From Catajapyx aquilonaris (taxonomy: Eukaryota): a DNA stretch of 47,449 nt. The DNA is taken from the NCBI GenBank assembly GCA_000934665.2, contig JYFJ02003012.1, positions 1-47,449 on the forward strand, given 5' to 3'. A model generated the notes under the pieces. The model had not been told where the DNA came from. It did not search any database and saw only the letters and a list, made by a program, of their open reading frames with translations. Within the stretch, counting starts at the first letter, position 1; each line of letters opens with the position of its first letter. Below are positions 1-47,449 of this stretch, piece after piece. A program made the translations under genes and the position numbers.

Positions 1-59
1 AAGACGCCATTGGAATTGGGTATTTTTCCCAGTAAGTTTCTGTCGGCTGGTTGAATAAG

Positions 60-148
60 TCTGGCCTGGGGCCCCTGGCGGGGCCCCCTGGCCGTACCGA
101 GGCCCGGGGCAAGTGTACCCAGCTGCCCCCCCCCTCTGCAGGGCCCTG
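60..148. mobile_element. right end of a GC-rich non-autonomous DNA transposon (CAGGG terminus, hAT-like)
   Basis: Repeated GGGCCCC units and a C-run ending in ...CAGGGCCCTG. The other end is outside the window. Confidence 0.45.
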
Positions 149-1381
149 GGTGCTGTATATTTGCTTGGAAGTTCATTATTGTTAATACTGGAATAGTGGA
201 GGAAAGCCCAGTGCTTGGGGCAAGATTTTTAATATGTGAATTCAATTCCATGTCTAGAATTTACCAGCTCAGAGAGGTTTATAACTTTATATTCACCTTT
301 TAACATTTTAATTACCAATGCTTGTACAATATAATGTAATACCAGGGCTGAGAGGCTCTGTCGGGTCAATCCCCCTTTATCAAATCTCTAACTTTATTAA
401 GTATAACGTAATACCAAGAAGGGATGATAATGCATAGAAGAGTAAAATAATGGCCATCCCAATGAAGTACAACATGGCAAGAATTTCACTGCTTGAATAC
501 ATAATAATTGTATTCTATTACTGAGGACAATCACAGAAATTGACCAAACCTATCATCTATAAATATTATAAGACACGCTAAGTCATTGTTCAGAGTAGAG
601 AAAATAAGATTGGAGCCTGAAGAATTAGTGCCCCTACAGATTTCACCTACTATTTTCTTTGTCATACTACCAAAAACCTGCGGTACCCAATTAATCCTAT
701 TTGGTATTAATTGGTATTGGTTACAGATGTTGGAGAAAATCTAGGGGTTTCTCCCACAAAAAGGCCAGTTTCTGAGTGGCTTTTCATCTCATAAAATGCA
801 CTTTGACCTCATAAAAAATTCACCTTTCTGGCCACAAATGGGGGGAAATTAGGCCTGGGAATTATGCCATGCCAAGATCAGCTTTTTTTTGTCCCACATT
901 AAATAAATTTCAGCAACAAAATATTTTGGCATGGAGGGTTCCCTCAAATTTCATTACTAATTTATACCCAGTAACAGGACAGTTGTTAGAAGTAATATTT
1001 ATCTTAAGTAATTACGCAGTTATGAGGAGATCACGCACAAAGGAGCAATCACCACCACTTGGAGGGGAACTTCATGAGGGTCACACATGCATTGCTGACA
1101 GGTAGACCATGCCATTCACCATCTTTTTAAAAAATGGCAACTCTAAATTCTGTTATCCTGCAAACTATATGAGCAGTGCTGTTTTTATTATTGGTCCCTT
1201 TTAACTGCTGTTCCATATGAAGATATTCATACAAGATTTCAATACCAGTTCTTTTCATTATCATCATCAACCCTCAGAAACATCCATGCAGCCTTTCTTG
1301 GGTTGCAAACCTGGGTTGGGGGCCAGTGTTCCAGAGAAACTAACATCTAAGTACTGGTATGAATTTCTTCATTTCTCTTAC

Positions 1382-1672
1382 CTTTGGCTCTTCATACCCA
1401 AACATATCTAGAATTCCAATAAATCCATCTGTGGCATGCCTAACAGCATTGTTTAATGCTGTCATTGATTTGCTAGACTTGGAGCCAGCTGTACCAATGG
1501 TAGATGCATGCTGACTCGCCACTTCTGCTTGATTGTGTACTGAGTCATTGGAATCTGAACTGAGAGTTCCTGAAGTTGACCCCAACCTCTTCAGACTGTT
1601 GGCTCTTCTTACTATGGTGGCAACTGTGCGGCAGTATAATGCTTTTGCCAAGGCATCTCTTGTCTGGTTTGA
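1382..1672 (-). CDS. dachs: dachs exon 9 (SNQTRDALAKALY...GFIGILDMFGYEEPK, switch II)
   Basis: RDALAKALY and IGILDMFG motifs; ttgcAG acceptor; AAG|GTAAGA donor; 291 nt. Confidence 0.94.
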
Positions 1673-1737
1673 CTGCAAGAATAGTTATTTCCTAATTACA
1701 AATAAGTTCAATTTTTATGTAAATACTGTGAACTAAC

Positions 1738-1991
1738 CATTACAGCATCACAGACAGATTTTACAAGCTGCCCTCGAACATTGTGTGTACGTGTAGTGAT
1801 CCCCTGGAAAAGTGATGCTTCAGAGACACCCAGCAAAGCTGACACAGCTTTCAGCTCCTGTTCGCCTCTCACACGAACTTCTGCTCCAGGACCCACCCCA
1901 GGTCCAAGGCTTTCTGCAAACTGCACATTTCCAAGAAGTAAAACTGATGCCAGTACTCTCATCACATCGAGAAATGGGATGCCCAAAATAC
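1738..1991 (-). CDS. dachs: dachs exon 8 (ILGIPFLDVMRVLASVLLLGNVQF...KSVCDAVM)
   Basis: Myosin LLLGNVQF motif; tttatAG acceptor; ATG|GTTAGT donor; 254 nt. Confidence 0.93.
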
Positions 1992-3378
1992 CTATAAAAA
2001 AAAGAATTATATTCATTATAGTAAACAAAATCAGTGACATACAGGTTGTGTCTAACTGTGACAGGAAGTGTATTCATTGGGTCCAACTAAGTGTCCCTGT
2101 CCAGTATACTGCAAGTGTGTGGATTAGAGACACCAATATATTGGTAAGGACAGGCAAGGAGGTATGGTAGCATGCAGTGATTGTTACTTTCTGTTTCTAA
2201 TAGAACCTGCATATGCATCTGCCTATGTTAGTTGTGATTCTCTCTCTCCCTCTTTCCCCCTCCTTCTCCTGCTCCCTCCCTCCGTTCCCCAATAAGCAGT
2301 ATTGCATTTGCAAGGGTAATGCAAAGTATAAGGGAGCCAATCAACTGTGCATGTGGGCATGGTTGCAGAACTATGCTGATGAAATATACGAAGGTCTATA
2401 AACTACTACAGACCAGAGGATCCTTCATGTAGAGGCATCATTTGATGTCTGAAACCTCATTACAAGATAATGTGCTGGAAACATAAGGTACGGTATAAAT
2501 TATCTTTGGAAGTAGGCATCCCTCCAAATGGCCTTGCCTTTTTTACCTAAATTCTAGGTGTTACAATGCAATTTAAATTTAAACTACAATCTCATTTAGT
2601 ATAACAGGCAATGGCCAAGATGATCAGAGTGTCATAGGCTGTTTCCAAGATGTAGATGGCATACTTTTTAATGGTAATTATTTTGGTGATGAGGCTGCAG
2701 AGACCAAATGAGGACTATACATAAAGTGATTCTGTGGTGTGTAGGTGTCCACCCTAGAAGTGTGTTGCAATCATTATGTAAAGCCCAGTATATCCACCCA
2801 CCAAATTATGTTTCTATGAGAACAACCAAGAGGCCAAGATAAATTAGTTCTTGATCCACTTACTCAAAGGGAACATGGTCAGTTATCATAAGGAATGTGC
2901 GCTCTTAGAGGATGGGTCAGTTCAGCCAACTTTTGGTCATTATCATTAGCATTGGTGTTCTCACCTGATGTATTCATACAGTGAGCCCAGATTTCTTCCA
3001 ATACTAGAAGTCTGAAGGTAGACCCTTGTTCTTGTCACAGTGCATATTCTAGATGGCATGGAATTTTTCCATCCAATACTAGCTCCACCAATGGCAACCA
3101 AAATGTGGATGCGAGAACTTCCCTAAAGCCTCGGATTTACATCTGATATTTATTCATAATCATGTCAGAACATATTGATTGCCTCTCTCTCATTTGCATC
3201 ATTCTAGACAAATATGCCATTTATGACAGCCGCCTTTAGGTAAGCTAATCAAGTTCATGCATTCTGCAATATATTTGATGATTCAAAAGGAAAGCAGAAA
3301 GAATGCTTTTTCACTGAGTGCAGCTAGCATGCTTCAGAAAGGAAGCTTAAAAATACAGTATGTCTAGAAAATCCTTAC

Positions 3379-3495
3379 CGAGGCAAGCTTTCCATGCCTG
3401 AAACCTCCTGGAATCTTCAGCTTCATCTTGCATGGTGTCTCCCCGATTGAGGTAGCATAACTTGTGAATTGAGTAACCTTCCAAATGTAATTTAG
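3379..3495 (-). CDS. dachs: dachs exon 7 (KLHLEGYS...FQAWKACLG)
   Basis: Follows a 60 nt intron; ttacAG acceptor; G|GTAAGG donor; 117 nt, phase 1-1. Confidence 0.92.
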
Positions 3496-3555
3496 CTGTA
3501 ACAAAGACATCATCCATAAGAAAACTAAATCTTCCATGTGACATTGCTTACTTAC

Positions 3556-3715
3556 TCCTTTCCTCTGGCGATAGACCAGCTAACATTTGGTAAAATATGT
3601 GGTAGTTCTTTTCATTTGGCAAAGGGCACACTACACGTGTCTGGTCCAGAAAGTAACAATGAATCTTCGTACGATACAAAGCTCCATCAGTCACTTGCAC
3701 CTCAATGAAATGGCC
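3556..3715 (-). CDS. dachs: dachs exon 6 (GHFIEVQVTDGALYRTKIHCYFLDQTRVVCPLPNEKNYHIFYQMLAGLSPEER)
   Basis: Myosin EKNYHIFYQ motif; aacAG acceptor; A|GTAAGT donor; 160 nt. Not in the ORF track. Confidence 0.94.
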
Positions 3716-3796
3716 CTGTTTTAATATGGAATATAAAAATCAGTTAACCAGTGATACAGTGTACGGTATATGTTCAACAGATGTAGTAATACACAC

Positions 3797-3969
3797 AATG
3801 CGACTAGCTTCAGAATTGGCGTTGGTCTTGGCACTGCCAAGAGAGCGAAGGACAGTAAATGCAGCTGCCAGGTGCTTGAATGCATCTGTCTCCGGTCCAC
3901 CTCCAGCCACATCAAATAACTGACGAAGGAGCAACATGGAAGCCAGTGTTTTACCTGAGCCACTGCAAC
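3797..3969 (-). CDS. dachs: dachs exon 5 (P-loop GCSGSGKT ... NANSEASRI)
   Basis: P-loop and switch I region; ttacAG acceptor; ATT|GTGTGT donor; 173 nt. Confidence 0.93.
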
Positions 3970-4085
3970 CTGTAAAATGGACACCTATGTTATTGATTGT
4001 ACATTACACAACTATAAATTCTATTTAATGTGGTAATAGTTTAACTTGCAATAACAAGGACTTCTTTTAGTGATCCAATTTTGTG

Positions 4086-4232
4086 GTATCATCAGTTGAA
4101 AAAGAACTGTCCCAGTCATCCTGACGTGTGGGCTGGCCGCTCGACACACACCATGTAAGTTACATGGTGTGTGTCGAGCGGGCAGCACACACATCAGGAT
4201 GACTGGGACAATTCTTTTTCAACTGATGATAC
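4086..4232. repeat. 147 bp near-perfect palindrome (73 bp arms, 1 nt centre)
   Basis: The arms are reverse complements with 4 mismatches; centre at 4159. Confidence 0.95.
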
Positions 4233-4270
4233 TTACATTCAGTGCATTTACAATACGGAAATCACTGTAC

Positions 4271-4442
4271 CTGAGAGAATGATGGCTTGAGGATAACCAG
4301 TTTCAGCTTGCTGCCTGACTGCTTCATGTACCACTCGCAAAAGTTGAGGGCAGCGATTCATATTTCTTGTACTACTCAGTGTCAGTGGGTTTCCTACATC
4401 TCTGTATGGGTTGAGAACCAAAAGAATTGGACCCACATGTGT
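4271..4442 (-). CDS. dachs: dachs exon 4 (THVGPILLVLNPYRDVGNPLTL...QAIILSG)
   Basis: Myosin GxILxxxNPY motif; tttcAG acceptor; G|GTACAG donor; 172 nt. Confidence 0.93.
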
Positions 4443-5987
4443 CTGAAAATAATACAAAATCATCCAATCATCTTCACTATTAATGTCATGTGATGAAAGG
4501 TGACGTCAGTCACTGGACATGAGTATATCTGGGAAATTTTTCTGCTGTCAAATTTTTAGTAGTTATGTCAGACTATACTAAGTCATGATTCTGAACTTAT
4601 GTCCTAGGGTCAGACATTCAGGACCTAAGTTATTCTTATTGATAGTCTTTTAGGTGTACCAGTCGAGTGAATAATTATGCATAGGTGGAAAATAGACAAA
4701 TAGTGAATACTTTCAAACAGGTCAGGAGTGTGATTGTCAGTCTTTTTGTGCACACGTGGTATGAACACATGCTAACAGTAACAGGTGCCCAAATTTATCA
4801 CAATAATGACATGCCTTGTGTGCCTAATGTGGAATACTATTCCACACAAGGAACACACAACTTATTGAAAGCCAGTGTCACAGCCCGTGGTCACAGAATG
4901 GAAAACACTACACTCGTCAAAATGCCACGAAAGGGGTGAAAGAGATGCCGTAGAACCCTGACCAGATGTCTAAAGCCATAATTGCTGATGTATGCAAGAA
5001 GATGGGATTATCAATAATGATGAGGTGCCTCGCACAATTCTGTCTCATCTACTAAACAAGGAAGGAGATATGAAACAGCAAATAGAATACCCCTTACACC
5101 TGATACCAAGAGTAAATGCTGATACTCGTATGTATGTGATTTCTGTCAATAAAGGAGGTATTCCACATTAGTAACACGAACTTTTTCTGAGGGATCATTT
5201 TCGTAAGGTTTCAGAAAAATGTGAATATGATAAAAAAACTGCAATTGGTGGTAATTTTCTTTCGAGATCTAATAGATAACTAGTTTTTCTAATTAAATGT
5301 AAGTTTCAGGCAGTTTCAGTTATTTTTGCAATCTGTAGAAGCTAAAACATAATGGGTATTCCACATTAGGCACATCTCTACACTACACGACAAAATTGCA
5401 TTCCCTAAATGTTTATTTTTCTATTCTTCCTCCCCGCCGCCAACTCCATCTGCCGGTTGCCCGCAAGAAACGAATAGTGGGGAATCGCTACGCTCCCAAT
5501 GTTAATTTCCCGACTTCATAACACGCGATCGGGTTAATCGATTTCAAATCGGAAACAAGATTTACACTCCGCTCACTCCAGTTTCAAACTTTAGATAGAT
5601 AAACAACAACTAGGGCCATTACCGGGGTCACTATCCGGGGTCAAAGTTCAAAAATGTGTCGTTACTTCGACAAGGGTACAGCCTAAACGGTGCGTCGTAG
5701 AGGGTCATACAGTGTGTTATTAGAACCGCAATGTTCCCAGGAAGCGCCCTTCTGCCTACCTTTTTTGAGAAAAACCTTTACTTTTTGAGTTTCGAGGCGA
5801 TTTCGATAGTGTCAGTTTTGTGGCTCTCGCTCTCTTTCTGTACCGAGACCGGATATACTACTAGGGAGGGGGGTCCCAGTCTGGAGCCCACTTCCCCCAC
5901 AGGAGGTTGAAGGGGGGAAACGTTTTGGGACGAAAGGGGGGACATCAGCAGGTTTTTACTTTATTCTGATGATGAAAAGAATTAAAT

Positions 5988-6342
5988 AAAAATAGGCAGT
6001 AAAACTGCAGAAAACTATTCTTCCTCTGGGTGAGATTAAAAGTAAGAAACAAGTCCATAGGTGGGGGTTGGTTCGTGTCATAGGGATGTGTGATAATCAA
6101 ATTTAATTCAAAACATTCGTGCTTTGGGGCTGGGAAGAATTAGGCAGAGTATGAGAGTCGGAGGAGTACGTAAAAGCGATATCTGCCTAATTCTTCCCAG
6201 TCCCAAAGCACGAATGTTTTGAATTAAATTTAATCATCACACATCCCCATGACACGAACCAACCCCCACCTATGGACTTGTTTCTTACTTTTAATCTCAC
6301 CCAGAAGAAGAATAGTTTTCTGCAGTTTTACTGCCTATTTTT
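5988..6342. repeat. inverted repeat, 161 bp arms and 33 bp spacer
   Basis: 5988-6148 versus 6182-6342; 5 mismatches, all transitions. Confidence 0.95.
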
Positions 6343-6543
6343 TTCGGCTTCGACGGCGTTGGTGTTACCTGACAACCGCGCCGCCGCGCCGACGCGACGG
6401 GAGTAGGAGGACGAATTCAAGCAGTCAGCATGATGAGCGCTTAGAGTGTTCTTTCGATTGTTGCCACTGTTTACAGGGAGCGACGAGTCACGCGGACGAC
6501 CCAACGACGGGTCTGCCTGCTTACACAGTCATAGCACGGATAC

Positions 6544-8029
6544 GCAGAAAAAAACGGGAAAATAATGATGTTAGAAGCAAGCCACTTTGGGAAAATGTTA
6601 CCTGCTGGACTCAAAGAAAGGTTTTTGTCCACAGCACACGAAATACATATTCCTTGCCTGGGGAGGGGGAGTCAATTAAAATCAGGGGTGTGCTAATTTA
6701 AAGTGCGTCAACTGACGTATTCTTTCGGCTTAAATGTCGTTTCCGCGTAATTCGACAACTCTAAGGCGAATGGTGACCATGCCCCGTATGTCATTCACGT
6801 AATTTTTGCTCCTCTGACGTCATGTTTCAAAACGGTCGCCCCAGGCATGTGTCGTTAGTCTGTACGTTGTCCTCGTCCTGTAGGCTACATGATCCTGTAC
6901 CTCGTGCTGGCGCTATTGTGATGCGAATGGGGAGGCCATTTTTAAGGCAGCGCAGTAGCAAAAATACGGTAGGCGCATTTCATACCGAGCTTTATTTTTT
7001 TTGTCGCGAAACTCGTCGTTAATCTGGAAAAGTACGAACTAGGTGACATGCGCAAAGGTTTGACCTCTACAATGATGCCATACCTCGACATGATTGCGTT
7101 GAAAATTGTGGACATACGGCCACAGAAATGTGTCCGATTTTCACACAATTCCTGCCCCCATGTTAATCAAATTGGCTTTTCCAAAATGCCATTTTCCTAT
7201 CACTTCAACTAGCCGTAAGGTCATTTCTAGGCCGAAAATGGAAAAAAGACGCACTAGGTGCCCTGCGCCAGATCATCTACTATTTTTTGGTGCAATTTGT
7301 GTGTCGATTGAACAATTTTTGAAGCCGTACGGCCACAGAAATGCAAGCAATGCCGAATCCTCCTACGCTGCATGCATAAGCAAGTTTGTTGGGGTCGTCG
7401 CCAGGGGCATTAATTGTCACCGGAGAGACACGAGGCTCGAGGCTCGAGGTGAGTCAAGTGTTGAGCTTGGCAACGGGACAGGGATTGTTGGAGAGGGGGC
7501 AACAATTGCCTTCTATTGTTGTACAGCCATTCCGTAGGCTCGTTTCGACAGCTAGCTGCAGAGCCATCTGATTTACTGTATTTTTGCTACTGCGTCCCCT
7601 TAAATATAACGTCAGAGGGGCCAAATTACGTGAATGACATAGGGGGCATGGTCACCATATTCGTCTTGGCGGGGGAGGCGGAGTGGTGCTGCGGTAACGT
7701 ATGCGCCCACGGATGTTAAGGTCCCGGGTTCGATCCCAGCCCGGGGACACCCCCTTCATCTCGTGCAGAGTTCAGGGTCACCTCTGGCTTCGTCTCGGGT
7801 GGTATTTCCACAGACTAAACCACCCGGGGAAGTTCACTAAAAATAGCCACAGCGTCAGATGCACTGCACCTTGCACATCCCCTCCTGGCTCCTGTCATCC
7901 TGCCCGTGGGCCCGGGCGCTTCAAATAATTGGCTCTATGTACATAATGATTCAATCAAGGTTCCGTGTGATATACCCCCACCGGGGGTGAAAGCACCTAC
8001 CCAGGATTATATAATTATTATTATTATTA

Positions 8030-8080
<51 letters not shown>

Positions 8081-8294
8081 GTCTTGGCGGTGTCGGATTA
8101 AGCGGAAAAGCACATAAACAGAAAGAATCCGTCCGTTGACGCACTTTCAATATTAGCACACACCTGATTTTAATTTTAATGGCGGGATGAAATTATTTCG
8201 GGTACTGTGGACAAAATACCTGTCGTTAGGTCCAGGGAACATTTTTCCAAAGTGGCTTGCTTGTTCTAACATCATTATTTTGCCGTTTTTCTGC
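6544..8294. mobile_element. fold-back element, or two inverted copies of an unclassified repeat, with the right arm interrupted by a SINE
   Basis: 6544-~6972 aligns, with divergence, to the reverse complement of ~7572-8294 once the SINE at 7673-8075 is removed. Internal direct repeats start near 7038 and 7252. Confidence 0.7.
7673..8075 (+). mobile_element. tRNA-derived SINE, family A copy 1, with (ATT)n tail
   Basis: Pol III B box GGTTCGATCCC; 15 bp TSD TATTCGTCTTGGCGG at 7658-7672 and 8076-8090; two further copies in the window. Confidence 0.9.
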
Positions 8295-8297
8295 TAC

Positions 8298-8346
<49 letters not shown>
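8298..8346. repeat. (TTG)n microsatellite
   Basis: Read directly from the sequence. Confidence 0.97.
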
Positions 8347-8347
<1 letters not shown>

Positions 8348-8986
8348 AGTTAACTGCACATATTTTCTCCGTTGGCCCTGAAACTGGCCACCTTGCATGT
8401 GAGATTTTGCTTCTAAACAATTATTGAACACTTGGTCCTCCTGACCATATCAGGACAGGGCCATGACGGTGTTTGAAAGACAGCACAAAAACTTAATTGC
8501 TCAGCTCCGGGCAATAAAACGAGTACGGAAGAAGTCAAATTTCAAGCACTAATTTGACCGTCTCTCCCTCTCCCTCTCAGGCAATCTTACGCACTTCATG
8601 ACCGAATTATTTGATTATTATTTTACTTTACTGTATTTTATCCTTTGCAAATTGTCAGAGAAGACTTGGCCTGTCGCGGGTCAGTCAGCAGATGCGCACA
8701 TGGCGTGGCTGTGAGGAAGTTACCCGTAAGCCATGGGCGGGCTATCAGGGTATAAGAACGCAGTACAAGCCGGAATAGATAACTGTATCTATTCACACAC
8801 ACCTTGAACTTGAGGGGCCCACCCATTCGCAGTACCTGGATGGTCAGGTCCAGATGAACCCACAGGCAATGACGCAAGGAATCTCTGACAGCTCTAAAAG
8901 CTGCTTTTAATCACCCCTATTGTTAATCAGCACCATTTCATAAACGGCTAATCACTGGACAACCATTGCTGGAAACCTATACTCAC

Positions 8987-9147
8987 GAAGTAGTGTCCGG
9001 CGGCGAAGCGGGCTTGAAGACACTTGAGGACGGCATCTTCGGTGAGAGGACCTGTCAGATGAATCAGGTCCTCGAGTTCCACGTAATCGCTGTTCTGGCT
9101 TCGGCAAGGGGCTGTCTTCATCACCCCGCTTTTCAAGCAGCCCGTGT
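8987..9147 (-). CDS. dachs: dachs exon 3 (DTGCLK...ELEDLIHLTGPLTEDAVLKCLQARFAAGHYF), start of motor domain
   Basis: Pyrimidine tract + ccAG acceptor; donor TTC|GTGAGT; 161 nt, phase 1-0. Confidence 0.92.
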
Positions 9148-9549
9148 CTGGAACGAGGAAGGAAGGCACAGTTGTATTTCGTAAATTTTGAGTCTTTCAG
9201 ACAGGCAGTTCGATTACTTCTGCCCCATCATTTGGCATACATCTGCCTGATGTTATTGTTTCAACCATATAATAGCATGAATATAAAACTAACAATCACA
9301 GTCCCAAACATCATGTCCCGCTCTGGTGCGTGAGATCATCATACATTATTTTCTCTCATTCAATGAGCCAAAAATATCGTGAGATTTTAATGATAATATT
9401 ATTATAAGAGCTAAGACCAATGTGAACATAATTGCGAGATTGCCTGACATTTCGATGATGTACACTGCTGCAAAAATCAACCCGGCAAATAAAAGCAAAA
9501 ATCACCACAGTATACTATATAATATGTCCAATTCAACTCATACCGCATG

Positions 9550-9622
9550 TGCCTCTGCCGGGAATCGAACCCAGGTCCAGGCTCCGCACAGAGCACGTGT
9601 TCTACCACTGAACTACAGAGGT
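9550..9622 (-). pseudogene. tRNA-like sequence (Gly-like D and T arms, disrupted anticodon arm); pseudo-tRNA or SINE head
   Basis: Acceptor CCTCTG/CAGAGG; D arm GTTC-AGTGGTA-GAAC; T arm CTGGG-TTCGATT-CCCGG; no canonical anticodon stem. Confidence 0.7.
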
Positions 9623-10055
9623 TATTGGGCTGAGCTGCCTTTATCCTCCTTTTTTTCAAATCATAATTGCTGAACCGAGTAACGTGGCTTCCATAAATAT
9701 TATGCGGTATTATGAGACTTTCAACTTTAACACATCGGTTCCCGAGTTCATCGTAATAGGCATCGGGAAAAATTCAATTCACCTATTTGAAAATAAACCT
9801 GAATTGTCACGTGACTCCAGGAAAGATATGTGCTACCTCGCCATATTTATTGTTTATGTAAATGCCGAAAAGACGGCAAGATATAGACCCTAATGGAATG
9901 AATTTGAGACCTCTTGATATATTAATGGGCACACAATATATTTCGGTGTGAATTATTTTTAGTAAGAAAATTCGGTTTCTCTCTAGCTCCTTTTTATGTA
10001 TACGCCAATATGTCATACATTTATCATATAGTGCGTAGGACCGTCGTGGGAAATA

Positions 10056-10383
10056 ATAATAATAATTAATTAATAATAATTCTTGGGTAGTGCCTGACCT
10101 TATATATTTATAGGGTATGCGGCACGGACCTTTATTATAACTTGTAGTACATAGACCATATTTTTGAAACGCCCGGGCCCACGGGCAGGATGACAGCAGG
10201 GGATGTTCATGGTGCAGTGCAATGTCTTAATCGTGGCCATTTTTAGTGAACTCCCCCGGGTGGTTTAGTCTATTTGAACCCTGAACTCTGCACGAGATGA
10301 AGGGGGTGTCCCCGGGCTGGGATCGAACCCGGGACCTTAACATCCGTGGGCGCATACGTTACCGCAGCATCACTCCGCCTCCC
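10056..10383 (-). mobile_element. tRNA-derived SINE, family A copy 2
   Basis: The first ~105 nt differ from copy 1 at one position; (ATT)n-like tail; 12 bp TSD TCGTGGGAAATA at 10044-10055 and 10386-10397. Confidence 0.9.
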
Positions 10384-11322
10384 TATCGTGGGAAATACAA
10401 ACCCTCCCCAATAGGTCAAGTCCGTGGCCTTGACATCACCAAAAACATTACAATAATTCGCACCTTGCCATATTGATGCCGTAAACCTCTCACCCATCTA
10501 TGCTCTCCCCCTTCTCTTGGTAACTTTGCAGACACCACTTTTCGTACAATTAGCACGAGTGCAAAACCGTCACACCAATTCAGGGAGCAGTCTAAATTTG
10601 CGAAATTAGTTTTAATGCCGATTATGTTTAATTTAAAATGCTGGTTTTGCACTAAAGATTCGAAAAAAAAATCAGATATAGAGGAGTGGTACACGGTGCT
10701 GTTTCGATCATCATTCCTCTATCCGCCCTCTATCGGAAAGCCCTAGAAAGTATAGAAACTGGCACATTCGACGGTCAGACTGCAGGTAAATATTAGACCG
10801 GATATATCACGTTACTCACAGTCTACTACATCGGTACTCAAACCTTTTAGTTGTTCCCTAATATGATTCTTTAAATGAAACTATCTGTTTCGTTATCCTT
10901 CGCGTCGAAAGTGGCCAGTTTCCGAGAATGCAATTAGTTTCGGCCACGTTTCGCCCAACATCTAACTAGCGGAAAAACTAAACTCGTCACTGACAAGGCC
11001 AGGTTGCACCATTGCAGGTACAGCCTAAATCCTGGGTTTCCCCGTTGTTTCTAATTGCACTAAGAATTCCCCGACAGTTTACACCCACATATTCCTTGTC
11101 ATTCGTTAGAAAGGCAGGTTATAAGTGCATGAAATACATGTTTTAATCCGCCATATTACTTGGGAGGAAGTTATGAAATTGTAACTGCGACAGACTCCTT
11201 TTGGCACTCATCCTTTGGCCCCTTGGTGAAGGCGATAGAAAAAGAAGACAACCGTACCGGCATGAATGAATAATCATTTCCAATGTAACCAGATTATTGT
11301 CGTAAAGTGGTATAAGACACAC

Positions 11323-11568
11323 CTTTGGCGATGGAATTGGAGCCTTGTACGCCAAGACCTGTCACCTGAGAGGGCGGGTGAGGAATCGGTATCGGGGCTG
11401 CATGGTTGTTCCCGACGGCAGGTATGGAGGCTGAGCTTGACCTCAGGTCAGAGGTCGGAGCACCGGATGGGTTGGCGTTAAGGCAATAACTGCGTAAGGT
11501 CACCAACTCAGTGCTGAGGCTGCGTAGTCGCTGCTGCAAGTGCACGGCCTCGTTGGATGACGAAGCAT
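11323..11568 (-). CDS. dachs: dachs exon 2 (DASSSNEAVHLQQRLRSLSTELVTLR...NSIAK)
   Basis: Acceptor tttgacAG|ATGCT; donor AAA G|GTGTGT; 246 nt, phase 1-1. The 3' boundary is inferred from phase. Confidence 0.85.
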
Positions 11569-14500
11569 CTGTCAAATGAACCAAACGTTCGCTCATTACA
11601 CTACACGGTATTAATCACAGAAGCTTTGTACTTTTAAAAATAGCCACACAAAACGTCGTTGTTATCAAATGACAAAATGACGTATTCATTTCTAGGCAGC
11701 AAACCAGATTTAGCAAATAAAGTGCATCGAACCGGTCGAGTTGTTTGATCATTAATCAAATATTCAGGGTGTTGCACTGTTGAAGTCCCCAGTTCAAGGG
11801 AAGAAGTTATTATTGTTTAGTCCAGCAACTACAAGTACTTGTAGTTCAGAAACGCAACATGTGTGAAGCAACATAGCCACATTGCTTATTGTGATTGTTG
11901 CTTTTTTTTTACACTGGTTGATGTGGTCCATCCATAACTTTTCTCTTGAACAGGGGACTTGAGTAGTGCACCACCTTGTATTAAAAGCCGGCATTTGACA
12001 AGTGCCACCATGCTGATCCAGATGTATTCTTTTTAATATAGATTTTTTTGGTCGATATATAGAGATCCAATACAGTAGATGAAATACATTTAATACAGTA
12101 TAGTAAGTTATTCCTCGGAAACGCTGCAACCCGCAATAATTTCTTGTATAGAGGGTGCTTCTCTACAGCAGGATACATAGGCATATGCATAGGTGAGCCT
12201 CAAGTTTTTGTGGTGATAATCAGATTATTAAAAGCCAAAAACAATTGAAATTTTGCAATTTTACAGCCTGCATGCCATTGCCACAAAAACACTCCAAAGT
12301 GTGCCAAGCATTTTTGAACTGAGCTTTATTCGCTTTCAGAAGTCCCTAAAGTGAAAGTTGCATTGTCTGCATTCATTTTTAATATATTTTAGTGATATAT
12401 TAACGTTAGTCGCTGCAGTAAAAGTGAATCTCATTATATATTATATTCTGGTTCTACCATTAGTGCGTTCAGCTTGAAACATGGAACATTTTGTTAAAAA
12501 TGGCATCCGTTTAAACATATTTAAATCGCAGCATTTTTTTCAATGCAGGTAGACTACTCATCGTTTTAGCCCGGGGATTGGTTCCAGCAACATGCGGCGT
12601 AAAGTGAAAAGGCGTAAATAGAAACAAAATTATAACGTAGGTAAATGAGATAGGTTCCAAAAAATTTCCATAGCCAGTATTAAACCTGCTGTTTTTAATG
12701 CCCAATATGTGAAATATTTAATACACATGTTTCATGAGAGGTTCCATGTTGAGGGTCATGACATTCTGAGGGTTCTTATTCCTACTTTGACAAGAACTGA
12801 AGTACATGTAGTGCATTGTAACAATAGGTGAAGCACTTCGGAGAGTGCAGAGACCAACATTACAGTACTGTATATAGCTATAAACCCTGTCACAATGCAC
12901 AACGAAAAATTAACGAAGTGCATAAGCTACATGATGTCTTTATGATTGTGTAGATTGTTTTGTTATTTTCAAATTTTTAAGAATTTAAGAAAAAAGATTT
13001 TATTTTTCTTGGCAACAGCAGCTACTTTTAAAAAGAGGTATTCACGGCCATATCAAACCTTGATGTATGTGCTCCTATTCTGACATGTAACCGCCATGTG
13101 TTATGAAACTTCAATGTGATTCAGAACACTTTGAACTTCGTTTCATCAGCTAGTGATTACATTAAGGTACTGCCAACACAATAAAGATAAGCCCATTACT
13201 TTCATACAAAATGAACGTACTGCTAATTCCGTTCCAAATTTCCAGCTGACTGAACATCAAATTAATCAGACAGCTAAACAATTAAGAGAAGGAAAGGCAG
13301 TCAATCAGCCACCACCACAACAATAATTTATCCCAAGCTCGACAACTAAATATGGGTCAGACAAGTTATGAAACGCGTCTAAAAACACGGTGCACACTGT
13401 TGACTTTCTGATCGATATTTATGATACCTGCACGTACAGTATACAGTACACAGCCCTGGCTGATAAGTGTTACTGAAAAATGGTCTTAGTGAAAGGAAAG
13501 TATCCCTACATGGACTGTGCTTTGCCTCCTACTAATTGCATGTGCAAATGTGGGGAGTGTCACTCTTTGAAATAATTTTTTCGACATATTATTCCGACCC
13601 CCCTCCATGGAAGAACCTTGTTAAGTCTTTTCATATTATCTCCATCCTTTCTCCCCACACACACTTCCTTCCCTTACAAACAAGAGAGGACTTCTTTGTG
13701 CACTTGAGAATGCAGGAGGCGAAGGGTTGTGGCTGCAGGCAAAAAGAAATATAAAAAGTGAGCATCAGTCGATAAAAAAAGACAACCTCACAGAAGAGAA
13801 TGGCATGTATAGCATAATTCCATGAAGGCCATTACAAGTGTCATCGCACAAGCACCTGTCTGGACAAATCAAGTCCAAAGTGTCACGTAAATGTGAAAGC
13901 GATTTTTATTTCAATGGCGCATTGCTTGGACACAACTTTTTGCCTCACAGTTTCTTAGCGGCTACCTTTGATTTTACATTTCCTTTCCCACCTTAACCCG
14001 AGAGTTTTCTTTGTCCAATTCCCTGCCTGTTATTCAACATCTTACCCTGCAAGGGTGGCGGCATTTTTGGTGGCCTTTCTTATTATGTGTCCTCCCCCAC
14101 TCTCCCTCCCTTACCCTTCTTCTCTCCACCATTCCACCTACCACATCATTCTTCTTGTTCTTCGTCTTCTCCCATCCTCTGCCAAGGCCAACTCCTAGAG
14201 AAGCCGCCTACTTGTTCCAAAACCTACAAGTTCCCTAGTTCTCATCAAGAAAAGGTGGACGTAACTGTTGTGGCTCTTCCATCATACAGTATCTCGAACC
14301 ACCCCCTTCTTCTAGTTATGGATAAGGATCAACCTTTACTATGCAAGCGTCGGAAGGAGGACATGTAGCACCATTGTTGCCACGTCGAAAAATTACACTG
14401 TCATGTTAGGAATTCTAGACGCAGTGTTGCACCTGCAGCATTTTAATGAATCGTATACTCTACTACCAGCAAGAAAAATTGACCTTTTGTCACTTCATGT

Positions 14501-14930
14501 CATAGACAGTGCAATAAATTTTCGCAATACTTCCAGTATCCCGTGAATTAACACAAAGTGACACGTGGTCTCAATAATTTTTAACAAGATCTACTTGCCA
14601 GCTACTGAAAAAAATACCATATTGAAGTTCTTTCAGTTATTGATGAGGAAAATCAGTATGCATAAGCTTGCCTCAGTCATATGCCAGGGGAAAAGATTCC
14701 ACGTCATGAGGTGGTTAAATGTGAATTAAATGCAATCATGCAGTGGCCACAACATGTGCTTCATCCAGCACTGCGATAAAACGAGAGGCAATTTTGAACA
14801 ACAAGCAAGATCCAAGAAGGTTGCAGCTAGAGAGCTGTTGACAGTGATGATTATTATCAGTGTGGCTCCTTCATCTGTTGTAAGGGAACACAATAATGTA
14901 AGACACCCAGTGGTTCTCCCAGAAAATTGG

Positions 14931-15495
14931 CAAGTAAAGCTTCTATAGGTCGAACTTCCCTAAGTCGAAGTTCTCTATAAGCCGAAGAAAATGATGAGCT
15001 TGGTTGGTCACAATGTAAAATAATAGGAAATAAACTTCCCTAACTCGAATTTCTATAACTCGAAGTTCTCCATAACTCGAAGTGCAGGCAAGGCCTTACG
15101 ATGGAATGTCAATGCATATTCAGAAGTCGAAGTTCATGTTGGCGAGTACGGAAAATATTCTCATTTCCCAGCTGAAGGGTCGAGAGTATAGGCTCAATTT
15201 CCTGATCTCCGTCTACCAGACGAATGATACATAAAGAAGTTTTTGACGCGATTGTGACAATTGAATCCTTGAATCTAAGAGTAGGCAAATTCCATAGCGG
15301 AAATTTTTTTACAACAAAACGACGAGGAACATTGTAAGTGTGGTAGTGATAGTTATTTTTAAGTTATGAACACCTTTCGTAGCTGGATATGAAGGAGAGG
15401 GATATTATAGAGTTATGTGCTTTAAAAATTCCAAACTTCTCTAACTCGAAGTTTTCCCCGGGCCCATGGAGATTCTACTTATAGAAGTTTTACTG
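14931..15495. mobile_element. pogo/Tigger-like MITE
   Basis: Termini ~CAGTAAAACTTCTATAAGT..; the right end is followed by TA; repeated subterminal TAACTCGAA/TAAGTCGAA units. Confidence 0.75.
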
Positions 15496-17483
15496 TATTA
15501 AGTTTATCCTATCAATATTATAATATAATGGCATACGGAAAAGTTTTCCTATGTAATTGTAGGCAAGATTGGTAATTCAAATAAAATGTGACGGGTTAAC
15601 AGAATTACGTCCTGTTTAGACAGAAGGCGAGACATGGCAGAATCTGTACAGTACAAGCACACACATACTAAATTGTTACAAATGGCGCCACTTGTAATTG
15701 TGCCTGCCCACTGCTATAATGTTTAGTCAACAATTTATGTTCTGAATACGGCAACTTAGGGATCTCTTGATCTGACATGATTCGCTAGAAATTGTTGCCG
15801 TGTCCTAAGCAGATGTCATAACAGTCCAGAAGTGAGGCATTACTGTCGTGAGTTACTGGATAGCTGCAATAGTGGTATATAATTATTATGTTCCACACAA
15901 GGATCATAATGAGTAGTGTGGTGCTTATGAAACCTATAGGCAGCGGTGAGCTCGACGCGGTGACGCACGATGACAGATTTCATGGGAATTGTTGGATCCA
16001 AAGATCACTCTGGTATGCAGCACATAGAAAAAAAATTGCACTTGGATTGGTATTCGATGCATGCTATTTCCTGTTCGTAGAGATAAGCAATGTTTTTGCA
16101 TCCAGTTGCAATTATTTTCGAACAAATACTTTTAAGGGCTTGCATAAATATTAGCTGGTAATAGTAGGTTGAAAGGAATGCACCCCGCCGTGACCACTGT
16201 AGTAGCTGGGAGCGAGGTTCTGGAAAAAAAGGGAGTAGTGTTTGTTTGACCTCCGGTATCAGTGGGTCAAATGGGTCATGAACAGCTTCAGAACCCTCTT
16301 TTTCTGGACCAGATTCTCTCTAGCACCGGTGGTGCACTCAATAATACCTAACAATATCCTAATAATTGTCAAAAAAGCAGCTTAGCTTTAAAAAAGTGCT
16401 AACCACTATATGAACAATCCAGTATAAACACCTTGTAAAACACCAACTTGAGGTCATGCCTTGTCACAGTGTTTTTATATGCCGGATATAATCATTAGTT
16501 GGATATCTACAGTAATATCCTCCTTTTCATTGCACTGGATTTTAAAAACACTATACTAGAGGCACTAAAAGTAGTTCGCTCATACTGGTTCACACGTCTG
16601 GACCTGAGTCCCTATAACGCCTACAGTTAGTGGGGTGTTTATGGCACAAACATACGACGACTACGGTGCGCCAGATCACGTATACACGAGCAGGATATAA
16701 AACATCGCACACAACCTGTTTCGGCATCAAATAGAAATATCGGTCTGGATATATGACCCCTGATAGGTGCAAGTGGAATGATCTCCGAGATAATAGCCAC
16801 AACAGTCAACAAAAAATGCATGCCCGCAAAATTAATTTCCAGCCTCCGGATTTTTAGGATGACTCAAGTGTTCGGAGGTAACTTGTACAGGGCAGGTTCT
16901 TCCAATTCAGAAGGCAATGGAATGCGGCTTCTGGACACGCCCCTTTTCTTAAGAGCTACAAACAGACAGTGCCGTCTCTGCAACAGTTGCACTTGTAGAA
17001 TTATTCACGTACACAAGCACTATCAAAAGTAACGGATTCAAAACCACCCACTTCGTTCGGTACTGTTTTATGACACAATCATCTTGTGGTCTCAGCAAGT
17101 ATTGGGCAAGTCGATAAAAATCAACAGTTATTTGGTGAACAAAACACTTTTAGGACTATAAAGAATGAAAGTGCAAGCCGGCCATGTTGCAATTTTTATT
17201 ATGTACACTCAAATCCCTCTTAAATAGCATTTTACTTAACTGGTTCTTCCTCATGTCATGAAGATGACGGGCGGATGTAGCTACAATAATCATTTACTTA
17301 ACATCTGAGCATTAATTATAGTTACATATTGGTTTTAACTTCTGCACCACAATCCTGCACAAAGTAACTCCCAGATGTAGTGAATTCCTCTCCATGTGAT
17401 ATAAATTGTGATAAATTCTTCGCGAATGTAAGAGCAGGCAATATCTTCAAATTATGGTTACTACTCGTATATTGACTCGTATT

Positions 17484-18020
17484 TGGTTACTTTTCAATCG
17501 TCATGCAAAGCTTCTCTATTCTCTAGCCCAGCTCAAACCCGTTGTATAGAAAATGCATACTTTTCCTTGCGTGCAAAATCTTAGGGACGGTCATCGGATC
17601 AGAAACCGAAGGTGTTGTTCGGCACATAAAAAGGTCCATAAAATAGTGTCCGTTTCGAGAGATAACATTCGCGGCAATGAGGAACTACACACAGAGTGCG
17701 ATGTCATAAACAGTGCTGGGGAAATGCCCCCATTCATTCTATCGCGCTTGTCAACCAATAGCATGTGCCGAATTTGTTCTACCCAATCAGCAACTGGTGT
17801 TTGGGAGCAGCAATCTCCATATGATGCCATCAACACCAAGAACCGGGGTCGTAGAAGAGCAGGGTTTATATTTAGTCTGATGTCCCGAGGCCATCCCTTC
17901 GTCAAGCTGCAGGTTCAAGGCTAAGCAAACCAACGGTATTGTGTTTCTCCCCGGACACCAACCCCCCTCAGTGGTACTCCTCAGCTCCAAAACGCGGTTA
18001 CAAAGCTGCAGCTTTTGCCT
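17484..18020 (+). pseudogene. decayed pogo/Tigger-type (DDE_1) transposase fragment
   Basis: Ordered remnants across frames: WLLFNRHAKL, INSAGEMPPFIL, RGHP (cf. DGHxSH), NGIVFLPGH (cf. NGIxLxxLPPH), GYKAA (cf. GFKATG). Confidence 0.55.
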
Positions 18021-18795
18021 CAATCAGCTGCACGAGAAGAGATTATCCGCTCAAAAGCTCACGCCAGAGGGAGATTCATTCTTCATTTTTTTGTTTACCA
18101 CATTCATTGATATAATGCAAAGCTGGATTTACAATACTTACATAGGTGACAGTCGTTACGTTCGATGAAGTTCCATGACGTTATTGTCGCTGTTGAATGT
18201 CACCAATAAAGTAGGGGAAATTGGTGAATGGAAGAGTTTATAATGTAACGACAGTCACCAGTGTATCATGTAGCATGTATCATGGGTTTTCGACTTCATG
18301 TTCAAGGTTTTCCCTTCGAGGTAGCCGGAAGGTCTTTCATTGAACCAGAAATCTACTATTGGGCGTATTACTTTTCATTGGTTGTTCACACATCTAGACA
18401 ATCTTGAAAGTAAACCTATATCAGCGGTTACTGTACATTCATACGGTCAACAACATGCGCTGCAGAATTTTTACTATCCTTTTTGGGTGGGTCTTAGAAA
18501 AGTCTCACAACAGATGATTTTCTCATACGGGATGGGTTCTCCATAAGTCCTGTTCCCGGGGGCTTTATCCGGATTCTCCTGGTTTCTTCCACTACCAGAA
18601 TCCACGAGCATATACCATATGTGATTGAAGAACGACTCCATGTGAATTTGCGGGGATTTTCCTAATTTTCTTGGGTCCCCAGAGGTGCATCCCTGAGACA
18701 CTGATTTCTGGATGCTCGCAGGTTACTAACTCCCCCCCCCGGCCACAGTTACTTCATCGTCATTAAAACCATCACCACCTTGTCTGGCAGGCAGA

Positions 18796-18943
18796 GGTGT
18801 GTTCACAAGGTCGCAAGAATCGGTCGCAGAGAGAGAGTGAGAAGCCTATTCTATAGCATCCTATTCTTCATTGGTTTTTACTCCCGCAAAAATGCCTCGA
18901 ATTCACTCGAAAACACAATTTCTCGCGAGCTTGTGAACATACC
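18796..18943. mobile_element. short MITE with GGTxTGTTCACAAG terminal inverted repeats
   Basis: Imperfect TIRs. A diverged inverted copy lies at ~34965-35080. Confidence 0.6.
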
Positions 18944-19365
18944 GGTACCTTAAAACGTGTGCAACGTCGAACGGCTAACTTGGCATAGTGCAAACTGCTA
19001 CACAACGTTCCAAAAACATTAATTTATGTGTAGTCTACGTGTGGTTTTGTTCTTTCTTTAAAACAATCAATCCGGGAATCACGTAGTCTACTGTTCAAGT
19101 TGTTCGAGACTAATTATTCTGAACGATAGATGCAGGTTTAAATTTAATTGTTTACATAGAATTTATCCTGGGATCACAGAATTTAACAATGGATACGGGA
19201 ACGATAGCTCAAGGTTTTACTGTATATAATCTATTAGGTAATGAGCATGGAATAACCTATAAAAAGCATTATTGTATACTGTACCATATTCTTATGCGAA
19301 TCTGGTCTCTCAATACACATAGCTGCGAGATACTACTGCACTGTGTATTTCTAACTATCAGCAAC

Positions 19366-19420
19366 TCCTCTTGAGATCTGGTTAAAATGTGAAACACATT
19401 TTAACCAGATCTCAGGAGGA
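19366..19420. repeat. 55 bp palindrome with TCCTCyTGAGA termini
   Basis: One mismatch; 3 nt loop at 19392-19394. Confidence 0.9.
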
Positions 19421-19427
19421 TATCTCA

Positions 19428-19638
19428 AGAGGTTCCTGGTATGCGGGTCTGTTTAGTTCTGGGATCTTGTGATTTTTGTGTAGCTTGTTGCGGGCTGATC
19501 CAGGTGTCCAATTACTCCCAGGTTGCTATCTACTGTAATACGGTACCTTGACCTGAGCGCAACAAGTTACACAAAAATAACTTCGGACTAGATTTCCCGT
19601 AACTAAAGCGACCCGAACCGCATACTTGGAACACCCTG
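19428..19638. mobile_element. degenerate Tc1/mariner-type fold-back MITE
   Basis: Right end GGAACACCCTG|TA; imperfect inverted arms of ~70 bp. Confidence 0.55.
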
Positions 19639-19701
19639 TATAGGCAGAACGACAAATAATAAATGTAAGTTCCGCATAGCTGAGTATGTCAGTAATATTA
19701 A

Positions 19702-20297
19702 CCCTTAACTGGCATCCTCATTTAGCCATGCTTAACTGGTATCGTGGGGTCCTTTTTGGACCCCACGTCGTTTTTTCGATTACAAACTTACATTAACAAA
19801 AAAATCAAAATATAAATGCTTCCAAAATTCGGCCGGGACTATAAGTGGCAGATAGAAAAAAAATTGACCTTCTGTGACCCTTGGTTAACTGATGAGGCGG
19901 TGTTTACTGTTTACCCGTATCTCACGTTAGTGACCCAGCAGCTGTAATGGTAGTCTCCTTACAATACTATACATAGATATTTTTTTTTACATCTCTGCAA
20001 TTTTTTATGCTTGCTACATCATGAATTTGCCGTGTCTATTTTTTAGGGTCGGAAAAAACTGGTCGCTAACTGGTAACATGGGGTCCTTTTTGGACTCCAA
20101 GACGACTAGTGAGCGTTTAAATGACGTTAACTCCCTTTCGAAAAATTTTTCGTCGCTCATAATTTTTTTTCCGGTGTGAAAGAGTATATTTCAGGAATAT
20201 AGGTGTGGGAATTTTCATTTTGACAAAAACCTGCTTCAAGGTGGTGACATAAGTATACCCTGGGGTCCAAAAAGGACCCCACGATACCAATTAAGGG
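19702..20297. mobile_element. piggyBac-like MITE
   Basis: TTAA|CCCTTAA ... TTAAGGG|TTAA. Subterminal TGGGGTCCTTTTTGGACCCCA repeats occur near both ends and internally. Confidence 0.85.
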
Positions 20298-21332
20298 TTA
20301 ATGACAAAAGCAGGAAGTTATTGGGTCATGCACTGAAAAATTTTCAATATCAAACTATAACCTATCAATATATTAGAATTTGCAAAAAGGTGTAAAAACG
20401 TCGCACCAAAAATTTGAGGTAAAGTATCCATTTTCTTCAGGGACACGGATAATTGCAAGACGAGGGGTCTGTGACCGTTGTGCGTGTGTTCCAGCCTGCC
20501 GTTTATTTATGATGCTCGTAACTTTTGAGTTACACGTATGAGTATCTGCAGTCTCATCCAGTCTCTTGGCATATCCTTCGTACTCTACACGTAAACTTTC
20601 ATGTCGATATACTGTACGCCTGGGACGTCAGAGTAGTTTATCTCTTCAGTAAGCTCTTACTTTGAAGGGTAGGCATATTTTTTTGAATCGTGGCAATGCC
20701 GAAAGACAATGATGAATAGTGTTGGCCATCCGAACGAGCCGGTGCCAGATGGAGTTGCTGTTCAGAAAGTGCTAGGCGTTGTAGTAACTAACTAAATCTC
20801 AGTGATTTACAAACTGGGTCTCATATTACAATTCGTAAAACTAGTGGTGTGGCCGCTGCATATGAAAGGAACATTTCAATCCGCAGTCATGTAAATAATC
20901 TAATGAGATATAATCCAATACTCTTAATAAATGATGCTGGTGAAACAGTGTTACGCCTACACTAGACGCGATTTGGTAATAGCGGAGATTTTAAAGTTGT
21001 AACATGACTTGGGGCAGTTGCACCAGGTCAGGTACAGATTTAAAGGATGTTATTCATTGTTTACTAATCGTTGCCAACATTGAATAACACCCGTTAAATC
21101 TGTTAAAGTATCCGACCTGATGCGGTTGATCACGCTGCTGTGTCTAAAGTGCTAGAATTTTTTGTCCTGCCTTTTAGGTACCACCAGCTCTCACCATTTC
21201 AATTGCAGGTCTTTGTCCTGGAGGTACAGGTGTCCCAAGAAAACTGTCCCTAAATTCCGGCACTGAGAAATGTTGTGCCATTGTTGACGAGAAAAAAAGT
21301 TTTCTCCCTCAAAAAACAAGCATTTTTCTCAC

Positions 21333-21462
21333 CCTTGATACCCATATCGATACTATCCATCACTTTTTGCACAGTGTCGAGGCGCCGAAAGCTTGTTAAA
21401 TGGGTAGCCCTATTCAAAGCCTCTTTTTCATCAAAATCAAGGTGATGACTCTCCTCTTCCAT
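21333..21462 (-). CDS. candidate alternative first coding exon of dachs (MEEESHHLDFDEKEALNRATHLTSFRRLDTVQKVMDSIDMGIK)
   Basis: ATG immediately preceded by an in-frame TAA; 130 nt (43 codons + 1); donor AAG G|GTGAGA. Phase 1, in frame with the exon 2 acceptor. Confidence 0.5.
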
Positions 21463-22502
21463 TTATTTCACTTTAACCATCGTTAGCTGGCACTCTCAAC
21501 ACACGACAAACTGTGAACATTGCATTTTTATCTGTTCGCATGCGAGAGATTCTCCAGGTCTAAACAACACGATTCGTAGACATGTACAAGTAAAAAAGTG
21601 ACGCACGTGTTGTTAGTAGAAAAATTCCAGGAGGGGGATGGTGGACCTTGGAGCTTGGAGGCAGTCACAAGTGAGCTGACCCAGTGGCTCGGGGCTCTCC
21701 TGAATGCAAATAGGAACTCCAAACGAGTTTCTTGACTTACTTGGCCATTGCCGACTCCAGAGCCCCGTAGCCCTCCCCCTTTGCCTTCTCTCTCAGACAG
21801 GTTGTTCATTAGTCGCCTTCGTGTGGTCCTGAATTCCCAACGACCCCTAAGAGAGGGGTTTCAGACGCACACCCCTAATTCCACTTGCACTGCTTCCTTG
21901 CCACCACCACACTCGGACACTCCACACACATACACACCCTTGGGGAATAGCATCGATCATATATCGGGGGACTTGAACTTGAACGATCATGGCTAAACAC
22001 AATGCTCCAGACCAATTTCGGCTAAACTTCCGATACAGACTTTGCGGTGGATGCGGAGGTGCTAATGGTGCTAAAAGCCTGCCTGATGTGACATTGTTCG
22101 GGCAACACAATGGGCTGCTTTGGGGATAATGGGGACTTATCAGAGGGGTTTGTGACTTTGAGTCGCATTTAGTGAGTTACGCGAAGTATTATATCCTCGT
22201 AGAATGTACGTTAGAAGGTGCATGGGATCTACTGATGATTCTAATGATGCGCCACCTATACGTCTTGAGAAGTTCTGCATCTCATCACATATTCGCACTA
22301 CTTAATGGAGTGATCGTAAATAAACTCAAATTTATAGTATTATGTCTGATATTGGCAAACCCGAGCCGTGTTTTTTGCGGAAACTAATGTCATGCGACAC
22401 ATTTAGACATGTTCTATAAATAACCCGATGAATATTCTCCTAGTCACCTACACATATCGAAAGATAAAACGATAAATGTGACTTTAAAAGAAGAGGAATC
22501 TT

Positions 22503-22596
22503 AAAGAGGTCTACACACAGCCTGCTTTCAAATTAGGTTAGTTTTAAGTCATAAGACTAAATTAGTAACAAAACTGGCCGTGTGTAGACCTCCTTT
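22503..22596. mobile_element. tiny MITE (AAGAGGTCTACACAC TIR, possibly Kolobok-like)
   Basis: ~20 bp inverted termini, with TTAA at the left. Confidence 0.5.
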
Positions 22597-22784
22597 ATAC
22601 AGGTAGGGTCCTCCTCCGAGAAAATATTTGGCAACTTGAGTGTAACCTTCCCACAGGATAATTAGGTGAATATTTCCACATGGTGTCAAGCTTTTTACCG
22701 CCACGTCAGGCGAGAAATCGTGCCTCATTCGCTCAGTCAAGTTCCGCCCATGTATTAGAACTTCTAAGCTACAAAAAAGTAATA

Positions 22785-23058
22785 GTTTTTCTCGGATTCA
22801 GGATCTTTACGAATTGCTACGTTGAAATTACCCTAGTTCATCTTGGTTATTTCGGCATCATTACGGAGAAAATTGCATGAATTAAGTGTACACGCGTAAG
22901 TAATCTGGCGACACATAGCACGAAAGATTGGCGGGTGCAACACTGAGTGTGTAATAAACATGAGCTTATTTATATGTAATAAAGACGAAATCTCCAAAAA
23001 ATTCACTAGGGTAATTTCATCTTAGAGAAATTCTCCAGAACCCTCCGGCTATGAAACA
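22785..23058. repeat. degenerate inverted repeat (TGAAATTACCCTAGT core), probable old MITE
   Basis: TGAAATTACCCTAGT at ~22823 and its reverse complement at ~23005, with weaker flanking symmetry. Confidence 0.55.
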
Positions 23059-26000
23059 ACAATGAAATCATCCTTATCTCCCCCCCCCCTCCCCCCCAAC
23101 TTGATTAGGTAGCAGTCAAGACTCAGACCCTGTATTATTATTGTGAAGCAAGAAGTGGTGCTTGCAACGTGTGCCGGCTCCCACAAGTAGTCTTTCTGAT
23201 AAGAGGGGATGAGAAGAGGTCAGCGGCAGCAATCTTCTTCATGCATTAGCCTTCGAAATATGTTCAATTGTATGAGCGTGTATGTTACACTTCACATCCA
23301 TGTGGCTTACAACAACGTGGCCTGCTTAAATGTTTCATAACATACTGCATCAGTTAGAAAATAAAATATTATAACAGAAGCTTATTTCTTCCAAATGGAA
23401 ATCAATTACCTGTTCTGACCACTACCTGCAGATTGTCTTATTATGTGGGTTCGTTCACATTTTGTTGCAAACCCGTCCTAATAAAGTGTGCCAGCTCGAT
23501 TCAATGACCATGAAAAGGGGGGGGGGGACTGTTATGTCACTTGGCGACCTCATCAACTGGTCGGGGGCACCATTTCATCCCTGACCTTCCGTGGCGGTCT
23601 TCGTCTTATGCTGTGACCGCCAATTTCCATACGGCCCCCTGTCTGCTTTTTACGGCGCCATATAATACTAGCAGCTAAGAACATTTTTAAATTAACTTTT
23701 GGAGTTTGACATCATGGCATGTGTTGACCCTTTGGCCAGTTTGCAAGATGGTTATAAATTATGGTTTTTTTAAAACAATAATGGTCACTATTCTTGATTG
23801 CTCCCGCATTGTCCTGTCAACTATCGACACTGGTCAACTGGTGGTCTGTAGCCAACGATGGACCACGTGGTAAATAGTTGCATGCAGAGTGCATATTGTG
23901 GATGAAAATTATCAATTGTCTATGGTCGATAGTAGATTTCATGCCGTAGCCGCTCGACTGCCCATTTTATAAGGTCCATTGTCGGTCGGTTACAACTGTC
24001 CCAAATACGCCGGCTCGGTAACGAGAAAAAGCCGTGGAACCAAAATGGAAAATCATGGCGTGGATGTGGAAGAAGAAGAAGAAGAAAAAAACACTATATA
24101 CCTGGCCCTCAGAAGAGGCCGAAAAATGGGAGGGGGTGTGGAGAGCAAGGTGTGGGTAGGGGGTGGGTAGTGGGGGGGACGACACGGACTTTCAGCGGCG
24201 GAGTTTTCAAGGCCTTCCAGGTAGTTTCACCTTTGTCGGAGGACTCCCCCTTCTTCTTCAGACCGCCGTAATCTGGGCTCTCAGCTGCGCCTGTGGTCCC
24301 CTCCTGGTAAATAAACCCTCTTATTTTGGGACCCTGCTACAAAACCTTCCCTCCAGAAACTTGTACTATAAATCACCTCCATTTTGTTTCAGGTGCATGA
24401 CCTGACCTGATTCCAAGAATTGAAAGGAGGGGGGGGGGGGCTTCGATGTAATTTCCGGTCACTTTGCCAGTACAAATTCCTATTCATTTTCTTACATTAC
24501 CTTACAGGTGGATTGTAAAAACTGTGATCTTTTTCACGCCCTGCTCTAAGGGCATAAAAGCTATCACTTTTATACCCATAGGCTCATGACCTCGGCATAG
24601 GTAAATACAACCATAACGCATTATCACACCCACTTGCTTCAAGGCACTTCCTATTGATTCAAATGATAAAACTTGACTCCCAGTTTAGCTTGTCTAGCGC
24701 ATATATATTTTTTACCAGTTTTCCACAGCTTGACACTAGCCTGCAAAGCTAGTCCGCGTTAACTTGTAAATATGTTGGGAAGCTTTTCATTTCCTCGAGT
24801 TGCGGCAGTGGGGCAACGACCTCCTCGGCCATGAGGAAAAAGTAATAGCACCCAACAGGCATATTCCCAACCACCTACCTCACATCATCAACGACATTCA
24901 TTCCCAGCACGACCTAACGTACTTGTTGGTCTAGGGCCAACAATTCGCCGCTCTTTTTTTTATGTGCAACTAAACCCTTTTATTTGTTACTCTAGGGTCT
25001 CTTAAGGAATCAGCGAATTCAATCAGAGAAGCCAAAGGGTAAATGGCATAGAAGGAGGATGAAATCATCTCCGCTTTGTCAGGAAAACATCGCTGTCGAT
25101 AGAAGTGGGTACGACTTCCGATGTTGTCAGGCACGTGGTGGAAGGTATTGCATGCTATCTGAGCTACCAAAAGGGAGCCCACCGCATTCACGCAATCTCA
25201 GGTAATCGGAACACCTTCAACGCCCATCAAGGGCAGAACAATCCCAAGACTTTTCACTTTAAACGGTATTTTTTTTCCACAGAAGGATGATGTATATACA
25301 ATGCAACTGTCGACGATGGGGTAATAAAAGGAATATGTTTACCAGCAGTCCTATTGGTATGCCAAATGCATAACTTCAGGTTGATTGAACAAGTGTCCTC
25401 AAGAGATGGCACGCACGCGCCACTGTTGGCCTCACGAGTGACACTACTTCTTTGCCAATTTGTACTGATGTGTCAGTTTCTCTTCGCGCTGCATTTTTGG
25501 TCATTGCACTGCTTAGTGCATATACAGGTGGTGCACTGCCAAAGTCCCAAATTCAATATAATAGAATATAATATAAATTCAATACGTTGAAATCACCGGC
25601 TCTAACTGGAACCTTATTTAAGTACTGGAGCAAAAAGAGTTATCCTGAATGACCTAGGAAATCAATTCGAAATAAGCTAATCAGAGACAAGTGATACTGT
25701 TAAATAATGATGATACAGCGATCAAACAGCCACTAGACGGCAATTCTCTATTATACACGCAAGTAGTAATGTCTTTGATAGAATGAAATATAAACGAGAT
25801 GTTGCCAATTCCTAGACAGTATCACTGGCAGTCAACCATTTATTCCATCTGTATTTTTCCAAGGTGCTTACAAACAAGACATTTATAAAGCAACTACAGT
25901 ATTTGGCAGTGACCACTCATCTCCTGAGAAGTCACTTTGAGGTAGAGTAGGTTGACCACATTTCCACGATTGGAAGAAGTCATTCAAGGGCAGCCTCAAA

Positions 26001-27185
26001 TCAACGGTCATGAGGGCAGGTACAGTTCACAGTATGGAGCCAATAATATTAGTATCTGCGATGAAGTATAGTTATAACAACCTTTCCACATTACGACCTA
26101 TTTTCAGCCCTCTTTACACCCATAGACTCTAATGATGTGCCCCTGCACTAATATCAATTGACTGGACTTTCGAAAATTACACATGGCATGCAAATCGTGG
26201 TCTTGCAATTTATGCACCTGCCACTAACAAGTGGCCTCTCTATCCCCGTACTTAAGCCATTTGTTTTTCTCCTTCACCACTTGTTGCGTCGTTTTTGTTA
26301 GGTGCTGTCGTCATTTCTCACAAAGGCTTGATTGCCCAAATGAAGTTTTGTGCGTGGAATGCCCTTAGAAACTGCCGAAGGCCATGGAAAATGGTCATTT
26401 CAGTGGCCCTACTATTTTTTTTTCCTCCTTTAGTTTTTACCACCTTATTTTGGCCCCACTATTCCCTTATACTTACGCCTATCTCGTTTTGAAGACGCGG
26501 CGCCGCGCCGTAATTTCTAACTGCTTTTCTTGCTTCTCAGCAGTAGCCTCAAGGGTACATATCGCCTGACCCGCAAGACAGTCATATCCCGAAAATTATA
26601 CAGTACGTGTATGAAATAATGATATGACTGATTGTAATTCTACATGACGCATTGAAGATGCTTGCGAGACATATCGGATTGAAAAATGCGAAATGGGTGG
26701 TAATTAAATGGGTTGAACAAATCAGAGCTTCTGTTCTTTCAACTTGTACGACATATTTACACCTAAAAAAAAACAACACCTTGCTTATTACAGGGTTGCA
26801 TGATGTGCGTGTGCAAAATTTATAATGAACATTTCCGTTGCAGGAAATCCATCAATATTTTTCTATAGACGAGAAAATTGCTTAGCAAGGAGCTCAGCAA
26901 AAAGTTTTGATTCCCACGCTCATTTTTTTTTGCATTCGGTTCCTTTTTCTTGTCTTATAATATCAGGCAACATGTTAAACGTATGCAAAGGCCATTCGAT
27001 CAATTACGCTTGGTTCGATGTACCACATGTCGGCAGGTAAGTTATGTCATTGTCAAGGTTAGTAATGAGCCGCAGGTGTGCGACCTTCAACTCTTCCCCC
27101 CCTCCCTCCCTCCCCTGTCCAGAATTCCATTATAGCAGGTGCCAACCTGCCCAACGAAATGTGGTGGAATGTAAGAATAACTCAC

Positions 27186-27276
27186 CCTGTAGTTTCTTCT
27201 CCGCTTCCCAAAACTTCTGCAACTCGGTGAAGTATTTATCCAGGATGAATACTTTGGAAAGTCCCAATGTTGCCAT
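27186..27276 (-). CDS. dachs: dachs coding exon 1 (MATLGLSKVFILDKYFTELQKFWEAEKKLQ)
   Basis: ATG at 27276; 91 nt (30 codons + 1); donor CAG G|GTGAG. Phase 1 matches the exon 2 acceptor. Too short for the ORF track. Confidence 0.92.
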
Positions 27277-28693
27277 CGCGACGTGTGCCGAAGCTAGGTT
27301 GTTGCTTTACAAATACAATTTAAAAAAAACAATCACCCCTGATGCTGGCCGGGCACACACTTGAGCCTCATGGCAACAATGTTCCTCAGTCCCCGGCCAT
27401 GATTGTTGAGCCTCCGTCACATGTGTGCAACACACTCCACTCCTGTATAAAAACCAGTCAACCCAACCCCGGATAGGCTGTGGATCTGTGCAGTTGAGCG
27501 AGTTGACCAAAAACCAGAGGGGCAGCACCGGTCTCCTCCCCCTCTGCTGCCCCCAACATTGGTCACGTGTCGTCATTCCTATTGGCCACCGCACTTCTTC
27601 TTTTTTTTCGTCACGCAAAATGGCCCCCTTTCAATTCATACACAGCCACCATTTCTTAGCTTTTGACAGAGGTGTAAAATTGGACGAGTTGGAGCCAATG
27701 GGGGTCATGTCTGTCATATGATAGTTTTAAGTAGGTATGTCACACGTGGGTGTAAGAGTGTCAAAGTGCAGGTAACTTAATGCACTTCAGAGTTGATTTT
27801 GGCAGGTTGCTGATTTAGCGACCGGCCAAAAAGTGTACCTGGAAGATGCACCTTTTCTTCCCTGGGAAACAGGTTTCTTCAGCCCTGAGGCTGTCGGGGA
27901 CTGAAGGTCTAGGACTTGTACCCCCCATCCCATCTCACTCCCCTTCTCTACCCTGCCACTACCACCACTCACCTCAGTATACCCACCCTCATTCTCCAGC
28001 CCCTCTTTTTACCTTTTGTCTCCTGAGGAGAAGTCCGGCCAAATTCTCCTCGCTTCAAACCGTCACAGAACACAACAAGGCCCCCCCAAAATATTCCCCG
28101 TTATTATTTTCCACGTGATTTTGAGTTCCCTTTCTAAGACAAAAATACGGCCAAGCTTGTAGACAAATGGGCTGCTTGTTGGTGTAAAATGAACTACTTA
28201 CTATATGTTTTTAATATTCGGCTGAGTAGCGTACCTGCACCGTACACCAATGGCAGTGGCCTGATAATCTGCAACAACTTTTTGTTACGAGCAGAATATT
28301 TTATGCCTAAGATTATTGCAACATAATAACATACATGGACGCATTGGTCTCTTCAATATTTCTTTTGAATCAGGAGATTACATTTTTTGACACCAGTAAA
28401 ACAAATACTGCAAAATGATTAGCTTTCACCTTATGCCCAAAACCAGTTTCTATATAGGGTCGTAATTATTAACTATTGTTGAGACTGAGCACGCAATGAT
28501 ATGCTGCACTTTGAAACGAAGCCCCGGCATTTTTTTACATGACGTGAAATATTGCAGGCGGAGAATCGGGTAATAAAGTAAGGTTAGCTGTCTCCCGAGC
28601 TATGAGAAAAGACATGAAGCAGCTATGAAATATGCCACTTTCCACCGAGTTTCTAACAATGCAAAATCACGCCTTCGCTTTCCAATATTGTTA

Positions 28694-28757
28694 TCGATAT
28701 TGGCCGACAGGAAATTCTTTAGGTATACCTAAAGAATTTCCTGTCGGCCCATATCGA
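28694..28757. repeat. 64 bp loopless palindrome
   Basis: Centre GGTA|TACC at 28725/28726; one mismatch. Confidence 0.92.
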
Positions 28758-28779
28758 AGAAAAATGGATGGGAATGCCC

Positions 28780-29019
28780 AGTCGAATGACTATTGCCTGC
28801 TATTGCCTAGTGCCTACCCTCCTGAGTCAGATGACTAGTGCGCTAGTCAATGTACTGGTGCGCTAGTCGAGAGACTAGTGCCACTGGTCAGCTGACGAGT
28901 CTCGAGAACTAGTCAGCCCACTAGGCCAGGCTAGTGAGCTGACTAGTCAAGTCTAGTTTTCCAGTTCAGTCACTTGACTAGGGAAACCTAGTCATTTGAC
29001 TCGGCAATTTTTCTGTGTG
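28780..29019. mobile_element. end of a CACTA/EnSpm-like element with ACTAGT subterminal repeats
   Basis: Many GACTAGT/CTAGTC units; terminus ...TTTTTCTGTGTG (CACACAGAAAAA on the minus strand). Confidence 0.55.
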
Positions 29020-29440
29020 TATCATAAATGCGACTGCTTACACCATCTTACACAATAAGCTGCATCAATTTTTGTAGCAAATTGATTGATCTCCATCATA
29101 AGTTAATTATATATAGCTAATGACTAAACGGTACTGAATTAAATTGAAACAGGTCGTCACAATCAAAATTGCTCTCTGGCTAGATCATCATGTGACCCTC
29201 TTGAATGAAGTGGTATCAGGATTGTGGCATATATAGAATAGATATAGCAAATGGAGAGCCCCGCATAGCGGGCTATGCATGCATAAGAGGCTACTTGTAT
29301 AATACCGGTATTGATATAGACATTGGATATTGCGAGCAAAGTTTATGTCAATATTATTTTGAAGGCGGGCAATAATTTTCATCGCCATCCTGCCAAGTTA
29401 TTAATACCTTCCACTACTTATAACGAACTAATATGGTTGC

Positions 29441-29519
<79 letters not shown>
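29441..29519. repeat. (TAA)n microsatellite
   Basis: Read directly from the sequence; it explains the poly-I and poly-N ORFs. Confidence 0.97.
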
Positions 29520-31155
29520 CGCAACAACAAAAATAACTTCAACAATGATGGGACTAAAAATAATCGCTTTTCATTTCATGCGACACATGTGGTGCCATTA
29601 ATCACATGGCCTTAACGCACAAGAACGGTTAAATTGCAGAATGAGATGTTTGATTGATGATGTAGAGGGTTAACAGGGGACAACACACAACAATAGCACT
29701 TATCAGCGTACCACTCGCACCCAATGTGAGAGCCATGATGGATGATTTTGCGATAATGTCGCTTATTGTTTTCGAAACAGAACCGCTTTGGTGTCCAAAA
29801 ACTTAAATCCATGATATCATATCATTTTTGCTGTTGTAACGGACTGGGTTAAAAGGAGGCTGCGGAATTTTTCTCTCTTCGCGTAAATGTGGCACTTACG
29901 TGACCATACACTCGCTTGTGGAGAGAAAGATGCAATGAAAAACTTGACTTCATTCCGGTGGAACATTCGTGCGCCCTTTTTTATATACTAGTGTCATTTT
30001 TCTTAGATAACAATTTAAAAGAAATACGAGGATTCCAATGCAATGTCGTGTTAAGTTAACAGCGGTACCAATACCGTACATGTTTTTATGATGGACTGCC
30101 CAAAAAGTGATTACTTCTTAGTGAACTTGCGGCACACACATAGACTGCTATAATTTCAACAGTAATTCCCTGATACAAGATTATTTGAGCAGAGTTCTTA
30201 CACTCTGCTCCAATAATCTTGTATCAGGGAATTCTCGAAGATTATCCACTATGTCATAAGTTTTTAATATTATCGTATCATTTTTCATTAACTTATAATG
30301 ATAAATTCGTTGATATTTTGTAGTGTGACTGTATGTTACATTTCCTCTTTTTTTCTTCAACACCCACAAGACCAAAGAGGAAAACGCTGGTATATTTCCC
30401 GGTCAACCAGCCCTACATGTATGTATCTGAATACAAGAGGACCCATTATAAAATTGCTCATCGTGCCTCGAACAGACTTGTTTCGTGTTGTAACGCTCGT
30501 GGAACTGCCATCTGTTATATCCTACAGGAACTTGTGATAAAACTTGCGCCCTACCCACAGTAGGTGGTGTTAACGGTTCCACTTGGAGGAACACACCGTA
30601 AACAATATATCTTCAAATACGAGCCACTGTTACTACATAATTGCAATAGTTGTATTATGGTTAATACCGATACATTTAGAACATGTGAGGCTGCGCGGCG
30701 GAAGGTGTGGTTGGCAGCTAATGAGACGGAGAGGCTGATCTTGGTGATTGAGTAACCGAAACATTTTCCCCTTTTGATCGTCTTGACACCTCTCTGAATC
30801 TTATAAGGCAGCAAACAAAATAATATAAAAACCAAAGTGGTCAGAGTGAGTGTGGAGGCATTTTCAATAAAGTGGTAGTCTGGAATTAGTGGCAACAGAT
30901 CTGCTGTTGAAAGTACTGAACCAAAAGTTGTCACTACCTCCTCGAAGGTAGGCATCACTCACGTCAACGACTGCGTCATACTGTGCTCCCATTAATCACA
31001 TGGTAGGGTAGACTCTGAGGCAGAGAAACATAATTTCGTCAGTATTGTAATCAATGATAGTACACCGTATATTATCCGCAACTTCAGAATTGCAACACGT
31101 GTGCTTCATAACGATTTTCATAGTGGGCCAGTTCCTTCACACAATGATATCATTA

Positions 31156-31209
31156 TATCCTCCTGAGACCTGATGTCCAATATATTGGACATCAGGTCTC
31201 AGGAGGATA
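31156..31209. repeat. 54 bp perfect loopless palindrome with TATCCTCCTGAGA termini
   Basis: Centre at 31182/31183. Confidence 0.95.
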
Positions 31210-34200
31210 CAGTATGTAGAGATTTGGTCTACGCAGAACGCAACCGCATGTTACTGAAGAGTGAAGCTCCAAACACAAGGAATGAAATATCCTAGCAGTT
31301 ATGCGTCCCTCCACGCAACCTTGACTGTTTCATTTGAATAGGGTACAGTACGTCGTGTTACCAGACAGTAATGTTGCTTTATATGGGAATGTAAGTGGCC
31401 AGATTGGGTTGCGGGATATTTTGCCCCTACCTCAGAGGGCAGCGCGCGATCTAAAGAGTTTAAAAAATAAAATTGAGCATTATAAGCAACTTTAAAACAT
31501 AAATGAACAACTATTATAGGCTGTGCAGGGGGTTTCAGAACTCCAGTTCATCTAGCCGCCAGTCATCAGATTGATCCTAAGTGACTTTAAAAAGTAACGA
31601 TGGGATATGGAAAAGCGCCAACCGGCTAGGAAAGAAAGAATGCTTGTGTGCCCTGTGTGTGCCCCTTTGAAACAGCGGCAACCAACACCGCAGCTTATCC
31701 TGGAACACACGCACAGGTACACTTGGCGTACTACACCCCAGCAATAAGTAGTCATGAATTATCTTCGTCTCTGTCTCACACAAGCGTACTCAGCCAAAGC
31801 ATATTACGGGCCACATGGTCTAGCTGCTTATTTTTAGCCCTGAAGTTATCACTCCCCACTCGTGTGTCCTCACAATAAATAACAACAGCGGGTACAATGT
31901 CCCATTGTTGGTCGCATGAATCCCTGCGACAAGAGACGTTTTAAATCACGAGCATCACCACGGGGAACCCTGAAGTCGGGTCCTTTTTGCCATATCGCGT
32001 CTTTCTTGTGTTGGACACCCCTCTCAAAGAAATGAATGCATCACATTTTCGCACCCTCACGCCCACAAGTCGTGTGAATCACACGCGACGTGACATATGA
32101 AGGACGGAGTGGTTCGTTGTGAAGAGGGGGTGTGGGGTGGTATGGCATTTTCTTAGCAAATAAGGCAAGTCTGCCAGTGGCATATAGCTGGGTCGTGAGA
32201 CCACCAGGTGTGAATGGACTTTTTCCTTCTATTCCGCGATGGTATCGCGTGCGCCGGGAATGGTGCCTGATTTATGGCAGGTTGGAATCATCGGGACGGC
32301 CGGTTGTAAGGTTACCGCCGGCAGATAGATTTTTGTCTTTGGATGAAGACAACAGCTAGGGAGGTGAGGCTGCGTGACATGTCTCCGTTAGTTTGGATGG
32401 CACCACCAAATCATTCGGTCGGACGTGCGCGACTGTCCTGCCGGACTTATCCTAATTTTAAAGTGTGTTATATAGCCTGTCATTGAGAATTGCTTAGTAA
32501 TGCCAGGGTGATGGCCTTAAATGTCACGCTAGCCTTAAGTTCCTGAGTGTCACACAGTACATAGGATCAATAACGAGCTATGAACGATTTCAAAGAAACC
32601 CGCGCATCTAGTTTAAAAAGCAAGGTTGGGTACACTTGCAGTGACGTGTGAAATTTTACAGAGCGTTAGACTACTAGTTCTCGTTAACTTGCAGTGATTT
32701 ATCCAGTCGAGTATTTACACGCATTATGTAGCCTATGTACTGCTACAGATTCGCTACATCCAAGGAATGCAATAATTGTTTCATATTATAGTCAGCTGGC
32801 AGTGCACTGTGTAACCAATTATACAGTATGTCAAAAAGGTACGGATAAATGCATCCTGATGGTATAGAACCATCAGGAATAATATTCAAGGCGAAAGGTA
32901 TCAATTTTATAACACCGTCACCTTGCTCCAGTACTGATAGTTGGACAGCGGTAGGACACGTTTTTTAGAAACCTTATTTGACATAGAGTTCATATGGGTG
33001 TCAAGTATTCAGATCAATCAAATACAATCTAAAGTAGTGCATCATACTCCTCGTTATTTTAATTCATACTTTCATAAAAGGTTGTTTTGCATAATTACCT
33101 TATATTTCAAATCCTACAGTACAAGAATTATGTCACCTCTGACTCTAAAACTAGGATGTAATTATCTATGAAGATTGGACATAGAAAATAACCTTACATT
33201 TAGCAATAAATGTTGCCTTCTTTATAGTGCCGGATTCGTAATAATAAGTGCACGACTCCAGATAAGCGCACAATCCGCGTGTAATCACTGACACACTGTT
33301 TTCAATAATAGCTGGAACTCACGATTGATTATTAAATATACAAAAAAAGTCATTAGCACCATTGGTATACCAAATAGCTATAATTATCTAATATTGAACG
33401 TGTTCATTTTACTTGATGCATGTACTGTAGGCCCTACTCATGCATGAATGGAAAGGAAGGGGTGTTGCTCAGAAGCAGAACGCGGAAGAGCCTGTAGTAA
33501 GAAATCACCTTGCACAGTATTTTCTACACCGTGCTACCTTATCATTAAGCTAATTGTTTAAGAATGATATAATGGAGAGAGTGCTAAATTATCACACGAG
33601 CTCACATAAATTACTCTGCAGCATAAAGTAATTTAAGCAAGTACGTTAGTCTTCGCATAAGCGACATGATATGAAGTATGAACTCGAATATAAGTCGACC
33701 TGTGGCTTGTACTGGTACTTTTACCCAGGCATTGTACAATGGCCCTTTGGAGTGATTAACCCCTGCTCGCTTCCTTCCTTGCGAAATTGCACCTTATCCT
33801 CTAGCATAGTAACTACAGAATAATATGCACATATTTGTTAATTATTGCGGTACCGGTACAGTGATGTCACGGTAAACGCACAACATCCGGAAACTAGAAA
33901 AGCCACATTCTTTGCATCCTTTAATCGCCACCATCCTCAGCTTTGAATTAGTCGCTTCTCTGCATTATGGTGAGCAGGACCACAATATGTAAGACAATGA
34001 ACTGACCAAAAAAATAACCACGCATGTAATCCATCATAAGAAGCCAGCAAAAAAAACTAAACTTGGCCTGGTTCGTCCACATGCCTGCTCCTCCTCCTGA
34101 AGTAAAACCTAAGGTGACACTTTCACACTAGATGAGCACTACAACTGACAGGCAATGGTGTTATCTATCTCGCTTGCTTGAATCTAAGGGGAAAAAATGC

Positions 34201-35871
34201 CGGGCGCGTGAAAATGGGCGTGTACCCAAATTTGCACAAAATGTACCAGAACTGGTTTTTCTTACTGCCCAACATTTTTTTTTTTTAGCTCTGAGAGTGA
34301 TTTGCACCAGAAATTCCAAATAATTCATGTTGTTCGCATTGGCAACAAAATAATATTCATGAAGTAACCTGGTCCCGGCTTAGTGTCATCGTCTCACATA
34401 ATTAAAGGAGTGGAGTGAGGTGGGGGTAAGGTGGGGTGGGCTTAATTAGAATTCCTGAAGGCTTATCCAACCAGATTTCCCAGCACTGGCGTTTGTCCAG
34501 CGTTTTCCCTTGGCCCCTTAAAGACATGGGAATTCACTTTGCTCTTAATAGCAAGTCCGGACCGAGTGTTTCTTAATCCCGTCATTTAGCTGCAAGCTTC
34601 CTTCTTATTATTCCCCCCCTCTTCAGAATAATCAACTTCGGCGTCCCTTTGCAGCTTCTCTTTTAAAAAAAATTTGCACACTCTCGTCGCAAATTTCCTG
34701 CCCTCTTTTGTCAAAGTTATCAAAGTCTCCTTCCGGCCACTGATTTTTCAGAGCCCTTGTTTACACTGGACTCGTTAGCTGGTTTTGTCCATAACAGGAT
34801 TGGATCCACCACCCCCCTGCTCCGTCACCTCCACTACCTCCCCAACTCAATCTTATCTCGATTGAACCCGATCCAGATGCCAGAAATGGTCAATGGATGG
34901 AATCGATTATTGGCTTAGAGTTTATTTTATTAATCTAATTGGAAATTAGTGACGCAATTTATTAGGTTGTGCTCCCAAGCTTGCGATAACTAGTTTTTTA
35001 AGCGAATTTAGCGGGTTCGAGAATTGGCTTCTCGCTCTCGCTCACGCTTTCTCTATGACCGATTCTCGTGAGCTTACTGCATGAATAAATTTGTTTCGAT
35101 CCAGCCGAGAAAGAAAAATGTCGCCAATAAACCCATCACGTCAGTTACGCCCCAATCAATCAAAATCACTTAGGCTATGTTAGACTAATGAGCGACAGGT
35201 GGCACGAATCCCTTGATTACGTTCTCGGACAGTTCTTAATTGCTCCCTGACCGACGGTTAAATCATTTTCTCACGGAAGACAGCAATTTGGCGACCGCCA
35301 CGACCATGCTCGCAAAAGCAAATTGGTCACACCAACAGCCAGGAAATTAAGTGGAACCGACTTGACGCCCCAGAAAACGTTTGTCTCGGACCTGAAAAGA
35401 CTGAAAAACCATCTCTGCATTCTCATACATTTCGGGAGTATTGCCTTTCAGAGGGCGGTGGGTAGTTATACAGTTATACTAACTGCAAAAGGTGCAATTA
35501 GTTATTAGGATCACAGTTATGCTATTCAGCCGTATTCAGCTCATAGTCGATTGTCCATTACTCATTCAGAGAGGTGGGAAGATGGCAAATTAAATTGTGG
35601 TCGCGATTTTCAATCACTTGAGTTTACAGTTTTTCATCTTATGTAGCTTATCTGTGCAAGTATGTTTTAAAATACTGAACATGCAGCCTAGCACTTATCT
35701 CAAAATGTAAAAGGTTCAAAAATAAAACGTCAAATTAATTGAACCTAACTAGTCAACACTGACCTGTTTTTTAAAAACTTGTTTGGTTTAGCATAATAGG
35801 CTACACCCTCAACACCTACAATTGCAGTAATATAAACAGTGATAATAATACATATTATGTTTCCCCCCTTA

Positions 35872-36064
35872 AGCCGCGTTTATACATGTGAGCGATTTGA
35901 CGAGCGAAGTCTTCGCCGAGTGATAACATCGCTGGGTAACACGAGTAACGAGTATTGAAGTGAAAGTAACAATCGATTTTCGCCTCAAACAATACTGGTT
36001 ACTCTGCGATGTTAACGCTCGGCGAAGACTTCGCTCGTCAAATCGCTCACATGTAAACGCGGCT
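35872..36064. mobile_element. PIF/Harbinger-type (Tourist-like) MITE
   Basis: ~60 bp TIR AGCCGCGTTT..ACATGTGAGCGATTTGACGAGCGAAGTCTTCGCCGAG, with TTA TSD on both sides. Confidence 0.85.
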
Positions 36065-37332
36065 TTATGAATATTTTTTATACTGGACAGTAGCTAAGAG
36101 TGTCTGACCATTACGGTTCCATGCATGGGAGGGAATCTGCAGTGTATTGTTGAAAAAGATAACGTTATCCTGTGTAATTGATTCCCATAAAATCATTATC
36201 ATAACGTTCTCTTTATATCAAAAAGGAGAGGAAGGGGTTTTCATAAATCGTCGCGCAATAAAAGTATAGGTGTGCAGCTATTCGGTCGGAAGGTGTAAAT
36301 TCGACACAGGACTTCATGCCTCCCGGCAAAGGGAGAGCAAGGTCAACGTTGGTGTGACAGGTTGTGATACAAGAGGACACGTCCCACCTTGACATCTTGC
36401 TCGAGAGTAATTTTAGGCAACAGTGTGCCCCATGCTGATATTCCACCTAAGTATATGAAAATATACCCATTAGAATAAATTGTTGTACAAGTAAATTGCA
36501 ATATATAAATATCATCAATAGATCACAAGACGTAGATTAAATTTCAATCTGCGTCACACTATGGTTAACTCCGGCCCCAAAAATGGAAGCATAATTTTCT
36601 CAAGTTTATAACAAGTTTGATAACAATAATGATAGATTGCACGAACTTTTTTTGCTCAACAAATTCCTAGTAAATTATGCGGTTACTTCATGACGCTGTC
36701 AATTTTTTTATGGATCTGAACCCATACTGGCCGCGCACGTCACATGACGTGGCGTCGTCCTGGACTTTAATTAGGCGTTCACGGTAATCGGAGGTTTGGT
36801 GGAGGATGGAAGAAGGTCGTTCTCACGAAAGAGAAGCCTTCCTTTTGTGGGGCAGGCAGGCCGGCAAGCAGGCAGGTGTCCAAACCACAACCGCAATCGC
36901 ACGGCTTGATGGGACAATCCGGGCAGGAGATGTGCTTCATTACCGCAACTCTAGCTCACTAGGTACAAAAGGGGAGCGTCCTTTTACATCAGCCATCAGG
37001 TCAACAATGGCAGTGTATGGCCGAGGAAATTGGGTCTGCCTCATTATTTGTAGCTGGAGAAGTGTCGCTTTCGCACGTTAAATCAAAGGGTTCAATTACA
37101 CACTTTGCAATTATTCATGGGGGTGACTTTTGGGCTTCATTTAATTACAGCGGGGCTTTAATTCTTCATTTTGGGTGACAGGTTTGGCACTACTTGAAAT
37201 GTTGCTTTCCCAGATATGATTCTTGTGTTTCCTGGTAGGCGTAACAAATTTTGCGTTAGTGTAAGGGCAAGGATCTGTGATTCCTTTTTGAAGGCAAACT
37301 ATTGATGAACCAAGCAGATGGTACGAAAATGG

Positions 37333-37578
37333 TTTGTTTTGTTTTTTATACCCCATTGGGAGAATCGGCGCTCCATTAGGGGGGTGGAATACCACCATTG
37401 GATGGAGGCCAAGGATAGGGAAGGAAGGAGGCGGCTGTGGCCTATTATACGGAAGCGACCCCGGAATTATCCTGAGGGGACCGTGGATAACCACTGAAAA
37501 CCATGGTCAGGATCGTCGGCCCCGGAAATCGAACCCAGGACCTCCCGATTAGCAGTCTGTCTCCTTAACCCTTCGGTA
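37333..37578 (-). mobile_element. tRNA-derived SINE, family B (Ser-GCT-like head)
   Basis: Head GGTTAAGGAGACAGACTGCTAATC..GGTTCGATTTCC; central GGTTTTCAGTGGTT...AGGCCACAGCCGCCTCCTTCC of the kind seen in insect SINEs; A-rich tail. Confidence 0.75.
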
Positions 37579-38963
37579 GGAACAATATTATTATAACAAG
37601 GCACTGACTGATAATCCCCTTACCTATCATTTATGCAAACGACGCAGTTGTTCGTGATATTGCTATATAATCTGTTGCAATTTCAAACCCCCTTCAAAAG
37701 GATTTGTGACTTTGAGACAATTATCCATAAGTGACGTTTTGTTGCCGTAATTATTTTACTCTGAAATGGCTGTATAAATAGGAGCGTTGTCCCAATTACG
37801 AATGTGTGGAAGCATGATAACAGTTTTTACAGTATAGTATTGCATATTTTTTGTGAGCATATACTCTAAATCAGGCATGCTGTACGAGAGAAATCGCACT
37901 TGGTGCCAATTTACTGATAGGCTTAGACATGTACGTACAATTATTTGAGGTTCATGGCCATACATTTTTTGTTGGGTTTCTTTACAAGATTGGCATCCCC
38001 TATAAGCCTATAATAATATAAAAACACCATTGTGTGGTAGAGTATACTTATAGGAACTGATAATAATCAACTATTGATCTAATTGACAACTACTGTATGT
38101 TCACTATAAGTAGATGAAATGATGTACTGTGAATATGGACAATAGCGAAACTATTCGTTGGACAAAAATTACGTTTTGAACATGATGCCGTTATATGGGA
38201 CAAGAATACATAAATATTACGCACCAGGAATAAAGTCGGTAAAGGAGAATCTTCTGCTGTATTCAGGGTCCGTTATAGAGACGTTTAGAAATGTATTGGG
38301 TGATTACTTACTGCAACTACTTGTAGTAAAAAGTATAATCACGCAGTATCTACCTGGCAAATATCCCAAATTTTTTCTAATAACTTCCAGTTCGTAACTT
38401 CATTCATCAGTGTGCGAAGGTCAAGTTTCTTCTCAAATCATAATTAGATTCCGGTGTCAGCTCGCTTGCCCCACTCCTTCCGCATTGAAGCTAGAACGTT
38501 GACATGTTTACCGGACAGCCACAAAGGGGGCCAAATATGCAGGTATTGAACGTGAATTTCATCACACACACCTCAGGTTACGAATCTTAATTAGCCTCTC
38601 ATAAAGGTGTTAAAATCTCATTAGGAAAACTGCTAAGATCCTGTCATCTGCACTCAGCTATGAGTCATTGCTGTGCACAATGGTATCGTCTGTATAGTTA
38701 GATTAGAAGATGGTTTTCTATTTTATGACATGACCATGTCATATTTAGTGTATTCAGGAAAAGTTACATGGCAGAATCGTAACATCCTACTGTAATTTTG
38801 GAGTATAATTATCACTAAAGTAATAACTAACCAGCCAAGCTTGAATTATGACTGGGTAATGACGTTGAAAATAAGGAGGGAGTTCAAAAAGTATCAGTAT
38901 GAAATGACGTAATAATTTAATTACACACCCCATGTGACTGATCCATTTTTTTAAACCATCTAA

Positions 38964-39953
38964 ATGAAGATATATGTTTGCCCCTACTGTACAGAACCGC
39001 AGACATTATTCTTACGAAAACGGATCCAGACAAGCTATGCATTCCTTCTGTAAAGGGGGGCGGTACAGACATGCAAAGTAGGCGGACCCAGTCTATGCGG
39101 ACGGAAAATACTTATAGTGCCCGATTTGCATGCATACCCAAGGTTAAAAGGGTACACTTGGCACTGAGCTACCATTATACCCATTTACTTATGCATCAAT
39201 ATCCGGATTCGCACTTACTTGAAGTCCTAGTGGAATCCGTGCTGAGATCCTTCTTAGCCATCGAGGAATTGTCATCAGTTGCATCCCTACACAGAGTCCT
39301 GCAGCACAAAGTCCTCGCAAACCGTTCCAACGTCTCCTGCAACGCTACCTTCTCCTGGTATCGGCAAAAGAAATCCGGCCGGATCCTATTCCTCTCCATA
39401 AACTCATCCCACGCCTGGATTCGTGCCCGGATTCTCTCCACCTGCTCCAGCACTTTCTTTTTCCCCAACACTCCATCCTCTTCATAAACCTCGTCCGGCA
39501 GAAGCACTTCCTTGGCCGGCATGTTGCGCACATGGTTCTATTCCCTCTGGGCATTGTTCATCGGCGGCCTGGGGGAAACGACCAAGCACCACATATTATA
39601 AACCCCCCCCCTCCAAATAAAAAAAAGGGGGACAAGAGGAGTGGAGGGTGGGGGGGAAGATGAAAGGTAAGATCCACCTCTTGTACACGATATTGGCCTC
39701 CCCAATACAGGTTTCCCGCGCCCTCCTCCTTACCCTTTTTTTTATATACTAGGTGGATGGATGGTACGCAAATTTTCACATCGAAAACCAGTGAAGCCCT
39801 CAAATGGACACTTGCAGGCCGGATGAGGTCCGTTTTTGTTGTGAGAAGGTTTGTCCTGGCAACACCACCACCAAAGTCACGTCGGCTCAACCCCCGTGAG
39901 AAACCCCCCCCCCCCCTCCACTCCACCTGTGTCCCCGCCTCTCTTCAACTACT
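38964..39953. mobile_element. possible Polinton/Maverick terminal remnant with two convergent decayed ORFs
   Basis: Minus-strand terminus AGTAGTTGAAGAGAGGCGGGG at 39953; G/C-run-rich subterminus; TATA-like motifs; ORF 39561-39196 (-) with one internal stop; RING-like remnant 38964-39147 (+). Confidence 0.4.
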
Positions 39954-41846
39954 TCACGTGACTGCCCCTCCACCTACAATCGTTGGCCATACCCTGTACA
40001 AAATGTGATCATCAAGTTCAAATTTCGGATCAATGGAGCAGAAGTTTATCAGACGATCTGCATCACATGAGGATATGTTGGACGTGTCTAGCATACCGTT
40101 GCTGCCAAGATGAATCGCGTGACAAGTTGTCGGCAGGTCTTTATGGGGATTAAGAAACTCGCGGAGCATTTTCCGCTTGGAGGGCGCCTTATGATTCAGA
40201 CGTGTTTCAAAAGTGTGCTGGTGGGAACCAAAACTGGTTGCAGTCCTGGCCAAAATCTGCAGGTCTAATATAAAATTTGGCGAATGCCGTTATTTACTGT
40301 CTTGAATTTTGGGGCGGAGGTGTCACAAAATGGCACGAATTCTTAAACAGTTATGGACGGTTTCCTTTCCAATATTACTTTCTGTCACATGTTCTAATAT
40401 AGTATGGTGGATTTTAAAAGTACCAGTACAAGAGCTGCAACAATCGTGCCCAGAAAAGGAACAGGATGGCAATTTATTAAAGGCTTCATCCTACTATATA
40501 TTTACATTGCATTAACATAGTCGACGTGGTATGAATCATTTAAAATATTTCAAGCGGTAAAGATCGGTCGCCTCCTGGAAGCATATCAACTACACTGAGC
40601 CATATTTAGACCTACAATTATTCCAAAATGGGAATGGCAAGGATTTCTTAATGTCAAAAATTGTTGGAATAATTGCAAAACACCGGTAGGTCAGCCAGTC
40701 TGATCAGTAACAGTAACGGGTCAGGCCTGTACTGACAACATACATCGCATGAATAACAACATCCTGCCGTCAGATCCATGCAGAAAAGCACATCGGAATT
40801 CAGGTGGGCAGATAAATTTAGCAGAGTGAAAATACAGGCAGCACTCTTGAGTGACAAGCCCGAAGCATTGTCTCGTCAGGAGTGGTTGAAAAAATGGCCG
40901 AGTCATGACACGTGCTCTGGAGTATACTAGCCATGAGGAGCTGCTTGGTTCCACTTGATCTCCGCTGCCACAACCAGCTTGCATCACAATCATCGGAGTC
41001 CAACTCTATAACGACACACCCGACCTCTAGTCCATTGCCTTGGCTTAACATATGTCATTCGGTATCGCAAACGCGATTAGAATCATTCGCACACGTGGGA
41101 TACAACCACCTACGATTTGGCTAAATTATTATCATTTTTACCAATTAAAACGAGCTACCTTTCCTAGCCGGAAAAATGTGCGAACATGTCTGTAGAAGTA
41201 TTTAGGATACCGGTATTCATTCGCCGATAGCCAGCTGACCAGTACCCTGGCATGAACGCCATTGTTAGGTACTACGCAATTATTCCTAATTATTGAGTCA
41301 CGAGTTGAATGGCTGCCACTCAAAAAATCTCATGAAGTACAGGAGGTTTAAAAAGAAGTGTCCAGATGGCAACTCTTACCTGACGTCCACCCACGTCGCT
41401 ATCTCCTAGCCTAATGATGTGACTCATGTGTGTATCAAGGAAGCAACCAAGCACTGCCACTTACAACCCCCTCACCTTCCCATCCCGCCTCTGATTCGGT
41501 GACGATATAAACTTGTTCCGCCCACCTGACGCTTCCTTTGTGGACTCCCTTCTTATAAAAGGAAAGAAAAAAAAAACTATGTTCAGCTACTTCATTGATC
41601 CTGCGGGCCGCGTTTGCAAGAATGTGTTGTCATGTTTATGGTTGCTGTATAATAAGGTCAAATTGTGAGAACACAGTTTTGCCTAATTACAGCTTGGAAG
41701 AGTTTAATTCTTGTGTAATTTAGTTGGATAAGTTTGAAATCTGAAACTTCTCGATATGTACCGATTATTTTTTTAAAGAATTTCATTTGGACTTTAGACA
41801 GAGCATGCAGTACAGCGCAGAATGTATGTACTGTAGTTATATATAC

Positions 41847-42506
41847 CAGGGGTCGAATCTTAAATTTTTGGTCCATGTGCAAAGTTTGCACTCCAAACTT
41901 TCATGTGGAGTACAAAGAATTACTTACTTGGAGTGCGTAATTTTTAATTACTGGATGTACGTATCAATGTTTAAAAGCAGGACTAACTGTGCACTCTAAG
42001 AAATTTCGAGTATTTTTCCACTCGTTTTGAGTGAAGATCAATATATCTTGAGTGATTTTCACTCAGAATGAGTACCATAACCCCCTGTAATGCCCCTTGG
42101 GTCATATCTGGCACACCATTTAGTGCAATTTGGCACTTACAGAAAATATAAAAATTGCAAAAATTGCAAAAATTGCACTAAATGGTGTGCCAGATATGAC
42201 CCAGGGGGCATTACTTAGATTAGTGGGCATTACAGGGTTTAAATCACTGAAAGAGTAGTCTTTCACTTATTTTCAACTCTTCTTTCGAGTAATATTCCAC
42301 TTGATTTGAGTTAAAGTAAATCTTTGCCAAGGGAAATTCACTCAAAAATAGCATTCTTCGAAAGTGCTCATTTCTTGAGTGAAATTTTCACTCGAAAAAT
42401 CTTAAGAGTGGAGTGAAAACGTTGCACTCCAAGTCTCAGTTTGGAGTGCAGATAACAATTTTGTATTGCAAATTGCACCTTTGCATCCGAATATTTCGAC
42501 TCCCTG
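41847..42506. mobile_element. hAT-like MITE (CAGGGGTCGAA...TTCGACTCCCTG) hosting a nested element
   Basis: Inverted termini, GCACTCCAA/TTGGAGTGC repeats, and ATATAC on both flanks (imperfect TSD). Confidence 0.6.
41992..42410. mobile_element. CACTA/EnSpm-like MITE (CACTCT..AAGA termini) with internal inverted repeat 42087-42214
   Basis: TIR CACTCTAAGAAATTTCGAGT versus ACTCGAAAAATCTTAAGAGTG; repeated GAGT..ACTC units. Confidence 0.6.
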
Positions 42507-42530
42507 ATATACTGTAGTTTCTACTGTATA

Positions 42531-43194
42531 CAGGGTGATCAAACTTTTTTGTCGTTTTAGTTATTGACAAATTCGGCCTAAGCTGCTTATATTGTAGCCC
42601 GTTCCCTGGCAACCCCGTCCGGCGGGCCAATTCAAACATCAGCCCATGGAGAGCGCTTTCATTGTTGCCACTGTTTACAAATCGAGTGAGTGAGTGCGCA
42701 GGCAGAAGAGACCCGTCGCTGGGTCGTCCAGCGTCACTCACTCGATTTGTAAACAGTGGCAACAATGGAAGCGCTCTTCATGGGCTGATGTTTGAATTGG
42801 CCAAAGAGTTCTGCTATTATATAATATAATATCTAGAGGAGGTACTCCCTATCCTTTTCCATTAGACAGGCTGAGGCAGCGGCCATCTTGTTGGAGGTAA
42901 TATTGTTGTTCTAACAGTTGTCTAGAAACTGGGACAACAACCAATAATGACAACTGGGCGACAATTAGTTCAATAATGTCAGGCATCCGCCATCTTGTTG
43001 GAGGTAATATTGTTGCCTGCATTGTTGCCTGCCTCACATTTCAGGCCGAGTACCTCCTCTAGGTGTATATATAATATAGCAGAACTCTTTGGAATTGGCC
43101 CGCCGGACGGGGTTGCCAGGTAACGGGCTACAATATAAGCAGCTTAGGCCGAATTTGTCAATAACTAAAATGACAAAAAAGTTTGATCACCCTG
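42531..43194. mobile_element. Tc1/mariner-type fold-back MITE
   Basis: TA|CAGGGTGATCAAAC ... GTTTGATCACCCTG|TA; near-identical arms of ~160 bp, the right arm split by an insertion. Confidence 0.88.
42802..43091. mobile_element. P-element-like MITE nested in the Tc1/mariner MITE
   Basis: TIR CAAAGAGTTCTGCTAT; exact 8 bp TSD GAATTGGC at 42794-42801 and 43092-43099. Confidence 0.8.
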
Positions 43195-44199
43195 TATATA
43201 CCGCTGTATTTCTAAAACATGTATATCGCGTGGGTATACAAGTGAAATCCACCTATAGTCCGAAAAACCAGTTTTGTGATAATCGAAGGCAAATATTTGA
43301 TCTTGCACTTGCCTCCATGCTAGTGATACAGAAAATCCTGTCTGGTTGACTTATTATGAATCTTTCTGACGAAATGAACTTCATCAGACGATAAAGAAGA
43401 AGAAAACGTTACTTGGAGCCGATTGTATGAACTGTGCTTAAGATTAACTGCGGAGTTAACAACAGATAACTCCGTAGTTATCTTTAAATCGTGTTCATAC
43501 AACCTTCCGTTATAGTCACTTAGTGGATCTCTCCCGTATGCCGACGACATGAACATGTACAGTTACAGTATGTGTGAAAGAGTTACTTTGCTGTCCTCCT
43601 CAGTTCAGTGACGTGCGAAACTTTTCAGAGCAGCATTGTAGATGACTGTATGGCACTGTACAAAGGAAGTGTTAACACCTTACAACTCGAACAAAAGACT
43701 GTCTATGCAGAAGATCTGACAATACACACTATCAGAATGACAGAATCACATTTCACTTTCGAGATATGAGGGGTTTGAAGCTCGAAGATTGCAATACTCT
43801 TTCGATATTAAAAAAGCTCTATACGGGCTAGGGGCCCTGTAATTTCTCCATCATGATAAATTTGAGTTGACTCTCATCAAGTACCCTTCGAGAATTGCAG
43901 GGAGCAATGCCTAAGTCAAAATGATTGTGACTGTGATTATTCTGCATTTCAGATCTACAGTTACCAATATATTTGTCCTTTGTTCAGTGTTGCAGCAATA
44001 TATCATAACAAATTAAAATAATGTAATATGTGTAAGGCACAAGTGATAATATTTATACTGTGTGTCTCGAATAATAAGCCCATACAAACGGTTCCGACTA
44101 GCCTCCCTATGCCCTCCCTCCTGCCGCTTTCTCTCCCTCTATACTGTTTTCATATTATGGCCGGAATCGTGGCGGCTCGCGTAAGTCTGCAGGGGCATA

Positions 44200-44980
44200 A
44201 ATTGTGACGTAACTCCCATACGGACGACGGACGCCATCGTGGTGAAAAGTTACGGGAGGCGCGCGATTGAAAACATCCTGTAAATCCACGGGACGTCTCG
44301 AGAGTCCATAGGACTTATGGGAGTGTTGGCTTTTTCAGGCCCCCAGGGAGTTTTGGTGGGGCAGGGTTTGCTTCAGGTTGCGGGGGAGAGTGCCCGGGGG
44401 AGGCATGGGGCTTGGGGCGGCCCCGGGACGGCCCGGGGGTCTTTTCGGATGTGACTTCCGTCAGGTCGGATTTTACATCGCCTCACCAACCAAATGCAAT
44501 GAAATCTTGTGGAGTGAGGACCGGGACGGATCGTGGCTGTGGGCGGACCGTGGCTAGGGGCGGCCCCGGGGCGGCCCGGGGCCACTTTGAATGTTGCGTT
44601 CTCAGTTCTGTAATGTCGGATTTATCATCACATCCCCAACCGAATGCAATGCAATGGTGTGGGGTGCCACCCAGGGGCAGCCCGAGGGCCAGTTTGGATG
44701 CTCTTTGTAGAGTCGGGAAGGACCGCCCGCCGGCCACATGGTTCACATTGCGCACCTAGGGCCCTGCGCCGATGATTGCCACCCAGCCACCGTACCCACC
44801 AACTTGACAGAGAAACCCCCACCCCCACCCTTGCCCCCACCTACACCACCTCACATATGCAACCCGCGCGAGAAGCCTGTTCCGGGATTGGCTGTTAGAG
44901 CCCATTGCGTCACGGATACCAGGCTTTGCAAGTGATATCTGGGGGTTGAGTCCGGCCGATTAAAGAGCCGATATGCTAGT
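44200..44980. mobile_element. GC-rich repeat with internal ~143 bp tandem units, ending CTAG|TT (Helitron/Helentron-like)
   Basis: Units begin GGGGCGGCCCCGGG at ~44414 and ~44557, with a partial third at ~44674. The left boundary is uncertain. Confidence 0.4.
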
Positions 44981-45148
44981 TCACCACGATGGACTTCTCC
45001 TTTAGATATAAGGCCCCTTTACCGGCCGCCATGTTTACAGGCGTCACGTGACTTGCAGGGACATACATGTGGGAGACACCGCGATTCCGGCCTATGACAG
45101 TTTACATTCTGGATGGACTATACCTTGTACAGCTAGTGATTAGAATGT

Positions 45149-45487
45149 GCGTGTTTTTTTTTACAGTACCCCATTCTCAGGCCTTGGGCCCTTTTTAGGG
45201 GAGTGGAATACCACTATTTTTGGAACCGTATAATATGATATTAATCATATTATTTAATTGTTCCCAGGGTAAGTAGGAGGGGATGTGCAAAGTGCAAGTG
45301 CAATGTCGCATATTGGTCATTTTGTGAACTCCCACGGGTGGATTAGTCGAGCGGAAATTTCCACCCGAGACGAAGCCAGAGATGGCCCAACTCTGCACGA
45401 GATGAAGGGGGGAACTCCAGGCTGGGATCGAACCCGGGACTTAACATCCGTGGGCGCGTGCGTTACCGCAGCCCCACTCCGACTCCC
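45149..45487 (-). mobile_element. tRNA-derived SINE, family A head with a different 3' tail (copy 3)
   Basis: Same head and core as 7673 and 10383; 12 bp TSD TGATTAGAATGT at 45137-45148 and 45488-45499; poly-A tail. Confidence 0.88.
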
Positions 45488-45720
45488 TGATTAGAATGTA
45501 TTACAACTACAGAAACTGACAGTGAGTTTGATGATGGTGTTCATACGTAATCACATATCCAATGTAAAATCCGTCTATCGCAATATGGTGAAGGCAAAGG
45601 ATGTTTACTGTACTTACTGTTAGTATCAGCAAATTAGCACTTGGATTCTATATAAATAAATTATTTTATGGAGCCCATCCAAAGAAAATGATCACATTTT
45701 TTTCTGTGCACTATAACTTA

Positions 45721-46315
45721 GGCTGGGTTCACACTAGGCGTTTTTGTCGCGCGACAAAAACGCCGCGACAAGTCGCTCAAAACAGGTCACATGCAAACTT
45801 ATGGGGCATGACACACCACGACTTGTTTCCTGCTTGGTCGTCGCAAAACGCAGCATGCTGCGTTTTTGCTGCCGCTACAAAGTCGCTGAAAACCTGAAAA
45901 CTGAACACATGGTCGCGTGAAAAGTGTGGGAAGTGGACTCTGGTTGCATCAGGGGAAGCATACCGGCAAGATGTTCGACACGGAGAGGATGAATCTACTT
46001 TCCTTGCAGGAACGGATAGTACTTTGGAAGACAGACGAAAAGGTATACGGCGATCGTGAAGCCAAGAGGAAGGCCCAATGTTCTCGCTCCCTTCCTTTTC
46101 TTTTCTTGGGGCGCGAAGCGACAGCAATGCAGACCAACTCGAGCACGTCCATCTTCTCTGGCATCTTCTGGTGTGCTGAGCGTGATCTGCGTTCACACTT
46201 GTCGCAGCGTTTTTGTCGCGGGAGAAAACGCCTAGTGTGAACCTCGTCAGGCGTCAGCGACGAAAACGCGGCAACAAAGTCGCCGGCGACAAAAACGCCT
46301 AGTGTGAACCCAGAT
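45721..46315. mobile_element. internally deleted Harbinger transposon
   Basis: TTA|GGCTGGGTTCACACTAGGCG TIR with inverted copies at the right. It contains a MADF-like N-terminus on + (MFDTERMNLLSLQERIVLWKTDEKVYGDREAKRKA) and a transposase-like N-terminus on - (MDVLELVCIAVASRPKKRKGREREHW). Confidence 0.8.
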
Positions 46316-47161
46316 GCATACCCTTTTTCAACACTCATGAATGCTTACCTGGGTGATAATTATGCAACCCTCATTACTTTTTAAATTGTTATCTTTCTAA
46401 TTAATTATTGTAACCAAAGCATAAGAGTCGTTCATGACTATGGCGAGTTAGAAGATATGCACATTTTGAATAAATAAAATTACACGTCTTATTGATTTTT
46501 GACAGAGCATTGGTGACCTTGAGGCCAGTTCAGTTTGAATCATTGGGTGATTCATCAGCTGGTATTCATTCATTCTAAGGTTAAAAGTCACCAACCATTA
46601 CTGGCATTTCTTATTGGAACACCCTGTATAGAGATGTCCTCTTTACCTTTTAATTATGAGTGGTTATATTATTTGTGACTCAAATGATCCACATAGACCC
46701 TTGCTCAGTTCTTTATACTTCTTCATCAAGCAACCATTTAAAAAGTTGGGAACTTCTATGACTGAATAGTACGGAGACTTTCTTAAATGCAAATTGATGA
46801 CACGTAGGTTAGTTGCTGCATGCATGATGTAATTTGTGACATTGTCGCATGTCGAAAATTTAACAATTAAAAATAATAACCAATTCCCACCATAGAGTGC
46901 TAACATATAACCAGAAACTAAAAACCAACATTGGCAACACTGCTAACAGAGACCTAGGTTCACGTCACTAGGTAACAAATTTTGTTTATTCCATTTCTTT
47001 TCGGTCTAGCTTTACAAGCAAAATTTTAGTGAAGTCATCAAATCTATTCAAAAAATGGACCAATCCAAGTCCATCCCAACCCAGTGCATCATTTGCGGCC
47101 GCATACCCGTAAGACACTCTTGATAAGACTTGTTAAGAAACACTGACTCTCCTAGAATAAG

Positions 47162-47449
47162 TTTTTATTTTTATACCCCGTGATAGGGCCATAGGCCCTT
47201 ATAGGAGGGTGGAATACCACCATTTTTCCTTCAATTTTATATTTTTCTTCTAACTCCGGTGCAAGGGTAAGGGTAGGGATTTTTGGGGAGGGAACATAGG
47301 TACAGTACCTAAAATTGCATAGTATGCCAAGCGCAGCTTTCCTTGAGCCCCCAAAAAGTTGAAAATCCGCCAGGTGGCACTGCGATCGACAGGATTGCTA
47401 CTCCTGCCATTACGCCTTATGGGGAAGAGCGGTTCTCCACGCCTATTTC
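47162..47449 (-). mobile_element. 3' end of a retroelement (LINE-like), cut off by the window edge
   Basis: Tail TGGTGGTATTCCACCCTCCTATAAGGGCCTATGGCCCT..GGGGTATAAAAA is shared with two SINEs. The upstream remnant (NR)..WRTALPHKA* resembles an RTE-type ORF end. Confidence 0.5.

Follow-up and report, generated by a model that had tools for sequence, protein, structure and literature searches.

In insects, growth and planar polarity are controlled by Fat/Dachsous signalling through the myosin Dachs. In arthropods the dachs gene has N-termini of two types, A (MATLGLSKVFILDKYF..) and B ((M)LLPDETYE..IRPEFFCRHRE..), each encoded by a first exon with its own ATG and a phase-1 donor, and the common exon that follows begins (D/N)ASSSNEAVHLQQRL. 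Both types are conserved across insects, and type A is also present in decapods; the pair is seen as isoform X1 and X2 models of unconventional myosin-IXb-like dachs in bees, wasps, beetles and mayflies. No functional study of the dachs 1A and 1B first exons came up in the literature searched, and among the papers listed in a search on alternative promoters of dachs none mentions dachs.

The part of the protein that an alternative first exon would modify corresponds to the N-terminal region of fly Dachs. In the sections of Zhang et al. (2016, eLife, PMC5047748) that deal with this region, the N-terminal portion of Dachs is described as holding a coiled-coil motif conserved in insects, and the region N-terminal to the head as dispensable both for function and for subapical localisation: a form from which it is deleted rescues, without being fully active.

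Here I analyse a window of 47,449 nt from Catajapyx aquilonaris (contig JYFJ02003012.1, the whole stretch of DNA considered below), which carries a dachs gene on its minus strand. A sequence-only reading of this DNA had proposed that a short open frame inside an intron of the gene, hereafter 1C, is an alternative N-terminus of Dachs. The frame is compared below with the conserved first exons of the gene, with chance expectation and with the known arthropod proteins.

Results

A dachs gene with two conserved first coding exons

By its homology, the gene is the arthropod dachs orthologue. A search with the exon-2 peptide returned 243 proteins at E <= 1 among 453 candidates; they are arthropod proteins, named dachs or unconventional myosin-IXb-like dachs. 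Of 751 candidates from a search with a motor-domain exon, 430 proteins had E <= 1e-5; identity peaked at 94% and no match was identical. With four orthologues as queries, tblastn placed the motor exons between 9079 and 1361.

The common acceptor exon, exon 2 (11323..11568, minus strand), carries ..DASSSNEAVHLQQRLRSLSTELVTLR.. and is entered in phase 1. It opens AT GCT TCG TCA TCC AAC GAG directly after ttgacag, which gives an Asp at the junction as in orthologues (..KLQ|DASSSNEAV). Two first coding exons lie upstream. The coding part of exon 1A (27186..27276, minus strand) starts with the ATG at 27276, encodes MATLGLSKVFILDKYFTELQKFWEAEKKLQ plus one G and ends in phase 1 at a donor G|GTGAGT; it is 96.7% identical to the Cloeon orthologue in tblastn. 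The coding part of exon 1B (39219..39522, minus strand) lies 12 kb upstream of exon 1A and consists of 101 codons plus one A, from the ATG at 39522 to the phase-1 donor TCA A|GTAAGT at 39219. Its product is a B-type N-terminus (MPAKEVLLPDEVYEE..WDEFMERNRIRPDFFCRYQEKVALQ..) with the motifs LLPDEVYEE .. IRPDFFCRYQEK .., the type-B core being present as IRPDFFC, and a profile built from 27 distinct B-type N-termini gives it 59.6 bits.

In orthologues, either type A (MATLGLSKVFILDKYFTELQKFWETEKKLQ) or the B-type sequence (M)LLPDETYE..IRPEFFC precedes the same exon 2, and the window encodes both. The exon-2 motif, as I defined it, was found in 138 of the 209 fetched proteins, and their N-termini are of type A in 39 cases, of type B in 36 and of another kind in 63. 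Judged from the 10 of these 63 that exceed 400 aa and from the first 120 N-termini of the fetched set, the last class mostly looks like ab initio models or short ORF calls that extend from the intron into exon 2. As classified from these proteins, no N-terminus other than types A and B is conserved before exon 2. Since both types occur in orthologues and both are encoded in the window, dachs has here two conserved alternative first coding exons, 1A and 1B, both feeding exon 2, to which 1C would add a third. Exon 1B is the genuine conserved alternative N-terminus of dachs.

The premise of the sequence-only reading, that the N-terminal peptide of Dachs is swapped by means of alternative first exons, is therefore right for the gene family, given that orthologues carry type A or type B before exon 2. 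Its designation of the host intron as intron 1 is right in so far as 1C lies in the intron between exons 1A and 2, but it overlooked exon 1B, another first coding exon, which lies 12 kb upstream of 1A.

One stretch of exon 2 departs from its relatives. At 11470-11492 (minus strand), after the highly conserved ..LSTELVTLR, the window has SYCLNANPSG where the insect, spider and tick sequences compared have NRLHV, so that the conserved coiled-coil motif carries several non-conservative changes and is one residue longer.

Anatomy of the intronic frame

The coding part of candidate exon 1C (21333..21462, minus strand) comprises an ATG at 21462-21460, 42 further codons and one G. It opens ATG GAA GAG GAG, closes ATC AAG G, and its 43 codons encode MEEESHHLDFDEKEALNRATHLTSFRRLDTVQKVMDSIDMGIK; the extra G at 21333 leaves it in phase 1. 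This G would be the last exon base of a junction AAG G|GTGAGA, in which the donor-like GTGAGA (21332-21327, minus strand) follows AGG. The consensus donor is MAG|GTRAGT, of which the site matches 7 of 9 positions; on its sense strand, the intron between 1A and 2 has only three [AG]G|GTRAG sites, and this is one of them. Immediately upstream, and in the same frame, is a 5-codon uORF (21463..21480, minus strand; ATG GTT AAA GTG AAA TAA, encoding MVKVK), the TAA stop of which abuts the candidate ATG. Were 1C spliced to exon 2, the carried G and the first two bases of that exon, AT, would form the Asp codon; the phase fits and the frame stays open across the junction.

The structural claims made for 1C from the sequence alone thus hold. 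The ATG-led frame of 43 codons, running from the ATG at 21462 to its phase-1 end at 21333, was described exactly to the base; the phase and the G|GTGAG junction are those of exon 1A, which ends CAG G|GTGAGT at 27186 in phase 1; splicing to exon 2, which starts at 11568 after ttgacag, would be in frame through G+AT; and the uORF at 21480-21463 does end directly at the candidate ATG, in the same frame.

The interpretation that I favour, with about even confidence, is that 1C is an intronic open frame that ends at a donor-like GTGAG by chance and is probably not a used coding exon. If so, the alternative N-termini of Dachs would be made from 1B (39522-39219) and 1A (27276-27186), both joined in phase 1 to exon 2 at 11568, and the candidate frame, its uORF and its donor would have no role. 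The main rival, which I regard as a serious possibility with the chances somewhat against it, is a real lineage-specific third first coding exon. An internal promoter in a GC-rich block upstream would then produce a transcript with 21333 as the last base of its first (or second) exon, which is joined to exon 2, and a Dachs isoform would begin MEEESHH.. in place of the A or B peptide, with the abutting uORF, which has a strong start context, keeping translation low or conditional. The phase-1 donor and the in-frame junction argue for this rival.

The combination of frame and donor is within chance

The intron between 1A and 2 measures 15,617 nt and has 25 GTRAG sites on its sense strand, two of which close an ATG-led frame that is 43 codons or longer and ends in phase 1. 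One of the two is 1C. The other, at donor 18508, ends a frame of 44 codons (18509..18641, minus strand) in phase 1 at GTT|GTGAGA and serves below as a chance comparator. When the intron was shuffled 500 times with its dinucleotides preserved, such ORF and donor combinations averaged 0.64 per intron, and 46.6% of the shuffled introns had at least one. With the stricter junction G|GTRAG, the mean fell to 0.148 and 14.2% of the shuffles had at least one. Of the 213 site-phase combinations on the antisense strand across the whole window, 7 have an equivalent frame. The pattern of ORF plus donor is thus, taken alone, within chance and no evidence by itself, which counts against a third exon.

Codon composition

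Codon log-odds were trained on 596 codons of the confirmed dachs exons against trinucleotide frequencies in the rest of the window. By this measure 1C scores 0.183 log2 units per codon, against -0.18 +/- 0.15 for the non-exonic null. It ranks second of 144 among non-exonic ATG ORFs that are 43 codons or longer, for which the mean is -0.18 (sd 0.135). Only 3 of 553 non-overlapping, non-exonic open windows of 43 codons reach the score of 1C, and the confirmed exons themselves, in leave-one-out scoring, average 0.014 and span -0.15 to 0.23. Among the 21 non-exonic combinations of an ORF with a GTRAG site, 1C comes top; the comparator at 18509-18641 scores -0.151 and is null-like. Purines occupy codon position 1 in 72% of the codons of 1C, a proportion reached by 3 of the 144 null ORFs. 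In composition, then, 1C is coding-like, and both its exon-like codon usage and its purine periodicity favour a third exon.

Against that exon stands the outcome of a sliding 30-codon window, in which 13 non-exonic segments of the minus strand outscore the best segment of 1C. Since these 13 segments are purine-rich stretches, the codon statistic partly measures composition: purine-rich non-coding DNA can imitate a coding signal. Beyond the exon-like composition, nothing shows that 1C is used.

Start context, leader and promoter signs

According to Kozak's rules a purine is preferred at position -3. The candidate ATG, in the context taaATGg, has a T there; the ATG of the uORF, located 18 nt upstream and in frame, has the context acgATGg, with A at -3 and G at +4. 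By the same rules, the strong context of the upstream ATG, set against the weak one of the main ATG, implies that scanning ribosomes would mostly take the uORF first. The T at -3 and the strong in-frame upstream ATG directly ahead weigh against a third exon, and a favourable start context with a usable leader appears to be lacking at 1C. Further upstream ATGs are found at 21541, 21525 and 21520; they are a weak point against 1C, because the leader of exon 1B has several ATGs as well. An A-rich stretch, GATAAAAAT, lies at 21532-21524, upstream of the candidate ATG.

A possible intron of 180 nt (21559-21740, minus strand) was observed just upstream of 1C, with a donor CAA|GTAAGT (21740|21739), a perfect TACTAAC (21619-21613) followed by a T-rich tract, and an acceptor TTTAG|A (21560|21559). 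If this intron were used, the candidate ATG would lie in a second exon, behind a leader with four ATGs.

Upstream of 1C there is a GC-rich block (21600..22100, no strand assigned), where the GC content of 200-nt windows is 0.48-0.55, the mean over all 47,449 nt being 0.423. Exons 1A and 1B have blocks of comparable size upstream of them, and this resemblance argues for a third exon. Conversely, the absence of any TCAGTY initiator motif from the minus strand between 19892 and 26626 argues against one. The motif CACGTG occurs 16 times in the window where 7.1 occurrences are expected, a count reached by 1 of 100 shuffles, and one copy is at 21604-21609; the sites are scattered and prove nothing about a promoter. 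Three CACGTG copies were also seen within 850 nt upstream of the ATG of exon 1A, and the 1.6 kb that precede exon 1B likewise have three.

Protein searches

The 1C peptide was searched for in several protein collections. Among proteins of 77-2000 aa, none has three 5-residue words in common with it. With phmmer, 1.84 billion cluster representatives yielded two matches (E 1.5e-4 and 2.0e-4), both of which were rejected as artefacts because they are tandem-repeat proteins in which weak repeats add up and no single stretch is matched. A metagenome scan with the 70-aa frame that runs from the ATG to the stop gave 329 pattern matches, none of them confirmed. In blastp against 211 proteins, namely the dachs-search matches and the two repeat proteins, the best E value among the dachs-search matches was 2.4, and at E up to 50 the 1C peptide gave no alignment to a type A N-terminus, although at least 39 of the 211 proteins are of type A. 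Pfam has no family for the 43-aa or the 70-aa translation, nor for the other long non-exonic ORFs in the window.

That the protein searches brought up no homologue speaks against a third exon. It is, however, weak evidence, since the collections hold no proteins of the species itself or of a near relative, as indicated by a best identity of 94% for a very conserved motor exon.

Likeness to B-type N-termini

A likeness of 1C to B-type N-termini was first noticed by eye and then tested. Against the B-type profile, 1C scores 4.3 bits, over the variable positions 9-36, a score reached by 9 of 2000 shuffles and by none of 549 non-exonic windows. Neither the LLPDE.YE start nor the core IRP[ED]FFCR[YH][RQ]E is present in its 43 residues. 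At the DNA level 1C resembles neither exon 1B nor any other part of the window, in which it is single copy. In sequence terms the likeness is marginal and provides a lead only. Being confined to the variable part of B-type N-termini, it lends weak support to a third exon.

The same marginal likeness at profile positions 9-36 could instead mark a remnant, that is, a diverged partial B-type first exon that is no longer an exon, or a rarely included stop-bearing stretch (entered for instance at the AG at 21511). Entry from a phase-1 exon at 21510 would reach a TAA after 12 codons, which suits a stop-bearing stretch; the A-rich tract that precedes the AG at 21511 does not. Nor does the likeness extend beyond the donor. 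Reading 1C through the donor into the 70-aa frame lowers the score to 3.1 bits, a value attained by 36 of 3000 shuffles, and the residues gained contribute nothing (653 of 3000). The idea that 1C, so read, is a decayed full B-type exon was rejected, as the read-through adds neither score nor core. The defining IRP[ED]FFC core is missing as well, and at the DNA level nothing in the window, exon 1B included, resembles 1C; a remnant is improbable.

Possible foreign elements and other features of the window

A foreign nested element, whether part of a transposon or the initial exon of a separate gene lying in the intron, would account for an exon-like composition without dachs homology, but is highly improbable given that the 43-aa and 70-aa translations belong to no Pfam family and have no homologue among the 1.84 billion representatives, and that 1C has no second copy in the window, no tandem repeat around it (20000-23000) and no Rfam family.

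A nested RNA gene or repeat at 1C was also considered and rejected, the only Rfam match in the window being a tRNA-like element at 9550-9622 and the region 20000-23000 being free of tandem repeats. The tRNA-like element (minus strand) scores 42.8 bits with the Rfam tRNA model, and ARAGORN assigns it an odd anticodon of four bases. Elsewhere, two ORFs at 10270-10497 and 45195-45440 (both minus strand) have a translation in common, ..VPGSIPA..PLHLVQS.., which suggests, together with the tRNA-like element, copies of a tRNA-derived SINE. GC content peaks, kilobase by kilobase, at 44001-45000 (0.56), a stretch that contains an internally repeated ORF (..HQPNAMKSCGV.. / ..HPQPNAMQWCGV..) for which Pfam has no family; this kilobase could be a repeat element or a distal promoter region of dachs. 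Long microsatellites of the trinucleotide type, at about 8000-8330 and 29400-29560, give poly-Ile and poly-Leu runs in ORFs.

Discussion

Two estimates bear on the choice between a chance frame and a third exon. Chance pairs of an ORF and a donor are common, but pairs with a codon score such as that of 1C are rare: I estimate that about 0.01 would be expected over the long introns of the gene. Real extra first exons of such a length, judged from the gene models seen, are estimated to occur at a few per cent of dachs loci. Weighing the remaining observations, the weak start context and the orphan status count against 1C, and the GC block and the marginal B-type likeness count for it. What is shown is how the sequence is laid out, that the gene is a dachs orthologue, that it has two conserved first exons, how often chance yields such a pattern and that no homologue turned up; that 1C goes unused is what I infer.

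In its fullest form the case for an exon would be that 1C is a genuine young third first exon, which may have arisen when part of a B-type exon was copied and diverged, with an intronic promoter at 21600-22100 and translation gated by the uORF, and that it gives an isoform with neither conserved peptide ahead of the coiled coil. This more specific proposal I hold tentatively, as one that may be true but is rather doubtful.

The functional consequence that the sequence-only reading attached to 1C, namely an altered localisation of Dachs or altered partner binding through the swap of the N-terminus, finds no support in the fly deletion as presented in the relevant sections of PMC5047748. Since the deletion form described there still localises and rescues, exchanging the extreme N-terminus would not be expected to redirect Dachs, subtler effects being possible.

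If true, a third N-terminal isoform would represent a lineage-specific regulatory layer on a gene that already uses two conserved first exons; if unused, 1C is an ordinary false initial exon. The more solid result is the pair of first exons A and B, conserved across arthropods and present in the window, which is a better target for isoform-specific experiments than an orphan ORF.

Comparison with known systems

1C has the phase of the type A and type B first exons of arthropod dachs and would yield the same Asp at the junction with the common exon. It differs from them in having no homologue and in lacking the defining motifs of both types, whereas A and B are conserved.

Another parallel is provided by isoform X5 of Chelonus insularis (MKIVKQC|DASSSNEA) and isoform X2 of Macrobrachium nipponense, in which, as 1C would do, a third, non-conserved peptide is annotated before exon 2. 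The annotation of extra first exons in these models favours a third exon in Catajapyx as well; the two N-termini, known here as gene models, have no sequence likeness to that of 1C.

The remaining class of comparison is that of false initial exons, which share with 1C a short ATG-led frame, a GTRAG donor and the lack of a homologue, and of which the same intron supplies a second instance at 18641-18509. From this comparator 1C is set apart by its codon score, 0.183 versus -0.151, which is far more exon-like.
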